From contig CASFLC010000131.1 of NCBI GenBank assembly GCA_949295475.1, positions 1 through 51,780 on the forward strand: a stretch of DNA of 51,780 nt, in the 5' to 3' direction. The notes beneath the pieces were generated by a model. That model did no database searches, was not told where the DNA came from, and was given only the letters and a program-made list of their open reading frames with translations. Positions 1 through 51,780 of the stretch are shown here, one piece after another (the stretch's first letter is position 1; the number at the start of each line of letters is the position of its first letter). This stretch comes from an uncultured Pseudomonadota bacterium (GTDB lineage Bacteria; Pseudomonadota; Alphaproteobacteria; RF32; CAG-239). The translations under genes were made by a program, and so were the position numbers.

Positions 1-249
1 AATAACATGATTGATGGAAATGCAAAGCGTTTTGGGATAGCCGCGGTATCCGAGACAAGCCGGGACGGCGCCGTGGCTGACAATAAATTCCCGGCACAGA
101 TCATCCAATTCACCGGTAGAAACGCCGACCTGCACATAAGGAGTCAGATAATCCAGGCACTCGGCTGCCAGACGGCCGGCCTTGCGCATTTTTTCAAAAT
201 CTTCCTTGTCATCATGAATAACGATGCCGTCTTTTCTTTTATAAGCCAC
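1..249 (-). CDS. map: methionine aminopeptidase type I, N-terminal part (gene runs off the window start)
   Basis: Absent from the ORF track because it has no stop in the window. Reverse-strand translation from GTG at 249-247 gives AYKRKDGIVIHDDKEDFEKMRKAGRLAAECLDYLTPYVQVGVSTGELDDLCREFIVSHGAVPACLGYRGYPKTLCISINHVI, a typical MetAP-I N-terminus. The exact start codon is uncertain. Confidence 0.8.
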   Translation of the reverse strand, partial: MAYKRKDGIVIHDDKEDFEKMRKAGRLAAECLDYLTPYVQVGVSTGELDDLCREFIVSHGAVPACLGYRGYPKTLCISINHVI

Positions 250-265
250 AACAAACCTCGGTTCA

Positions 266-961
266 CTAATAAATTATTTTCATTTTACGGGCTATTGATA
301 CACTTTTTTTATCAAGAATGCAACCATAACAAACAAAATTTAAGCCTTTTTTTGCCTCGTCAAAAATTTTGGCGGCGGCTATCGGATCAAGGTTCCAGCT
401 GAATTTTGCCTCAACGCTGTCCTGTCGGGGCACCAGCATAAAAATACATGTCCGGTGGCCTTCCGCCCGAAGTTTTTCCATCTCTTCAAACATCTCCATT
501 TCAAAAAAATTAATTCCGGCCGGAAAAACCGAATACCCCGCCGTTTTGTTGTAGACATCCTCAATAAAAACAAAACATTTTTCTCCGGCGGCGCTGCTCA
601 GCTCAAAGTCAACATGCTGCAAATGGTCGTCCGGTTCAATTTCGCGGCAGTTTTCATAACGGCCGAAATCTTTAAGCACCCCGTTTTCAAAAGCCTCAAG
701 AAACAATTTGCGGTTGACAGAGGGATTAACAAAAACCAATCCTTCGTCCAAATTCAGATATTCCAGCTCGTACCGTACTTTACGCAAATTTCCGGGCGCG
801 CGACGGACAAAAACTTCGGTTCCGGCTTTGCAAAGCGCCGCGGCTTCCGACGAAGCGCAAAAAACGGCCTCCTGCGAATCGTCATCCAGCCTAACGTCAA
901 TCAGCAGGCTGTTGTAGCAGGAAACCACCCTCCCTTTATAAAGCAAATCCTCAATTATCAA
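266..961 (-). CDS. sfsA: sugar fermentation stimulation protein SfsA family
   Basis: 231-aa ORF. Length and sequence pattern (LYKGRVVS..., FVNPSVNRKL, CIFMLVPRQD) are recalled as SfsA family. Recognised from memory only. Confidence 0.7.
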   Translation of the reverse strand: MIIEDLLYKGRVVSCYNSLLIDVRLDDDSQEAVFCASSEAAALCKAGTEVFVRRAPGNLRKVRYELEYLNLDEGLVFVNPSVNRKLFLEAFENGVLKDFGRYENCREIEPDDHLQHVDFELSSAAGEKCFVFIEDVYNKTAGYSVFPAGINFFEMEMFEEMEKLRAEGHRTCIFMLVPRQDSVEAKFSWNLDPIAAAKIFDEAKKGLNFVCYGCILDKKSVSIARKMKIIY

Positions 962-1144
962 TAAAATTCTCCGTTTATCGGTTTTATTTTATCCGGCTCC
1001 GGCGATTTGGCAAGAAGGATATTTATCTTTTTGATGAAAAAAAGGCGTTAAACGCTGAAATTGAATAAATTTAAACTGGACAGCGGCATAAGTTTGCATT
1101 ATGAATACAGGGTTAATTGTTTTGAGATTTTTGGGATATAAATA

Positions 1145-3820
1145 ATGACAACCACTGTTAAACAAATCAGAAGCACTTTTCTGAATTACTTTGAAAAGCA
1201 CGGGCACAAGGTTGTTCCGTCTTCTTCTTTGGTGCCGGACAATGATCCGACGCTGATGTTTACCAACTCCGGCATGGTTCAGTTTAAGAACATTCTGGCC
1301 GGCAACGAAATCCGCGACTACACCCGCGCCACAACCTCCCAAAAATCAGTACGGGCCGGCGGCAAGCACAACGATCTTGACAGCGTCGGCTACGACGTCC
1401 GTCATCATACTTTCTTTGAAATGCTGGGCAACTTTTCTTTCGGCGACTATTTCAAAGACGACGCCATTTTCTTTGCTTGGGAACTGCTGACCAAAGAGTT
1501 TGACATTCCCAAGGAAAAACTGGCTGTCACCATTTATCATAACGACGACGAAGCCTATAGTATCTGGAAAAAAGTTTCCGGCCTGCCCGACGAACGGATT
1601 ATCCGCATTGCCACCAAAGACAACTTCTGGCAAATGGGCGACACCGGGCCCTGCGGCCCCTGTTCCGAAATCTTTTACGACCACGGTCCCGAAGTCTGGG
1701 GCGGTCTGCCCGGCACGCCGGAGGAAGACGGCGACCGCTGGATTGAAATCTGGAATTTGGTTTTTGACCAGTTTGAAGACCTGCCGGACGGCTCCCGCAT
1801 TCCGCTGAAACGCCCGTCGATTGACACCGGCATGGGGTTGGAGAGAATGTCTGCCATTCTGCAGGGCGTGCACTCCAATTTTGACATTGATATTTTCCGC
1901 CACCTTATCAAAGCGATTGCGGACATTGCCAATTCCGATCCCGAAGGGCCGTTAAAAGCCTCTCACAACGTGATTGCCGACCATCTGCGCTCCACCGCCT
2001 TTTTGATTGCCGACGGCGTTTTGCCTTCCAACGAAGGGCGCGGCTATGTTTTGCGCCGGATTATGCGCCGGGCGATGCGTCACGCCTACATGCTGGGCGT
2101 CAACGAACCGATGATGTACAAGCTCATCCCCACCCTGCAGCAGGAAATGGGCGAGGCCTATCCCGAGCTTTACCGCGCCGGAACGCTGATTACCGACACC
2201 ATCAAGCTGGAAGAGCAGCGCTTTTTGAAAACGCTTTCCAAAGGCATGCACCTGCTGGAGGACGAAATTTCGGCCTCAGGCCTTGGCAATAAGGACAAAT
2301 GGTTTCTTGACGGCGAAAAAGCCTTTAAACTCTATGACACTTATGGTTTTCCGTTGGATCTGACCGAAGATATTCTCCGTCAGAAAGGCTTGTCCGTCGA
2401 TGTGGAAGGATTTAACCGCGCCATGGAGCGCCAAAAGGCCGAAGCGCGCAAAAACTGGGCCGGTTCCGGCGACGCGGGCACCGAAAAAATCTGGTTCGAG
2501 CTGCAAAACAAACTGGCGCCGACCGAATTTCTGGGATATACCACCCTGCGGGCCGACGGACAGATTACCGCGCTGGTTCAAGACGGAAAGGAAGTTTCCG
2601 AGGTCAGCGGCGGTGACTTTTATCTGCTGGCCAATCAGACGCCTTTTTACGGCGAAATGGGCGGCCAGGTCGGCGACAAAGGAATGATTGTCAATGACGC
2701 CTGCGAAATCGAAGTTTCCGACACCAAGAAAAAACTTAACGGCCTCTATGTTCATGTCTGCAAAATGCTCAAAGGCAGCCTTAAGACCGGTGATTTTGCC
2801 AATTTCAGGGTTGATGAAGACAATCGTCACGCCATTGAGGGCAACCATACCGTCACCCACCTGCTCCACAAGGCCCTGCAGCTGAAGTTCGGCAGCAGCG
2901 TCACTCAAAAAGGCTCGCTGGTGGCGGCCGACCGGATGCGCTTTGACATTGCTTATCCCAAGCAAATCAGCGAAGAAGAGCTGCGCGATCTGGAAGATGC
3001 GGTCAACAGGATGATACGCGCCAACTATCCGGTTCACACCGTTTTGATGAGCCATGACGAGGCGATGAACTGCGGCGCCATGGCCTTGTTCGGCGAAAAA
3101 TACGGCGACGAGGTCCGGGTTGTCTGCGTCGGCGACGATGTTTCCAAAGAATTGTGCGGCGGAACGCACGTTAAGCACACCGGCGACATCGGTTATTTCA
3201 ACATTACGTCAGAATCTGCGATTGCAGCGGGGGTTCGCCGTCTGGAATGCGTGACCGGCCATGCCGCCGAAAAATTTACGCAGGACATTGAGGACAAGCT
3301 GCACCGCGTCGGGAATCTTTTAAAATCAAGTTTCAACGACATAGAGGCGCGCGTTAATCAATTACTTGAAGAAAAGAAAAAGCTTGAAGCTCAGGTTTTC
3401 GACCTCAAGAAAAAGCTGGTCAGCAACAAAACCGCCGACAATCAGGACAAAATCGAAACCATCAACGGCATCAAGTTCGTCGGCAAGGTTTTGGAAGATA
3501 TTCCGGCAAAAGAACTGAAAGCTTTTGTTGATGAAATTAAGGAGCAAATCGGTTCCGGCGTCATTGCCCTGTTTTCGGGCAACGAGGGCAAGGCTTCCGT
3601 GGTTATCGGCGTTACCGACGACCTGAAAGACAAAATCTCCGCGGTTGAGCTGATTAAGACCGTGGCTCCGTTTGTCGGCGCCCAGGGCGGCGGCGGCCGT
3701 CCCGACATGGCCCAGACCGGCGGTCCGGACGCAACCCGTCTGGAAGAGGCCTGCGCGGCAATGCGTCAGGAATTAAACATGCGCAATGTTTCAAACATCC
3801 GCGACATTGCAAACATGTAA
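1145..3820 (+). CDS. alaS: alanine--tRNA ligase
   Basis: 891-aa ORF with class II AlaRS signatures: FTNSGMVQFK, GGKHNDLDSVG, editing-site HTVTHLLH and CGGTHV, and a C-terminal DHHA1-like GGGGRPDMAQ. Confidence 0.97.
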   Translation: MTTTVKQIRSTFLNYFEKHGHKVVPSSSLVPDNDPTLMFTNSGMVQFKNILAGNEIRDYTRATTSQKSVRAGGKHNDLDSVGYDVRHHTFFEMLGNFSFGDYFKDDAIFFAWELLTKEFDIPKEKLAVTIYHNDDEAYSIWKKVSGLPDERIIRIATKDNFWQMGDTGPCGPCSEIFYDHGPEVWGGLPGTPEEDGDRWIEIWNLVFDQFEDLPDGSRIPLKRPSIDTGMGLERMSAILQGVHSNFDIDIFRHLIKAIADIANSDPEGPLKASHNVIADHLRSTAFLIADGVLPSNEGRGYVLRRIMRRAMRHAYMLGVNEPMMYKLIPTLQQEMGEAYPELYRAGTLITDTIKLEEQRFLKTLSKGMHLLEDEISASGLGNKDKWFLDGEKAFKLYDTYGFPLDLTEDILRQKGLSVDVEGFNRAMERQKAEARKNWAGSGDAGTEKIWFELQNKLAPTEFLGYTTLRADGQITALVQDGKEVSEVSGGDFYLLANQTPFYGEMGGQVGDKGMIVNDACEIEVSDTKKKLNGLYVHVCKMLKGSLKTGDFANFRVDEDNRHAIEGNHTVTHLLHKALQLKFGSSVTQKGSLVAADRMRFDIAYPKQISEEELRDLEDAVNRMIRANYPVHTVLMSHDEAMNCGAMALFGEKYGDEVRVVCVGDDVSKELCGGTHVKHTGDIGYFNITSESAIAAGVRRLECVTGHAAEKFTQDIEDKLHRVGNLLKSSFNDIEARVNQLLEEKKKLEAQVFDLKKKLVSNKTADNQDKIETINGIKFVGKVLEDIPAKELKAFVDEIKEQIGSGVIALFSGNEGKASVVIGVTDDLKDKISAVELIKTVAPFVGAQGGGGRPDMAQTGGPDATRLEEACAAMRQELNMRNVSNIRDIANM

Positions 3821-3844
3821 GCTAATCCGCGTTCAACAATACTC

Positions 3845-3873
3845 AAAGGCTCCGAACTCGTTTCGGGGCCTTT
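3845..3873. terminator. hairpin between convergent alaS and the DGR RT (bidirectional terminator candidate)
   Basis: aaaggctccgaa / ttcggggccttt arms (one G.U pair) around a 5-nt loop, sitting between two convergent stop codons. Confidence 0.5.
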
Positions 3874-3890
3874 GTCAAAACATCTTCCGC

Positions 3891-5156
3891 TCAAAAGATA
3901 TCGCCGCCCTCTTCCACCGGAATTTTATTGCGCATCAGGCGAAGATATTTAACCCGCGTGGTCCAGTTTTTTTTCAAAACGATTTTTTTGGCACTGCCGT
4001 AAGTGTAAATCAGCTTCCACCAGCGGTCCGAAATGTTTTTCCACAACATTTTGCGGCGGATTTTATAAGTGCTGTAATGCAGCATAAATCCCAGATAAGA
4101 ATTGATGCTGGAAACAAAATGCTCGGCCTGCTCGGCATAAGCGGCATTTTTGGCGGCCACGGCGTTGAACGTTTCAATCTTCCGATACAAATTTCCCTTG
4201 GTGCGGTTGGCAATATAAACGCGCCCCGGCTTAACCACCGCGCCGATAAATTTGACGCCCTTGCTGAAATGCTGCAGATACACTTTGCGCGGATGCAGTC
4301 TCAGCCCGAGTTTTTCGGCAATAAAGCGGCGCAGCTTGTCCTGAATTTTTATCAAAAACTGCTTGTCCGGGTGCACAATCACAAAGTCATCGACATACCG
4401 CCCGTAATATTTGACCTTGAGCTCGTTTTTGACATACTTGTCAAAGGCGTCCATATAAAAGTTGGCAAAAATCTGGGATGACAAATTGCCTATCGGCAGC
4501 CCGTGCAGATTATCCGCCTTAAACAGGCTTTTGGAGGCGGGCAGCCCGTCCCAGTTGCTGCGTTTGCCCTTAATGTTGCAGTTTTGCTGCGGGCAATGAT
4601 AAACGATAATCTTCACCAGGCCGAGAATAACCTCCTTATCCACGGCGTGATAATATCGGCGGATAAACTTCTCCAGCCGCTTATACAGAATATCTTTGTT
4701 TATGCTCATAAAAAAAGACTGGATATCCATTTTGAGAATATAGCAGTCTTTTTGATAATTTTCGGAACACTCGCGGACAAACTCCTCAATCCGCCGCACG
4801 CCGTACATCGTTCCCTTGCCGGCCCGGCAGCTATAGCTGTCGCGGATAAACAGCGCCTCAAACAAAGGCATCAGCTTATTAATCACCAGATGATGCACGA
4901 TACGGTCGCGAAAATCGGCGGCAAAAATCTCTCTTTTGACCGGTTTGTTGACAATAAAAGCGATGGATTTTCCCGGATAATAGGTCTGGTTGTTAATCTG
5001 GCGCCACAGTTCTATCAGGCGATGTTCAAAATCCCCCTCAAACTCCAGAGCGTTAAACGTTTTGCGTTTGTTGCGCCGACAATCGTAATAAGCGGCAAAC
5101 ATTTCCTCCAGCTTTACGGGCTCGGCATAAGAGGTATCAAATAATTCAAGCTGCAT
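3891..5156 (-). CDS. DGR reverse transcriptase
   Basis: ORF 3891..5225 was trimmed to the first ATG (5156) because the GTG-started extension overlaps TR1. RT motifs present: FRDRIVHHL, SYSCRAGKGT, DIQSFFMSI, LPIGNLSSQIFANFYM (DGR-type I/LGxxxSQ motif 4), YGRYVDDFVIV, GVKFIGAVV. Confidence 0.9.
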   Translation of the reverse strand: MQLELFDTSYAEPVKLEEMFAAYYDCRRNKRKTFNALEFEGDFEHRLIELWRQINNQTYYPGKSIAFIVNKPVKREIFAADFRDRIVHHLVINKLMPLFEALFIRDSYSCRAGKGTMYGVRRIEEFVRECSENYQKDCYILKMDIQSFFMSINKDILYKRLEKFIRRYYHAVDKEVILGLVKIIVYHCPQQNCNIKGKRSNWDGLPASKSLFKADNLHGLPIGNLSSQIFANFYMDAFDKYVKNELKVKYYGRYVDDFVIVHPDKQFLIKIQDKLRRFIAEKLGLRLHPRKVYLQHFSKGVKFIGAVVKPGRVYIANRTKGNLYRKIETFNAVAAKNAAYAEQAEHFVSSINSYLGFMLHYSTYKIRRKMLWKNISDRWWKLIYTYGSAKKIVLKKNWTTRVKYLRLMRNKIPVEEGGDIF

Positions 5157-5215
5157 AGCACACCAACAAAGCCAATGACCGGGATTACCCTTTTTGTTCA
5201 ATTTTATTTCCAAGA

Positions 5216-5331
5216 GCGAGGACACAACGAACGCGGTTATTGTTGTTGTTCTTATTGTTGTTGTTCATATCGCCGTCGGACGGTCTCACAACCCACGCGT
5301 TGTTGTTGTTATTGTTCTCGGACGAAGACCA
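5216..5331 (-). repeat. DGR template repeat TR1 (RT-proximal)
   Basis: The coding strand would encode WSSSENNNNNNAWVVRPSDGDMNNNNKNNNNNRVRCVLA. It is collinear with VR 6637-6688, with 7 mismatches, all at TR adenines. Confidence 0.85.
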
Positions 5332-5483
5332 ACCATACAATCCTGACTGCCCGTTTTGGTCTTAACAACCGCGCTTTGCGGCTGTCGGCAGTCCTTTTGA
5401 AAATAAAACATGCTCGCTCCGTACGGCCGTAACCATACGAATTCCGGCAAAAATGCTGCTTTTGTTTAACTTTACTTCCAAGA

Positions 5484-5600
5484 GCGAGGACACAACGAAC
5501 GCGGTTACTGTTATTCTTATTGTTGTTGTTGTTGTTCATGTTGCCGTCGGACGGTCTGACGTTCCAGGCGTTATTGTTATTGTACTCGGACGAAGACCAG
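5484..5600 (-). repeat. DGR template repeat TR2 (avd-proximal)
   Basis: The coding strand would encode WSSSEYNNNNAWNVRPSDGNMNNNNNNKNNSNRVRCVLA. It is collinear with VR 6570-6643, with 13 mismatches, all at TR adenines. Confidence 0.85.
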
Positions 5601-5779
5601 ACGCACAATCCTGACTGCCCGTTTTGGTCTTAACAACCGCCTTCTGCGGCTGTCGGCAGTCCTTTTAAAAGTAAAATATGCTCGCTCCGTACGGCCGTAA
5701 CCGTACGAATTCCGGCAAAACTGTTTTTTGTCGCAGCGTTTCGGACGCTTCTCAAAAAAATAACGGCCGCAGGCGGTTT

Positions 5780-6121
5780 TTATTTGCCCCTGTTTTTCCA
5801 AGCGGTTATCTGCTTGCCGATGCTGTCGGTAATCAGCGCTATCTCGGCCATTTTTTTATACGATAATAATTTGAGGTCCAGGCAGACTCTTATTTGCAGC
5901 TTCAACAGCTCAAAATCATCCAGAAACGCGTCCAGAAATTCCCGTTTGTCCTGATTTTTGTTTGCCCGATACAAGTTGCGAAACAGCGAAAGCGTATCTC
6001 TGCGCATGTCCTGCCCCAAACTGAACTTGTACTCGCGGGAAAACGTATTGGTGACTTTGTAAATCTCCAACAGCAAACGATAACTGTCACGATAAACCGG
6101 TAATTCACTGTATATGGCCAC
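5780..6121 (-). CDS. avd: Avd-like accessory variability determinant (small basic helical protein)
   Basis: 113-aa ORF with a GTG start, in the canonical Avd position between target and TR. It is basic and predicted helical, in the size range of four-helix-bundle Avd / 23S-rRNA-IVS family proteins. Assigned mainly by position. Confidence 0.7.
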   Translation of the reverse strand: MAIYSELPVYRDSYRLLLEIYKVTNTFSREYKFSLGQDMRRDTLSLFRNLYRANKNQDKREFLDAFLDDFELLKLQIRVCLDLKLLSYKKMAEIALITDSIGKQITAWKNRGK

Positions 6122-6164
6122 GCTGCCCGTCCTTTGTTTTTTGGTTTATGGTAATCCCGGCACA

Positions 6165-6223
6165 ATTATACACTGTGCACCCGAAACGTTTATTCTTATA
6201 TAAAATGTTTGTTTAAGTTGCAA
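6165..6223 (-). promoter_or_regulatory. candidate promoters for avd-TR-RT
   Basis: On the minus strand: TTGCAA (6223-6218)-N17-TATAAG (6200-6195), and an extended -10 TGTATAAT (6172-6165) about 40 nt upstream of the avd GTG. Confidence 0.3.
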
Positions 6224-6246
6224 CCCTCTTTCTTAATTTATCCACA

Positions 6247-6404
6247 CCCACACGGTGGGAGCGAAAACTGGCTGCCTAAATAGCCTTTAAGTGGGCGCGC
6301 GATGCTTTTTCGGGACTGCCGTTTCTCCGTGCCTGATGTCTACCACCCAGCGGGTGGAGGCAAGATCTAAGCGGAGGCGGAGGGGATTCCACTTTTCTGC
6401 AGAT
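6247..6404. repeat. conserved element, copy A (unknown function)
   Basis: Hairpin 6247-6259, block 1 6266-6301 (aactggctgcctaaatagcctttaagtgggcgcgcg), hairpin 6343-6357 with loop agc, block 2 6367-6374 (ctaagcgg), block 3 6384-6404 (ggattccacttttctgcagat). Homologous to copy B at 8486-8602. Confidence 0.6.
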
Positions 6405-6468
6405 TTGATGCCGATTGACGGAATAATCTTTAAGCGGCTGCGGTTTGTTTTTTCAAAGCCGCAAAACG

Positions 6469-6496
6469 CCGCCTTCAAGCTAAAGCTTGAAGGCGG
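6469..6496. other. perfect 13-bp-arm inverted repeat
   Basis: ccgccttcaagct aa agcttgaaggcgg, lying between the target stop codon and element A. Confidence 0.6.
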
Positions 6497-6511
6497 AAGG
6501 CAGAAAAAAAT

Positions 6512-6543
6512 TTTACCTCTCGCGGCAAGCCGCGAGAGGTAAA
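6512..6543 (-). terminator. GC-rich hairpin 3' of VR (target-gene terminator and/or DGR target-recognition hairpin)
   Basis: acctctcgcgg caag ccgcgagaggt, extended by 3 A-T pairs. It lies 22 nt past the stop codon and is followed on the minus strand by aaaattttttt. Confidence 0.55.
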
Positions 6544-6562
6544 TAGTTGAAGGGATAAATAG

Positions 6563-7351
6563 TTAAAAAGCGAGGACACAACGAACGCGGTAACTGCCAA
6601 GCTTATTGTAGTTGCTGGCGTACATGCCGCCGCCGGACGGTCTCACAACCCACGCGTAGGTGTAGCTACTGAGCTCGGACGAAGACCAGTAATAAGCATT
6701 TTGAAGTTGCGTCTTCGACAATTTTTGAAGCCCTAAGTTAATAGCCCCATAACTGAAGTTCATCACATACAGCTCTCCGGCTGCCGGTAAATACCACCCG
6801 CTGCTGCCTTTACCGCTTGAGACAGGCTTATAAGTATTACAGTATTCTGCTGCCGGATAGCTATTGCTACTGCTGTAATTTACAATACATGAAGTATTCG
6901 TCGCACCTCTGAAATCTGTTTGTGCTTCTGCCGTACTACTATAATCTGTTAAACACGATAAATTCTCATAACTCGGAGTAGACCATCTCAAAGTCGAGCT
7001 ACTCTCCTCCAACGCCACCGCAAATCTCGTCGAACCGGCAACATAAGCCACTATACCGACCGGGGTCTTGCTCGGAATAACACTGTCCGATACCGTTCCA
7101 TCAGAATACAGAATCGATCCGGGTGCCGCTCCGGCCGCAGAATCTCCCGCCTCCACGCAGAAATATTTGCTGCTGTCAAACGGACAGACCAGACTTTCCA
7201 TGCCGTCGCAATCCGATGCCGATTTCTTATACCCCAATTCCGCACATCTGGTCGAACTCGTACAGTTCTGCGCCAGAACCGGCGTCATCGCCGTGCTGCA
7301 CAGCAGTAATGCCGCTATTACCGTTTTCATCGTCTTTATCCGCTTTCTCAT
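6563..7351 (-). CDS. DGR target: secreted DUF1566 / C-type-lectin-fold-like protein with C-terminal variable region
   Basis: 262 aa. Signal peptide (MKTVIAALLLCSTAMTPVLA), a Cys-rich N-terminal stalk, WYLPAAGEL and YYWSSSE...RVRCVLAF motifs typical of DUF1566-type DGR targets. The last ~40 codons are the VR. Confidence 0.85.
   Translation of the reverse strand: MRKRIKTMKTVIAALLLCSTAMTPVLAQNCTSSTRCAELGYKKSASDCDGMESLVCPFDSSKYFCVEAGDSAAGAAPGSILYSDGTVSDSVIPSKTPVGIVAYVAGSTRFAVALEESSSTLRWSTPSYENLSCLTDYSSTAEAQTDFRGATNTSCIVNYSSSNSYPAAEYCNTYKPVSSGKGSSGWYLPAAGELYVMNFSYGAINLGLQKLSKTQLQNAYYWSSSELSSYTYAWVVRPSGGGMYASNYNKLGSYRVRCVLAF
6570..6689 (-). repeat. DGR variable repeat (VR)
   Basis: 120 nt homologous to TR1/TR2. 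Encodes WSSSELSSYTYAWVVRPSGGGMYASNYNKLGSYRVRCVLA. The adenine-free 22-nt 3' end is identical to both TRs. Confidence 0.9.
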
Positions 7352-7396
7352 CGCTCTTCTCCCTTCTTCTTTAAGTTGACCGATTTCTGCCGCTCG

Positions 7397-8281
7397 TTAC
7401 AGGCCGCTCCAATAAGCTTCTTCATTAAAGCTGCCTTCAACGCATCCCGTCGCGCAATATTTGCCCGAACATTCCTCGTAACTGCACAGAGTGTTCTCCG
7501 GACAACTGTCCAGCGTGCACTCATACAGACATTTTTTGCAATTGTCATACAAAACCTTGCTGCCGCTCTGACAACTCTTCGACCCTATCTCCGCACCGTA
7601 CCGGCATTCACTGAACCCCTCGCACGGGTTTATCTCTATCTTGTACTTTGTGCCCGTGCAGCTCTCGCAACGTTCCGTCTCAATATAGCCTTCCGGGATT
7701 TCTCCGTAATCGTACCCTTCGCACAAATTGCAACAGGTCCCGTAGCTGCTGTCATATCCGCAGCGGCCGTCCAAACTCAGTTGCCACCCTTCCGAACAAC
7801 TCTTGACATAGCCCTCGCAGGCCTCTTCCACGTTTAACTCGCATCTGCTGTACTTGCCGCCGCAGCTGTTACCGCTCGTGTAATACGGCGGCTGACAATT
7901 GTCGTCATCGTACTGATAAACATCCGCACAGCGACAATTGGCATAACAGCGCAAATTCGGAAGCGGTCGTTGCAATGTTCCGCTCGCGCCGCTTTCGCAC
8001 GCAGAAACCATCCCATAATCTTCGCACCGGCGTTCGCCGTCCCCGCCGTCGGACGGGCCGGAAACATCCGGGGCGTTAATGTTGCTGTTGTAAATGTTTT
8101 GATAATCCGGAAGCCAGTATACTTTTGCCGTCCGATACGACTCCCCTTCGTTTGAAAATTCTCGGATATCCGGAGCCAGCCTCAGTGGTGTGTGTTGGTG
8201 TGTGCAATAGGCCGGATGACTATATAAACCGAACAACACTGTTGTAAATGCTGCCATGTACTTCGTGCTCATTCTGCTCAT
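7397..8281 (-). CDS. Cys-rich secreted protein with repeated CEGY/CEGF-type modules (unknown function)
   Basis: 294 aa with a hydrophobic N-terminus. 28 Cys in total, 27 of them in the last ~205 residues. Ends 46 nt upstream of the target gene on the same strand and has a good SD (agaagaagg). Confidence 0.65.
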   Translation of the reverse strand: MSRMSTKYMAAFTTVLFGLYSHPAYCTHQHTPLRLAPDIREFSNEGESYRTAKVYWLPDYQNIYNSNINAPDVSGPSDGGDGERRCEDYGMVSACESGASGTLQRPLPNLRCYANCRCADVYQYDDDNCQPPYYTSGNSCGGKYSRCELNVEEACEGYVKSCSEGWQLSLDGRCGYDSSYGTCCNLCEGYDYGEIPEGYIETERCESCTGTKYKIEINPCEGFSECRYGAEIGSKSCQSGSKVLYDNCKKCLYECTLDSCPENTLCSYEECSGKYCATGCVEGSFNEEAYWSGL

Positions 8282-8323
8282 CTTCGTCGTCCTTCTTCTG
8301 TTAGTCCGGATATCCTACCTTTT

Positions 8324-8352
8324 AATTTAACACGCCTTAAAACGTGTGTCAA
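8324..8352 (-). promoter_or_regulatory. candidate sigma-70 promoter for the Cys-rich gene / target operon
   Basis: Minus strand TTGACA (8352-8347)-N17-TAAATT (8329-8324). The spacer contains the palindrome acacg-N8-cgtgt. Confidence 0.35.
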
Positions 8353-8485
8353 TAATTAATTAACAGCGCTGGACGGAAAACTCATTTTATGCGGTTTCCC
8401 CCTCTCAGCGGCTTTAAAAACGCCCTTAAAACTTATGTTTTATCCGACTTTTCCCCTTTTTATTCCATTATCATAACATCTTATG

Positions 8486-8602
8486 CCAGGCAGCGCCTGG
8501 TGGCATAACTGGCCGCCTAAATAATCTTTAAGTAGGCGCGCGGTGGCAGCGCCACTGGCATAACCTAAGCGGCTGTTTTGAGAATTCCACTCTTCTGCAG
8601 AT
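8486..8602. repeat. conserved element, copy B (unknown function)
   Basis: Hairpin 8486-8500, block 1 8507-8542 (32/36 identical to copy A), hairpin 8543-8555 with loop agc, block 2 8565-8572 (8/8), block 3 8582-8602 (19/21). Confidence 0.6.
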
Positions 8603-8623
8603 ATGGCGTTGGTTGAGGCTGAT

Positions 8624-8663
8624 AAAAAAAATGCCGGGAAAACTTCTGCGTTTTCCCGGTTTT
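8624..8663. terminator. bidirectional intrinsic terminator after mrp
   Basis: ccgggaaaa cttctgcg ttttcccgg, flanked by an A-run (8624-8631) and a T-run (8660-8663). Confidence 0.7.
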
Positions 8664-8680
8664 GGATGTTTTATAATCTG

Positions 8681-9676
8681 CTAGGCCAGTTCGTCAATGA
8701 TTTTTGCGGCGATTTCTTTATAAGCTTTGGCAAACGGACTTTCCGGCTGCGCCCTGACTATCGGCGTGCCGCCGTCGGCGTTGGTCCGGATATCAATATG
8801 CAGCGGAATCTCTCCCAAAAACGGAACATTCAACTCCTGCGCCGTCTCCTTTGCGCCGGCATGACCGAAAATGTCCGCCCGGGTTCCGCACTTGGGACAC
8901 AGATAATAACTCATGTTTTCAATAATTCCGAGAATCGGCACCTCTACGCGTTTGAACATATTGACGCCCTTGACCGCATCTATCAGGGCGATATCCTGCG
9001 GCGTTGAAACAATTACCGCGCCGTCGATATTTACCCGCTGTGACAGCGTAATCTGAATGTCTCCGGTACCGGGCGGCATGTCTATCACCATGATATCAAT
9101 CTCCCCCCAGGAAACTTCCGTCAGAAGCTGCTCTATTGCGCCGCAAGCCTTGGCCCCGCGCCAGATTAACGGCACATTGCGGTCTATCAGCGTGCCGATT
9201 GACATGGATTTGATGTCCTGATACTCAAAAGGCTGAAACGTTTTGCCGTCATAAGAAACCGGCGCCACGCCTTCGTATCCCAGCATGGTGGGAACCGACG
9301 GGCCGTAAATATCCGCATCAAACAATGCAACCTTTTTGCCCAGTGCAGATAAGGCCATGGCCAAATTAACCGCCGTGGTCGATTTGCCGACTCCGCCTTT
9401 GCCGGACGCAACGGCAATAATTTTTTTGACGCCGGGTATTTCCCATTTGCCGGAATCAGGTTGAAGCGGCTGCGCCTGCTTGTCTGCCGTGTAAACAACG
9501 CTGACTTTTTTAACGCCGTCAACCCGGGACAGTTTTTGCGTCATTTCTTCGGCCTTAGCATCATCCTGAGCCGCGGCGTAAAGCGTGACAATGACCCGCC
9601 CTCCGAATTGTTTGACGCTTTCGACTGCCGAAGCCGGAAAATATGCGCCGACAATGTTTTGCAACTCTGTTTCCAT
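8681..9676 (-). CDS. apbC: Mrp/NBP35-family Fe-S cluster carrier ATPase (ApbC)
   Basis: 331 aa with P-loop ASGKGGVGKST, CPKC motif and an N-terminal DUF59-like region. Confidence 0.9.
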   Translation of the reverse strand: METELQNIVGAYFPASAVESVKQFGGRVIVTLYAAAQDDAKAEEMTQKLSRVDGVKKVSVVYTADKQAQPLQPDSGKWEIPGVKKIIAVASGKGGVGKSTTAVNLAMALSALGKKVALFDADIYGPSVPTMLGYEGVAPVSYDGKTFQPFEYQDIKSMSIGTLIDRNVPLIWRGAKACGAIEQLLTEVSWGEIDIMVIDMPPGTGDIQITLSQRVNIDGAVIVSTPQDIALIDAVKGVNMFKRVEVPILGIIENMSYYLCPKCGTRADIFGHAGAKETAQELNVPFLGEIPLHIDIRTNADGGTPIVRAQPESPFAKAYKEIAAKIIDELA

Positions 9677-9776
9677 CGCTGTTTGTCCTGTTGATAGATG
9701 TTTTCGATTATTGTTTTATTGGTATATCTATATTATATATTCAGGTAACGCAATAAAAAAGTTGAAAGGTGTAAAA

Positions 9777-10799
9777 ATGGCTAAAATTCCCAATCCTTGG
9801 GATGATAACGACAATAATCCCTGGAGAGACAATGACCCTTCCCCGCAAAAACCTAAAATAGTCAATTTCAGCAAAAATGAAACCCCCGGCAGTTTTGATT
9901 TTAAATGGCAATGGGGCGCGGGTATTCTGCTCTTAATCTGGCTGGCTTCCGGTTTTTATCAGGTTCAGCCGAACGAGGAAGGCGTTGTTCTGCGCTTTGG
10001 GGCTTATGCCTACAGCACCGATGCCGGACTGCACTATCACCTGCCTTATCCGATTGAAAAGGTCGAAAAAGTCAATCTGACGCAGGAACGAAGCATCAAT
10101 CTCGGCGTGCAGACGGTTGACGATGCCAACGCCTTTACGGAAAGCCACATGCTGACCGGCGATGAAAATATCGTGGACATTAACCTGACCATTGTCTGGA
10201 GAATCGAAAACGCCAAAGATTATCTGTTTAACCTGCAAAGCCCTGATGAAACCGTGCGGGTGGCCGCACAATCCGTTTTGCGCGAAATCGTCGGCCAGTC
10301 AAAGATGATGCCGATTATTTCGGGCGACCGCGGCAAAGTTGAAGACGAAACCAAAGAAGAACTGCAAAAGGTTTTGAACGAGTTTGGTTCCGGCATCAAA
10401 ATCGTGCGCGTTAAGCTGCAAAAAGCCGACCCGCCGCGGCAGGTGGTCGATGCCTTCAACGAAGTGCAACGCGCCAAAGCCGATATGGAACGTTTTAAAA
10501 ACGAGGCCGAAGCCTATCGCAACGAAATTCTGCCCAAAGCCAAAGGCGAAGCGGCTCAGCGTCTGCAAAACGCCGAAGCTTATAAAAGCGCCGTCGTTAA
10601 TACCGCCCAAGGCGAAGCCGAGCGTTTTCTGTCGGTTTACAACGCTTATAAAAGCGGCAAAGACGTGACCATTAAGCGCCTGTACTTGGAAACCATGGAA
10701 AACGTGCTGGCCAATTCAAACAAGGTCATTCTTGATCCGTCAGCAAAAGGTTCCAACGTGGTGCCCTATCTGCCGCTGGATAAACTGCAGAACAAATAA
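9777..10799 (+). CDS. hflK: FtsH protease modulator HflK
   Basis: ORF 9585..10799 trimmed to ATG 9777 (MAKIPNPWDD...). SPFH/band-7 domain. Immediately followed by hflC. Confidence 0.9.
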   Translation: MAKIPNPWDDNDNNPWRDNDPSPQKPKIVNFSKNETPGSFDFKWQWGAGILLLIWLASGFYQVQPNEEGVVLRFGAYAYSTDAGLHYHLPYPIEKVEKVNLTQERSINLGVQTVDDANAFTESHMLTGDENIVDINLTIVWRIENAKDYLFNLQSPDETVRVAAQSVLREIVGQSKMMPIISGDRGKVEDETKEELQKVLNEFGSGIKIVRVKLQKADPPRQVVDAFNEVQRAKADMERFKNEAEAYRNEILPKAKGEAAQRLQNAEAYKSAVVNTAQGEAERFLSVYNAYKSGKDVTIKRLYLETMENVLANSNKVILDPSAKGSNVVPYLPLDKLQNK

Positions 10800-10810
10800 G
10801 GAGAATAAAG

Positions 10811-11689
10811 ATGAGCGATAAATTGAAACTGATTATCGGCGCAGCGGTCGTCGTTATTCTCTTTGTGGCGGCAAACGCCTTTTATGTCGTGGCGCAAACC
10901 GAACAGGCCATTGTTCTGCAGTTCGGCGAACCGATGCGGGTGGTTAAAGATCCCGGCTTGCGGCTGAAGGTTCCGTTTATTCAAAACGTCGTCTTTTATG
11001 ACACGCGGCTGCTGAATCTTGATCCGCCGGCTCAGGAAGTCGTGTTGAACGACAAAAAACGTCTGGACGTCGACAGCTTTACCCGTTATCGGATTGTTGA
11101 TCCACTGCGTTTTTACAAAACCGTCCGCACCGAATTTCAGGCTCGCGGCAAGCTGGAAGAAATCGTCAATTCTTCTGTGCGCAAAATATTAGGGCGCAGC
11201 ACGCTGCAGGAGCTTCTCTCCGGCCAGCGCACAAAAATTATGTCTGATATCAGCCAAGCCGTTAAAGTCGATGCGGAACAAATCGGCGTCAGCGTTGCAG
11301 ATGTCCGCATCCGCCGGGCCGATCTTCCGGTTGAGGTGCTGCAGGCGATTAACGCCCGGATGAAGACCGAACGCGACCGCGAAGCCAAAGAATTTCGCGC
11401 AACCGGACAGCAGGAGGCACAGCAAATTCGCGCACAGGCAGAAAAAGAGCGGACAATAATTATTGCGGAAGCTGAAAAACAGGCTCAGATTATTCGCGGT
11501 GAAGGCGACCGGGAGGCCATTGCCATCTGGAATGCAGCCGCGGGAACGGATCCGCAGTTTTATGCCTTTTATCGTTCGCTGGAAGCCTACAACAAAGCCC
11601 TGGGCAACAAAGAAACAACATCTATGGTTCTTTCGCCCGACGCCGAGTTTTTTGACTTCTTCGGCAAATCTTTAAAATCCGGAAGATGA
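10811..11689 (+). CDS. hflC: FtsH protease modulator HflC
   Basis: 292 aa with an N-terminal TM segment and an SPFH domain, paired with hflK. Confidence 0.9.
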   Translation: MSDKLKLIIGAAVVVILFVAANAFYVVAQTEQAIVLQFGEPMRVVKDPGLRLKVPFIQNVVFYDTRLLNLDPPAQEVVLNDKKRLDVDSFTRYRIVDPLRFYKTVRTEFQARGKLEEIVNSSVRKILGRSTLQELLSGQRTKIMSDISQAVKVDAEQIGVSVADVRIRRADLPVEVLQAINARMKTERDREAKEFRATGQQEAQQIRAQAEKERTIIIAEAEKQAQIIRGEGDREAIAIWNAAAGTDPQFYAFYRSLEAYNKALGNKETTSMVLSPDAEFFDFFGKSLKSGR

Positions 11690-13110
11690 TGGTTCGGCGA
11701 CATCTGACATATTGGACGGCATGTCTGGCGTTTGGCTGTGTCGGAGCCGCACAGGCGCAAATGCCGTCTTTTGCCGATTTGGTCGAGCAGGTGCAGCCGG
11801 CCGTGGTAAATATCTCGACTTCACGCCCCTATTCTCCGGAAGAAACCGGAGAAAGCATGCCGGGAATCGTCAGTGCGGACCCAAGAATTGAAAACTTTTT
11901 TAATCCGCGGCAGCCGCAGCAGGAATCTCTGGGCTCCGGTTTTGTTATTGATCCGGCCGGCTATATCATTACCAACAGCCATGTTATTGAAGGCGCCGAG
12001 GCCATTCAGGTTACCACGGCGGACAACCGCCAACTGGAGGCCAAACTGGTCGGCCGGGACAATAAGACCGATATTGCCCTGATAAAGGTGGAAACCGCCG
12101 ACAAGCTTGCGTTTGCAAAAATCGGAGACTCTGACAAAATCCGCGTCGGCGACTGGATTTTGGCCATCGGCAACCCTTTCGGGCTGGGCAACAGCGTTTC
12201 GGCCGGCATTGTTTCGGCAAAATCCCGGGATATCGAATCCGGCCCTTACGATAACTTTATACAAACTGATGCGTCCATTAACCAAGGGAGTTCCGGCGGC
12301 CCGATGTTTAACATGAACGGTGAAGTTATCGGCATTAACACGGCTATTTTTTCCACCAGCGGCGGCAGTATGGGCATCGGATTTGCCATTCCGGTTAACC
12401 TGACGCGTTTTGTCGTCACCGAACTGAAAGCCAAGGGTAAAGTCGAACGCGGTTGGATTGGCGTCAGCATTCAGCCCAACAGCGAGGATATATCCGCCAG
12501 CGTCGGTCAACCTCAAAAACAGGGCGTGGTGGTTTCCGCCGTTTCGGAAGGTTCTACAGCGGCGAAAGTCGGTGTCGAAGCCGGGGACATTATTACCGCC
12601 GTTGACGGACATCCGGCCGGAGATCCGCGGAGTTTTTCCAGAATGATTGCGGAAACGGCGCCCGGCAAATCGGTCAGTCTGGAAATTTGGCGTAACAAAC
12701 AATTTTTGCATAAAAACGTTTTTGTCGCTTTAATGCCCGAAGAGGAAAAGGAAGCGCCTATCCAACCACAGCGTCCGGCTGCCGAAGTTCCCGTCGATGA
12801 CGGCTATATTGCCCCGCTGCATATTACTTTGTCAAATTTGACGCCGGAAATTTTGAATAAATATCATTTTGATAACTCTCAGAGCGGCGTGGTTATTGTC
12901 AAAGTCGACTCCGGCAGCGATGCCGAGGCAAAAGGCCTGCGGGAAGGAAATCTGATTACGGAGATTGACAAGGCCCCGGTTTTTGATATTAATGATGTCC
13001 GCACGATGGCCGATGATGCCCGTTTGGACAATCAGCGGCCGCTCCTGCTGCAGATTTATGAGAATAACATTCCGCATTATGCGGCCATTAAACTGGATGT
13101 CAATGAGTAG
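11686..13110 (+). CDS. degP: periplasmic serine endoprotease DegP/DegQ (HtrA family)
   Basis: 474 aa with a signal peptide, catalytic contexts TNSHVIEGA / DIALIKV / NQGSSGGPMF, and two PDZ-like regions. ATGA overlap with hflC. Confidence 0.92.
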   Translation: MMVRRHLTYWTACLAFGCVGAAQAQMPSFADLVEQVQPAVVNISTSRPYSPEETGESMPGIVSADPRIENFFNPRQPQQESLGSGFVIDPAGYIITNSHVIEGAEAIQVTTADNRQLEAKLVGRDNKTDIALIKVETADKLAFAKIGDSDKIRVGDWILAIGNPFGLGNSVSAGIVSAKSRDIESGPYDNFIQTDASINQGSSGGPMFNMNGEVIGINTAIFSTSGGSMGIGFAIPVNLTRFVVTELKAKGKVERGWIGVSIQPNSEDISASVGQPQKQGVVVSAVSEGSTAAKVGVEAGDIITAVDGHPAGDPRSFSRMIAETAPGKSVSLEIWRNKQFLHKNVFVALMPEEEKEAPIQPQRPAAEVPVDDGYIAPLHITLSNLTPEILNKYHFDNSQSGVVIVKVDSGSDAEAKGLREGNLITEIDKAPVFDINDVRTMADDARLDNQRPLLLQIYENNIPHYAAIKLDVNE

Positions 13111-13561
13111 AGTGGATTTTTATCATTTGCAGACGCAGCCGTTGGATGTCGTTTTGCCGAAACTACTGGAAAAAGCCTACGAAACGGGAAAAAGCACCGT
13201 TGTCCGAATCGGAACGGAAGAACGGGTGGATTTTATCAACTCTCTGTTGTGGACGTATAACGATCAGTCGTTTTTGCCGCATGGCGCAAAAAAAGACGGC
13301 AATGCCGAATTGCAGCCGATTTGGCTGACCAGCGGAACGGACAACCCCAATCTGGCAAGTCTGCTGTTTTTGGTTGACGGCGCCTCGGCCGCTCCCGAGG
13401 AACTTGCCGATTATATGCGTATTTTTAATATTTTTGACGGCAATTCTCCGGAAGCCGTGCAACAAGCCAGGAATTTTTGGAAAAGCGTCAAAGCTTCCGG
13501 AAACGATTGTTTCTATTGGCAACAGGATACCTCCGGCAAATGGAAGCAGGCCGGAGCTTAA
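13103..13561 (+). CDS. holC: DNA polymerase III chi subunit
   Basis: ORF 12965..13561 trimmed to ATG 13103 (MSRVDFYHLQTQPLDVVLPKLLEKAY...). Chi-like length and N-terminus. 8-nt overlap with the degP stop. Confidence 0.8.
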   Translation: MSRVDFYHLQTQPLDVVLPKLLEKAYETGKSTVVRIGTEERVDFINSLLWTYNDQSFLPHGAKKDGNAELQPIWLTSGTDNPNLASLLFLVDGASAAPEELADYMRIFNIFDGNSPEAVQQARNFWKSVKASGNDCFYWQQDTSGKWKQAGA

Positions 13562-13744
13562 GTTGTTTTCCGCGCATGCGGCCTCCCATACCGGAATCAG
13601 AGCAAGCCTTACAGAATTAACTGAGGCAGCCTTCAGATAATTTTATTTTTTCATGAATCGGGGCTTCAAAAAATAAAAAAAAGCCGGAAATTTTCCAGAT
13701 GTTTTTGTTTGAATTTGCCGCACCGTTATCTAGCGACCTCTCTG

Positions 13745-13776
13745 TTGACAGGTGCCGCTGTGAATTCCTATATTAT
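13745..13776 (+). promoter_or_regulatory. candidate clpB promoter
   Basis: TTGACA (13745-13750), about 18 nt of spacer, then CCTATATTAT, roughly 25 nt upstream of the clpB ATG. It could be sigma-70-type or an alphaproteobacterial sigma-32-like CTTG...CYTATNT promoter; the spacing is not exact for the latter. Confidence 0.3.
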
Positions 13777-13799
13777 AGGATAAGAAAGAGAGGTTTATT

Positions 13800-16403
13800 A
13801 TGGATTTTGAAAAACTGACGGCAAAATCAAAAGAAATTTTGCAGGATGTGGTTAATCTGGCCGCGTCAAACCGCAATCAATACATTACTCCCCTGCATTT
13901 GCTGAAAGTGCTTTTGGATAATAATGACGAGGTAATCGCCAACCTGATTTTGAAATCCGGCGGCAGCATTACACAAATCCGCGACAAGCTGGAAAAAGCG
14001 TTTGCTAAAATTCCCCAAGTGGAAGGCAGCAGCATTCAGAGCCTGATGTCGCAGGAATTTACCATGGTGATGATGGAGGCGGAAAAGCTGGCAGACAAAA
14101 GCGGCGACAAATTCGTAACGGCGGAACGTCTGCTGCAGGCGCTTTCGGTCACTTCCGGCAATGAGGCTTACGATATTTTGAAAGCCGGCGGCGTCGATGC
14201 CGTCAAACTGAATCAGGTGATTAACGAATATCGCAAAGGGCGGATTGCCGACAGCGAAACTTCGGAAGACAATTTTGAAGCCCTGAAGAAATTTACCATC
14301 GACATTACCCAAAAAGCCAAAGAAGGAAAACTTGATCCGGTTATCGGACGAGAGCACGAAATCCGCCGGGCAATTCAGGTCTTGTCCCGCCGAACGAAAA
14401 ACAATCCGGTGCTTATCGGCGAGCCCGGCGTCGGCAAAACCGCAATTGTCGAAGGGCTGGCCATGCGAATCGTTAACAACGACGTTCCGGAAAGCCTGAA
14501 ACACAAACGTCTGTTGTCTTTGGATTTGGGTGCCCTGATTGCCGGTGCAAAATTCCGCGGCGAGTTTGAGGAACGCCTGAAATCCGTGTTGAAAGAGGTT
14601 GAGGCCTCGGACGGCAACATCATTTTGTTTATTGACGAGATGCATACGCTGGTTGGCGCCGGCGCCTCCGAGGGTTCCATGGACGCCTCCAACCTGCTCA
14701 AGCCGGCTTTGGCGCGCGGCGAACTTCATTGTTTGGGCGCTACGACTTTGAACGAATACAAAAAATATGTGGAAAAAGATGCTGCTCTGGCACGTCGTTT
14801 TCAGGCCGTTTACGTCGGCGAGCCGACGGTTGAAGAAACTATTTCCATTCTCCGCGGCATTAAGGAAAAATTTGAGTTGCATCACGGCGTCAAAATTTCG
14901 GACGGCGCGCTGATTGCCGCCGCTACTTTGTCCAACCGCTATATCAGCGACCGTTTTTTGCCGGACAAGGCCATCGATTTGATGGATGAAGCGGCCAGTT
15001 CGCTGCGGATGGCGATTGATTCCAAACCTGAGGAACTGGATGAGCTTGACCGCCGGATTTTGCAGCTGAAAATCGAGCGTGAGGCTCTGAAAAAAGAAAC
15101 TGACGAAAAATCGAAAGAGCGTCTGGAGCTTATCGGCTATGAAATTTCCGGTCTGGAGGCTAAGGCCAAAACGCTGGAAGAAAAATGGCATGAGGAAAAA
15201 CAGGGACTGGCGGATTTTACCGGCTTAAAAGACAAACTGGACAAGGCCCGGATAGAAGTGGAAATCGCCAAACGCGAAGGCCGTTTTGAACGCGCGGGTG
15301 AATTGCAGTACAGCATTATCCCCGATTTGGAAAACAAAATCAAAACCGCCGAAGCCGAAGCCGAACAGCATAAAAGCGGTTTTTCGGAAACGGTTACCGA
15401 AGAGAACATTGCTTCCGTGGTATCCAAATGGACGGGCATTCCGGTTGATAAAATGCTGCAGGGCGAAAAAGAAAAACTGATTCATATGGAAGACTTTTTG
15501 AGTAAACGCGTCGTCGGCCAAAAAGAAGCCATTGCCGCGGTTTCCAATGCGGTCAGACGTTCGCGCGCCGGAATCAGCGACGCCCGTCAGCCGATAGGTT
15601 CTTTCCTGTTTCTGGGGCCGACCGGCGTGGGCAAGACCGAATTGAGCAAGGCTCTGGCCGAGTTTTTGTTCAACGATGAAAGCGCCATGCTGCGTATTGA
15701 TATGTCGGAATATATGGAAAAGCATGCGGTTGCCCGTTTAATCGGTTCGCCTCCGGGATATGTCGGTTATGATGAAGGCGGTTATTTGACCGAAGCCGTG
15801 CGCCGCCGTCCTTATCAGGTCATTTTGTTTGACGAAGTCGAAAAAGCACATCCCGATGTTTTCAACATCCTGCTGCAGGTTTTGGACGACGGCCGTCTGA
15901 CTGACGGCAAAGGCCGCACGGTCGATTTCAAGAACACGATTATCATTATGACATCCAACTTAGGATCAGACATCTTGTCCAATGCGACCGGCGCCGACAA
16001 TCCCAAAGAGGTCCGCGCCCGGGTAATGGATATTGTCAAAAACTCGTTTCGTCCGGAATTTATAAACCGAATCGACGAGATTACGATTTTCCACAAGCTG
16101 GACAAGACCAATATTAAAGACATTGCCAAAATCCAAGTTGAAAATATTGAAAAACGCCTGGCCGACCAAAATATCCACATCCATGTTAATGACGCAGCCT
16201 TTATCTGGATTGTCAATAACGGATACGATGCTATTTATGGGGCAAGACCTTTAAAAAGATTGCTAAAGACTCAAATTGAGAATAAATTAGCTCTCAAGAT
16301 TCTGGAAGGAGAAATCGGTGACGGCGACACGGCAGACGTTATCGTTGTCGACGGCGCTTTGGATATTGTAAAAAGTAAGAGAAACAAAAAAAGCGATGCG
16401 TAG
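13800..16403 (+). CDS. clpB: ATP-dependent chaperone ClpB
   Basis: 867 aa with two AAA+ modules ([16 protein letters not shown]), a middle coiled-coil and an N-terminal Clp_N repeat. Confidence 0.97.
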
Positions 16404-16827
16404 TTTATTTTCGGAAGGGCTGAAAGTAGCCAAGACTTTTGATGTGTCAACGCCGGCGGACAGTTTGGTGGTGTACAGCATTACCAATCAACCGACCAAA
16501 GAGAATCGCGATTTGGCCTTCGCCTATGTGGCGGAAAACCCCGGCAAAATGATGATTGACCATACTCCCTGCGGCGCCAAGCTGGTTGAAATGGGTTTTA
16601 ACAGCGCTGACAGCGGCCTGTCTGCCGATGACGTGGTGCTGATTTGGAAAGAGGCCAGCAAGCGGATGATTGAGCAGGCCAAAGGCAATGTAACCGCCTT
16701 TGTCAAAAACGCCGATAAAGAGAGCGTGTTCTTAAGCCTTGAGTTGCCGTGCATTTTGAACAATCCGAAAATTCTGACGATTAACGGAGAAGAAAAACAC
16801 CGCTTTGCGAAACAATTTGAGATGTAA
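16396..16827 (+). CDS. hypothetical protein (143 aa), start overlaps clpB stop by 8 nt
   Basis: Open frame with an ATG inside the clpB 3' end, followed by a strong terminator. I recognise no family. Confidence 0.5.
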
Positions 16828-16834
16828 ACCCAAT

Positions 16835-16860
16835 AAAACCCGTTCAATTGAACGGGTTTT
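16835..16860. terminator. bidirectional intrinsic terminator
   Basis: aaaacccgttc aatt gaacgggtttt, between the convergent 143-aa ORF and the XRE gene. Confidence 0.75.
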
Positions 16861-16869
16861 ATTTTGCCC

Positions 16870-17109
16870 TTACCGGTCCTCCAAAAAGATGACGACTCTT
16901 TTATCGTAAAATTTTGCCAAGATATAAAGGTGTTCCAGTTTTAGTTCGCGATTACCGATTTCTATCGCGTCTATCCACCAGCTGGGTATACCGGTTTTGA
17001 CGTGGACTTCTTCTATGCTCAGCCGGTTGGATATCCTCAAATCATGCAGCTGTTGCGACAAGCTGCGCTGACAGCGTTTTTGGTCTTTCATTGCTTTTTG
17101 GCATAACAT
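16870..17109 (-). CDS. small XRE-family helix-turn-helix regulator
   Basis: 79 aa with an HTH-like segment (LSIEEVHVKTGIPSWWIDAIEIG). SD aaaggag lies 8 nt upstream of the ATG. Confidence 0.55.
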   Translation of the reverse strand: MLCQKAMKDQKRCQRSLSQQLHDLRISNRLSIEEVHVKTGIPSWWIDAIEIGNRELKLEHLYILAKFYDKRVVIFLEDR

Positions 17110-17133
17110 GTTTGTAACTCCTTTGTTTGTTGA

Positions 17134-17168
17134 TAAAACAAAACCGCCTCGTTACAACAACGAAGCGG
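17134..17168 (-). terminator. intrinsic terminator upstream of the XRE ORF
   Basis: Minus strand ccgcttcgtt gttgt aacgaggcgg, then ttttgtttta. The 10-bp stem contains one U.G pair that would be a C.A mismatch on the plus strand. Confidence 0.6.
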
Positions 17169-17305
17169 GGAGTTCACAACTGTATAACCGAACAGTCCGG
17201 GTTCTTCGTCATGCAGGCATGCTTATTCCCCCGGCTCCCCATTTAAGGAGTTGTTCTTTTGGTTATTTGGAGCTGTGACACTCCGCTGCCCGCTCTCCGG
17301 ACAGC
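17169..17305 (-). ncRNA. candidate structured leader / small RNA (unknown class)
   Basis: Lies between a sigma-70-like promoter and the terminator above. Predicted elements: hairpin ctgtcc/gggcag, hairpin ggag/ctcc, and a three-way junction (P1 ggggag/ctcccc, P2 ccggg/cccgg, P3 actgt/acagt). Confidence 0.3.
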
Positions 17306-17311
17306 AAGGTT

Positions 17312-17339
17312 ATGATATAAAACCGGCAAAAATTTGCAA
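17312..17339 (-). promoter_or_regulatory. candidate sigma-70 promoter
   Basis: Minus strand TTGCAA (17339-17334)-N16-TATCAT (17317-17312), just downstream of the valS terminator. Confidence 0.4.
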
Positions 17340-17340
17340 C

Positions 17341-17369
17341 AAAAAAACTCCCGATGTTTACCGGGAGTT
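17341..17369 (-). terminator. valS intrinsic terminator
   Basis: actcccg / cgggagt stem with an 8-nt loop, followed on the minus strand by a T7 run (17347-17341). Confidence 0.75.
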
Positions 17370-17392
17370 TTGAGGGTACAGTTTGAACGCCC

Positions 17393-20041
17393 CTAAAAAT
17401 TGGCAATGCGCTGCAAGGCTTCTTCCACTTTGGCCTTGTTTTCCAAGGCTTCCGTCTGGCGGCGTTTTTCTTCTTCCACCACCGCGGCCGGCGCCCGTTC
17501 CACAAAGCTGGGGTTGCCCAGTTTGCGAGCGTAACCCTCCAGATTTTTATTAAGGTTTTCAAGCTCTTTGTTCAGGCGTTCCCTCTCGGCGGCAAAATCG
17601 ACCACGCCCTTCAGAGGCAGCAGCAAAACCGCCTCACGGAAAACGCCCTGCGCCATATCGGAGGTTATCTCGCCCGTGTAAATTTCCGCCTTTTCCAGAC
17701 GAGCCAGCGAGCAGATAATCGACGCAAAAGACTGCAGGTGTTCTGCCGAAGCAGCATCGGCGCCTTTGAGATACAAAGTCAATCTGGCTCCGGCCGGAAT
17801 ATTCATTTCCGACCTGAGGGAACGAACTGCCGAAATCAAGTCAATCGTCCAATCAATGTCGTTCATGGCGGCGCTGTCAATGTTTTCAGACTGCGGCCAG
17901 GCGGCATGAATCAGTTTGACATCCCGGTCGGCGGTATTGTTCCACAACTCCGTGGTGATAAAAGGCATAAACGGGTGCAGAATAATCAATATCCGGTCCA
18001 AAACCCAACCAAACGTTGCGCGGGTTTCGGCTTTTTGCGTTTCGTCCTCGCCATAGAGAATCGGCTTTATCATCTCAATATACCAATCGCAGAACGCGCC
18101 CCAGACAAACTGATAAACCGCGTTGGCGGCGTCTGAAAATCTGAAGGCATTGAGATTGGCGGTTACCTGCTCCGTGGCCTCTTTGGCTTTGGCGATAATC
18201 CATTTATTAACCGGATGGCTAACCCCTTTTTCATCAAAACCTTTTACCGGCGCGCAGTTGTTCATCTCGCCAAACCGGGCGGCATTCCACAGCTTGGTGG
18301 CAAAATTGCGGTATCCGGCAATGCGGGCCTCGCTCATATTAATGTCGCGCCCCTGGGTTTCCATGGCAGCCATAAAGAAGCGCAAAGCGTCCGCTCCGTA
18401 TTTTTCTATCGTTTCCATCGGGTCGACGGTGTTGCCTTTGGATTTTGACATCTTGCGGCCCTGCTCGTCGCGGACCAGTCCGTGAATATAGCATTTGCGG
18501 AACGGGACGCGCTTCATCATGTACATGCTCATCATCATCATGCGGGCAACCCAGAAAAAGATGATGTCAAAGGCCGTCACCAAGACAGATGTCGGATAAA
18601 ACGTGTCCAGATATTCGTTTTTATCCGGCCAGCCGAGGGTTGAAAAAGCCCACAATCCGGAAGAGAACCAAGTGTCAAGCACATCGGTTTCCCGACGCAG
18701 TTCGACATGATGTCCGTAATGTTTATCCGCCGCGGCCTGAGCCTCTTCCTCGGTTTCTTCGCAAAAGATTTTGTCATCCGGACCGTACCAAATCGGCATG
18801 CGGTGCCCCCACCACAGCTGGCGGGAAATGCACCACGGCTGGATGTTGCGCATCCACTCAAAATAGGTCTTTTCATAAGATTTGGGAACGAACTGCATTT
18901 CGCCGTCCTCCACTGCCCGGATGGCTTCTTTGGCCAATGTCGGCGCATCGACAAACCACTGGTCGGTCAGCATCGGCTCAATCACTACATTTGAGCGGTC
19001 GCCGTAAGGAATAACCATCGGATGATCTTCTATGCGCTCCATGAGGCCGAGTTCTTCCAGTTTTTCAATGGTCTTTTGGCGTGCCGTCTGGGTATCCATT
19101 CCCGGGAAGGGCGTATTTTCATTCAGCGTGGCGTCCGGATTCAAAATATTTATCAGCGGCAGATTGTGGCGTTTGCCAACCTCAAAATCGTTAAAGTCAT
19201 GAGCAGGCGTAATTTTAACCGCACCGGTTCCTTTTTCGGGATCGGCATGCTCGTCGGCAATAATCGGAATAATCTTGTCAACAATCGGCAAAACTGCGTT
19301 TTTGCCAATCAGATGCTTCAATTTTTCATTGTCCTTACTAACGGCAACCGCGGTATCGCCAAACATGGTTTCGGGACGAGTGGTCGCGATATGGATAAAC
19401 TCACCGGGTTCGCCTTCAATCGGATATTTGTAATAATACATTTTGCCGACGGTCTCTTTTTGGACGACCTCCAGATCGGACACGGCGGTCATAAATTTGG
19501 AATCCCAATTGACCAGTTTTTTGGCTTTGTAAATCAGGCCGTCTTTGTAAAGGTTTACAAAAATTTTGCGAACGGCGCGGCTCAAGCCCTCATCCATAGT
19601 GAAACGCTCGCGGCTCCAGTCGCAGGAAGCGCCCAGACGACGCAGCTGTTTGCAGATGATGCCGCCGGATTGTTCCTTCCACTTCCAGACGGTTTCGATA
19701 AACTTGTCGCGCCCCAAATCATGGCGGGTAATTCCGTCTTTGGCCAGATTTCTTTCAACAACCATCTGGGTGGCTATGCCGGCGTGATCGGTTCCCGGCT
19801 GCCACAACACCTTTTTGCCGAGCATGCGGTTGTAACGGACCAAAATATCCTGGAGCGTATCGTTCAGCGCGTGCCCCATATGCAAAACGCCGGTTACGTT
19901 TGGCGGCGGAATAACGATGGCAAATGCGTCTTTGTCTGCACGCATATCAGATTTGAAATCTCCGGATGCCTCCCAATCGGCATAAATTTTTTCTTCAAAA
20001 TCTTTAGGGTTATAATTTTTTTCCAACATTGTTTTTTCCAT
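17393..20041 (-). CDS. valS: valine--tRNA ligase
   Basis: Class I signatures PPPNVTGVLHMGHA and KMSKSKGN, plus a C-terminal coiled coil. Start set at MEKT... (20041) by analogy with the known ValS N-terminus; 20029 or 20077 are also possible. Confidence 0.95.
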   Translation of the reverse strand: MEKTMLEKNYNPKDFEEKIYADWEASGDFKSDMRADKDAFAIVIPPPNVTGVLHMGHALNDTLQDILVRYNRMLGKKVLWQPGTDHAGIATQMVVERNLAKDGITRHDLGRDKFIETVWKWKEQSGGIICKQLRRLGASCDWSRERFTMDEGLSRAVRKIFVNLYKDGLIYKAKKLVNWDSKFMTAVSDLEVVQKETVGKMYYYKYPIEGEPGEFIHIATTRPETMFGDTAVAVSKDNEKLKHLIGKNAVLPIVDKIIPIIADEHADPEKGTGAVKITPAHDFNDFEVGKRHNLPLINILNPDATLNENTPFPGMDTQTARQKTIEKLEELGLMERIEDHPMVIPYGDRSNVVIEPMLTDQWFVDAPTLAKEAIRAVEDGEMQFVPKSYEKTYFEWMRNIQPWCISRQLWWGHRMPIWYGPDDKIFCEETEEEAQAAADKHYGHHVELRRETDVLDTWFSSGLWAFSTLGWPDKNEYLDTFYPTSVLVTAFDIIFFWVARMMMMSMYMMKRVPFRKCYIHGLVRDEQGRKMSKSKGNTVDPMETIEKYGADALRFFMAAMETQGRDINMSEARIAGYRNFATKLWNAARFGEMNNCAPVKGFDEKGVSHPVNKWIIAKAKEATEQVTANLNAFRFSDAANAVYQFVWGAFCDWYIEMIKPILYGEDETQKAETRATFGWVLDRILIILHPFMPFITTELWNNTADRDVKLIHAAWPQSENIDSAAMNDIDWTIDLISAVRSLRSEMNIPAGARLTLYLKGADAASAEHLQSFASIICSLARLEKAEIYTGEITSDMAQGVFREAVLLLPLKGVVDFAAERERLNKELENLNKNLEGYARKLGNPSFVERAPAAVVEEEKRRQTEALENKAKVEEALQRIANF

Positions 20042-20131
20042 TTTCTGCTTATTATTCTGAAACTTTATCAATTGCAAAATGCCCTCAAATTTTAATTTGG
20101 GGGCATAAATGAAGTGAGGCCGGCGCCGGCA

Positions 20132-21223
20132 TTACCGGTCATCGCCAACCTTTGCCATCACTCGCTCAATCTCTTGTTTGACAATCCGCTCAACCAACGC
20201 CGGCAGATTTTTATCCAGCCATTTTTGGGTTTGTTCGGCAATTTCTTCGCGGGCCAGTTTGTCGTAATCGGCACCCTTGCGCCAGTTTTGAGACACTTCT
20301 TCTCCGATTATCCGGCGGATAACCGAAGCAACGACATCTTCAATCGTCCGATTGGCACTGCCGAGTTCTCTGACCGGTTCGGCAGCCTCAACCTGCTCTT
20401 CCGGTTCGGCAGCCTTTTCGCGCGTAAACATTTTGGCAAAATTGCTGATAATCGATGCGGAAACATCTACCGCATTTTTTTCCGCCGGCATTTCGATACC
20501 GGAATCCGTCCGAAAGTCCCGAGGTTCCGGTTCGGGCTGTTTCTTCGGTTCCTCGTCCTGTTGATAAGCGGGAGCCTGAGGCGCATCCGCTTCAAAATAG
20601 GGCTCGGCTTCGACCTCTTCCAGTGTCGGCAGAATAATTTCCGGTTCCCGTGCGCTTTCCATTATCTTGGCGGGTTCCTCCTGATAAGAGGTTTCCCGAT
20701 AATCGGCATTTTCTGTTTTTTCAACATCAAACGGGTCAGACTCCTCGTCCTGAGGTTCAATTTCGGAAAGTCCCTGAGCATCATCGGCAGGCAATTCTTC
20801 CGTTTCCGTCGAAACAGCCTTTTCGGGTGTCAACTCATTTTCCCCCTCTTCGGGTTCCTCCTCAAAAGCAGCGGCGGGAGCCTCCAGGTTTTCCTGACTA
20901 TTTTCGGGCTCCCCAGAAATACCGTCCAACTCGGCATCCAGATTTATTTCTTCTTCCGAATTGGCAAAATCCTCTATTCGCATGGACGGAGACAAATCAA
21001 GAACGTCATCTTCTTCAACCCGATTTGCGGTTTCAGGTTCGGAAGGTTCGGCCTTTTCCGTTTTGGCGGGCGTCTGAGTTTCGTCACTTTCCGCCCCGGG
21101 AGCTGAAATTTCCGGTTCTTTTTTTTCTTCCTGTTGTTTACCGGAATTTTCATCTTCCGACAAAATATTTTTAATTGAAGATAAAATATCTTCCATGGAA
21201 AGTTCCTGATTGTCTTCAGCCAT
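20132..21223 (-). CDS. popZ: PopZ-like polar organising protein (DUF2497)
   Basis: 363 aa. N-terminal MEDILSSIKNILSEDE helix, a long acidic Pro/Glu-rich linker, and a conserved C-terminus (IEDVVASVIRRIIGEEV...WLDKNLPALVERIVKQEIERV) resembling Caulobacter PopZ. Confidence 0.75.
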   Translation of the reverse strand: MAEDNQELSMEDILSSIKNILSEDENSGKQQEEKKEPEISAPGAESDETQTPAKTEKAEPSEPETANRVEEDDVLDLSPSMRIEDFANSEEEINLDAELDGISGEPENSQENLEAPAAAFEEEPEEGENELTPEKAVSTETEELPADDAQGLSEIEPQDEESDPFDVEKTENADYRETSYQEEPAKIMESAREPEIILPTLEEVEAEPYFEADAPQAPAYQQDEEPKKQPEPEPRDFRTDSGIEMPAEKNAVDVSASIISNFAKMFTREKAAEPEEQVEAAEPVRELGSANRTIEDVVASVIRRIIGEEVSQNWRKGADYDKLAREEIAEQTQKWLDKNLPALVERIVKQEIERVMAKVGDDR

Positions 21224-21312
21224 AATTTACATTCCCGAATATTAACATGAAAGCTATTTTACATAAAATTATCTCATTATCAAGAGCTTCGACAATTTTT
21301 AGCAAAAAAACT

Positions 21313-22686
21313 TTAATTCAGAGCCAGCCATTTGTCCCGGGTTTCTTTATAAAACTTTTTGGGATTATAAATATCTACCCCGAGTTTCAAATCTTCCGCC
21401 GTCAGCTTACCCATCGAAACCAACAAATTCATTACGGAAACGTAATAGTCTCGGCGAGCCGTAACTTCACTGACATTGGAGTTCAGCAATTCCTGATACG
21501 CATCCAAAACATCCAAAATCGTGCGGTTGCCGAGGGCTTCTTCTTTTTGAACTCCGTCCAAAGCTATTTCGTTGGCTTTTATCTGATCTTTGAGCGCCTT
21601 AATCTGCGAAGCATTGGAAATCATATATTCCCAAGCTCTGGAGACGACGGCCTGAACACTGCGCTGAGCCTCCAAAACCTGCTCTTGCGCCTGCCATTTC
21701 TGATATTTGCTCTGGCGGATTTTGGCGCGGTTTTCGCCGGCATCATACAGCGGAATGCTCATATTAACGCCCCACTCAACATTATCGGTTTCAATATCGC
21801 CGTAAATGCTCTGATTGCTGTCATTTTCAACTTTGGAAACAGATCCCTCCAGGCTTATCTGCGGCAACAGCGCTCCGGTATTGGCGTAAACGGTATATGT
21901 TTGCGAATCAAGCATGTGTTTGGCCTGGCGAATGGTGTAATTGTTATCCATCGCGACATTCAACGCTTCCTCATAATTTTTTGGCAAAAAATCCCTGATT
22001 TGAGCAGGATCTTCAAGCTTTTCCGGCTTGGAACCGATAATCTGCGTATAAGTCGCCTTGGAAGCTTCAAGATTTCCTTCCGAGGCAATGCGGTCCGACA
22101 TTGCCTGAGAATAACGCGCCTGAGCCTGAGACACGTCGGTGCGGGTTACCTCGCCGACATTAAAGCGCTGCTGAGTTTCATCCAGACGTTTTTTCAGCAA
22201 TTTCTCGTTGTTTTTCTGCAGTTCGACAATGGCGGTATCCCGGTAAACGTCCAGATAAGCTGTGGCGGCCTGCAAAAAAATGTCCTGCTCCACATTATAC
22301 AAATTATTTTGCTCGGCACGAACCTGACTGTCCGCCGCTTTAACCGAGTTTACCGTTGAAAAACCGCTGAAAACCGGCTGCGAAATTCTGGCGGCCACAC
22401 TCCCTGTATGACTGTCGCCGTCCCCCACGCGATAAGCCCCGCGATCAGAATCAACATTGCTTTTAGTTTCTCCGTAAGAGCCGTCCAGACTGACAGTCGG
22501 ACGGTATCCCGACTTGGCTATTGCAACATTTTCATCAATGCTGCGCAGGTATGCGCGCTGTGCCTGAAGGGTCGGGTTGGTATTGTAAGTTTCGCTCAAG
22601 GCCTCAAAAATATTCTGGGCGCGGGCCGTTCCGCTCAAACTTAAGGCGGTTGCCAGCATCAGACCGGCCATAAAGGAGTTCTTCAT
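21313..22686 (-). CDS. tolC: TolC-family outer membrane efflux/type I secretion protein
   Basis: 457 aa with a signal peptide (ALSLSGTARA-QN) and two OEP repeats with typical coiled regions. Confidence 0.88.
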   Translation of the reverse strand: MKNSFMAGLMLATALSLSGTARAQNIFEALSETYNTNPTLQAQRAYLRSIDENVAIAKSGYRPTVSLDGSYGETKSNVDSDRGAYRVGDGDSHTGSVAARISQPVFSGFSTVNSVKAADSQVRAEQNNLYNVEQDIFLQAATAYLDVYRDTAIVELQKNNEKLLKKRLDETQQRFNVGEVTRTDVSQAQARYSQAMSDRIASEGNLEASKATYTQIIGSKPEKLEDPAQIRDFLPKNYEEALNVAMDNNYTIRQAKHMLDSQTYTVYANTGALLPQISLEGSVSKVENDSNQSIYGDIETDNVEWGVNMSIPLYDAGENRAKIRQSKYQKWQAQEQVLEAQRSVQAVVSRAWEYMISNASQIKALKDQIKANEIALDGVQKEEALGNRTILDVLDAYQELLNSNVSEVTARRDYYVSVMNLLVSMGKLTAEDLKLGVDIYNPKKFYKETRDKWLALN

Positions 22687-22883
22687 TCTTTCACCTCAAA
22701 AATTGCATTAATTGGCGTGATTATATCCAGTTACGTTTGAATTTACAACTAAATTTATTAAAAAACTTATAATTCTGACTGTAAACTTTAACGGAAAATA
22801 ATTATATTATTAACCATATTTCAAACAATTCCTTTTAGGGTTGAGGATAATTCCGTATTTTTGCATGCAAGGAGTAGATTAAG

Positions 22884-25343
22884 GTGAAAAAGAATTCCGC
22901 CATCATCAACGAAATTGACCGCGCCCGGCTCAAACTTTCCATAGAACATTATATCAAATATTTTATCGGAAAAAGGACTTGCGAAATCAATAAAGACGAA
23001 GCCTTGGAGGCTATTGCGCTGGCCGTGCGCGAATTTGCGATGGACAAGATGTATGAAACCATCGCCCGCTACAACAAGTGCAATTCGAAAAGAATATATT
23101 ACCTCTCCATTGAATATCTCATCGGGCGCTCGCTGGAAAACAACCTGCACAATCTCGGTTTGTTTGACATTCTCAAAAGCATTAAAATCGACGGATTGCC
23201 GGATATTTCTCTGGAAGAAATTTTTGATACCGAATATGATCCGGCGCTCGGCAACGGCGGACTTGGTCGTCTGGCCGCCTGTTATTTGGATTCAATGGCT
23301 TCGCTGGGCATCCCCGGTTTCGGTTACGGTATTAACTATCAATTCGGTCTTTTTAAACAAAAATTCGAAAACGGCTACCAGGTCGAACAGGCCGACAGTT
23401 GGCAGGGCGAAGATTCACCTTGGCAGTTTGCCCGGCTGGACCGGATTGTCAAAATTCCGATTTACGGCGAAGTGGAAACCCTGGAAAGTCCCAACGGACA
23501 GAAAAACTTTATCTGGATGAACACCAAAACCCTGTACGGCGTGCCGTTTGATTTTCCGATTGTCGGCTACGAGGGCAAGTCCGTCAACTATCTTCGCCTG
23601 TTCTCAGCCAAAACCGACGACGAACTTGACATCAACATCTTTAACGAAGGCGGCTATATCGAAGCCATGAAAGAAAAAATCGAAACCGAAACGATTTCCA
23701 AGGTTTTGTATCCGTCTGACGCCGTAGAATCCGGCAAGGAACTGCGCCTCAAACAGCAATACTTTTTTGCGTCCTGCGCCATTCAGGACATCGTCCGCCG
23801 CTTTTTGGAAAAGAGCAATGATTTCAGCCAGCTGCCCGAAAAAGTCGTTATTCAGCTTAATGACACGCATCCGGCCATTGCCATTGCCGAACTGATGCGC
23901 GTTTTGGTCGACGAACACGGACAAGAATGGGACAAGGCCTGGGACATTACGACAAAAGTATTCGCCTATACCAACCATACGCTGCTGCCGGAAGCGCTCG
24001 AGACCTGGCCTTCCCGCATTTTGGGAAAAATGCTGCCGCGACACTTGCAGATTATCTACGAAATCAACCGCCGCTTTATTGAATTTGCCAAGTCAAAATT
24101 CGGCGATGATCACGCCAAGCTGGACAAGGTCTCGATTGTTCACGGAGACGGCGACAACCAGATTATCCGCATGGCCAATCTTTCGATTGTCGGCTCCTTT
24201 TCCGTCAACGGCGTGGCCAAAATCCATTCCGAGCTGATTAAAACCTCGCTGGTTCCGGAATTTTATGAGCTTTGGCCGGAAAAATTCCACAACATTACCA
24301 ACGGCATTACGCCGCGGCGCTGGCTGCAGCATGCCAACACCGCGCTGGCAGACCTGATTACCTCCAAAATCGGAGACGAATGGGTGACCAATCTGCCGCT
24401 GCTGCGGGGACTGGAAGATTATGCCAAAGACAAAAAATTCATCAAAGACTTTTCAGCCATTAAAATTGCCAACAAAAACCGGCTGGCAAAAGTCGTCTTT
24501 AAAGCAACCGGCGTGATGATTAACCCGGAAAGCATGTATATCGTCCATGCCAAACGCATTCACGAATACAAACGCCAGTTGATGACAATTTTGCAGGTTA
24601 TCGGCGATTATCTTGACATCATTAAAGACAATATCCGTCCGGCAACGTCCAAAACCTATATTTTTGCCGGAAAGGCCGCACCATCCTACAATTTTGCCAA
24701 GCTTATCATCAAGCTGATTAACAATGTGGCCGATGTTGTCAACAACGATCCGCGCGTCAATGACATGCTCAAGGTGGTCTTTGTTCCGGACTACAAAGTT
24801 TCGCTGGCGGAAGTTTTGATTCCGGCCGCCGACGTCAGCATTCAGTCCTCAACCGCCGGATTTGAAGCCAGCGGCACCGGCAATATGAAATTTGCGCTCA
24901 ACGGCGCGCTGACCGTCGGGACACTGGACGGCGCCAACATCGAAATCCGTGAAGAAGTCGGCGAAGAAAACTTTTATCTCTTCGGCCTGACCGAGCAGGA
25001 AATTCATGAAAAACGGGCAACATACAATCCCAAAGAGATTTATGAAAACAACAATTACATCAAACGGATTTTGAACGCCGTCAACTCCAACCTCTTTTGC
25101 GAAAAAGATTATGTGCTGCTGTTTAAGCCCATTTTCGAAGAATTGGTCAACCGAGACTACTTCTTTGTTCTGGCAGACTTGCAAGCTTTTGACAAGAAGC
25201 TGGAAGAGGTTGAAAAAGACTTCTTAAACAAAGAGGTCTGGGCTAGAAAAGCTATTCTAAATGTTGCCCGAATCGGTAAGTTTTCTTCTGACCGGGCGGT
25301 TATGGAGTACACCAAAGATATTTGGCACATTGCCCCTTGTTAG
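22884..25343 (+). CDS. glgP: glycogen/alpha-glucan phosphorylase
   Basis: 819 aa, GTG start. PLP-site motif EASGTGNMKFALNG, and GNGGLGRLAAC. Confidence 0.95.
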   Translation: MKKNSAIINEIDRARLKLSIEHYIKYFIGKRTCEINKDEALEAIALAVREFAMDKMYETIARYNKCNSKRIYYLSIEYLIGRSLENNLHNLGLFDILKSIKIDGLPDISLEEIFDTEYDPALGNGGLGRLAACYLDSMASLGIPGFGYGINYQFGLFKQKFENGYQVEQADSWQGEDSPWQFARLDRIVKIPIYGEVETLESPNGQKNFIWMNTKTLYGVPFDFPIVGYEGKSVNYLRLFSAKTDDELDINIFNEGGYIEAMKEKIETETISKVLYPSDAVESGKELRLKQQYFFASCAIQDIVRRFLEKSNDFSQLPEKVVIQLNDTHPAIAIAELMRVLVDEHGQEWDKAWDITTKVFAYTNHTLLPEALETWPSRILGKMLPRHLQIIYEINRRFIEFAKSKFGDDHAKLDKVSIVHGDGDNQIIRMANLSIVGSFSVNGVAKIHSELIKTSLVPEFYELWPEKFHNITNGITPRRWLQHANTALADLITSKIGDEWVTNLPLLRGLEDYAKDKKFIKDFSAIKIANKNRLAKVVFKATGVMINPESMYIVHAKRIHEYKRQLMTILQVIGDYLDIIKDNIRPATSKTYIFAGKAAPSYNFAKLIIKLINNVADVVNNDPRVNDMLKVVFVPDYKVSLAEVLIPAADVSIQSSTAGFEASGTGNMKFALNGALTVGTLDGANIEIREEVGEENFYLFGLTEQEIHEKRATYNPKEIYENNNYIKRILNAVNSNLFCEKDYVLLFKPIFEELVNRDYFFVLADLQAFDKKLEEVEKDFLNKEVWARKAILNVARIGKFSSDRAVMEYTKDIWHIAPC

Positions 25344-25373
25344 CCTCCCTGTTCTTTTTCTTTCAAAGGATGC

Positions 25374-25405
25374 AAAAAGCCCCGGAATGTTCAGTTCCGG
25401 GGTTT
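25374..25405. terminator. bidirectional intrinsic terminator
   Basis: aaaaagccccggaa tgttcag ttccggggttt, between convergent glgP and the J-domain gene. Confidence 0.7.
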
Positions 25406-25427
25406 GCAATATACCGTTTTTTTCATA

Positions 25428-26567
25428 TCAGTTATTGACAATCTGGCTAAACTCCGGAATCGGCAAACCTGTTCCCTGCTGCAGCATTTCCTGGCGGACA
25501 AATCCCATTTCACCGTTATCAATCATGACGCGCGCCCAAACGTTATCCGGACTCAGACCGGTCAATCGTACGGTTGTGCGGGCGGGAAGCTCCTTCATTA
25601 CGTCAAAGTCATCGGACGGACCGTACATGATTTTGACTTTTTGACGCAGGTGATAAAGTCTGCTGCTGTCGGCTCGGTCAACCGGAATGTTGAGAATTTT
25701 TCCGACAACGACATCATCTACACTGCGTCCTCGGTTGCCAAAGTTGACTTCCTGATAATAACTGATTTCGTTTTTTTTTGAAAAATAATCCCACAACTCG
25801 CTTTCCGTCAGATAAACTGCTCCGCCGGAAAAAAGCGGTAACAACAGCAATATTCCGGGAATAATCAACTGTACCAGGCGAAGGGCGGCAAAATTCCATG
25901 CTTTGGGCCGGGGAATCCGCTGATTAAGCAAGGCGATAAACTTTTGCAGGCAGGATTTTTGTCCGGCATCGGCATAATCCAGCGCCATAACGGCCGAAGC
26001 GGCAGCCGAAGCAAAATCCTTTTCGTGCCAATAGGCAACCGCGTTATGACTCAAAAGCTGCAGATTGGCGGTTTTGTTGTCAACCTCTTTAAAATTTTGT
26101 ACCAGTGCGCGCGGCGTTTTCAGAAGTCCCGCGGCACTCCACCAGCCCAGCAGCCAATTTTTTGCGGAAAACTTAAAGGTTTGCTTTAGTGCGTCGCGGT
26201 AACCACAGACAATCCGCGGATGCAAAACAAGCGTTTTCCAGATTTGTCCGCGGACGTTCGTCGGCGTCAAAACCCGTAAATCAATCTCCTCTGTCTCCGA
26301 TTTTATCGGCTGAATATTTTCCAAATCCGGAAACGTTTTTTCATCATATACCTGTGACAAGATATCATACACCAAACGCGTCGTTTCGTCCTGCAGCACT
26401 TCATAGGCAGAAGAAAGTTTTTGAAAAACCTCCAACGCGTTTTCGGCCTTGTTGTGATCGGGGTGCCAAACCTTTGCCAAATCGCGGTATCGGCGTTTTA
26501 TTTCTTCGCCCGAAGCTGACGGCGAAACATTCAAAATCCGATAATATCCCAGTGCATCTTTTGTCAT
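25428..26567 (-). CDS. J-domain membrane protein with C-terminal SH3b-like domain
   Basis: 379 aa. N-terminal DnaJ J-domain with HPD (YYRILNV...WHPDHNK), a central hydrophobic segment (LVQLIIPGILLLLPLF) and a C-terminal SH3-like region. Its start abuts the stop of the upstream gene. Confidence 0.7.
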   Translation of the reverse strand: MTKDALGYYRILNVSPSASGEEIKRRYRDLAKVWHPDHNKAENALEVFQKLSSAYEVLQDETTRLVYDILSQVYDEKTFPDLENIQPIKSETEEIDLRVLTPTNVRGQIWKTLVLHPRIVCGYRDALKQTFKFSAKNWLLGWWSAAGLLKTPRALVQNFKEVDNKTANLQLLSHNAVAYWHEKDFASAAASAVMALDYADAGQKSCLQKFIALLNQRIPRPKAWNFAALRLVQLIIPGILLLLPLFSGGAVYLTESELWDYFSKKNEISYYQEVNFGNRGRSVDDVVVGKILNIPVDRADSSRLYHLRQKVKIMYGPSDDFDVMKELPARTTVRLTGLSPDNVWARVMIDNGEMGFVRQEMLQQGTGLPIPEFSQIVNN

Positions 26568-28205
26568 TCAGATATAGACTACGTCTTTGAACTGAGCGGT
26601 TTCATCCTCAATTATTTTTACAAAACTTTCCTGAATGCCGAATTTCAAATTTCCGACATAACCGACATTATACAACGAAGTTTTAAACAAATTCATAATA
26701 TGCGCGCACAAATCTTCATCTGCCGGACGGGAGGTGCGGATAACCAGGTCGAATCTCCGTTCGGCGGCAATCGAAAAACCGTCAAATTGAAATTTTCCAA
26801 GGCGTGAAAAATCCGTTTCCACCAAAAAACGGGTGCCGGCATGATGCGGGCGGCGCGTTTTTTCCTGTTCCTCTTCATCCCGGTTCTTTTTAAGGGCTAT
26901 TTTTATCTGAGTCAGATTTTGACCGTCAAAAAACGGAAGCGTTACCTGACGCCAGCTGACGCCTTCCCGAACAGAAGACGAAATAAACTCGCCCAGCCGG
27001 CCGACAACTTCTTTTCCCTCAACGCCCTGCGCCGATAATTCCGCCGTTAACTCCCTGCCCAGCCAGGCCTCTACGCCACCGCCGGATGCCGCCTTATAAA
27101 AAGCATGTAGGCGCGGCAGCATCTGTTCATTTTGCGCCGGCAGCCGGTTCAGGACCTCAACGGCCAGTTCCGGACGCAAATTCTGCAGCGGGGCAACGGC
27201 CTCAAGCAAATTATTCAGCCGTTCGGGAACCGTTGTCTGAAGATTGAGCAGACGGCCTGCCACGTCCCCCTTTCCGGTTTGCGGAAGTTTTTCAAACAGG
27301 CGGGACAAATCTTCCAACAAACTATCAAGCAAAGAAACCGGACGGGACCGCACCTCCACGATCTGCAAAATCAGCTCTGCGTTTTCGGAAAGATTCAGAG
27401 GCGTTTCCGTCATTATTTTTCCCAACGATGATGATAAGACCGTCTGACTGCCGCCTGACGGTTCCACCACCGCAGGAAACGTCCGGCCGTTTAATTCGGA
27501 CAGCCCGTTCGATATTCTGACGGCTGCCTCTTTGATATTTTGCAAGGCTTCCGGCTGCTGCGTCAATGGCCGGAGAATTTGAGACAGCAGACTTTCGGAC
27601 CGGGCTGCGGGAATCTGTTGCGGCACAATACTCTGTACCGACAACCGGACTTCCGTTTCAGGAAGCACCGAAATTATCTGTTGTTTCAAATTATCGGGTA
27701 TATTCAACTGCCTGACCGTTTCCACAAACCGCGGCTTTAAATTCAGCGGGAGCGGACGAATCTGCGGCAGCGAAGCACCCAAATCCGCAGACAACGCCGG
27801 AGCCGTCCGGCCATTCTGCGATGCGGCGGCATTATTTTTTAAAAAGGCGCTGATTTTGACATCGTCAACCGAAGTTATCTGTAGACGGAGCGCTTCCGGA
27901 CGCACGGAAACCACCCGGGCCGCCAGCCGGTGCGTATCCATCGTATCCAACGGCAAAGGCGCCGACAGTTTGACATTCAGCGGAACTTCCAGCTGATTTA
28001 TCATAACCGACGCCTGCAGACTCGCATTATCCGTTTTTAAGGTGCCGTTGTTTATCAGGGTTTGCAGAAGAAGAGCGTCTCCGGGTTTGAGGTTGCCAAG
28101 CTGCGGAGGAAGCTGCGTTATCATGCCGTCAAGCCCGGCTTCCGGAAGAACCGACGATATTTCGGGCGGCAGGGAGGGAATGACCAGATTACTGTTCATC
28201 GGCAA
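26568..28205 (-). CDS. flagellar-operon protein of unknown function, weak FliK C-terminal-like region
   Basis: 545 aa, overlapping the flhG stop. The C-terminal segment RFLVETDFSRLGKFQFDG...DLVIRTSRPADEDL loosely parallels the Flg_hook segment of the FliK in this window (KIDISLKPEDLGHIEVKM...AHIISSRPETMEVL). Confidence 0.4.
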   Translation of the reverse strand: MPMNSNLVIPSLPPEISSVLPEAGLDGMITQLPPQLGNLKPGDALLLQTLINNGTLKTDNASLQASVMINQLEVPLNVKLSAPLPLDTMDTHRLAARVVSVRPEALRLQITSVDDVKISAFLKNNAAASQNGRTAPALSADLGASLPQIRPLPLNLKPRFVETVRQLNIPDNLKQQIISVLPETEVRLSVQSIVPQQIPAARSESLLSQILRPLTQQPEALQNIKEAAVRISNGLSELNGRTFPAVVEPSGGSQTVLSSSLGKIMTETPLNLSENAELILQIVEVRSRPVSLLDSLLEDLSRLFEKLPQTGKGDVAGRLLNLQTTVPERLNNLLEAVAPLQNLRPELAVEVLNRLPAQNEQMLPRLHAFYKAASGGGVEAWLGRELTAELSAQGVEGKEVVGRLGEFISSSVREGVSWRQVTLPFFDGQNLTQIKIALKKNRDEEEQEKTRRPHHAGTRFLVETDFSRLGKFQFDGFSIAAERRFDLVIRTSRPADEDLCAHIMNLFKTSLYNVGYVGNLKFGIQESFVKIIEDETAQFKDVVYI

Positions 28206-28998
28206 TCAGCCTTTTGGCTATGGCCAACACATCTTCAGCGGCCTCAGAAGTCGGGTAGCGGTTGATAATCGAGACCTGATTGCGAATCGAATCGCGAACC
28301 CGGGTGTCTCTTCTGATAATTCCCAACAACGGCGGATTGATTTTCAAAAAGTTATTGCAGGCTTTTAACAACGTATCATAAGTTCTCTGTCCTTCTCGGA
28401 CGGAATTGGCCTGATTGACAACAATGCCGATGCTGCTTCTGGGATACTGCAAGGTCATGATTTTGATAAATGCGTAGGCATCGGTTAAAGAAGTCGGTTC
28501 ATCGGTGCAGACGACAATAATCTTTTCCGCCATGCCTGAAAGTATTCTCACCGGTTTTTCAACTCCGGCGCCCATGTCCAGAATGATTTTGTTGTAATTC
28601 GCCGCAATCAGACTCAAATCTTCACCCAAAATCTGCAGCCGGCCGACCGGCATAGAAGCCAGTCCGGCAGACCCCGAACGGCCGGCTATAACGTCAAAAT
28701 GACCTTTGTCATAGTGATAAATTACCTGATTAAGGCTCAACGCACCGGAAACAACGCTGCCCAAATCGTTTTTGACCATCAAACCAAGCTGAATATCTAT
28801 GTTGGCCAGCCCTAAATCTCCGTCAAACAGAAGCGTACGCTGTTTGTAAAGGCTTAACGCATGAGCCAGAGTTATCGAAAACCATGTCTTGCCGACGCCG
28901 CCTTTGCCCGAAGCCACCGCCAGCATGTTTTTGCCTTTACGCGAACTGCGGGCACCGGGACCGCGGGGGGCAAGAGTTAATTCTTCTTTGTTTTCCAT
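28189..28998 (-). CDS. flhG: MinD/ParA-type flagellar number regulator FlhG (FleN/MotR)
   Basis: 269 aa with deviant Walker A SGKGGVGKTW, located directly after flhF. Confidence 0.8.
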   Translation of the reverse strand: MENKEELTLAPRGPGARSSRKGKNMLAVASGKGGVGKTWFSITLAHALSLYKQRTLLFDGDLGLANIDIQLGLMVKNDLGSVVSGALSLNQVIYHYDKGHFDVIAGRSGSAGLASMPVGRLQILGEDLSLIAANYNKIILDMGAGVEKPVRILSGMAEKIIVVCTDEPTSLTDAYAFIKIMTLQYPRSSIGIVVNQANSVREGQRTYDTLLKACNNFLKINPPLLGIIRRDTRVRDSIRNQVSIINRYPTSEAAEDVLAIAKRLIADEQ

Positions 28999-29015
28999 GG
29001 CTTTTACTCCTTTTT

Positions 29016-29969
29016 TCAGGACAAAATCAGTTTGGCAAGCGACCGGCTGTCAACCGGCGCCAGCCCGCCAGCAATCGACGCATTGATGCCGGCTGCGGTA
29101 AACGTCATGCCGCAACAATCGGCCAAAGACAGTACAGAACCGATGCGCCGGGTCAAATCCAGCCGGGTGGGCAGAATAAAGCGAACGCCCAATCCGGCAA
29201 AAATCTCGCCGATTTCAATGGTTTCATACGCATATCGGCCGGCATCAAAGGTCAAAATCTTATCGCATTTCAAAACTTCGGCAAAGGCAGCAACCTTGTC
29301 CACTTCCGTTTCCAGAAAAGGATTTATACCGGGCGTGTCGATTAAGACCAAACCGTATTTTTTTACCTCGGACGATATAAAATCGTACAGCCGCCGGGCA
29401 TCTTTGCAAAAAATAAAATCAAGCGCCAAAATCTCGGCAAAAGCTTTCAGCTGCTGATTGGCGCCGGCCCGAACATTGTCCGTGCTGACGATGGCTGTCG
29501 GAATTTTTTGCAATTTGGCCTGCGTCGCCACTTTTGCAATGGCCGTCGATTTTCCGGAACCGGGTGTTCCCATAAACATTTTAAACGGCGTTTTTAAATT
29601 TAATATCCGGTCATAGCGATACAACCCCTCCAGCGCCGCAGCCAGCACCCGCACATCGTCGCGGCCGCCTTTCTGTCTTCCGGTTTCCCGGCAGCGTGCC
29701 AAAATATGCTGCTGCACCAAATCAATCACGCCATGATACGACAAAGCTTCGCGAATCCGCGTATCATCAAAAAAGGCCCGAGTGTCTACCGCTTCTATCT
29801 CGTCTTTGGCATTAAAATCAAAGTCGCTTTTTTCATCAACGGCAGCCTGTATCAACACCTTGCCGTCCACCGTGCGGTTAGAAAGGATGACGGCATCCCC
29901 TCCAAGCTCCCGCCGTATCTGCTGCATGGCTTCGTTGATGTTATCCGCTATGAAATTTTTGATTTTCAT
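29016..29969 (-). CDS. flhF: flagellar biosynthesis GTPase FlhF
   Basis: 317 aa with an SRP-type GTPase core (GTPGSGKST, DTPG), between flhA and flhG. Confidence 0.75.
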   Translation of the reverse strand: MKIKNFIADNINEAMQQIRRELGGDAVILSNRTVDGKVLIQAAVDEKSDFDFNAKDEIEAVDTRAFFDDTRIREALSYHGVIDLVQQHILARCRETGRQKGGRDDVRVLAAALEGLYRYDRILNLKTPFKMFMGTPGSGKSTAIAKVATQAKLQKIPTAIVSTDNVRAGANQQLKAFAEILALDFIFCKDARRLYDFISSEVKKYGLVLIDTPGINPFLETEVDKVAAFAEVLKCDKILTFDAGRYAYETIEIGEIFAGLGVRFILPTRLDLTRRIGSVLSLADCCGMTFTAAGINASIAGGLAPVDSRSLAKLILS

Positions 29970-29971
29970 GC

Positions 29972-32086
29972 TTAAATCTGACCTACGGTTTTAATCTTGG
30001 CCTTGGGATGAATTTCGTTTTGCGACATCACAACCGTCAGAGGGCGGAAACGCTCAATAATCGAACGTACAAACGGACGGACGACCGGACTGGTCAGCAA
30101 AACGGCACTTTCCCCTCTGGAAGCCAAATCTTCCATAACCGTCCGGACTTTGTTGATAAAACCTTGCAAAGCGCTCGGCGCCATGGCCAGCTGCCGGTCG
30201 TCGCCATCGCCGACGATGGCCTCGGCAAAAGCCTGCTCCCATTCCGGAGACAGCGTTACCAGCGAAATAACGCCGAACTCGTTGGCATAAGCATTCGACA
30301 ACTGACGTGCCAGGCGGGTGCGGACATGCTCGGTTATCAGCATCAGGCTGTGCGTGGTGCCGACCGCCTCGGAAATACCTTCAAGAATAGTCGGCAAATC
30401 GCGGATGGAAACACGCTCCTGCAGCAAATTCTGCAAAACGCGCTGCAGCGCCCCGAGGCTGACTTTTCCGGGAATAAGTTCTTTGACGAGCTTTTGATGC
30501 TCTTTATCCAATTCATCAAGCAGCTTCTGCGTTTCGGCGTAAGACAGAAGTTCCGGCATATTGTCCTTGACCAATTCGGTAATATGGGTGGTAATGACCG
30601 TGGCCGGATCAACCACCGTATATCCCCGGAACATGGCCTCTTCCCGGTAAGAAGGATCTATCCACATGGCTTTAAGTCCGAATGTCGGTTCAAAGGTGTT
30701 TTCACCGGGAAGCGTTATTGTCTCGCCCCGCGGATCCATAACCAACAACTGGGTGGGCCGCAGTTCTCCTTTGCCGGATTTGACTTCTTTGATATAAATA
30801 TTATATTCGTTGGCACCCAGCTGCATGTTGTCCTGAATACGGATGGACGGCATGACGAATCCGAGTTCGGAAGCCAAAGCCCGGCGCAATGCCTTAATCT
30901 GATCCGTCAATTTGCGGTTAGCCTCTTCGTTAACCAGCGGCAGCAATCCGTAACCGATTTCAAGACGAATCAAATCGACCCGCAACGCGTTGGCTATCGG
31001 TTCATCGGCGGCCTTGGCCATTTTGCCCTGTTTTTCTTCCTGCTCCATAACGGCCTGAGCCTGCGCCATTGCCTCCTTCTGGCGTTTGTCCAGATAATAA
31101 GCGGTCGAGCCGGTCAAAGTCGCCAGCAAAATAAACGGGATGGCCGGCGTTCCGGGAAGCATGCCCAATGCCAGAGCCAGAAAAGCGCTCATGCCCAGCG
31201 CTTTAGGATAATTGGCCAGTTGCTCAAACAACACTTTGTCCGTCGAATCGGTCATGCCGGCTTTGGAAACCAAAATACCGGCGGCAACCGAAACAATCAG
31301 CGCCGGAACCTGCGAAACCAGACCGTCACCGACCGTCAGGCGCATGTATGTTTCCGCCGCATCGGAAAAACTCATGCCGTTTTGAACCATGCCGATGATG
31401 ATACCGGCCACAATGTTGATAAATACAATCAGCAGGCCGGCTATGGCATCTCCGCGTACAAACTTGGAGGCACCGTCCATGGCGCCGTAAAACGAGCTTT
31501 CTTTCGACAAATCTTCCCGGCGTTTGCGGGCTTCGTCTTCATTAATCAGACCGGAAGACAAATCCGCGTCGATTGCCATCTGTTTGCCGGGCATGGCATC
31601 CAAAGCAAATCGTGCGGCAACTTCGGCAATACGCCCCGAACCTTTGGTAATGACGATAAAATTGACTAAAACCAAAATTGCAAAGACGATGACGCCGATG
31701 ACAAAACTATTGCCCATAATGAAACCGCCGAATGCCTTAATCACCTCTCCGGCGGCGTCAGGCCCCTGATAGCCGTGAGACAGAATCAGCCTGGTAGAAG
31801 CCAGATTGAGGGAAAGGCGGTACATGGTGGTAATCAGCAAAACTAGCGGAAAAGCGCTGAATTCTGTCGGTTTTTCAATAAAAATCGCCATCATCAGCAC
31901 AATACAGGACATTGTAATCGAAAAAGCCAGCAAAACATCCAGCAACCAGGCCGGCAGAGGCATAATCAGAATAACCAGCATCAAAATAATGGCAAAAGCA
32001 AAGAAAATATCGCCGCGCCGGGTGGCACCGAGCAGCATTTCCCGAAAGCTTTTTCCGCCAAACATGTGTTGCTGTTGACCGGCCAT
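29972..32086 (-). CDS. flhA: flagellar type III export gate protein FlhA
   Basis: 704 aa with an N-terminal polytopic region, the FHIPEP-like signature (EVAARFALDAMPGKQMAIDADL) and a C-terminal cytoplasmic domain. Confidence 0.95.
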   Translation of the reverse strand: MAGQQQHMFGGKSFREMLLGATRRGDIFFAFAIILMLVILIMPLPAWLLDVLLAFSITMSCIVLMMAIFIEKPTEFSAFPLVLLITTMYRLSLNLASTRLILSHGYQGPDAAGEVIKAFGGFIMGNSFVIGVIVFAILVLVNFIVITKGSGRIAEVAARFALDAMPGKQMAIDADLSSGLINEDEARKRREDLSKESSFYGAMDGASKFVRGDAIAGLLIVFINIVAGIIIGMVQNGMSFSDAAETYMRLTVGDGLVSQVPALIVSVAAGILVSKAGMTDSTDKVLFEQLANYPKALGMSAFLALALGMLPGTPAIPFILLATLTGSTAYYLDKRQKEAMAQAQAVMEQEEKQGKMAKAADEPIANALRVDLIRLEIGYGLLPLVNEEANRKLTDQIKALRRALASELGFVMPSIRIQDNMQLGANEYNIYIKEVKSGKGELRPTQLLVMDPRGETITLPGENTFEPTFGLKAMWIDPSYREEAMFRGYTVVDPATVITTHITELVKDNMPELLSYAETQKLLDELDKEHQKLVKELIPGKVSLGALQRVLQNLLQERVSIRDLPTILEGISEAVGTTHSLMLITEHVRTRLARQLSNAYANEFGVISLVTLSPEWEQAFAEAIVGDGDDRQLAMAPSALQGFINKVRTVMEDLASRGESAVLLTSPVVRPFVRSIIERFRPLTVVMSQNEIHPKAKIKTVGQI

Positions 32087-32094
32087 TCAGCCCC

Positions 32095-33417
32095 CTATCC
32101 CTGCGGCGAAGCCGGGATATCGAATCCCTCTTCCTGATATTGTTTTAATTTATTGCGCAGCGTGCGAATGGAAATCCCCAAAATATTGGCTGCCGTCGTG
32201 CGATTGCCCATCGTATGTTTGAGCGTGTCGATAATCAGGCGGCGCTCCATGCCGGCGACCGTCTGTCCCACCTGAGGTTCCGGATTATCCGGTTGCGACT
32301 CGGGATTTATTACGGCGGAAGCATCTGTCAAAATTATCGCATCTTCGCCGATTTCATCCCCGGTGCTCAGCAAAACCGCCCGGTGCATGGTATTTTCAAG
32401 CTCACGGACATTGCCGGGCCAGAGATAATTCAAAAGTTTTTGCTCGGCGGCGGGCGCCAAATCTTTCATCGGCAAGTCGTTGAGTTCCGAAAATTTTTTG
32501 ATAAAATGCTTGGCCAGCACCGGAATATCGCCGGGACGGTCTTTTAAATCGGGAATATTGATGTTAATGACATTAAGGCGATAATACAAATCCTGCCGGA
32601 AACTTCCGTTTTTGACGGCTTCTTCCAAATTGCGGTTGGACGTGGCTATGATTCTGGCATTTACTTTTATCGGAGCCTTTCCGCCGATGCGGTCAATTTC
32701 TTTTTCCTGAATGGCGCGCAGCAGCTTGGCCTGAATACCGATATCCATTTCGGAAATTTCATCCAGCAGCAAGGTGCCGTCCGAAGCCTCTTCAAACTTT
32801 CCTATCCGGCGGGCGACGGCACCGGTAAATGCGCCTTTTTCATATCCGAAAAGCTCGGATTCCAGCAGTGTTTCGGGAATTGCCGCGCAGTTAACCGCCA
32901 CAAATTTTTTATTGGCGCGTTTGGAATTGTCATGGATAAAGCGGGAAAAGATTTCTTTACCCGTTCCCGAATTGCCCGTCAGCAGGACGCTGGCTTCCGA
33001 CGGCGCAATTTGTTTGGCCATTTTCAGTATGGCCTCGGTTTTTTTGTCGCCGTAAATCAGAGCATGATTTTCACGCGTGGCCGCCGCCAGCACCGCGCCT
33101 ATCAGTTCCGGATCCGGCGGCAACGGAATATACTCTTTGGCTCCGGCCTTAATTGCCTTGACGGCCAGAGAGGGATCATTGGCAACGCCGCAGGCCACGA
33201 CCAGAACATTTATCCGCTCCTGCTCCAGAGACGAAATAAACTTGTAAATATCGAGTTTGACATCAATCATTACCAACTCGATTGATTTTCCTGACCGCAA
33301 AATATCCAAAGCGGTTTCTATTTTGTCGGCCAAAGAGACATGACCGCCCTGCGCCACCGCAATTTTGCTGGCAGCCCCAATCTGTCCCTCCAATGTTCCG
33401 ACAATCAGTAATTCCAT
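32095..33417 (-). CDS. flbD: sigma-54-dependent transcriptional activator, FlbD-like
   Basis: 440 aa with a receiver-like N-terminus, an AAA+ sigma-54 interaction domain (GNSGTGKE, GAFTGA) and a C-terminal Fis-type HTH. Its position after fliN matches the Caulobacter fliF operon. Confidence 0.8.
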   Translation of the reverse strand: MELLIVGTLEGQIGAASKIAVAQGGHVSLADKIETALDILRSGKSIELVMIDVKLDIYKFISSLEQERINVLVVACGVANDPSLAVKAIKAGAKEYIPLPPDPELIGAVLAAATRENHALIYGDKKTEAILKMAKQIAPSEASVLLTGNSGTGKEIFSRFIHDNSKRANKKFVAVNCAAIPETLLESELFGYEKGAFTGAVARRIGKFEEASDGTLLLDEISEMDIGIQAKLLRAIQEKEIDRIGGKAPIKVNARIIATSNRNLEEAVKNGSFRQDLYYRLNVININIPDLKDRPGDIPVLAKHFIKKFSELNDLPMKDLAPAAEQKLLNYLWPGNVRELENTMHRAVLLSTGDEIGEDAIILTDASAVINPESQPDNPEPQVGQTVAGMERRLIIDTLKHTMGNRTTAANILGISIRTLRNKLKQYQEEGFDIPASPQG

Positions 33418-33436
33418 TTAGGCCTCGGTTTTGCGT

Positions 33437-33790
33437 TTATTTCGGCGCAGACTTGACAATCTCGGTCATGGTGATGCCAAGTTTGTCATCCACGACCACA
33501 ACTTCTCCGCGGGCAACCAGATTGTTATTGACATAAATGTCTATCGCCTCGCCGACTTTACGGTCAAGCTCTATAATCGCGCCTTTGTTCAACTTCATCA
33601 GCTGGCTGACTTTCATCTGAGTTTTGCCCAAAATGGCCGATACCTTAACCGGAATGTTATAGACCGCTTCCAAATCTGACGTTGAGGTCGGAATATCAAA
33701 ATCTTCCGGACCGCTGTCTTTACGCAGCACCGGTTCATCATTGAGAACGGAACTTTCATTGAGTTCGTCTAATTCTAAATTTTTATCCAT
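33437..33790 (-). CDS. fliN: flagellar motor switch protein FliN
   Basis: ORF trimmed to ATG 33790 (MDKNLELDE...), which has the SD gagagg. C-terminal SpoA/FliN domain (IPVKVSAILGKTQMKVSQLMKLNKGAIIELD). Confidence 0.88.
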   Translation of the reverse strand: MDKNLELDELNESSVLNDEPVLRKDSGPEDFDIPTSTSDLEAVYNIPVKVSAILGKTQMKVSQLMKLNKGAIIELDRKVGEAIDIYVNNNLVARGEVVVVDDKLGITMTEIVKSAPK

Positions 33791-34556
33791 TGTCCCTCTC
33801 TTTATTGGCAGATGATTTATCATCCAGCAAATCTTCTATTTTTTCAAGTGTTTTATGGCTGTTACGCTCAACGCCGCCGTTTGTCCACTCCACCAGGCAG
33901 TCGCTCATCCCCAGCGCAGCGTTTTTATGAATGGCTATTTTGCCTTCAAAATCGTTTTTGTCAGCCAGTTTGGAAATAATTTCCGCCGCTGCTCCCGCCA
34001 TTTCGGGATTAAGGCTGAAAGAAAGCGACGCTTCTTTGCCAAAGTCGGCAAAATTTTCTTCCAAAAACTTTTTGACTTCGTCCCGCGCATGCTTTTTCTC
34101 CAGCGACGGAAACAACTTTCCGACTGCGGCAGCTGCCAAGCTTAAAGCCTCACGCTCTGCCCGACGTTCCTGCTCCTTTTCTCCAGCAAACAACTCTTGC
34201 AGCCGCGTGTTCATTTCCTGCAAAAGGTCCAGCCGTTGTTTTTCAAAATCGCCGAATGCGGCGCGAAAGCCGTTTTCGTATCCGCGCTCTTCGGCCTGTT
34301 TTACCGCCGCGTCCAGTTCATCCTGACTGAACGTGGCAGCGGGCGGAGACAACGGTTCCGGCTCAGGGGCAGGCTCCGGCTCGGCAACAGTTTCAATCTT
34401 CTCTGCCTCTTCAACGGGAAGCTCTTCCGGAACTGGTTCAGGCGTTTGGGTATCCGCAACTTCCGTAACGGGGCCGGCATTGTCTGACGGAGAAGCTTTT
34501 TCATCCTCGCAGGCAATGACAAAATTATCAAACATAAATTTTTGATAGTGCGGCAC
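33783..34556 (-). CDS. fliH: FliH/FlbE-like flagellar export apparatus protein
   Basis: 257 aa with an acidic N-terminus and a FliH-like C-terminal half, located between fliG and fliN. Confidence 0.55.
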   Translation of the reverse strand: MPHYQKFMFDNFVIACEDEKASPSDNAGPVTEVADTQTPEPVPEELPVEEAEKIETVAEPEPAPEPEPLSPPAATFSQDELDAAVKQAEERGYENGFRAAFGDFEKQRLDLLQEMNTRLQELFAGEKEQERRAEREALSLAAAAVGKLFPSLEKKHARDEVKKFLEENFADFGKEASLSFSLNPEMAGAAAEIISKLADKNDFEGKIAIHKNAALGMSDCLVEWTNGGVERNSHKTLEKIEDLLDDKSSANKERDNG

Positions 34557-34573
34557 CTAACCTTTTCTCCATT

Positions 34574-35596
34574 TTAATAAACAAGCTCGTCGCTGTCTTT
34601 GCCCTCACTGACCACAATCTCACCGCTGTTGGCAAGATCTTTGGTGGTGCTGACGATATATTGCTGGGCTTCTTCCACGTCACGCAGGCGAACCGGCCCC
34701 ATGGCATCCATATCTTCTTTGATAATCTTTCCGGCGCGGGAAGACATGTTGTTGAAGAACAAATCCTTAATGGTATCGGAAGCGCCTTTCAGAGCAATTG
34801 CCAATTTGTCCTTATCAACATTGCGCAGCAAGACCTGAATACCCTGAGAATCGACACGGGTCAAATCCTCAAACGTGAACATCAAAGACTTGACGCGCTC
34901 GGCGCTTTCGCGGTTGCGTTCTTCCAGGGCCTCCATGAAACGGGTTTCGGTATTGCGGTCCAAAGAGTTGAAAATATCCGCAATCAATTCGTGCGAATCG
35001 CGTCTGGTCGACTTGGACAGATTGCTCATAAATTCTTTGCGCAAGGTCTTTTCCAAACCGTCCAAAACCTCCTTCTGAACGGAATCCATCCGCAACATGC
35101 GCATAACGATTTCCATGGCAAAGTTTTCCGGAAACAGGGCAATGACTTTTGCTGCATGTTCCGCCTTAATCTTGGAAAGGATAACCGCAATCGTCTGTGG
35201 ATATTCGTTTTTGAGATAATTGGCCAACACATGCTCATTAACATTACCGAGTTTGTCCCACATGGTACGGCCGGCCGGGCCGCGGATTTCTTCCATAATA
35301 ATGGACACGCGGTCTTTGTCCAACGCTTTGGCCAGCAGGCGCTCGGTGCTTTCGTAGGTCCCGATTAACGCGCCGGTGTTGGAAATCTTGTCATTAAATT
35401 CATGCAGAAGCTGTTCAACCACGTTGGAATTAATTTTGCCAAGACTGGCCATAATTACCGACAGCTCTTTGATTTCTTCGTCATCCATCAGCGAAAAAAG
35501 GCTGGCCGACCGCTCCTCATCCAGCGAAAGCATCAGAATGGCAGCCTTCTGCGGACCGGATAAAACATTATAATCATCAATAACGTTCTGCTTCAT
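34574..35596 (-). CDS. fliG: flagellar motor switch protein FliG
   Basis: 340 aa with typical FliG N/M/C domains ([42 protein letters not shown]). Confidence 0.95.
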
Positions 35597-35608
35597 GCCT
35601 GTATTTCC

Positions 35609-37231
35609 CTAATTGTCATTGTTATAAAGCCAACTGCGGATAATATTGACCGCCGCGTCGGGATTTTTTTCAACCACGGAATTAAGCTTTTTGAGCGAGG
35701 AAACCTTAACTCTGCCGTCGATTTTGTTAAGATTGACCAATTCGTCGCTGTCATCATCTTCATTAAGGAAGTTGGAGAGCAGCAGATTATCGTCATCCGT
35801 TCCGCTGAGCAGCTTGTCGCCGCCGGGGGCCGGCGTTTCGAACGCATTGTTTATCAACGGACGGATAACCAGTAAAATAACCAGAATGGCAACGATTGCA
35901 ACCCCGAGCCCTTCAGCAATCCGCAACAATTCCGCTTTGGTAAAGCCAAAATACAACGTTTCCGCAGGCTTGACCGTATCGGCCATATTGCCGGCAAAGC
36001 GCAGATTTTCAACCGCCACCAAATCGCCGCGGTTGGGGTCGTATCCGACGGCGGATTTAACCAAGTCGGTCAATTTTTCCATTTCATCGGCATTAAGAGG
36101 ACGATATTCCAACCGGCCGTCGGCATTTTTTTCATAAATCCCGTCGACCACCGCGGCCACGCTCAACCGCTTGATGGTTCCGGTATTTTTGACTTTGTTG
36201 CGGACAACTTTGGAAATCTCGTAATTAATCGTTTCTTCGGTTTTGGAACTCTGGCTGTAAGTACCGGCATCATCCGCCACCATGTCCCCGTTGGGAATGT
36301 TTTGGGCTACCGTCACCGGCTTGACATCCTGTCCGGAAGTCGTGTTTTCGGTTACGTTAGCCTGCGAGCGGATTACCTGTCCGTCGGGGTCGTAGAGTTC
36401 TTCATTGGTCACGACCTGATCAAAATCCATTTCCAGACTGACCTGCGCCTGAGCCTTTCCGGGGCCGAGGGTTCTTTCCAAAATATTGCGGACCTTGTCA
36501 GCCATTTTGCGCTCCGTTTCCAGACGGAGAATTTCGTTATTGGCATTTTTGACGGCTTCTTCGTCCTCAAAATTATTGGTCAGCAAATTGCCGGCATTGT
36601 CAACAATCGACACGTTCTTCACATCAAGCTTGGGCACCGCTGCGGCCACCAACTGTTGAATCGACTGGATGTTTTTAAGGCTGAGCTTGCTGCCGTCTGC
36701 CGTTTTGACGACAACCGAAGCCGTCGGCGTCTGCTCTTCGCGGGAAAACATTTCTCTTTTGGGAAGCACCAGATGAACTCTGGCCGAACGGATATTGTCC
36801 ACCGTGCGAATCGTCCGGGCCAACTCACCCTCCAGCGCGCGTATCAGATTGACGTTTTGCACAAAATTGGTTGTTCCCAACGCATCGGTATTGTCAAAAA
36901 TCTCATATCCGACATTAGAACCTTTGGAAGCCATCGCCAGCTCTGCGGTATCGACCCGCATCCGGTTGACATCTTCCAGCGGGACCAGAACTTCCGTTCC
37001 GTTTTTGGTCAGCCGGTACTTGACGTTGGCGCTTTCCAGACGGGAGACAATCTGCTTGGCATCCTCAAGCTCAAGATCCGTATACAAAATACCGTATTCG
37101 TCAGAATTCATCTGGACGCCGATATACACAAAAAAGCTGATTAAAAAGATGAGTATCGCCGCAATGGACGCCAAACGTCCCGGCGACATGTTCTTTAAAG
37201 CCTGTAAGATGTTATTCACCAGATTCCCCAA
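35609..37231 (-). CDS. fliF: flagellar MS-ring protein FliF
   Basis: 540 aa with two TM segments flanking the YscJ/FliF periplasmic domain. Confidence 0.93.
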   Translation of the reverse strand: MGNLVNNILQALKNMSPGRLASIAAILIFLISFFVYIGVQMNSDEYGILYTDLELEDAKQIVSRLESANVKYRLTKNGTEVLVPLEDVNRMRVDTAELAMASKGSNVGYEIFDNTDALGTTNFVQNVNLIRALEGELARTIRTVDNIRSARVHLVLPKREMFSREEQTPTASVVVKTADGSKLSLKNIQSIQQLVAAAVPKLDVKNVSIVDNAGNLLTNNFEDEEAVKNANNEILRLETERKMADKVRNILERTLGPGKAQAQVSLEMDFDQVVTNEELYDPDGQVIRSQANVTENTTSGQDVKPVTVAQNIPNGDMVADDAGTYSQSSKTEETINYEISKVVRNKVKNTGTIKRLSVAAVVDGIYEKNADGRLEYRPLNADEMEKLTDLVKSAVGYDPNRGDLVAVENLRFAGNMADTVKPAETLYFGFTKAELLRIAEGLGVAIVAILVILLVIRPLINNAFETPAPGGDKLLSGTDDDNLLLSNFLNEDDDSDELVNLNKIDGRVKVSSLKKLNSVVEKNPDAAVNIIRSWLYNNDN

Positions 37232-37374
37232 TCGTTTTATTGTACAGTTATGTTTTGCGTCTGCAATTACGCATGCCCGTTCCCTCCGGGCTTAATTTTC
37301 CCCATTTGTTTATGTCTTAACTTAAAAATCCCGATTAATAAACGGATATTTTCAGATATTCACAGCCACCCCCT

Positions 37375-37410
37375 AAAAAAGGCGTATTCCTGTTCTGAAT
37401 ACGCCTTTTT
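37375..37410. terminator. intrinsic terminator after flgE (bidirectional form)
   Basis: aggcgtattc ctgttct gaatacgcct, flanked by A6 and T5 runs. Confidence 0.75.
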
Positions 37411-37442
37411 GTTTTAGGAGATTGTTATGACATCACCAAAGA

Positions 37443-39653
37443 CTATGTCATTCTGGTGAGTTCGTCCAGCATCTCATCCGCCGTCGTAATAATCTTGGTG
37501 GCTGCGGAATAAGCACGCTGCGTGATAATCATGTTGGAAAACTCGGTCGCCAAGTCTACCGTAGACTGCTCAAGAGAGTTCGACTCAATGGTACCGGCAC
37601 CGTTGGTGTTGGCCATTTTGAGCAGAGCCTGCCCCGAAGCATCGGTTTCAATCCAGGCATTTCCGGTTAAAGCCGTCATTCCGTTGGGATTTGTAAACGT
37701 TGCCAACGGCAGGATGGCAATCGGCCGGGTTTCGCCGTTGTCATACAGCGCAGTAACCACGCCGTCTTCACTGATGCTGACACCGGCATAGCTGCCGAAC
37801 TGAGCACCGTCCTGCTTGATGTAGTTGGTGGTAAAACTTCCCGACAGGCTGGTTAAACCGTCATTGGTACCGACATTACCCTGAATGAGGGTAATCGGCG
37901 TGCCCTGGTTGTAATCTCCGTTCATATTTTTGGCGCCGTTGGCCCACTCAATTTCCATCTCGCTGACGTAGTAGTATTGAGGCAAGCCGTTGCCGTCGAA
38001 CTTGACGCCGGGAACCATGGACCCGCTTTCCAAATCGGTGTTATTGACCGAGAACGTATTTTCCAGCGTAATGACCGTTGTCGCCGGATCGGCATCCAGA
38101 ACCGTACCGTTGCGGGAGGTGCCTTTGATGTTATCGGCAACGCCCCTGAAATCGAGAACCATATCCGGACCGGTTGCCGAAGGCGTAAACTCTATTGTGC
38201 TGCCGCTGGCGGTTACGCGTTCCGGCTCCGTCATATTCTGGCGGATGGCCGCCACCAGATTTTCAACCAATGCCGCTCCGTCAAAATCTCCGGCAGGAAT
38301 CTGAACCTGAGTGCTGTCGCCGGTGTCCGGAGAATTTTTGAAGGTGTAGGTTACACCGTCGATTTCTATCGTATCTCCGTCAGACGGATTGCTGACAAAG
38401 CTGATGTTCGCCACGTTGGTCAGCTCCGAATCGATTTCCGGAATATTAAACTTTCCGGTCGGAATCCCCGTGGATTCATCGGGATTAACCGACGCCTGAA
38501 CGCAGGCCAGCGTCTTGCTTGCATCAATCGACAAAGATCCGCCGCCGGTCGACTGCACAATGGTGATTTTGTTGGAATCTGCCGAAAAACGATTGGCTCC
38601 CGGCATAACGTCATGAATAACGTTGTTGAAAGCTTCGACAAAATCGCTCACCGAAGTAATGCCGCTGGAAATATCAACCTTGACATTTCCGGGCTGGGCA
38701 TCCTGACCCGGCTCGCTAATAAATTCAAAGTTGAATGTTTGTCCGGTTTGATTGTCCGTGATGCTGATAATTGATCCGTTTTGCGGAATGGAATTAAACT
38801 CCAGTTGGCCGGACGCATAGTAAACATCACTTTCAATATCATGGAAGTTTTCCGTATTTCCGGTCAGGACAACCGTGGCCGCCCCGCTCGGAATATTGGT
38901 CGACATCGCCCAAGTGTTGGAACTGGTCTTGGTATAGGTCAGATTCATGTTGCTGGCATTGCCGAGACTGTCATAAATCAAAGCGCTGATACTGTGTTGG
39001 CCGCCGGCAGAGGGGACACTGGGATCAAACACGGGGTCGCTTGAGGGCAGATTGGCTCCGTATTTAATCTGCTGGGTGGCCGTTGCCGAACCGCCGATGG
39101 TTGAAAGATTTATCGGACGCAGGTTGCGTGAATCGACAATGTTGTCATTGACATAAACCGTATCGCCGTTACTGTCATAATAGGCTTTCATGTAATTAAT
39201 ACCGTTGATATTGACAACAGAGGCATTGGCGTTGCCGTCCCAAGGCAGAAGAGACCAGCCCTGCAGGTAGAAACCTCCGGTATTGACCAAATAACCGTTA
39301 TCATCAATATCAAAATCGCCGGCGCGGGTATAAGCCCAGACATCGCCTTCTCCGGGATTGGCTGCCGAATTGACAACAAAATACCCGTTGCCGCTGACAG
39401 CCAGAGCCGTCGATGACGATGTGGACGCCAAAAGCCCCTGGACGTTTACCGATTGTTTGGTTACCGGTTGCACGCCGCCCGGAGAGTAAAAATTGGTTGA
39501 CGTCTGCGCGGTTACAAGCGTTGAAAAGCTGACCGCATTATTTTTATAGCCAATCGTATTGACGTTGGATATGTTATCGGAAATCGCGCCCATCGCGGTA
39601 GACTGAGCGGCCAATCCCGAAACACCCGATTGCATTGCACCAAAAAGACTCAT
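37443..39653 (-). CDS. flgE: flagellar hook protein FlgE (long form)
   Basis: 736 aa. Conserved N-terminus (MSLFGAMQSGVSGLAAQSTAMGAISDNISNVNTIGYK), conserved C-terminus (EFSNMIITQRAYSAATKIITTADEML) and a large variable central region. Confidence 0.92.
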   Translation of the reverse strand: MSLFGAMQSGVSGLAAQSTAMGAISDNISNVNTIGYKNNAVSFSTLVTAQTSTNFYSPGGVQPVTKQSVNVQGLLASTSSSTALAVSGNGYFVVNSAANPGEGDVWAYTRAGDFDIDDNGYLVNTGGFYLQGWSLLPWDGNANASVVNINGINYMKAYYDSNGDTVYVNDNIVDSRNLRPINLSTIGGSATATQQIKYGANLPSSDPVFDPSVPSAGGQHSISALIYDSLGNASNMNLTYTKTSSNTWAMSTNIPSGAATVVLTGNTENFHDIESDVYYASGQLEFNSIPQNGSIISITDNQTGQTFNFEFISEPGQDAQPGNVKVDISSGITSVSDFVEAFNNVIHDVMPGANRFSADSNKITIVQSTGGGSLSIDASKTLACVQASVNPDESTGIPTGKFNIPEIDSELTNVANISFVSNPSDGDTIEIDGVTYTFKNSPDTGDSTQVQIPAGDFDGAALVENLVAAIRQNMTEPERVTASGSTIEFTPSATGPDMVLDFRGVADNIKGTSRNGTVLDADPATTVITLENTFSVNNTDLESGSMVPGVKFDGNGLPQYYYVSEMEIEWANGAKNMNGDYNQGTPITLIQGNVGTNDGLTSLSGSFTTNYIKQDGAQFGSYAGVSISEDGVVTALYDNGETRPIAILPLATFTNPNGMTALTGNAWIETDASGQALLKMANTNGAGTIESNSLEQSTVDLATEFSNMIITQRAYSAATKIITTADEMLDELTRMT

Positions 39654-39678
39654 TTTATTTCTCCTAAAACTTTAATAA

Positions 39679-40464
39679 TTAAGCCGTTGTTGTTTTATCT
39701 GATTCATCCTCTCCTTCGGCCGGAGGAGTGGTTGTATCTCCGTCGCTATCATTGTCACCGGACGGCGGCGTGGTATCGACTTTGTCAAAATAATCATCGT
39801 TGCGCATGGTGAGAATATCGCCAAGGTTGGCCGTTACGGCATCTCCCAAACCAATGTAAATGCCATTATCATCACTGGCTACGCCTGTCACTTTGCCAAA
39901 GACGGTGGTAATGACCGTTGCCTGCGTTTCTCCGCTGGGAACCTTGTTGGAAACTATAATTTGATAAGCCCCGTCTTCCAGCTGGTTACCGTCCTTGTCT
40001 TTTCCGTCCCAAGCAAATTCATGCGTTCCGGCCGTGGTTTCCCCGGAAGCCGTATAGACGACCTCGCCATTCATATCCTTAATGGTGATGGTGGAAGACA
40101 GAACATCTTTGTCAAAAGTGTAGGTTGCCTTGGCTTTGCCTCCTTCAAGGGGCATAACATCGCCCAAGACCTGAGCTGTTTTGCCGATGTAGGAGATTGC
40201 CTGAGCTCCGAGATTTGAAATGTTCAATGACAGCAGAGTATCCAATTTTTCATTGGTCTGGATGGCCTGTTCAACGCTGGAATACTGAACCAGCTGGTTC
40301 GTGAATTCGGCCGTATCCATCGGATCCATCGGATCCTGATACTTCAGTTGCGTCGTTAACAAGGTTAAAAAAGTATTCATGTCGGCCGACAAGGTCTGCC
40401 GGCTGCTGTTGGTTTCAGCCGTACCGCTCTGGACGGTACCGGTTATGGAACTGATATCTACCAT
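39679..40464 (-). CDS. flgD: flagellar hook capping/assembly protein FlgD
   Basis: 261 aa with the FlgD signature FLTLLTTQLKYQDPMDPMD..FTNQLVQYSSVEQ. Confidence 0.92.
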   Translation of the reverse strand: MVDISSITGTVQSGTAETNSSRQTLSADMNTFLTLLTTQLKYQDPMDPMDTAEFTNQLVQYSSVEQAIQTNEKLDTLLSLNISNLGAQAISYIGKTAQVLGDVMPLEGGKAKATYTFDKDVLSSTITIKDMNGEVVYTASGETTAGTHEFAWDGKDKDGNQLEDGAYQIIVSNKVPSGETQATVITTVFGKVTGVASDDNGIYIGLGDAVTANLGDILTMRNDDYFDKVDTTPPSGDNDSDGDTTTPPAEGEDESDKTTTA

Positions 40465-40480
40465 CGCTTTTCTCCCCTAA

Positions 40481-42187
40481 TTAAACCCGGATATTCAATC
40501 CGCGGGCCGGCGACCAATTCTGCAAATTGTCATTGCCGGCAATTTCGGTTTCCGTTTCATTCTCAAAAACATTTCCGATAAAGTGGCGCAGTTCTTCATT
40601 CTGATTGCGTCCGGCCTGATTGTCTTCACGGAAACTGAAGCTCAGGCTGCCCTCATCGGTTTGGAAACCGGCTTCGTTAAAGGCTTTTTCCAGATTCTGG
40701 ATTTCTTTCTGGAGTACTTCCATCGTTTCAGGACGGCTGGAAATAATGTGGGCCTGTAATTTACCGTCCTTGGCTATCTGCATTTTTACTTCGATATGGC
40801 CCAAATCTTCCGGCTTGAGGCTGATGTCAATTTTATCAACGCCTTTGACAGCCGATTTGGTTATATTGACTTTGACCTGATCAATAATTTCTTTGCTCAT
40901 TCCTTTATAAATGTCACGAAACGAGGCGTCGGACGTTTTTTCGGCAACCGCAGTTTTGAGGGCTCCGGCATTGCCTGCCGCCGCATGATTAACGGCCGAG
41001 CTGCCGATTTCGGATACTGAAGATACGCTGCCGGAAACAACTGCCGCGTCATCTGCCGCAGCAGCTGCCGCCGAAATGTTAAACGCGGCCGCGGCAGGCG
41101 TCATTTGTCCGGCGCCTCCGGCACTTCCCTGCTGCGGTGCCGCAACTGCCGGCTGAGCAGAACTGCTTTGAGCGACCAGCGGAACCGACGCGTCGCCACC
41201 ATCTTCGGCAATAACTGCTTTTACAGCTTTATCCAAAGAAATTTTATCTCCGACCAAATCCGTCTGGCTGCGGTAGGAAAAAATTTCCCCCTTGACGGAT
41301 ACATCCACTTTGAGCTTGCGGCCCTCTCCGGCCTTTTCATCCAAAACAGCCGCCTGAGACGCCAGGTTTTCATTGTCATACGCGATATTTTCAAGCGCTG
41401 ACCGGCCGGCCGTATTCTTTTCCGCTTTGACTGCCGTTTCTTCGACCACTTCCGCCGGAAGGAATTCCACAAACGCCCCGTCGTTTTCACCGGGCACATA
41501 CAACAGTCCTTCTGAAGAAGCCTTTTGAACCTTCTCAAGCAGTTCGGCTCCGCTCATGGTTTTGATTTCACCGGTTGCCGCATCCAAAACCCTGACACTC
41601 TCCATGGAAGCCAGCGCATTTAAATCAACATCATCAGACAACACTGTTACCGCTCCGTCATTTATAACTGCAGCAACCGTCTTATCCGCAGGACTTAACA
41701 TGGCAACATCCAGTTTTTTGACGACAGCCTCTCCCTCGACCGGGCGAAGCTCCAGAACGTGAGAAACGCCTCCCTCTGCGGCCGCGGATTCCACCACAGA
41801 CGCATCCGCCGACGGTGCTGTTTTTTCGTTTGCAACAGGGCGGACATTTTCATCCTGGCGCGTTTGCCGTTCCGGCTGCTCAGCCGCCGCGACATCCGGA
41901 CGCTCCGCTGTTTTGACCTTTTTCTCTTTTTGCGCTCGGGAAATTTTATTGTCAGCGGCTGTCGGCGTTTCTTTATCTTTATCCGGCGCTTCAGGCTTTT
42001 CGTATTTTTCAGCCGTTTTTACCGCGACATCCTGACTTTGCGAAGCCGACGGCATTAAATCCAAAGCCGACGACGTCTGACCAAGAAGACTGGCAAAGCC
42101 GGCTCCCAACGCCTCGACGGAAGGGTTGGAGGCTATTTTATTCAGAAACATCTGAACTGCCGAGTTGTTGACTTCTTTTACTTCCAT
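40481..42187 (-). CDS. fliK: flagellar hook-length control protein FliK
   Basis: 568 aa with an Ala/Glu-rich low-complexity body and a C-terminal Flg_hook domain (IDISLKPEDLGHIEVKMQIAKDGKLQAHIISSRPETMEVLQKEIQNLEKAFNEAG). Confidence 0.8.
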   Translation of the reverse strand: MEVKEVNNSAVQMFLNKIASNPSVEALGAGFASLLGQTSSALDLMPSASQSQDVAVKTAEKYEKPEAPDKDKETPTAADNKISRAQKEKKVKTAERPDVAAAEQPERQTRQDENVRPVANEKTAPSADASVVESAAAEGGVSHVLELRPVEGEAVVKKLDVAMLSPADKTVAAVINDGAVTVLSDDVDLNALASMESVRVLDAATGEIKTMSGAELLEKVQKASSEGLLYVPGENDGAFVEFLPAEVVEETAVKAEKNTAGRSALENIAYDNENLASQAAVLDEKAGEGRKLKVDVSVKGEIFSYRSQTDLVGDKISLDKAVKAVIAEDGGDASVPLVAQSSSAQPAVAAPQQGSAGGAGQMTPAAAAFNISAAAAAADDAAVVSGSVSSVSEIGSSAVNHAAAGNAGALKTAVAEKTSDASFRDIYKGMSKEIIDQVKVNITKSAVKGVDKIDISLKPEDLGHIEVKMQIAKDGKLQAHIISSRPETMEVLQKEIQNLEKAFNEAGFQTDEGSLSFSFREDNQAGRNQNEELRHFIGNVFENETETEIAGNDNLQNWSPARGLNIRV

Positions 42188-42228
42188 AGCAAAAACCTTT
42201 TACAAAAAATTTCACCTGGTTTTATCAA

Positions 42229-42244
42229 TGCAAATAGCATGCCA
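42229..42244 (-). promoter_or_regulatory. sigma-54 (-24/-12) promoter for fliK-flgD-flgE
   Basis: The minus strand reads TGGCATGCTATTTGCA, i.e. TGGCAT-N5-TTGCA with canonical GG-N10-GC spacing, about 40 nt upstream of the fliK ATG. Confidence 0.7.
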
Positions 42245-42512
42245 TTTTTCACTATTCTTTTTTCAATGCAGCGCATGCTTTGACAACGAGCTTTTGTCCC
42301 CTATTTTATTTTTTGGTTGTATTTTTGTTTTTTTACAAGCCCATATTCCGCACGTTTGCCGTTTTTATAAAAAATCGTTAAAAATATTACTTTTTTGTGT
42401 AAAAATCAGTGTTTTTTGATAAAAAACGATTATTTTTATTGTGTTTTTGAAAAAAAACGGTTATCAATTGAGGCAGAATGTTGTTGTAACTAATGAAAGA
42501 GAGAATAATCTT

Positions 42513-43010
42513 ATGTCAAATCCCATTGATACGAAAATTATCAGCAAGTTGGCTGAAATTTTGGATAAAAGCAATCTCTGCGAGCTTGAATATGAAGATG
42601 AAGGCTGCCGTATCAGCCTAAGCAAGGGACCGCGCGGCGGCGCGACGGTTTTGCCGATGCCTCCCGCTCCTGCGGTTCCGGCCGCCCCGATACCGGCCCC
42701 CATGCCGGTTCCGGCTGCTCCCGCTGCACCCGCCGCCGCTCCGGCCGCTTCTGCCGACGAAGATTATTCAAAGAGTCCCAATGCCGTTAAATCGCCGATG
42801 GTGGGCGTGGTTTATCTGTCCGCTGACCCGAATTCTCCGAATTACGTCAAGCCGGGCGACAGCGTTAAAGAAGGCGATATTGTCTGCCTGATTGAAGCAA
42901 TGAAGACTTTTAATCCGGTTAAGGCTCACAAATCCGGTACCGTCACCAAAATTCTGGTGGAAGGCGGCGATCCGGTCGAATACGGCGAACCTTTGGTTAT
43001 TATTGAGTAG
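42513..43010 (+). CDS. accB: acetyl-CoA carboxylase biotin carboxyl carrier protein
   Basis: ORF trimmed to ATG 42513 (MSNPIDTKII...). Pro/Ala linker and the biotinylation motif EAMKTFN. Confidence 0.93.
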   Translation: MSNPIDTKIISKLAEILDKSNLCELEYEDEGCRISLSKGPRGGATVLPMPPAPAVPAAPIPAPMPVPAAPAAPAAAPAASADEDYSKSPNAVKSPMVGVVYLSADPNSPNYVKPGDSVKEGDIVCLIEAMKTFNPVKAHKSGTVTKILVEGGDPVEYGEPLVIIE

Positions 43011-43036
43011 CGGCAACTTTAATTTAGGATTACGTC

Positions 43037-44386
43037 ATGTTTGAAAAAGTCTTAATTGCCAATCGCGGCGAAGTGGCGCTCCGTATTCACAGAGCCTGTC
43101 GCGAAATGGGCATCAAAACCGTGGCGGTTCATTCCGAGGCCGACGCCAATGCCATGCATGTCCGGCTGGCAGACGAAGCCGTCTGTATCGGTCCGGCCCG
43201 CTCCAGCGACTCTTACCTTAACAAATCGGCGATTATTTCGGCGGCTTTAATTACCGGCGCCGATGCCATCCATCCCGGGTTCGGCTTTTTGTCGGAGAAT
43301 GCCGACTTTGCCGAAATGGTCGAAGAACACGGCATTACTTTTATCGGCCCGACCCCGGAGCAAATGCGCCTGATGGGCGATAAAATCACCGCCCGCAAGG
43401 CCGCAGAGGAAGCCGGGCTGCCGATTACCCCCGGTTCTCCCGCGCTGGAAAGCGTTGAGCACGCCATCGAATGGGCCAATAAAATCGGTTATCCGGTTAT
43501 TGTCAAGGCCAAGGACGGCGGCGGCGGCAAGGGAATGAAAACCGCCTTTAACGACGACGAAATGAAGGAAGCCTTTACAATGGCTAAAGCCGAAGCCAAA
43601 GCGGCTTTTCCGAGCGATGTCGTCTATATGGAAAAATATCTGCAAAAACCGCGGCATATTGAAATGCAGGTGCTGGCGGACAAATACGGACATGTCGTTC
43701 ATCTCGGCGAACGCGACTGCTCGATTCAACGCAACAACCAAAAAGTTATTGAAGAGACCCCCTCTCCGGCGCTGAATATGCAGCAACGTCAGGAAATCGG
43801 TGAAATCGTTCGCAAAGCGATTGAAAAAATCGGTTATACCAATGCCGGAACACTGGAGTTTTTGTTTGAGGACGGGCGTTTCTATTTTATGGAAATGAAT
43901 ACCCGTTTGCAGGTTGAACATCCGATTACCGAAGCGGTTACGGGCATTGACATTGTGCGCGAACAGATTCGCATTGCCAGTGGCGCTGCTTTGGGATATA
44001 CGCAGGACGATATCAGCTTTAACGGCCATGCCATTGAGTGCCGCATTAACGCCGAAGATCCGGAAACATTTGCGCCCTGTCCCGGTAAAATTACCGAGTG
44101 GCATGCTCCGGGTGGTCTGGGCGTTCGCGTTGATTCGGAAATTTATTCCGGTTACAGCATCCCGCCGTTTTATGACAGCATGATTGCCAAACTGATTGTC
44201 AGCGGGAAAACCCGCAACGCAGCTTTGATGAGACTGCGCCGGGCACTGGAAGAATTTGTTATTGAAGGTGTCAAAACAACAATCCCGCTGCAGCAGGATA
44301 TTATATCTCAGGCGGAATTTATTGACGGACAGTATAACATTCACTGGCTTGAAAAATTTATGGAACGCCGTAAGGCAAGCAAATAA
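43037..44386 (+). CDS. accC: acetyl-CoA carboxylase biotin carboxylase subunit
   Basis: 449 aa with an ATP-grasp fold (KAKDGGGGKGMK, EMNTRLQVEHPITE). Confidence 0.96.
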   Translation: MFEKVLIANRGEVALRIHRACREMGIKTVAVHSEADANAMHVRLADEAVCIGPARSSDSYLNKSAIISAALITGADAIHPGFGFLSENADFAEMVEEHGITFIGPTPEQMRLMGDKITARKAAEEAGLPITPGSPALESVEHAIEWANKIGYPVIVKAKDGGGGKGMKTAFNDDEMKEAFTMAKAEAKAAFPSDVVYMEKYLQKPRHIEMQVLADKYGHVVHLGERDCSIQRNNQKVIEETPSPALNMQQRQEIGEIVRKAIEKIGYTNAGTLEFLFEDGRFYFMEMNTRLQVEHPITEAVTGIDIVREQIRIASGAALGYTQDDISFNGHAIECRINAEDPETFAPCPGKITEWHAPGGLGVRVDSEIYSGYSIPPFYDSMIAKLIVSGKTRNAALMRLRRALEEFVIEGVKTTIPLQQDIISQAEFIDGQYNIHWLEKFMERRKASK

Positions 44387-44387
44387 T

Positions 44388-44417
44388 AAAAAAACGCCGT
44401 TTTTAACGGCGTTTTTT
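44388..44417. terminator. bidirectional intrinsic terminator
   Basis: aaaaaacgccgtt ttta aacggcgtttttt, between convergent accC and the 695-aa ORF. Confidence 0.8.
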
Positions 44418-44422
44418 ATATC

Positions 44423-46510
44423 TTAGTGCGTCATCATCTGACTTTGATGAACGGCCTGAGCAATCCGGCTTAATGTCGGCTGAGGCTGCTGACGGCTTCC
44501 GGCCAGAGGTTTGGGGCGTTCGGGATCGTAAACGGGTTTTCCTCTGTCGTCCGTAACCGGACGGCCGTTGTCATCAACTTTGGGTTCAAAATATTTATCC
44601 TGACGATAGGTTCCCAGATTATACGGAAACTTGTCATACGGCTTGAAATCGCCATAATCGGTTTGAATGTTAGTGATTGCAAAGTCAATTTGCGCCCTGG
44701 CGCCTTCCCGGACGTTGCGCAGCGCATCAGCCTCGCGCATTCCGTTGGCAATATTTTCCTGAATTTCCTTGGCTATTTTCTTTTGAACCTCGGGATCATT
44801 GGCTCTTTGATCAAAAAACCTGATCAGTTCCTCCGGCTGATCCGGCAAGAAAGCAGACAGATCCGGCGTTTGATTCTTATGATAATGCTGCAGCATTTCG
44901 CCGTAAGCATAAGCCGCAGCCATGTGCTGAACAGCATCCCATTTTTCGCCATCCGGTTTTTCGCGACCGCTTTCATCCAGATTTTTGGATTGCTGAAAGA
45001 TATGCTGTTTAAATAAACCGTTGGTGAAATCCTGTAATTTTGTATATTTCAAATCGCCTTCCAGTTTGGTGATGATATCGCCGATTTTGGAGTTGCGCGC
45101 CGGAGTATGGCCGTTTTGCGCAACCCAGGCATCCAGTTCTTCGTAAGAAGGTTTGGTTTTGGTATTGTGCGCTTTCATGTAAGCGGCCATGTCTTCCTGA
45201 TCGTGCAGCTGCTCTATCAAATCCGCCTTCCATTGGTCAAGTTTTTTTCGGTCTTGTTTGTCTTCGTCTTTAACGGTTTTGAGCATATCGTTGATATTAT
45301 CGGCACTGAATTCGATTTTCGGCGGATTAACAATCGGCACCATCAGCGTTTTGCCGCAGGCTGCCCATATAGCCCCCATCCCGGCGCCGCTGTATACCGT
45401 CGCACCGCCGTCCGGCAGATGAAAGTGTGTGCAACCCTGCGATTTTAATGCGGCCAGCATGCATTGGGCATGTTTGGCTTCCATCGGTTTGCCCGCCGGC
45501 ATGTACGGCCGGACAACGGGAACACCGTCAATAATGTTGAATTTGACGGCAAAAGCTTTTTTGCGTTGAACGTCTCCGCCCTTGGTCTCGCTGTCGTGTT
45601 TGAGGTCAATCTCGTTATTATACGCGCAAATAACCATGCTGCCGTCCGCACAACGGCGGGTCGTTATCAGCGACGAAGTAAAATTCATGATATTCATGCG
45701 GGCTTTAATGGCCTCTTTGGCTTCTTTATAACTGAGTTTCAGCTGCGGCTGATCTCCGCCCCGCGAATTTCCTCCGGCTCCGAAACTATTGTTTTCCGCG
45801 GCGGGAACATTCGGCGTTTCATTTCTGCCGTCCGCAGAAACCAGCTCCGATCCGGCATTGGCATATTCTCGGGAAACGCCGCTCAATTCCCGTGAAAAAA
45901 TCGTTGAAAATTTTTCTTTTTCTCCGGTTGCGGGATTATAAACATCCACTTCGCTGATTTTTTCGGGCAGAACAAAATCCTCCAGCCCCTGCGCGCCTAT
46001 GCCGTGCATATAAAAGAAACGCGACAATTCTTTCACCTGAGCCGCCGTAAACTGCTGATCTCTGGCAAAAACAATCGAGCGGCCGTTGTTTTCGACGGTA
46101 AAATTCAGTCCTGTCCCGCCAAGGTTTTTCATAATCAGCCGGAATCTTCCGTCTTTGCCTTCTTCTATGCTGCTGAGGTTGGCGGTCGCTGTTTGAGGAT
46201 AAGCGCCGCTTTGTCTGCTCTCTTCGTCAAACGCGGCCAAAAACAAAATATCTTTACGCCGATCCGCATCCGCCTGATTATATAAGGTTTCGACCCTATC
46301 TCCGTTGTGTTTTTCCAGCAGCCAGGCTTCGTCGTAATTTTCCGCATAAACGCCGGCGATGGCTTCCGGCTTTTTAAACCCCAGGCTAAACAAATCATTT
46401 ACGGAAGACGGTCTTTGATTTAGCGTCCGGGCGGTATCCGCCTCATTGGCGGCAATTTCTTCCAGAATTTCAGGAGATACATCTTCTGCGACAGCGTTAT
46501 TCTCGGCCAT
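44423..46510 (-). CDS. large hypothetical protein (695 aa), no recognisable family
   Basis: Long uninterrupted ORF framed by a terminator. Hydrophilic, with no signal peptide or TM segment evident. Confidence 0.6.
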   Translation of the reverse strand: MAENNAVAEDVSPEILEEIAANEADTARTLNQRPSSVNDLFSLGFKKPEAIAGVYAENYDEAWLLEKHNGDRVETLYNQADADRRKDILFLAAFDEESRQSGAYPQTATANLSSIEEGKDGRFRLIMKNLGGTGLNFTVENNGRSIVFARDQQFTAAQVKELSRFFYMHGIGAQGLEDFVLPEKISEVDVYNPATGEKEKFSTIFSRELSGVSREYANAGSELVSADGRNETPNVPAAENNSFGAGGNSRGGDQPQLKLSYKEAKEAIKARMNIMNFTSSLITTRRCADGSMVICAYNNEIDLKHDSETKGGDVQRKKAFAVKFNIIDGVPVVRPYMPAGKPMEAKHAQCMLAALKSQGCTHFHLPDGGATVYSGAGMGAIWAACGKTLMVPIVNPPKIEFSADNINDMLKTVKDEDKQDRKKLDQWKADLIEQLHDQEDMAAYMKAHNTKTKPSYEELDAWVAQNGHTPARNSKIGDIITKLEGDLKYTKLQDFTNGLFKQHIFQQSKNLDESGREKPDGEKWDAVQHMAAAYAYGEMLQHYHKNQTPDLSAFLPDQPEELIRFFDQRANDPEVQKKIAKEIQENIANGMREADALRNVREGARAQIDFAITNIQTDYGDFKPYDKFPYNLGTYRQDKYFEPKVDDNGRPVTDDRGKPVYDPERPKPLAGSRQQPQPTLSRIAQAVHQSQMMTH

Positions 46511-46623
46511 TGTTTACAACCCCCTCTGTTGTTTTATTTTCTTTTATCATATCACAAATCAAAAAAAAAGCAACTTTTTTGACAAAAAAAGCTGCTTTAC
46601 ATTTTTGTTACATAAAATTTTGA

Positions 46624-47070
46624 CTAATCGCCTGCACTGCGTGATTTTTCCTGAAGATACGGCAATTCGCTCCGATGAAACGGACTCACTCTTCCTCGGC
46701 CATAGGTTTTGACATCTTTGCCGACGGCATACAACAGGCCGTTCCTGCCGCTTAACAACGTGAATTTACCTGATTTTCCGTCTGCTTCACCGCTGATGCA
46801 ATAAGCCTTGCCGTTCAGGTATTCTTCTACCTTTTGCAGGCGAAACCTGTCGTTCAACCTCACAATAGTGCGGGTTCCGTCGGTTCTTTCGTCCAGAAGG
46901 CGGCTGCCGGCCTCCTGATTTTCCAGGGGAATTTCCGACTGCCACCAAATGCCCGGCGCTATCTGCATGTTAATACAGCCGTCATGATCATATTCCGCCT
47001 TTATAAAGGTTGTTCCGGTCGGTTTGACCGTCTTCTCTTTTTTTTGAGAAGTTTTTGTCTTATTCGACAT
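46624..47070 (-). CDS. hypothetical protein (148 aa)
   Basis: ORF with a basic N-terminal tail (KTKTSQKKEKTVK). No recognisable family. Confidence 0.45.
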   Translation of the reverse strand: MSNKTKTSQKKEKTVKPTGTTFIKAEYDHDGCINMQIAPGIWWQSEIPLENQEAGSRLLDERTDGTRTIVRLNDRFRLQKVEEYLNGKAYCISGEADGKSGKFTLLSGRNGLLYAVGKDVKTYGRGRVSPFHRSELPYLQEKSRSAGD

Positions 47071-47161
47071 TGTATTTTTCCTTAGATTGATTCAACAATG
47101 CGTGCATTATTAGACATAAATTATCATTTTGCAACAAAAAAAATCAGAGAATTTAGACAAA

Positions 47162-47197
47162 CAAAAAAGGGATGGAAAAAAATACCTTTTCCATCCC
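47162..47197 (-). terminator. intrinsic terminator
   Basis: gggatggaaaa / ttttccatccc 11-bp stem with a 7-nt loop, then a T-run on the minus strand (47168-47162). Confidence 0.7.
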
Positions 47198-47391
47198 CCG
47201 AACCTTCCTCAACAATAAGCCGACATATGAAAATAAAACCTCGTTTTACCTCCTCTTGCCGCCACCGCGTCGTAAGGCTCTGATGTACACGCTGCCGGCA
47301 AGAAAACAATTTTTCACATACCGCCATCATGAACGCTTATAATATAATGGTGTTATTTTGCTTATCAAGCCGACATAGCCTAATTATCTGG

Positions 47392-48687
47392 TCAATGTTT
47401 TTCCCGGAAAAGCTCTTTGGCCTTATCCAGCAGGGTATCGTCGCGGGCAAGATTGTTAAACATATGGGTCGGCGCCATCGGAACCGGACCGCTTTTGGTC
47501 GGATTCGCCTCGCCCGAATGCGGTCTGAAGGCAATATGATTAAATGCAAACAGAACAAAAAAGCCGTTTACTGCCGAAAAGGCAAACAAAAAGCTCAGTT
47601 CGCCAAATTCCTGTATGGCCAGAGAAATAAACACCGGCCCCAAAATCATGCCGATACTCTGCAACAAAATCAGCAATCCGCTGGCCGCCACCCGCTGGCT
47701 GTCGTCTATCCGGTCATTGACATGCGACACGCAAATCGGATACATCACAAAAACGCCGCTGCCTAAAAGCAATGCGGAAGCCGCCAGGGAAACAAGGTTT
47801 TCGTCGACAAAGACGTGCATCCAGGGGGCAATCAAAAATAACAGGCCGGCTTCCCACATCAAGACAAAACGGCGGTCCATTTTGTCAGACAAACGCCCTA
47901 CCGGCAGCTGTGCCAGCATACCGCCGATGATGATAAAAAACATAAACAGGGAGGTTTGCTCGACATTCAGCCCGCTTTTTTGCGCATAAATTGTTCCCAG
48001 CGTATAAACGCTGCCGACCATCACGCCGCTGACAATGCAGCCGACGACGCCGACCGGCGCCAATTTGTAAACGGCAGCCAGAGACATGCCCTTGCTTATC
48101 GTAATATTCGGCGACGGAAGCGCCGTCAGCGAAATCGGAACCAAAGCCACGGAATACAATACCGACACCAAAATAAAAGCAATCACGCCGCCCTGGTCGG
48201 GAATATTCAGCAGCAGCTGGCCGCAGGCGGATCCCATATAGGTCGTAACCATATAAACGGACATTATCACACCGCGGTTTTGATTATTGGACCGCGTGTT
48301 CAGCCAACTCTCAAGACACATCATCGAAGAGCCGAGGCAATACCCCTCCAAAATCCGCAATACGCCCCAATACCATGGATTTGGCGATAAAATATGCATC
48401 AAGACCAGTGCAGACAAAACGGAAACGAAAGTTGAAAAAGCCCGGATATGACCGACCCGGTTGATGATGGCATGCGACGTCAGCGATGCCAGGATATAAC
48501 CGACATAATATACCGCCAGAATAATACCGGCGTAAAAGGTCGGAATCTGCGAGGCATTAAGCTGCAGGGCAAGCGTTGACGACAACAGGCCGTAAGCGCT
48601 GCAGGTGAGCAGCGTGCCGGCAAAAAAGGCGTTCAACGGCGAAACCAACGTCCGCAAAGATTTCAAGTAAGCTCCCACTCCGCTCAT
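47392..48687 (-). CDS. MFS transporter
   Basis: 431 aa with about 12 hydrophobic segments and an MFS-like loop motif (GRLSDKMDRR). Confidence 0.85.
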   Translation of the reverse strand: MSGVGAYLKSLRTLVSPLNAFFAGTLLTCSAYGLLSSTLALQLNASQIPTFYAGIILAVYYVGYILASLTSHAIINRVGHIRAFSTFVSVLSALVLMHILSPNPWYWGVLRILEGYCLGSSMMCLESWLNTRSNNQNRGVIMSVYMVTTYMGSACGQLLLNIPDQGGVIAFILVSVLYSVALVPISLTALPSPNITISKGMSLAAVYKLAPVGVVGCIVSGVMVGSVYTLGTIYAQKSGLNVEQTSLFMFFIIIGGMLAQLPVGRLSDKMDRRFVLMWEAGLLFLIAPWMHVFVDENLVSLAASALLLGSGVFVMYPICVSHVNDRIDDSQRVAASGLLILLQSIGMILGPVFISLAIQEFGELSFLFAFSAVNGFFVLFAFNHIAFRPHSGEANPTKSGPVPMAPTHMFNNLARDDTLLDKAKELFREKH

Positions 48688-48705
48688 CAGCCTTTGTCGC
48701 TCCCG

Positions 48706-49023
48706 CTATTTGACGCATTTAAAGTAAAAATGGTTGGGAACCAGCAGCCGGCAGGTAAACAACGTCTGACGCACCGGCTCGGCATGCGCCCCCGTCTTTT
48801 GGCGGACACATTCTTCATCCGCCAGCTTTTTGACTTCCTGATAATCGGTGTAAAGGCTGTTGTAACAAACCGCCGGATTCTCAGGGGTTGATTTTCCGCG
48901 ATACAGCGCGGCTTCCGTTTTGGCGCCGGCTTCTCGGCGGCGGTCGACAAACGGTCCGAACTGCGCGCAAGAGGCAACCAAAGACGCCAAAAGCAGGATG
49001 TTGACCAATTTTAGCCTAGACAA
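48706..49023 (-). CDS. small lipoprotein (hypothetical)
   Basis: 105 aa with signal peptide plus lipobox LVASC. Confidence 0.6.
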   Translation of the reverse strand: MSRLKLVNILLLASLVASCAQFGPFVDRRREAGAKTEAALYRGKSTPENPAVCYNSLYTDYQEVKKLADEECVRQKTGAHAEPVRQTLFTCRLLVPNHFYFKCVK

Positions 49024-49101
49024 TTAAAAAAACTCCATTACATTATTGTAAATATCCGGGATACCGGGCTGTTTTCATAACTATAGTCAAAGAAGAAAAA
49101 A

Positions 49102-49704
49102 ATGCAAACGAATAAATATATCGGCGATGAAAAATTTGCCAAGTTATTAGAACATTATAAATGTCCGACTCCGCTTGAAGTCGTCAAGATGCGTTTTGGC
49201 GGCGCCATTTGCAGCCCAAACTTGGAACTGCGGCCGACGGACGTTATTTCTTCCTTCTGGCCGGCAGGGCAGTCTCCGCGTCTGGAAACCAAAGATGAGG
49301 CAGATCTTTTCTTCAAATTCTTTATGGGGTTGTGGGACGAAATGTTTGAAGCCGTCAAACGCAACAATATACATTTAGACCGAATCCGCTTTAAATCCGC
49401 CGAAGATTTGCGGCAGCTTTGCGAACGCCGGTATGCAGAACTGGAAATGGGATATATTGAGGGTTTTTGGGGCGGCCGCCAGGATTTGAAACTTCCCGCT
49501 TTTCTGGCGCAGACAATCGACTCTTTGTCCGAACTGGCCGGGGTTTATGCCTCTTTGGTTAAAAAGCTTGACAAAGGCGCCGATATGTCAGAAATTTCAA
49601 AAGTGCTGCGCAATACCGATGACATGGCCGACAAAACCATCGCCTTTATTATCGAAAACTCGGTTTTGCCGCGTATTGAAAGCCTGCGCCGCACCGTAAA
49701 TTAA
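49102..49704 (+). CDS. hypothetical protein (200 aa)
   Basis: Clean ORF. A faint resemblance to UPF0149/YecA-like helical proteins is not enough to name it. Confidence 0.5.
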   Translation: MQTNKYIGDEKFAKLLEHYKCPTPLEVVKMRFGGAICSPNLELRPTDVISSFWPAGQSPRLETKDEADLFFKFFMGLWDEMFEAVKRNNIHLDRIRFKSAEDLRQLCERRYAELEMGYIEGFWGGRQDLKLPAFLAQTIDSLSELAGVYASLVKKLDKGADMSEISKVLRNTDDMADKTIAFIIENSVLPRIESLRRTVN

Positions 49705-49721
49705 AATAAAGGAGATGTTTT

Positions 49722-50255
49722 ATGGAACTTATGGAAGGCCTGCTGACCAGACGCTCGGTCCGCAAATACCAGCCCCGCAAAATCGAGCGGGAAACGCTTG
49801 AAGAAATTATCAAAGCCGCCCAATATTCCCCTACCGCCCACAATAAACAGCCGTGGGAATTTCTGGTTATCGACGATCCCGAATTTTTAGCCAATCTGCG
49901 GCACATTCAACGCTGGACCTCTTTTGCCAAAGACGCCGCCTGCGTGGTCATTGTCTGCGGCGATGTGGAACGCTCTTTTAACCGCAACAAAGAAGATGAA
50001 AAGTGGAGTTTTATCGACGTTGACTGCGCCATTGCCACCCAGAGCCTGTTGCTGGCCGCCTGGGCCAAAGGCATCGGGAGCTGCTATTGCGGCGCCGCCC
50101 CGATGCAACGGGTTGTTGATGCTCTGCACGAAAAACTGAACCTGCCCGACAATATCCGGCCGTTTGCCATCGTGCCGCTCGGATATCCGGCCGAAACGCC
50201 CAAACAGCCCGATGATCGTTATCATCCCGAAAAAATCCACTGGGGCAGGTGGTAA
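49722..50255 (+). CDS. nitroreductase family protein
   Basis: 177 aa with RRSVRKY near the N-terminus, a PTAHNKQPWEF motif, and typical size. Confidence 0.85.
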   Translation: MELMEGLLTRRSVRKYQPRKIERETLEEIIKAAQYSPTAHNKQPWEFLVIDDPEFLANLRHIQRWTSFAKDAACVVIVCGDVERSFNRNKEDEKWSFIDVDCAIATQSLLLAAWAKGIGSCYCGAAPMQRVVDALHEKLNLPDNIRPFAIVPLGYPAETPKQPDDRYHPEKIHWGRW

Positions 50256-50258
50256 ACA

Positions 50259-50286
50259 AAAAGCGAAGTTAAACAACTTCGCTTTT
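50259..50286. terminator. bidirectional intrinsic terminator
   Basis: aaaagcgaagtt aaac aacttcgctttt. Confidence 0.75.
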
Positions 50287-50298
50287 TAATTTTAATCA

Positions 50299-50616
50299 TC
50301 AGAAAAACAGATATTGCTTTATCTCGTGTTTCTGTTCGATTTTAAGCACATAACGGCAACCGCTCACTTCTACCGAGATTTCAACACCGATTGATTTTCC
50401 CAAAAAGATTGTTCGTCTTTCTTTAGACATTTCCAATCTTGCCGAAAAAACGTGCATGTAAGGGTAAAACTTTGCGTCCGCAGCGACGGCCATGCAGGCG
50501 GCAAGCAAAAGACATTGTTCGACATCGGTTCCATCATCAAAGTTTTGCAGCCCATGAATAATGTCATGCAAATTTTTTCGATTGTAATTTTTGATAAATT
50601 TTATCAGATCTTTCAT
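50299..50616 (-). CDS. hypothetical protein (105 aa)
   Basis: ORF between a terminator and an AT-rich upstream region. No recognisable family. Confidence 0.4.
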   Translation of the reverse strand: MKDLIKFIKNYNRKNLHDIIHGLQNFDDGTDVEQCLLLAACMAVAADAKFYPYMHVFSARLEMSKERRTIFLGKSIGVEISVEVSGCRYVLKIEQKHEIKQYLFF

Positions 50617-50755
50617 GCCAATAATATTTTAAAAATTTCTAAAAAATCAAAAGATGTTCTTTCTTATATATCCTTAAACGTCCGCTGTCAAACCATATAA
50701 CGCGGGGCGCCCTCTTTTGAGACGCATTCGCGAGTGTCCACAGATTGAAAAATAG

Positions 50756-51780
<1,025 letters not shown>

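Follow-up and report, generated by a model that had tools for sequence, protein, structure and literature searches.

Evidence for a chromosomal diversity-generating retroelement with an array of template modules and a two-template variable region in an uncultured gut alphaproteobacterium

We consider it likely that the locus described here is an active chromosomal diversity-generating retroelement (DGR) that carries an array of template repeat (TR) modules, and that its variable region (VR) is a composite written from one template (TR_B) in its 5' part and from another (TR_A) in its 3' part. The locus lies within the window, by which we mean the whole stretch of 51,780 nucleotides that was analysed, and its host is an uncultured human-gut alphaproteobacterium, sister to 'Proteobacteria bacterium CAG:495'. 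On the minus strand the order of the elements is a Cys-rich secreted ORF, the target gene with its C-terminal VR, a terminator-like hairpin, avd, two TR modules, and the reverse transcriptase (RT) gene (Table 1), and the neighbours of this island are housekeeping genes (viz. SfsA, AlaS, Mrp, HflK/C, and DegP). An earlier sequence-only reading had seen in the element a complete DGR, chromosomal and not phage-borne, by which a secreted lectin-fold protein is diversified, and this description is upheld by the presence of the RT, Avd, TR, VR, lectin-fold target and housekeeping flanks; the positions that it had given for the RT, avd, target and Cys-rich ORFs were also all borne out. The GC content of the island (46-49%) is below that of alaS and hflC-degP (51-55%), which is weak evidence for recent import because the difference is slight and the sfsA side is equally low (45-47%). 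A scan for sigma-70 promoters gave 8 matches where 6.1 were expected, none of them convincing upstream of avd, and no promoter is claimed.

Table 1. Positions of the features of the DGR island within the window.
Feature	Position	Strand	Characteristics
DGR reverse transcriptase	3891..5156	-	421 aa from ATG 5156; RVT_1 4.1e-19
Tandem duplication, 268-bp TR module x2	5212..5723	-	repeat families D1 and D2, spacing 268
TR_B, RT-proximal template repeat	5215..5331	-	type B, 117 nt
Structured element 5' of TR_B, the other copy of the element found 5' of TR_A	5329..5448	-	
TR_A, avd-proximal template repeat	5483..5600	-	type A, 118 nt
Structured element 5' of TR_A (GCCGGAATTCG...TGG)	5597..5716	-	hairpin 1 with YAHG tetraloop; long-range stem enclosing hairpin 2
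avd accessory gene	5780..6121	-	113 aa; bAvd 5.7e-18; between target and TRs
GC-rich hairpin followed by T run	6512..6543	-	begins 20 nt past target stop codon; 14-pair stem; perfect 15-nt inverted repeat I5
Target gene, secreted protein	6563..7351	-	262 aa; signal peptide, Cys-containing N-terminal part, Lcl_C / C-type-lectin-like C-terminal domain ending in VR
Adenine-free 3' block, exact in VR and both TRs	6569..6590	-	IMH-like in VR, IMH*-like in TRs
VR 3' segment, from TR_A	6591..6628	-	GGC ATG and 11 codons, AAT AAG at codons 6-7; non-A mismatches to TR_A 0, TR_B cost 5
A-poor central block (AGACCGTCCGGCGGC), in all TR types	6629..6643	-	interval holding the template junction
VR 5' segment, from TR_B	6644..6673	-	6 codons and GCG TGG GTT GTG; non-A mismatches to TR_B 0, TR_A cost 6
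Cys-rich secreted ORF	7397..8281	-	294 aa; upstream of target gene

The two AAY-rich template repeats that had been proposed are both present, and both lie within the 268-bp tandem duplication. Type A (TR_A) consists of 5 codons, GCC TGG AAC GTC, AAC ATG and 11 codons, and type B (TR_B) of 6 AAY codons, GCG TGG GTT GTG, GAT ATG and 10 codons. The VR (6569-6689, minus strand) has a length of 121 nt and is longer than either TR. The earlier claim that it differs from its templates only where the template has adenine fails against each TR taken alone: in comparison with TR_A there are 20 adenine-site and 5 non-adenine mismatches together with a one-codon (3-nt) indel, and in comparison with TR_B 19 adenine-site and 5 non-adenine mismatches, again with a one-codon (3-nt) indel. 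When the VR is compared with a composite of the TR_B 5' part and the TR_A 3' part, there are 20 adenine-site changes, 0 non-adenine mismatches and no indel, and the probability that all 20 mismatches should fall at adenine sites by chance is 2.7e-12. The adenine-only pattern of the window VR holds solely for this two-template composite. Its junction is located inside the A-poor block AGACCGTCCGRCGGC, the limits being the last TR_B-specific marker (GTG at 6644-6646) and the first TR_A-specific marker (the C of GGC, 6626).

Composite VRs are also found beyond the window. Clean composites make up 4 of the 18 distinct VRs, with 4 others probable, and there are also VRs that were written from a single type, be it A, B or C. 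The three clean composites outside the window, which come from other strains or loci, are of the forms A5'/C3', A5'/B3', and B5'/A3', and each has a cost of 0 as a composite and of at least 3 against any single TR. The central A-poor block falls within the junction interval of every composite. As composites occur in all four orientation classes (B/A, A/C, A/B, and B/C), a fixed 'one-unit slip' model of template switching is ruled out. Several type-B VRs begin with 5 codons instead of 6, and part of the variation in length thus stems from codon slippage or unseen TR alleles. Homologues of the target number 273 at E <= 1e-10, and a protein-level classing of 120 homologous targets, which is informative for few close relatives only and is confounded by the inclusion of several species with different TRs, assigned P0009 to type B alone, P0010 to type C alone, and P0011 to a B/A composite.

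The TR module, an autonomous unit consisting of a 5' RNA element, the TR and about 25 nt of 3' flank, is present in 1, 2 or 3 copies in conspecific metagenome contigs, where three TR types (A, B, and C) are distinguished and the avd-to-RT gap measures 355, about 622 or about 889 nt (L001-L008); the comparison sequences are all metagenome assemblies, which through mis-assembly can miscount the copies of a 268-bp tandem repeat, and the single-copy state comes from one contig (L003). The earlier claim of two TRs is correct for the window and is refined here to one state of a polymorphic array of 1-3 modules. The two modules of the window are 91% identical outside the TR core, and modules differ among themselves at non-adenine positions and in length, with 9 distinct TR alleles in the species and 12 when the sister species is added. 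Other lineages carry 2 modules (the CAG:495 group) or 3 (a species with a 72%-identical RT), and the multi-module TR array appears to be a trait of the lineage. Certain TR copies bear clustered adenine-site changes, and the protection of the TRs may therefore be leaky.

The variability of the array bears on a different origin for the composite, in which a hybrid TR (TR_B 5' half, TR_A 3' half), made by unequal crossing-over in the tandem array and lost since, served as the only template of the VR in a single event. TR arrays do recombine, as the sister species has both a single hybrid TR with an upstream-type 5' and a downstream-type 3' part (L035) and a two-copy array with swapped flanks (L026), and as the number of modules ranges from 1 to 3. 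We nevertheless regard this origin as unlikely, since the B5'/A3' hybrid is absent among the 9 TR alleles of the species, and also among the 12 that include its sister, since such a hybrid is the junction of a duplication product and not of a simple deletion, and since each of the four orientation classes would require a vanished hybrid of its own.

An exact look-up of the window target protein found no record elsewhere, so the composite window VR is without an independent replicate. This absence, and the fact that VR populations can be heterogeneous, are compatible with an assembly artefact, in which two VR variants present side by side would have been joined into a chimeric VR, and the TR pair, or the varying copy number, would result from mis-assembly. 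Such an artefact is highly improbable, as B-derived and A-derived VRs share less than 20 nt at the junction, a stretch too short for a chimera to be likely at the usual k-mer sizes. Further, both TR alleles and their spacing recur in the independent assembly L001, two copies are seen in the window and in three independent assemblies, four sequences in all, three copies are seen in four independent assemblies from differing samples and assemblers, and clean composites are seen again at other loci.

Comparison of related strains indicates that the element has been at work. Among 9 conspecific sequences (the window and 8 contigs) there are 8 distinct cis VR cores. The window and the ENA contig L001 encode the same RT protein, have the same TR alleles and are 100% identical over the 900 nt that follow the VR, but their VR cores agree at just 60 of 86 aligned positions. 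As the cis VRs differ between strains that are otherwise nearly identical, the DGR appears to have been recently active. The L001 cis VR fits TR_A throughout, with adenine-only changes and a cost of 0, and the end products suggest that all TR types serve as templates. In a conspecific MAG, at least 9 further VR 3'-end matches are located outside the cis target on 5 contigs, of which 8 fit a TR type and 1 is degenerate; targets are thus not confined to the island, and, judging from this MAG, the system probably extends beyond it.

The same VR sequence occurs at two loci, viz. as the cis VR of L007 and as the remote VR E27 in L020, which indicates that VR-bearing segments move by recombination, and within the target genes near-identical blocks alternate with divergent ones in a mosaic. 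The composite could on this basis be attributed to gene conversion between paralogous target VRs, one written from TR_B and one from TR_A, with a crossover in the conserved central block; the remote VR 3'-end matches, with which flanking blocks are shared, and the identical VR 5' half that L051 and L052 carry amid divergent flanking sequence point in the same direction. We think this quite unlikely for the window VR, in view of the shared central block being only about 15 nt, which is short for a RecA-type exchange, and being itself mutated in this VR (GAC to GGC), and of the known route that DGR homing already offers for partial replacement. In P0021 and P0025 the VR 5' half is identical and the 3' half is different throughout; as these are separate loci, with the shared patch flanked by divergent sequence, partial homing and recombination are not told apart by this pair.

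The assignment of the RT to the DGR clade draws on its motifs, its RVT_1 match and its best PDB relative, which together place it there. Both IGNLSSQ (motif 4) and YVDD, which the sequence-only reading had pointed out, are found in its translation, and profile searches matched the RT to RVT_1 (4e-19) and the target to Lcl_C (8e-10). The ORF is open back to GTG 5225, and conspecific gene calls take 421 aa. Its closest solved structure is bRT of the Bordetella phage BPP-1 (8ub7, 3.9e-35), a match 25 orders of magnitude stronger than those to group II intron or retron RTs, which span 3e-10 to 5e-8 (a group II intron RT gives 2.9e-10). With these weak RT scores, and with no Rfam intron or retron family in 5000-6700 (E <= 1), the identity of the RT as that of a group II intron or retron is ruled out. 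The avd-like ORF matches the bAvd profile (6e-18), as anticipated, and the Avd protein is identical on 10 contigs from public assemblies.

The target has a signal peptide and an Lcl_C match (8.1e-10) that exceeds the gathering score, and its AlphaFold model (pLDDT 81) has its top fold match in the C-terminal domain of Legionella Lcl (8q4e_A, probability 1.00), with C-type lectin-like proteins next, so the target is a secreted lectin-fold protein as had been suggested. The VR is located at the 3' end of the gene and stops 6 nt short of the stop codon. The 22-nt adenine-free 3' block CCGCGTTCGTTGTGTCCTCGCT has exactly three occurrences in the window, where 0 are expected by chance, and homology stops right past it (TTTTAA in the VR, CTTGGAA in the TRs), both of which agree with the initial description. 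The sister species has two TRs that are told apart by the first codon of this block (CGC vs CCA), and either marker occurs in its VRs; information is hence transferred as far as that codon, which puts the boundary in the last 18 nt. The GC-rich hairpin beyond the VR is the strongest terminator-like match in the region, and hairpins like it stand after most of the other VRs in the family but after none of the TRs. The Cys-rich ORF has no Pfam match, and its homologues are located directly upstream of target genes at cis loci, at remote loci and in the sister species; it appears to be a conserved upstream partner of the target gene. A decayed paralogue of the target is ruled out for this ORF, which has no similarity to the target.

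A covarying RNA element of ~120 nt precedes each TR. RNAalifold analysis of 8 modules from 3 species identified 28 pairs, 9 of them with compensatory double changes. The Rfam scan of 5000-6700 (E <= 1) gave no family match for this element and no known RNA family in general, the one hit being a chance CrcZ fragment. The element accompanies each TR and may be a recognition module; if it does serve as one, it could aid the design of multiplexed DGR-based mutagenesis tools.

By analogy with BPP-1, avd, the TR modules and the RT gene would be transcribed from the minus strand, the RT with Avd would copy TR RNA into cDNA with misincorporation at template adenines, and the cDNA would replace the VR at the 3' end of the secreted Lcl_C/C-type-lectin gene, entering at the adenine-free 3' block beside the hairpin and having its 5' end resolved via short homology. 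End products are here the basis on which homing, the sequence of events and the part played by each TR are inferred. In the most likely route to the composite, TR_B would first have homed at full length, and a later event from TR_A, partial and anchored at the 3' end, would have had its 5' end resolved at the A-poor block; a template switch by the RT at the same block would be an equivalent route. In BPP-1, 5' cDNA integration needs only at least 8 bp of TR/VR identity, and cryptic internal sites are usable for it, possibly by template switching (PMC3240598). The array would allow one RT to write several frameworks, loop lengths and combinations into many paralogous targets.

The window DGR resembles that of BPP-1 (avd-TR-brt, target mtd) in its Avd and DGR-clade RT, in adenine-specific differences between TR and VR, in a VR at the 3' end of a C-type-lectin-fold gene, in an adenine-free block that ends the repeat with divergence just past it, and in a GC-rich hairpin soon after the VR, placed like the hairpin/cruciform needed for BPP-1 homing. 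It is unlike BPP-1 in being chromosomal and not phage-borne, in having 2 TR modules (1 to 3 in the species) where BPP-1 has one TR, in its longer hairpin stem with no obvious GRNA tetraloop, and in its many likely remote targets. About 125-150 nt of structured RNA stand on the avd side of each TR, and the last TR is only 58 nt away from the RT; the long spacer of BPP-1 sits downstream of its TR. The DGR of Legionella pneumophila (LdtA) is host-chromosomal, diversifies a secreted/surface C-type-lectin-fold protein and has been described with a single TR. The Treponema denticola DGR (TvpA and remote targets) is similar to the window DGR in its host-chromosomal location and its secreted/surface C-type-lectin-fold targets, but a single TR is described there in place of 2. 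Several non-adjacent targets are served in trans by the Treponema DGR (PMC5758913). The targets of the window DGR, about 250-aa Lcl_C proteins with a Cys-rich partner ORF, are unlike those of Treponema and Legionella. More than one TR per RT and multiple DUF1566/Lcl_C targets are shared with multi-TR DGRs in surveys (e.g. Stenotrophomonas sp.), which only count architecture, one of them having dropped from its cassette analysis nine sequences that had at least two TRs. In the literature on DGRs we found no description of composite VRs (a VR from two TRs), TR-array dynamics, tandem TR modules with their own RNA element, within-species TR copy-number polymorphism, or adenine-mutagenised TR copies.

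DGRs are usually described as one invariant template that feeds one or more VRs, with diversity confined to template adenines. As a tentative possibility, the TR array may instead be an evolving template library and not a fixed master, whose modules duplicate, delete and recombine within a species, jointly feed one set of VRs that are written piecewise, and, where redundant, are sometimes overwritten by adenine-mutagenised cDNA; the overwriting would proceed by TR-to-TR homing or VR-to-TR conversion, and templates would drift by the element's own chemistry. The TR copies with clustered adenine-site changes put in question whether the protection of templates by IMH* is absolute. With tandem, non-identical templates that would all be used, patchwork VRs would add variation in length and framework; loop length and framework residues are beyond the reach of adenine mutagenesis alone, and a template library, if real, would vary both. 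The non-adenine markers that tell the templates apart allow each part of a natural VR to be traced to the template that wrote it, and natural VRs would thus be a natural counterpart of the BPP-1 marker co-conversion experiment, making the 3'-to-5' polarity of homing and its internal resolution site testable in metagenomes.

By every defining feature of diversity-generating retroelements (DGRs) that sequence analysis can test, the locus at 3891-8281 is a member of this family. Its minus-strand order is a Cys-rich ORF, the target gene, a GC-rich hairpin, avd, two template repeats (TRs) and the reverse transcriptase (RT), and the ORFs are found where the sequence-only reading had placed them. The DGR call made there is borne out by the profile matches of the RT, avd and the target (see table), both motifs named for the RT are present in its translation, and the closest solved structure to the RT is that of the DGR RT of Bordetella phage BPP-1 (8ub7, 3.9e-35), while group II intron and retron RTs match it at only 3e-10 to 5e-8. 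The neighbouring genes encode SfsA, AlaS, Mrp/NUBPL, HflK, HflC, and DegP, and, as had been claimed, neither phage nor mobility genes turned up among them. The proposal of a secreted lectin-fold target likewise agrees with the Lcl_C profile and with an AlphaFold model (pLDDT 81), whose predicted top fold match is the C-terminal domain of Legionella Lcl (8q4e_A, probability 1.00, TM 0.63 on the target), followed by C-type lectin-like proteins. Homologues of the Cys-rich ORF lie directly upstream of Lcl_C targets on the comparison contigs L001, L002, L022, L027, L032, L037, L041, L048, L052, L053, and L054. Because this pairing recurs at the cis locus (target beside avd-TR-RT), at remote loci (target elsewhere in the genome) and in other species, it suggests that the two genes form a two-gene cassette.

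Features of the DGR locus and their positions in the window
Feature	Position	Strand	Match or remark
Cys-rich ORF, 294 aa, signal peptide	8281-7397	minus	no Pfam match
Target gene, 262-aa secreted protein	7351-6563	minus	C-terminal part Lcl_C/DUF1566, 8.1e-10, above gathering score
Variable region (VR)	6569-6689
GC-rich hairpin, 14 pairs, with T run	6543-6512	minus
avd	6121-5780	minus	bAvd, 5.7e-18
Element of ~120 nt, 5' of TR_A	5597-5716	minus
TR_A, AAY-rich	5483-5600	minus	between avd and RT
Element of ~120 nt, 5' of TR_B	5329-5448	minus
TR_B, AAY-rich	5215-5331	minus	between avd and RT
RT	5156-3891	minus	RVT_1, 4.1e-19; motifs IGNLSSQ and YVDD

The 5' block TGGTCTTCGTCCGAG and the 22-nt, adenine-free 3' block CCGCGTTCGTTGTGTCCTCGCT are matched exactly in the VR, TR_A, and TR_B, and each occurs exactly 3 times in the window (0 to 0.06 expected). 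Homology ends immediately after the 3' block, where the VR continues with TTTTAA and the TRs with CTTGGAA, as described earlier. The two TRs, which are part of a 268-bp tandem duplication, are distinguished by their codons: TR_A has 5 leading AAY codons, the framework GCC TGG AAC GTC, AAC before ATG and 11 codons after it; TR_B has 6 leading AAY codons, the framework GCG TGG GTT GTG, GAT before ATG and 10 codons after it. The window VR has 6 leading codons, GCG TGG GTT GTG and 11 codons after ATG, and exceeds both TRs in length. The earlier claim that the VR departs from its templates only at adenines fails for either TR alone (20 A-site mismatches, 5 non-A mismatches and 1 codon indel against TR_A; 19, 5 and 1, respectively, against TR_B), but it holds for a composite template consisting of the 5' part of TR_B and the 3' part of TR_A, against which there are 20 A-site mismatches (among 40 template adenines), no non-A mismatch and no indel. 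The probability that 20 random mismatches would all fall on adenines of this composite template is 2.7e-12. In the VR, the markers specific to TR_B end with GTG (6644-6646) and those specific to TR_A start with a C at 6626; the junction falls in the interval between them, the A-poor block AGACCGTCCGRCGGC, common to all TRs.

The simplest account of the window VR would be a TR_B event followed by a partial TR_A event. A full-length event would first have been written from TR_B, and a partial, 3'-anchored event from TR_A would then have resolved at the central A-poor block, which is the only long A-poor stretch within the repeat; a jump between TR RNAs at this block could, equivalently, have given the same product. 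In BPP-1, information transfer begins in the conserved 3' block adjoining the hairpin, the cDNA 5' end integrates via short TR/VR identity (at least 8 bp), internal cryptic sites are usable for integration, and a template switch is possible (PMC3240598).

A gene for exactly this Avd protein is present on 10 contigs from public assemblies, and one of these also encodes the exact RT; the contigs come from an uncultured alphaproteobacterium of the human gut (MAG GCA_944389095.1, E27__bin196), whose sister species is "Proteobacteria bacterium CAG:495." In the conspecific assemblies, avd and the RT are separated by 355, about 622 or about 889 nt, corresponding to 1, 2 or 3 TR modules, viz. 3 modules in L002, L004, L005, and L007 (four independent assemblies), 2 in the window with L001, L006, and L008 (three independent assemblies), and 1 in L003 (one assembly only). 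The three TR types, including a third type seen in conspecific strains (TR_C), are ordered avd-C-A-B-RT, and the window and L001 hold A and B. L003 holds TR_B alone, yet it shares an identical type-A cis VR with the two-module strain L006; hence, either its TR_A module was recently lost or the assembly has collapsed. Between L001 and the window the RT, the TR alleles and 900 nt downstream of the VR are identical while the VR differs, and 8 distinct cis VR cores are present among 9 conspecific sequences (the window and 8 contigs); on these comparisons, the element is active. The L001 cis VR fits TR_A along its whole length with adenine-only changes, which identifies TR_A as a working template.

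Each TR is duplicated along with its ~120-nt element, a candidate RNA recognition module that no Rfam family matches. For 8 modules drawn from three species, its predicted fold is a YAHG-tetraloop hairpin together with a second hairpin enclosed by a long-range stem, and 9 of the 28 pairs show compensatory double changes. The second domain of the element is kept in a single-TR relative (RT 63% identical), and another relative (RT 72% identical) carries three modules with 246-nt spacing, without an adjacent target; module arrays are thus a trait of this DGR lineage. The sister species (L018, L026, L027, L032, L033, L038, and L041) has a two-module array with about 295-nt spacing, the upstream TR reading AAA CCA GTT and the other AAC CGC GTT. 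In its two TRs, the 3' block has different first codons (CGC vs. CCA), and either codon is found in its VRs; therefore, this codon is included in the transfer, whose boundary falls within the final 18 nt of the repeat. In this species, L035 has one hybrid TR and the rearranged array of L026 has two type-A-like TRs. Hybrid TRs do, then, form, and the window VR might have been copied from one that has since been lost, although we consider this unlikely.

TR allele differences between strains are mostly at adenines, which are involved in 16 of the 18 variable substitution columns of the TR cores, compared with 10 of 19 such columns in the flanks of the modules. In the 3' half of one TR_C allele (L004:1193-1305, L007:1154-1266; two samples), 9 A-to-N changes and one T-to-C change fall within a stretch of 29 nt; in L027 (sister species), 16 nt of the upstream TR (near minus-strand position 3647) contain 6 A-to-N changes; and the most upstream module of contig L045 (L045:3366-3470) is strongly A-depleted. 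From these patterns, it looks as though redundant TR copies are occasionally overwritten, whether with mutagenised cDNA or through VR-to-TR conversion. The same TR_C allele has TAC AGT AAG GGC in common with the L004 cis VR.

Remote targets were sought in GTDB genomes, first with the 21-mer from the 3' block and then with a looser pattern. In the E27 MAG (L012-L021; contigs 14, 15, 16, 40, and 54), the 21-mer scan located three TRs and another 8 VR matches, spread over 5 contigs, and the looser pattern a ninth, i.e., at least 9 VR 3'-end matches outside the cis target; no remote target was found within the window. The system very probably serves many remote paralogous targets. Three VRs lie within about 1.5 kb of one E27 contig (L021), and L014 contains a degenerate VR retaining only the 3' block. 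The census of the species comprises 18 distinct VRs. For 10 of them one TR type suffices (7 A, 2 B, 1 C), and the other 8 are composites: 4 are clean, with a cost of 0 when fitted as composites and of 3 or more against every single TR, and 4 are probable. The clean composites are the window VR (B5'/A3'), the E27 cis VR (A5'/C3'), the L004 cis VR (A5'/B3') and the VR of L053 (B5'/A3'); composites cover all orientation classes, and the central block lies inside every junction interval. That the window VR is an assembly chimera is unlikely, because the sequence shared at the junction is shorter than 20 nt and clean composites recur across independent assemblies.

Target genes are block mosaics, and recombination at conserved blocks appears, from their sequences, to shuffle them among loci. 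Over its N-terminal two-thirds (window 6700-7351 vs. L001:480-1006), the cis target of the window is only 47% identical to that of L001 (83/175 residues), although the adjoining DNA is 99-100% identical. This mosaic structure, and the identity of the L007 cis VR (L007:1-110) to an E27 remote VR in L020, would fit an origin of the window VR by gene conversion between paralogous VRs, which we regard as quite improbable; a TR_B event followed by a partial TR_A event is preferred. Contig L051 (904-1300) carries a target with the cis-type downstream flank, without the first hairpin, followed by recG instead of avd-TR-RT, which suggests that the DGR core is rearranged or lost in this strain. On L011 (CALUQY010000024.1, labelled Candidatus Gastranaerophilales), a type-B VR is followed by the cis-type downstream flank; mis-binning of an alphaproteobacterial contig is the probable explanation, and horizontal transfer a possible one.

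As in the window DGR, more than one TR is present in about 20% of multi-VR DGRs, and Stenotrophomonas SKA14, with two TRs and six VRs, has five of the latter in DUF1566 proteins (PMC6642488), the family to which the window target also belongs; 53 DGRs carrying at least two TRs have been recorded (PMC11661182). A full-text literature search found no report of TR modules arrayed in tandem, each with an RNA element of its own, of within-species TR copy-number polymorphism, of VRs built from two templates or of mutagenised TRs. The original observation holds in all points but the adenine-only claim for each TR, and the interpretation is supported with three refinements, viz. a composite template, probable remote targets and a polymorphic array. 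The DGR itself is ordinary and its multi-template, composite-writing behaviour is the new part, which provides a natural marker system for partial homing and evidence that there is more than one template and that templates are not immune to change.

Follow-up and report, generated by a model that had tools for sequence, protein, structure and literature searches.

The minus strand of the window, i.e. the whole 51.8-kb stretch of DNA analysed here, carries a complete DGR in the order target gene, avd, two tandem template cassettes and reverse transcriptase (RT) gene (Table 1). The RT matches Pfam RVT_1 in a profile search (E 3e-19), and its translation contains IGNLSSQ, a DGR-type IGxxxSQ motif, as well as YVDD; its top solved relative is the 328-aa 'Reverse transcriptase' 8ub7_A (E 4e-35), presumably the BPP-1 bRT, with group II intron and retron RTs scoring far lower. 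Profile, PDB match and motifs assign the predicted RT to the DGR clade. Another possible start of the RT gene is GTG 5225, which would overlap TR1. The Avd protein reaches 65.8 bits with Pfam bAvd, above the cut-off of 40 bits, and 59.8 bits (E 3e-16) with NCBIfam DivGenRetAVD, below the curated cut-off of 80 bits. In the target protein, residues 164-259 match Pfam Lcl_C (E 8e-10, 39.5 bits, cut-off 34.9), and C-terminal loops vary among 217 homologues. The VR is located at the 3' end of the target gene, ending 4 nt ahead of the stop codon, and appears to sit inside a variation-tolerant (C-type-lectin-like) domain. A comparison of the target protein with PDB sequences gave no match, and an exact-protein look-up of the RT and P0017 returned no record. 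The two hairpins past the target gene look like terminators and are candidates for DGR target recognition; a 14-bp hairpin begins ~20 nt past the stop codon, and VRs of relatives are trailed by similar hairpins. TRs and VR have CGCGTTCGTTGTGTCCTCGCT in common and then part, with CTTGGAA in the TRs vs TTTTAAC in the VR.

Table 1. Coordinates of the DGR, its template cassettes and neighbouring features in the window
Feature	Coordinates	Strand	Remarks
DGR RT gene	3891..5159	-	422 aa from ATG 5159
Cassette 1	5188..5455	-	adjoins RT gene; RNA element ~5332-5455, TR1 5216-5331, 28-nt tail 5188-5215
TR1	5216..5331	-	116 nt; WSSSE-NNNNNN-AWVVRPSDGDM-NNNNKNNNNN-RVRCVL; putative template of VR 5' part
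Cassette 2	5456..5723	-	adjoins avd; RNA element ~5600-5723, TR2 5484-5599, tail 5456-5483
TR2	5484..5599	-	116 nt; WSSSE-YNNNN-AWNVRPSDGNM-NNNNNNKNNSN-RVRCVL; putative template of VR 3' part
Long-range helix pair, cassette 2	5614..5660	-	GGACUGCC...GGGCAGUC around GACAGC/GGUUGU; cassette 1 counterpart ~5346-5392
Stem-loop of RNA element, cassette 2	5686..5709	-	8-bp stem, UACG cap; cassette 1 counterpart ~5418-5441
avd accessory gene	5780..6121	-	113 aa; Pfam bAvd E 6e-18
Two perfect hairpins	6469..6543	-	arms 6512-6526/6529-6543 and 6469-6481/6484-6496; 3' of target stop codon
Target gene	6563..7351	-	262 aa; N-terminus signal-peptide-like; C-terminal Lcl_C/DUF1566 domain holds VR
VR 3' part	6570..6626	-	TR2-only match, 57 nt; 11-codon loop, K and S in register; includes shared 3' end CGCGTTCGTTGTGTCCTCGC
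Crossover interval	6627..6643	-	within adenine-poor block common to both TRs
VR 5' part	6644..6688	-	TR1-only match, 45 nt; 6-codon loop and AWVV
Cysteine-rich secreted protein gene	7397..8281	-	adjoins target on upstream side

The template region is a direct repeat of two cassettes whose starts are spaced 268 nt, in agreement with the ~268-bp tandem duplication described in the earlier note. In each cassette, a structured RNA element of ~125 nt precedes the TR (116 nt, AAC-rich), which is followed by a short tail, a delimitation based on the 268-nt direct repeat, unit profile matches and covariation-supported helices. Since the array lies between avd and the RT gene, it is probably co-transcribed with both. 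With the same anchors (TGGTCTTCG...CCTCGC) applied to all three, the length is 116 nt for each TR and 119 nt for the VR, which corrects the earlier lengths of 116/117 and 120 nt and retains the one-codon excess of the VR. Three segments recur in every TR and VR of the species, namely the 5' block TGGTCTTCGTCCGAG, an adenine-poor central block AGACCGTCCGACGGC and the 3' end CGCGTTCGTTGTGTCCTCGC. Nearly all distinct TRs (136/137) are open in the VR frame and AAY-rich, and together with the covarying RNA element this suggests that the cassettes are functional.

In the alignment of the RNA element (A1), 96.7% is paired, and 146 double-change cells were counted, as against 39 after shuffling and no more than 32 in slid controls. 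The stem-loop corresponds to helix 2, with compensatory changes in 7/7 pairs and 94% of cells paired, and the long-range pair to helices 3 and 4, with 97-99% of cells paired and compensatory changes in 8/12 pairs; row 1 of the alignment was used to place the helices in the window by hand. Folding of the whole array gave a z-score of only -1.7 and was uninformative, and an Rfam scan of 5100-6700 returned nothing relevant, with a chance CrcZ match only (E 0.17). BPP-1 and many other DGRs have a priming RNA and an Avd-binding stem-loop downstream of the TR (bioRxiv 10.1101/2023.10.23.563531). Here, in contrast, the structured element lies upstream of each TR, single-cassette loci included; the 8-bp stem of this element, capped by a YANG tetraloop, is similar to the Avd-binding stem-loop (bioRxiv 10.1101/2023.10.23.563531). 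The spacer of ~57 nt between the last TR and the RT start contains no strong hairpin, and a BPP-1-like structured priming RNA was not found directly downstream of the TR; except for the last TR of an array, each one does have a structured element downstream, that of the following cassette. A possible priming duplex between GAGCGAG of the element and CTCGCTC at the TR 3' end (7 bp in the window) was rejected as unsupported, since a CTCGCT/CTAGCT polymorphism of the TR is uncompensated in other lineages.

The VR is collinear with neither TR alone. As the earlier note had aligned them by hand, VR 6570-6643 pairs gap-free with TR2 5484-5557 (13 mismatches) and VR 6637-6688 with TR1 5280-5331 (seven mismatches), all at template A, and the failure of the single-template pairings was reproduced: at best, TR1 leaves 3 and TR2 leaves 5 non-A mismatches, each with a 3-nt gap. 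A path through both templates leaves 19 mismatches, all at template A, without any non-A mismatch or gap, so that differences are confined to adenines on the two-template path and with neither TR singly. The crossover was likewise placed correctly, being bounded by the last TR1-specific site at 6644 and the first TR2-specific site at 6626, and the resulting combination of 6- and 11-codon loops is encoded by neither TR. In 70 trials simulating VRs from one TR with 45% random adenine mutagenesis, a template jump brought no benefit in 70/70 (maximum gain 1.5), compared with observed gains of 36.5 score units in the window, 22 in sister strain L001 and 16 in the more distant L050. A search of the window with the three conserved blocks (up to three mismatches) recovered only the three known copies, and tblastn found no second target paralogue in it. 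The earlier note had named a third template collinear with the whole VR as evidence against the mosaic; the window contains none, nor is the third TR of the sister strain such a template.

The sister strain, with an RT 98% identical, has three TRs (a, b and c) and three mosaic VRs. Its DGR-adjacent VR is composed of b (40 nt) and a (75 nt) and one remote VR of b (49 nt) and c (53 nt), both without non-A mismatches, while the second remote VR starts with 22 nt of a/b type and continues with 95 nt of c. At least two VRs lie ~29 kb from the RT gene of this strain, a position whose equivalent precedes the start of the window. The 'single VR' of the earlier note thus holds within the 51.8-kb window and not beyond it. 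Other VR-bearing targets, raised there as a possible refutation, do exist in the species, yet they are themselves mosaic, which widens the two-template reading rather than refuting it. At the orthologous DGR-adjacent VR, four strains carry c+b' (window), b+a, pure c and pure b, and differ in template type as well as at adenine sites, an indirect indication that mutagenic retrohoming may be ongoing. On the other hand, three samples showed no difference in the remote VRs of the sister strain, so that at least those are not fast-changing.

This variety bears on two explanations without template joining by the retroelement. If host homologous recombination or gene conversion had exchanged segments between paralogous targets, each VR having been written by a single TR, the RT would not be involved in the joints. 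Several target paralogues, 66-89% identical, do occupy different loci in the species, with nearly identical VR flanks and N-terminal regions that appear shuffled. However, the b halves of different VRs in the sister strain differ in their adenine substitutions, as do the c halves, which shows that they are not copies of each other, and unbroken identity between VRs in the central block is merely ~15-25 nt after mutagenesis, short for RecA-type exchange. For DGR 5' integration, homology of at least 8 bp suffices (PMC3240598). We therefore regard recombination between paralogues as quite unlikely. Still harder to credit is a relic VR written by a single TR before the duplication, with later changes confined to the 3' half of TR1 and to the 5' half of TR2. 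TRs do drift between strains by codon-sized indels (the second loop has 11 codons in TR2 of the window vs 10 in b of the sister strain), but ~10 informative differences would all have to sit on opposite TR halves, the VR combines 19 fresh-looking adenine substitutions with zero non-adenine changes, and the species has VRs of pure a, b and c type next to mosaics in reciprocal combinations (b+a, b+c, a+c, c+b), with both a pure c and a pure b version known from the same VR locus.

Loci of relatives, fetched and oriented on the RT gene, extend these patterns. The tandem TR that the earlier note proposed to look for in related genomes is found throughout a clade of gut alphaproteobacterial DGRs, with 1-8 cassettes per locus, and within a single lineage with 63% RT identity there are 1, 2, 3, 4, 5 and 6 cassettes. 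Besides the window, mosaic VRs were found in L001, L032 (both VRs), L050, L013, L094, L049, L100, L116 and L118, and mosaics without a non-A mismatch recur in independent assemblies and lineages. The VR of L050, for example, consists of u2 (72 nt) and u6 (49 nt) with no non-A mismatch, whereas in its near relative L006, with a similar six-cassette array (2/6 TR segments identical, u1 and u4, the others close variants), the VR is u2 throughout. At loci with several cassettes, about half of the VRs copy a single template, and a VR therefore need not be mosaic. No rule emerged for which cassette provides the 3' half, and both directions were seen. One candidate (L004 42-166) was not counted as a mosaic VR, being nearly unmutated and still matching past the TR end.

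Every VR and TR sequence is an assembly consensus: the data are metagenomic, the region is hypervariable and present in multiple copies, and coverage is low for many contigs. TR1-type and TR2-type VR haplotypes or paralogues might have been fused in assembly via the central block. We consider such a chimera very improbable: mosaics recur across independent samples and across k127_, NODE_ and scaffold_ assemblies, the shared block of 15-28 nt is below the final k-mer usual for such assemblers, and both TRs would still have to write VRs between the same flanks. Of the alternatives, a hybrid TR is the strongest, although we judge it unlikely too. Here, unequal crossing-over would have joined a TR1 5' half to a TR2 3' half, and this cassette templated the VR and was since lost or collapsed in assembly. 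Array copy number differs among close relatives (1-6), and as 268-nt tandem repeats are prone to collapse, a hybrid collinear with the VR could be absent from an assembly; contigs often end at the array (L120 stops inside its first cassette), TRs share modules among themselves (in the sister strain, the 5' part of a is b-like and its 3' part c-like), and in several assemblies with a single cassette, collinearity of VR and TR is broken by 3-11 nt of gaps. Yet the three mosaic VRs of the sister strain would demand three different lost hybrids, and the similar arrays of L006 and L050 accompany a pure and a mosaic VR, respectively. Moreover, the block shared within TRs spans 15-28 nt and the near-identical flanking element more than 120 nt, so that crossovers would be expected mostly to alter copy number rather than create hybrid TRs.

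The explanation that we favour, and consider probable, is a DGR in which a tandem array of cassettes serves as template and any cassette may rewrite any VR, wholly or partly. Direct observation shows how the locus is built, where the mismatches fall, that mosaics recur and that the cassettes are conserved; the joints would be made by the retroelement itself. Adenine-mutagenised cDNA from any cassette would home to any VR with the 3' end as anchor, and the 5' junction would arise where the cDNA meets short homology, often the central block, so that joins would fall at shared adenine-poor blocks. The outcome would be a VR with the first loop and scaffold residues from one TR and the second loop from another. 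Diversity might then be generated on two levels, by adenine mutagenesis inside the loops and by cassette exchange that changes non-adenine scaffold residues and loop length. The claim of the earlier note that the VR was built from two tandem TRs is supported in its core by the conserved arrays, the recurrent mosaics and the different templates at the same locus; its combinatorial diversity of sequence and loop length also stands, with the amendment that this diversity arises across several VRs instead of from one. By sequence alone, the two routes named in that note, template switching by one cDNA and successive, overlapping homing events with internal 5' integration, would look the same. A more specific version, in which RT-Avd switches between neighbouring cassettes of one RNA in a single round of cDNA synthesis and the array is a selected combinatorial library, is offered tentatively and seems to us possible but doubtful. 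If it were true, this DGR would vary scaffold residues and loop lengths besides adenine-encoded positions, as an RNA-mediated counterpart to segmental conversion of the pilS/vls type.

Much of this system resembles the BPP-1 DGR (mtd VR, avd, one TR, brt): the order target-avd-TR-RT, the Avd protein, an RT nearest to 8ub7, TR/VR differences at adenines only, a ligand-binding domain with the VR at its C-terminus and, past the VR, a hairpin that here is a candidate recognition element. Short-homology 5' integration as in BPP-1 would likewise account for the joints (PMC3240598). BPP-1 has one TR, as against two cassettes in the window and 1-8 in relatives; its target hairpin is 4 nt from the VR, whereas the candidate hairpin here follows at 20-35 nt, and the VRs here are template mosaics. 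Multi-target and multi-TR DGRs are known from surveys, e.g. those of Treponema denticola and Legionella with remote targets and of Stenotrophomonas sp., and the present system shares with them an RT that serves multiple VRs, remote ones included, the presence of more than one TR and targets of DUF1566/Lcl_C type (PMC6642488). Surveys merely count multi-TR loci or drop them as special cases, and the literature searched did not describe complete cassettes in regular head-to-tail arrays, a conserved cassette RNA element or VRs derived from two TRs. The labels TR1 and TR2 in papers from 2025-26 denote engineered templates.

Segmental gene conversion from silent cassette libraries is familiar from Neisseria pilE/pilS, Borrelia vlsE/vls and the chicken immunoglobulin pseudo-V genes. 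As in those systems, the expressed segment here seems to be patched from at least two silent donors with conserved blocks and loops that differ in sequence and length. The likeness would be one of logic only, with no homology: conversion there is DNA-to-DNA and involves no RT, whereas the donors here reside in a retroelement and the copies are also adenine-mutagenised.

DGRs are thought to vary adenine-encoded positions only, with scaffold and length fixed. A library of intact, structurally conserved cassettes whose halves return in VRs in new pairings would, if true, lift both limits, and the mosaics would be the first evidence from natural sequences of internal cDNA joining, hitherto seen in engineered BPP-1 constructs only. 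A construct with two cassettes would make it testable whether integration of the cDNA 5' end involves a template switch or a homology search. Further, such loci will be mis-scored by DGR finders built on the assumption that each VR has a single collinear TR, and cassette arrays suggest a design for multiplexed DGR-based directed evolution.

The gene on the upstream side of the target has a product that matched neither Pfam nor NCBIfam. A homologous gene lies ahead of a remote target in a relative, with 90% identity between positions 11-436 of that locus (L035) and 7828-7403 of the window.

The window carries a diversity-generating retroelement (DGR) in which target gene, avd, template repeat (TR) and reverse transcriptase (RT) gene follow the usual DGR order, apart from the duplicated template. 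The characters tested for its assignment to the DGRs, i.e. an RT, an Avd protein, differences restricted to adenines and a variable region (VR) at the C-terminus, in a DUF1566 domain, were all found, and the best solved relative of the RT by far was the 328-aa RT 8ub7_A (E 4e-35). Some 350 non-coding nt between the terminator hairpins of the target and the start of avd (6122-6470) are presumably where the promoter of the avd-cassettes-RT transcript lies; within them, a consensus scan listed no promoter-like site and Rfam gave no match. Directly upstream of the target lies a gene for a cysteine-rich secreted protein (7397-8281, minus strand) without a family match. A gene fragment 90% identical to window 7828-7403 precedes a remote target on the same-species contig L035 (11-436), and genes on L032 (1-1308) and L116 (2-433) are also located upstream of remote targets. 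The cysteine-rich gene and the target gene may travel as a duplicated pair.

Coordinates of the DGR in the window and of selected features on related contigs
Feature	Contig	Position	Strand	Remarks
Target gene	window	6563-7351	minus	262 aa, Pfam Lcl_C/DUF1566, VR at 3' end
VR	window	6570-6688	minus	3' end of target gene
Two perfect hairpins	window	6512-6543 and 6469-6496	minus	just past target gene stop codon
avd	window	5780-6121	minus	Pfam bAvd
Two head-to-tail copies of 268-nt unit (cassette)	window	5456-5723 and 5188-5455	minus	direct repeat
RT gene	window	3891-5159	minus	RVT_1; translation has IGNLSSQ and YVDD
Target paralogue	L119	69-851		
Target paralogue	L035	473-1234		
Target paralogue	L032	1338-2108		
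Low-AAY cassette	L028	5453-5723		cassette 6
Low-AAY cassette	L022	1034-1225		cassette 2
Low-AAY cassette	L010	4291-4480		

The earlier note had read the VR as a mosaic of the two TRs, and its hand alignments proved exact: VR 6570-6643 matches TR2 5484-5557 gap-free with 13/13 mismatches at template adenines, and VR 6637-6688 matches TR1 5280-5331 gap-free with 7/7. In the protein, the 6-residue loop with AWVV does come from TR1 and the 11-residue loop from TR2, and the crossover was rightly placed at 6627-6643, within an adenine-poor block common to both TRs. The VR is longer than either template, as claimed, by one codon, but the lengths needed correction, since the same anchors give 116 nt for each TR and 119 nt for the VR. 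In a dynamic-programming alignment allowing jumps between templates, the best path had one joint, from TR1 (61 nt, 8 adenine mismatches) to TR2 (59 nt, 11 adenine mismatches), with neither non-adenine mismatches nor gaps; as sole templates, TR1 left 3 and TR2 5 non-adenine mismatches, each with a 3-nt gap. In simulations of VRs written from one TR, with 45% random mutagenesis of adenines, a template jump brought no gain in 70/70 trials for the window (observed gain 36.5), a gain of at most 1.5 in 50 trials for the sister strain L001 (observed 22) and at most 0 in 20 trials for L050, a locus from a lineage at 63% RT identity (observed 16). The mosaic pattern is not produced by adenine mutagenesis alone. 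No further TR or VR copies and no second target paralogue occur within the 51,780-nt window.

Three TRs (a, b and c) are present in L001, of which b resembles window TR2 (b') and c resembles window TR1. DGR-adjacent VRs, identified by their downstream flank and hairpins or by avd behind the VR, consist of c + b' in the window (TR1 5', TR2 3'), b (40 nt, 6 adenine mismatches) + a (75 nt, 11 adenine mismatches) without non-adenine mismatches in L001, pure c in L117 and pure b in L120. As this composition differs in four strains, different TRs must have written the same locus. Other VRs of the species are c + TR2-type (L116), a + c (L118) and pure b (L035). It is scarcely credible that the VR is a relic whose TRs drifted afterwards, which the pure and reciprocal types within the species contradict.

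Two further VR-bearing genes adjoin clpX on the L001 contig, ~29 kb from the RT gene, at a position equivalent to one before the window start. One VR combines b (49 nt) and c (53 nt) without any non-adenine mismatch, whereas the other opens with 22 nt of a/b type and continues as c for 95 nt. Both are identical in contigs from three samples (L032 1184-1312 and 1987-2123; L033; L034) and therefore seemingly show no turnover; the one at L032 1184-1312 may be a disabled target, as it has non-adenine changes at the 3' end (GTTGTACCCT in place of GTTGTGTCCT) and no downstream hairpin. Target paralogues of the species are found at unrelated chromosomal sites, near flagellar genes, exbD/tolQ-type genes and clpX/clpP, and their N-terminal signal regions look exchanged. 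Recombination among such paralogues would at least have partners available, but same-TR-type halves within one genome differ in their adenine substitutions, making this a rather improbable source of the mosaics.

Using the RT as query, we obtained 31 loci from species-representative genomes and 80 more from a metagenome scan, the related contigs stemming from uncultured gut Alphaproteobacteria according to record titles. Between avd and the RT gene, a profile of the 268-nt unit detected 1-8 cassettes arranged head to tail; the tandem TR first noticed in the window is thus kept in related genomes and is a property of a clade. Counts are three in L001 (98% RT identity), one or two at 80%, seven at 74%, one to six at 63%, seven or eight at 60% and two to five at 59%, and part of this spread may be assembly collapse. 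Clade contigs often start or end within an array or VR (L120 1583-1703, L002 1-48, L063 12-129), a sign that assembly from short reads tends to fragment or merge the repeats and that the counts are therefore minima. Of 137 distinct TRs, 136 are open in the VR frame and AAY-rich (the exception being a frame-setting artefact), and TRs of one array differ chiefly in loop length and non-adenine scaffold residues, so that the cassettes appear to be functional and not in decay.

Mosaics extend to other lineages. The L050 VR joins u2 (72 nt) to u6 (49 nt), two TRs of its six-cassette array, with 0 non-adenine mismatches, while L006 of the same lineage, with a similar array (two TR segments identical, the rest close variants), has a pure u2 VR. 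Additional mosaic VRs occur in L013, L094, L049 and L100; about half of the VRs at multi-cassette loci are pure, and no rule was found for the cassette giving the 3' half of mosaics. Their presence in multiple samples and differently named assemblies, together with the shortness of the common block, makes an assembly chimera very unlikely. A hybrid TR might instead have been the true template, missing either because the assembly collapsed or because the genome has lost it, as unstable arrays and modules common to TRs would allow; we consider this unlikely, as three missing hybrids would be required in the sister strain and the similar arrays of L006 and L050 accompany unlike VR compositions.

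Three blocks are common to all TRs and VRs, one at the 5' side, the adenine-poor one in the centre and one at the 3' end, and these are the requirements of DGR homing. In BPP-1, transfer of information begins at the VR 3' end, at least 8 bp of homology are enough for the 5' joint, and this joint can also be made at cryptic internal sites and, as the paper puts it, "may occur via template switching" (PMC3240598). Because the common blocks would suit homing and the 5' joint needs so little homology, we propose that cDNA from any cassette could rewrite any VR, wholly or partly, with the join in a common block. Either a single cDNA would switch cassette, or a 3'-anchored partial conversion would be laid over an older full-length one; both routes would yield the same product, inseparable by sequence. 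Taking both together, the mosaics probably have a retroelement-mediated origin. Silent-cassette conversion is known from pilS and vls, which are alike in logic, whereas here the donors reside in the retroelement. A large 2017 survey discusses multiple and remote targets, a term search of it yielding nothing on multiple TRs, and the full-text literature searched gave no description of regular cassette arrays, the RNA element or two-TR VRs.

This RNA element precedes each TR and, in an alignment of 48 diverse cassettes, forms four helices with 21 base pairs, 96.7% of cells being paired. Changes on both sides affect 146 cells, compared with 39 ± 7 after shuffling and at most 32 with partners slid, and 16/21 pairs show compensatory changes. 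It comprises an 8-bp stem whose tetraloop is of the YANG type (in the window UACG), a linker rich in A/U and a second hairpin enclosed by a long-range helix, and has no match in Rfam. In BPP-1 and many other DGRs, a priming spacer and a tetraloop Avd-binding stem-loop lie downstream of the TR (bioRxiv 10.1101/2023.10.23.563531), whereas here the structured RNA is upstream, even at single-cassette loci; in arrays it additionally stands 3' of every TR except the last. A duplex that the element might form with the 3' end of the TR was rejected for lack of covariation.

A few cassettes of long arrays have only 6-9 AAY codons, compared with the usual 13-19, with the TR still open, and may be templates passing on fixed, not mutagenised, sequence. 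Finally, L004 (contig shared with L043) carries a TR-like copy at 42-166 with almost no adenine substitutions, upstream of the first cassette by ~100 nt and without an intervening avd. Its match runs past the TR end and it reads like a patchwork of the two TRs; a third template lying out of register, or else an unmutated VR, could explain it.

Follow-up and report, generated by a model that had tools for sequence, protein, structure and literature searches.

Copies A and B, the two diverged direct repeats that bracket a secreted-protein cassette in this genome, are best explained as members of a lineage-restricted family of non-coding intergenic mosaic repeats, of the same general kind as BIMEs, BOX elements, NIMEs and RIMEs, and not as part of the DGR encoded next to them; we put the probability of this reading at about 65%. 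The family, previously undescribed, belongs to uncultured gut RF32-like Alphaproteobacteria. The window, that is, the whole stretch of DNA that was analyzed (51,780 nt, from contig CASFLC010000131.1), contains the following features in and around the two copies.

6122..6246, minus strand: avd upstream region, 95-100% identical across all strain contigs
6247..6412, plus strand: copy A of the mosaic repeat, limits from comparison with 10 other strain contigs
6247-6259, plus strand: copy A hairpin CCCAC-ACG-GTGGG, followed by the linker AGCGAA
6266-6301, plus strand: copy A M1
6302-6341, plus strand: copy A M1x
6343-6357, plus strand: copy A hairpin CCACCC-AGC-GGGTGG
6359-6377, plus strand: copy A degenerate M2 (ggcaagatctaagcggagg)
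6382-6399, plus strand: copy A M3
6413..6466, plus strand: tail 3' of copy A (gattgacggaataatctttaagcggctgcggtttgttttttcaaagccgc), common to C77 and all strain alleles
6469..6543, minus strand: two hairpins just 3' of the target gene (6469-6496; 6512-6543)
6563..8281, minus strand: enclosed cassette, a Cys-rich secreted protein (8281-7397) plus an Lcl_C-domain DGR target (7351-6563)
8324..8378, minus strand: Cys-rich gene promoter module P (TTGACA 8352-8347, 17-nt spacer, -10 ending 8324)
8486..8597, plus strand: copy B of the mosaic repeat
8486-8500, plus strand: copy B hairpin CCAGGC-AGC-GCCTGG, followed by the GGCATAAC linker
8507-8542, plus strand: copy B M1
8543-8555, plus strand: copy B hairpin GTGGC-AGC-GCCAC
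8557-8575, plus strand: copy B M2
8580-8597, plus strand: copy B M3
8598..8663, strand given as ".": copy B tail and the mrp-terminating hairpin (8659-8634, minus strand)

Both copies exist as the original prediction had it, with revised ends: 6412 for copy A, where 6404 had been given, and 8597 for copy B in place of 8602. They are co-oriented, block 1 being spaced by 2241 nt and block 3 by 2198 nt. The three blocks described as conserved were recovered at 32/36 identical positions (block 1, 6266-6301 vs 8507-8542), 8/8 (block 2, ctaagcgg) and 19/21 (block 3), and pairwise BLAST of copy A against copy B returned a 39-nt block 1 stretch with E = 1e-10. All four hairpins were found as written. 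So was the third partial core, which is M1-like (aataatctttaag) and lies at 6422-6434 within the tail of copy A. The insert between blocks 1 and 2 has the reported 22 nt in copy B, but 66 nt, not 65, in copy A.

At its 5' end copy A meets the avd upstream region, the junction falling between ..atccaca and ccc. On the target side, the hairpin at 6512-6543 is scored as the target gene's intrinsic terminator, on the minus strand. The VR of the DGR target occupies ~6566-6690; because the hairpins at 6469-6496 and 6512-6543 sit between it and copy A, copy A is not the VR-proximal DGR hairpin. The Cys-rich gene does have a promoter on the minus strand, as had been proposed, and its -35 and -10 elements could be placed at 8352-8324. 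The upstream end of this promoter module has the motif CTGGACGGAA (plus strand, 8369-8378) and is separated here from copy B by 107 nt, while in most paralogous cassettes the module is in direct contact with the element. A plus-strand terminator following copy B had also been suggested; the hairpin in question (8634-8659) scores instead on the minus strand, as the terminator of mrp, and has only 4 T on the plus strand.

Across the module strings of 31 loci, the element is a polar string of modules in fixed order. Each unit starts with a perfect GC hairpin of 5-7 bp, whose loop is nearly always AGC or ACG and whose stems are interchangeable, with ..GCGG/CTG as its 5' flank and N-GGCA or AGCG as its 3' flank. 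The linker that follows is GGCAWWAY after AGC hairpins and AGCG after ACG hairpins, and leads into either M2 (..TAAGCGGCTG) or M1 (TGGCTGCCTAAATAATCTTTAAGTGGGCGCGCG), the latter with or without a 40-nt extension. M3 (GAATTCCACTTTTCTG) comes next, and then a tail bearing an intrinsic terminator.

Among 140 perfect hairpins from 53 loci in two genomes, the loop is AGC or ACG in 119 and GCT in one, and by this count the polarity of the hairpins is uniform and the same as that of the other modules. Since 5- and 6-bp stems shift the loop between two registers in a gap-free MAFFT alignment, the covariation test was done on loop-anchored hairpins. Base pairing was present in 88.7% of cells of this alignment, vs 47% in shuffles. 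All five of the five stem pairs vary on both sides, with a covariation score of 0.89 vs 0.22, and none of 500 shuffles reached 0.89. The idea that structure is conserved while sequence drifts, first put forward for the two copies, is thus true family-wide. Chimeric hairpins also occur, in which an H4 arm is joined to an H3 arm at the common loop. More than 11 stem variants that pair near-perfectly under a fixed, polar loop look like the outcome of selection for a recognized hairpin, which is not what a purely neutral repeat predicts and speaks against our reading. Such loop-conserved, stem-variable hairpins are an unusual design among intergenic mosaic repeats.

The family is not confined to the DGR locus. 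We found 31 multi-module loci on 25 contigs of the 1.47-Mb MAG (G000, 94% complete), all of them intergenic, and 10 of the copies begin 1-25 nt past the stop codon of a co-oriented, non-DGR housekeeping gene (thrS/ThrRS, pgk, era, rpoD, recG and others). Because the element is a genome-wide intergenic repeat, the tie to this particular locus that had been proposed for it largely falls away; its link to Cys-rich cassettes, considered below, is strong. G000 has 32 occurrences of the M2 motif and the sister species (G022) has 59; in 249 other genomes of the family the motif is present 0-1 times, as often as the reversed-pattern control, that is, at chance level. Among 185,579 species, an M1 20-mer was multi-copy in the sister MAG alone. 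G007 has a diverged tandem version of the element. Metagenome scans with the avd-side flank and the M1 core gave 0 matches.

The content of a given site changes rapidly. In 11 strain sequences with identical Avd, the spacer between avd and the target has six different module make-ups, 90-242 nt in length, between flanks that are 92-100% identical, and from one to four H-M2(-M3) units can be present at the same site depending on the strain. With six alleles at one site, the repeat is a very variable strain marker. In the sister species, the orthologous sites of copy A, copy B and era have other modules. Both species have an element at A, B, era and at least 9 of the 16 tested loci, and comparison of the two genomes revealed no empty site. 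The family underwent its expansion before this species and one sister species diverged; most of the insertion sites that were checked are common to both, and their content changes fast via gain, loss and replacement of whole modules. In element-free congeners, era is followed by a short spacer and a plain terminator; relative to these, the era 3' region has been replaced, not simply interrupted.

How such turnover might come about can be outlined from this architecture. Slippage between the repeated linkers, together with ectopic recombination or gene conversion among the 30-60 copies, would change the modules at a site. Behind ~10 housekeeping genes the hairpin string would form the 3' UTR ahead of the terminator. 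Elsewhere, the element would occupy the stretch from an upstream terminator to the promoter of a Cys-rich/DGR-target cassette, where it may space or insulate the two and offer a homology patch for cassette reshuffling. It would have no role in DGR template-to-target mutagenesis. A bolder version, which we regard as a long shot, is that the AGC/ACG triloop on covarying stems marks the hairpin for a dedicated protein acting on ssDNA or RNA, and that module replacement is active and targeted, reshuffling the promoters and neighbors of ~20-30 cassettes. If true, this would mean that surface proteins are varied in two ways, by recombination as well as by DGR mutagenesis.

The classification as a mosaic repeat family can be assessed against those already described. 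The closest in general form are the BIMEs and REP palindromic units of E. coli and other Proteobacteria (PMC3333891, PMC2817692, PMC3733652). As in these, short GC-rich extragenic hairpins (here, 140 perfect ones) form mosaics together with fixed linker motifs; the sites are 3' UTRs and other positions between genes, often right behind stop codons; and the repeats are lineage-specific, with a unit number that varies among strains. However, the hairpins here all have one polarity, in contrast to the alternating orientation within BIMEs. The GTAG or CGTC tag that marks one end of a REP palindrome (PMC3733652) is missing, and this genome has no RAYT/Y1 transposase. Many perfect stem alleles are found under a fixed AGC/ACG triloop in place of one imperfect consensus palindrome, and the loci number ~30-60, not hundreds.

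BOX elements of Streptococcus pneumoniae and S. suis have the structure boxA-boxB(n)-boxC (PMC3049150), and the 31 loci described here are likewise composites in which the order of the end modules is fixed and polar while the count of an internal unit varies. Size differs among strains in both, and both lie near particular gene classes, which for BOX once suggested a regulatory role. The present family also resembles BOX in being apparently dormant, with sites shared by related genomes. No sequence relation is expected, BOX being found in Firmicutes and this family in a gut alphaproteobacterium. BOX has IS-like terminal inverted repeats, none of which were seen here; the modules of the present family are much shorter (13-40 nt), and any one site varies far more in content.

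Neisserial intergenic mosaic elements (NIMEs) are named in the same source (PMC3049150). They are also arrays of short repeat units bounded by small inverted repeats. The sequences are unrelated, NIME units being 50-150 bp long and set between 20-bp dRS3 repeats. No sign of uptake-mediated recombination or of phage integration at the repeats was seen here, unlike for NIMEs. NIMEs are concentrated beside variable surface protein genes and have been proposed to favor recombination there. This position parallels that of the present element beside Cys-rich/DGR-target cassettes and at synteny breaks. Finally, there are the Rhizobium-specific intergenic mosaic elements, or RIMEs (Osteras et al. 1995, cited in PMC2873474). 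Compared by description, these too are alphaproteobacterial, genus-restricted intergenic mosaics of palindromic modules with a modest copy number. RIMEs are described as units of ~100-180 bp with large palindromes, whereas the present family consists of strings of 13-15-nt triloop hairpins.

What such a repeat does at the cassettes is where the strongest competing explanation arises. G000 has ~22 Cys-rich and 33-38 target paralogs. The element lies within 450 nt upstream of 9-10 of the 14 Cys-rich paralog starts, and its 5' end directly adjoins 16 of the 22 cassette-promoter ends (..CTGGACGAAA), at exactly the same base; five of the 22 cassette promoters have no element. This association, which is far above chance, could reflect a regulatory role, or else the common descent of a duplicated promoter-plus-element junction. 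On the first of these options, the element would be an upstream regulatory array for the cassettes, with the GC palindromes and M2/M3 boxes serving as dsDNA operators and the number and type of modules setting an expression level that is strain-variable or phase-like. The fixed site with module content that varies among strains would suit such a role, and the binder might be one of at least 12 small HTH-like paralogs, often encoded next door; in C121 and C39, the gene immediately upstream of the element-promoter junction is a small HTH-like one. We nevertheless consider an operator function unlikely. Identical modules follow the stops of thrS, pgk, era, rpoD and recG, at sites that have no cassette promoter beside them, and a sequence-specific dsDNA operator should show the opposite of a polar, conserved loop with stems free to vary. 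The HTH match is under Pfam's cut-off, and the paralogous cassettes may simply have inherited the junction. As a separate observation, C121 and C39 gave the impression that element pairs form the inverted ends of a small-HTH-gene unit, an idea that was dropped, the element being upstream of only ~5 of 13 such genes.

The distribution of the mosaic repeat might instead be that of a non-autonomous mobile element of the MITE/REPIN type, still transposing by means of an enzyme encoded elsewhere in the genome. A high copy number confined to two sister species, intergenic copies that break assembly, and the element plus tail after era, which is an insertion or replacement relative to element-free congeners, are all consistent with mobility. 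We think ongoing transposition improbable, however. Copies A and B lack terminal inverted repeats: a hairpin forms the 5' end, and M3 with a variable tail forms the 3' end. In addition, the unit listings show no GTAG or CGTC tag; and the copies differ in module content instead of being near-identical. The filled sites in both species, described above, tell against it as well. Searches for RAYT (PF01797), IS110 (PF01548) and TnpB (PF07282) gave no match in G000, the control genomes for PF01797 giving matches, and G022 likewise has no IS110 or TnpB; the only recombinases found are Xer-like.

Still less probable is a role at the RNA level, either as a small RNA read from the plus strand or as a structured cis-RNA whose modules would serve in processing, bind a protein or resemble terminators. 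In its favor, copies next to a stop codon must be read in the sense direction; a sense-oriented terminator comes after each copy, T1 pairing via G.U on that strand only; and the polarity of the loops is strict. Nevertheless, Rfam gave 0 matches at the gathering score in the window and 0 at E <= 10 in 6100-8750, in agreement with the initial failure to match any known RNA family. When folded whole, copies A and B do not outperform shuffled sequences on either strand (z = -1.5 to +0.15), and one-mismatch hairpins show no strand bias, with five A.C vs three G.U, both small numbers. Copies A and B have no sense promoter and are antisense to both neighboring genes, and a defined RNA would need a more stable module content. 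The sRNA suggested at the outset is therefore unsupported. A mini-hairpin within M3 (GTGGA..TCCAC), whose TTTAC variant resembled G.U conservation, was not kept, pairing being broken in many copies.

A DGR accessory or cassette-boundary site, for example a hairpin that enhances homing or an attC-like site for recombination at the limits of a mobile target cassette, is very improbable even though A and B flank the cassette here as direct copies, C77 repeats the copy-A arrangement and sister genomes swap cassette neighbors at element-promoter junctions: the element lies downstream (within 450 nt) of only 3 of 33 target paralogs and also occurs at housekeeping genes. The bracketing first described is therefore real at this locus but no general rule, and a boundary specific to this DGR does not hold for a repeat with 31 loci genome-wide. 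Two particular classes do not fit. An attC site of the integron type would be one long imperfect stem, not several small perfect hairpins, and G000 has no integron-type integrase (IntI) but only one Xer-like tyrosine recombinase. A DGR target-recognition element (IMH plus downstream hairpin or cruciform) is expected immediately 3' of VR, whereas copy A is more than 150 nt past the VR end, beyond two other hairpins, and 30 of the 33 targets have no element downstream. The suggestion of an upstream module or recombination boundary may still hold, but for the cassette family as a whole and not for this DGR locus.

The bracketing mosaic repeats are not a DGR component and should therefore not be annotated as part of the DGR in this or the sister genome. 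They mark junctions where DGR-target cassettes differ in neighborhood between close relatives. The family also explains many contig breaks in these MAGs: a contig end lies within 500 nt of 13 of the 31 loci, vs 10% expected, and copy counts are lower bounds because the MAG is fragmented. While exact-protein look-up of the Cys-rich protein gave no match on record, that of Mrp returned one extra contig, which ends inside copy B.

Re-read from the sequence, the order of genes and elements at the DGR locus is as originally described. Copy A of the element (6247-6412, plus strand) lies between avd and the DGR target, and copy B (8486-8597, plus strand) between the Cys-rich gene and mrp:

9676-8681, minus strand: mrp-like ATPase
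8659-8634, minus strand: hairpin terminator, between the mrp-like ATPase and copy B
8281-7397, minus strand: Cys-rich secreted protein gene with its own promoter, after copy B in minus-strand order
7351-6563, minus strand: Lcl_C-domain DGR target, with the variable repeat (VR) at about 6566-6690
6512-6543 and 6469-6496: two hairpins between the VR and copy A
6121-5780, minus strand: avd, after copy A in minus-strand order
between avd and the reverse transcriptase: two tandem template repeats (TRs), 268-nt period
5225-3891, minus strand: reverse transcriptase (RT)

The two copies are in direct orientation, spaced by 2241 nt (block 1) or 2198 nt (block 3), and their conserved blocks have the identities first reported (block 1, 32/36; block 2, 8/8; block 3, 19/21). 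Block 1 aligned between them with an E-value of 1e-10 in pairwise BLAST. The four hairpins are there too, as is the third partial core (6422-6434). Copy A can be ruled out as the VR-proximal hairpin of the DGR, since the hairpins at 6512-6543 and 6469-6496 separate it from the VR. Among strains with an identical Avd (L146-L151, compared with window 5212-5723), there are one to three tandem TR units of the 268-nt period, and the distance from avd to the RT is about 355, 624 or 887 nt.

The original prediction had treated the copies as a pair tied to this locus. That interpretation is only partly supported: the element is a mosaic repeat dispersed over intergenic regions and confined to one lineage, and its hairpins keep their loops while their stems covary. 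In the window's own MAG (G000; 1.47 Mb, 148 contigs, 94% complete, 47% G+C), a BLASTN search of the full assembly with copies A and B found matches on about 30 contigs, often a few hundred bases from a contig end. Fuzzy matching of the fixed blocks gave the counts listed here.

Copies of the fixed blocks in the genome and in a shuffled genome
M1, AACTGGCTGCCTAAATAATCTTTAAGTGGGCGCGCG: 9 in the genome, 0 in the shuffled genome
M2, GGCATAACCTAAGCGGCTG: 34 in the genome, 1 in the shuffled genome
M3, GAGAATTCCACTTTTCTG: 30 in the genome, 2 in the shuffled genome

When the block matches were clustered, 31 loci with several modules each emerged, spread over 25 contigs; they total 3.4 kb and are intergenic without exception. 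The repeat evidently breaks the assembly, since 13 of the 31 loci lie less than 500 nt from a contig end, where 10% would be expected.

Module order in oriented copies is fixed and polar. A hairpin is followed by an optional M1, which may carry a 40-nt extension (M1x), then by a hairpin and M2; this hairpin-M2 unit is repeated one to four times per copy, sometimes with M3 after each unit, and the copy ends with M3 and a tail carrying a sense-orientation intrinsic terminator. The hairpins are perfect GC stems of 5-7 bp, in at least 11 different versions (for example GTGGC, CAGGC, CGGCG, CACGC, GTGCG, CCCAC, CGCCC and CCCGG). Among 140 perfect hairpins from 53 loci in two genomes, the loop was AGC in 91 and ACG in 28, and the reverse-complement GCT occurred only once. 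The 3' linker is N-GGCAWWAY after AGC hairpins and AGCG after ACG hairpins. To assess pairing without selecting for it, hairpins were anchored at the loop motif that adjoins an M1 or M2 block. Five perfect inner pairs were found in 78 of 90 such hairpins, compared with 14 on average when 3' arms were dealt among units. When reduced to its 30 distinct sequences, the set had 88.7% of cells paired versus 47% in shuffles, and each of the five stem pairs changed on both sides. The covariation score was 0.89 versus 0.22 in shuffles, a value reached by 0 of 500 shuffles, and slid registers gave at most 0.33. The idea that structure is conserved while sequence drifts is thus right at the level of the family.

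The element is strongly associated with housekeeping-gene stop codons and cassette promoters, the two classes of 5' junction. In the first, 10 copies in G000 start 1-25 nt past the stop codon of a gene in the same orientation; these genes include those for ThrRS, RpoD, RecG, Pgk and Era as well as for DEAD-box-like and PpiD-like proteins. Congeners that lack the element have, after era, a spacer of about 70 nt with a plain terminator, and next to it a sigma-54-type promoter, the same one that follows the element in the sister species (G022), so that the element with its tail replaces the native 3' region. Such copies would form a 3' UTR ahead of terminators. Earlier work found that E. coli REPs by stop codons or in 3' UTRs affect expression of the upstream gene, and by analogy the stop-codon copies may do the same; a further report describes this effect (10.64898/2026.03.23.713779).

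In the second class, many copies adjoin head to head a conserved module, the predicted promoter of the Cys-rich/target cassettes, which reads towards the gene as TTTCGTCCAG, an AT-rich stretch, TTGACA, 17 nt and a TATAGT-like motif. An element hairpin stands directly at 16 of the 22 module ends in G000; in the window the element follows only after 107 nt (1/22), and unrelated DNA is found at 5/22. Three more junctions have a variant end motif. Here the element might serve as a spacer or insulator from terminator to next promoter. An operator array for the cassettes is an unlikely reading of an element found at both kinds of junction. The link to cassettes is one-sided, upstream position being general: with 450 nt as the limit, 9 of the 14 Cys-rich paralogs have an element upstream of their start (10 if a degenerate copy on C137 is counted), and only 3 of the 33 target paralogs have one downstream of their end (those in the window and on C77 and C74). 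Bracketing of the two secreted-protein genes is therefore a peculiarity of the window locus and not a rule.

At C141 8116-8150, a 15-nt imperfect palindrome, ccgcacggtgtctgg, is all that lies between two divergent cassette promoter modules; the palindrome may be an element remnant. Pb-type cassettes (C78 3882-4086, C11 11437-11671 and others) have a conserved ~200-nt 5' leader from promoter to Cys-rich start codon, beginning cataatctatagtgtgttggtgaat.

The host is an uncultured gut alphaproteobacterium; among named relatives it is closest to 'Azospirillum sp. 51_20'-type MAGs and Candidatus Scatocola. Among 41 relatives searched, only G000 and the same-genus G022 (MAG E27__bin196; AlaRS 99% identical) had many matches. 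A third relative carries a diverged tandem form with a different stem (GTCGC-AGC-GCGAC) and unchanged loop and M2. In a count over 251 family genomes, G000 has 32 occurrences of the M2 motif and G022 has 59; each of the others has 0-1, no more than for a reversed control pattern. The M1 20-mer was multi-copy only in E27__bin196 in a set of one genome per species (185,579 species), from which the window's genome is possibly absent. JGI metagenomes scanned for the avd-side flank and the M1 core gave no match.

The family's positions are old but its content is young, since sites are shared between G000 and G022 but make-up differs between species and strains. When 16 G000 loci were flank-mapped onto G022, the element was at the orthologous place wherever both flanks were traceable (at least nine loci seen directly, several more inferred from spacing), and no empty site was found among them. 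In G022 the avd-target spacer has a different first hairpin, lacks M1x and has one additional hairpin-M2 unit, and content also differs at the mrp and era sites. An identical Avd is encoded in ten more assemblies, each from another sample; in such strains the avd-target element has six make-ups between 92-100% identical flanks, the shortest a single hairpin-M2-M3 unit of 90 nt and the longest four units spanning 242 nt. Content thus turns over fast at fixed sites, probably by slippage between repeated linkers and by ectopic recombination or gene conversion among copies. Cassettes appear to be reshuffled by recombination as well, because in G022 the gene upstream of the DGR-linked Cys-rich gene is one that in G000 neighbours another cassette (C57), with synteny broken at the junction; mrp in G022 also faces a different cassette. 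The breaks fall within the Cys-rich gene itself and where the element meets the promoter (G022 C14 about 33700-35190 (L094) versus window 7540-8700 and G000 C57). The element could provide homology for such reshuffling.

The closest known kinds are BIME/REP, BOX, NIME and RIME repeats, which share with the element a mosaic build, extragenic place, strain variability and narrow host range (PMC3333891, PMC2817692, PMC3733652, PMC3049150, PMC2873474), and we file it as a new family within this kind. It lacks the defining features of REPs (a GTAG or CGTC tag, a RAYT and alternating orientation); no Y1/RAYT gene was found in G000. Terminal inverted repeats, which define MITEs, are likewise absent, and an active MITE is an improbable source of these dispersed copies. 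IS110 and TnpB genes were found in neither G000 nor G022, and among the recombinases searched for only Xer-like tyrosine recombinases were present.

The hairpins might instead act in RNA, as a plus-strand sRNA or structured cis-RNA. This is distinctly improbable: one-mismatch hairpins (A.C 5, G.U 3) favour neither strand, and chimeric hairpins, in which arms of two types are joined at the common GAGCC loop, have lost pairing; both count against an RNA-level reading. Whole-element folds of A or B on either strand were no better than shuffles (z = -0.55, +0.15, -0.06, -1.54). The original prediction could match the element to no RNA family, and Rfam likewise gave no match even at E <= 10. A DGR or attC-like site is highly improbable.

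A second multi-copy unit, often adjoining the mosaic repeat, has at least 12 copies (window 16870-17365, minus strand; also C37, C121, C117, C39, C146, C147, C74, C143, C19, C22 and C81). It consists of a sigma-70-like promoter, a conserved ~190-nt leader with apparent compensatory changes between copies, a terminator-like hairpin and a 79-98-aa ORF with a weak, sub-threshold HTH_3 match. Rfam gave no match even at E <= 10, and the unit may represent a new family of cis-regulatory leaders or attenuators.

By tblastn, G000 has about 22 paralogs of the Cys-rich protein and about 33-38 of the Lcl_C-domain target, many of the latter with VR-like 3' ends matching the two TRs (paralog examples of either gene: C107 3262-4950, C65, C77, C78, C121 26759-28626, C101 and C148). 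A single RT was seen, inside the window; if it is the only one, the DGR would be a very large one with multiple targets, given a genome of 1.5 Mb.
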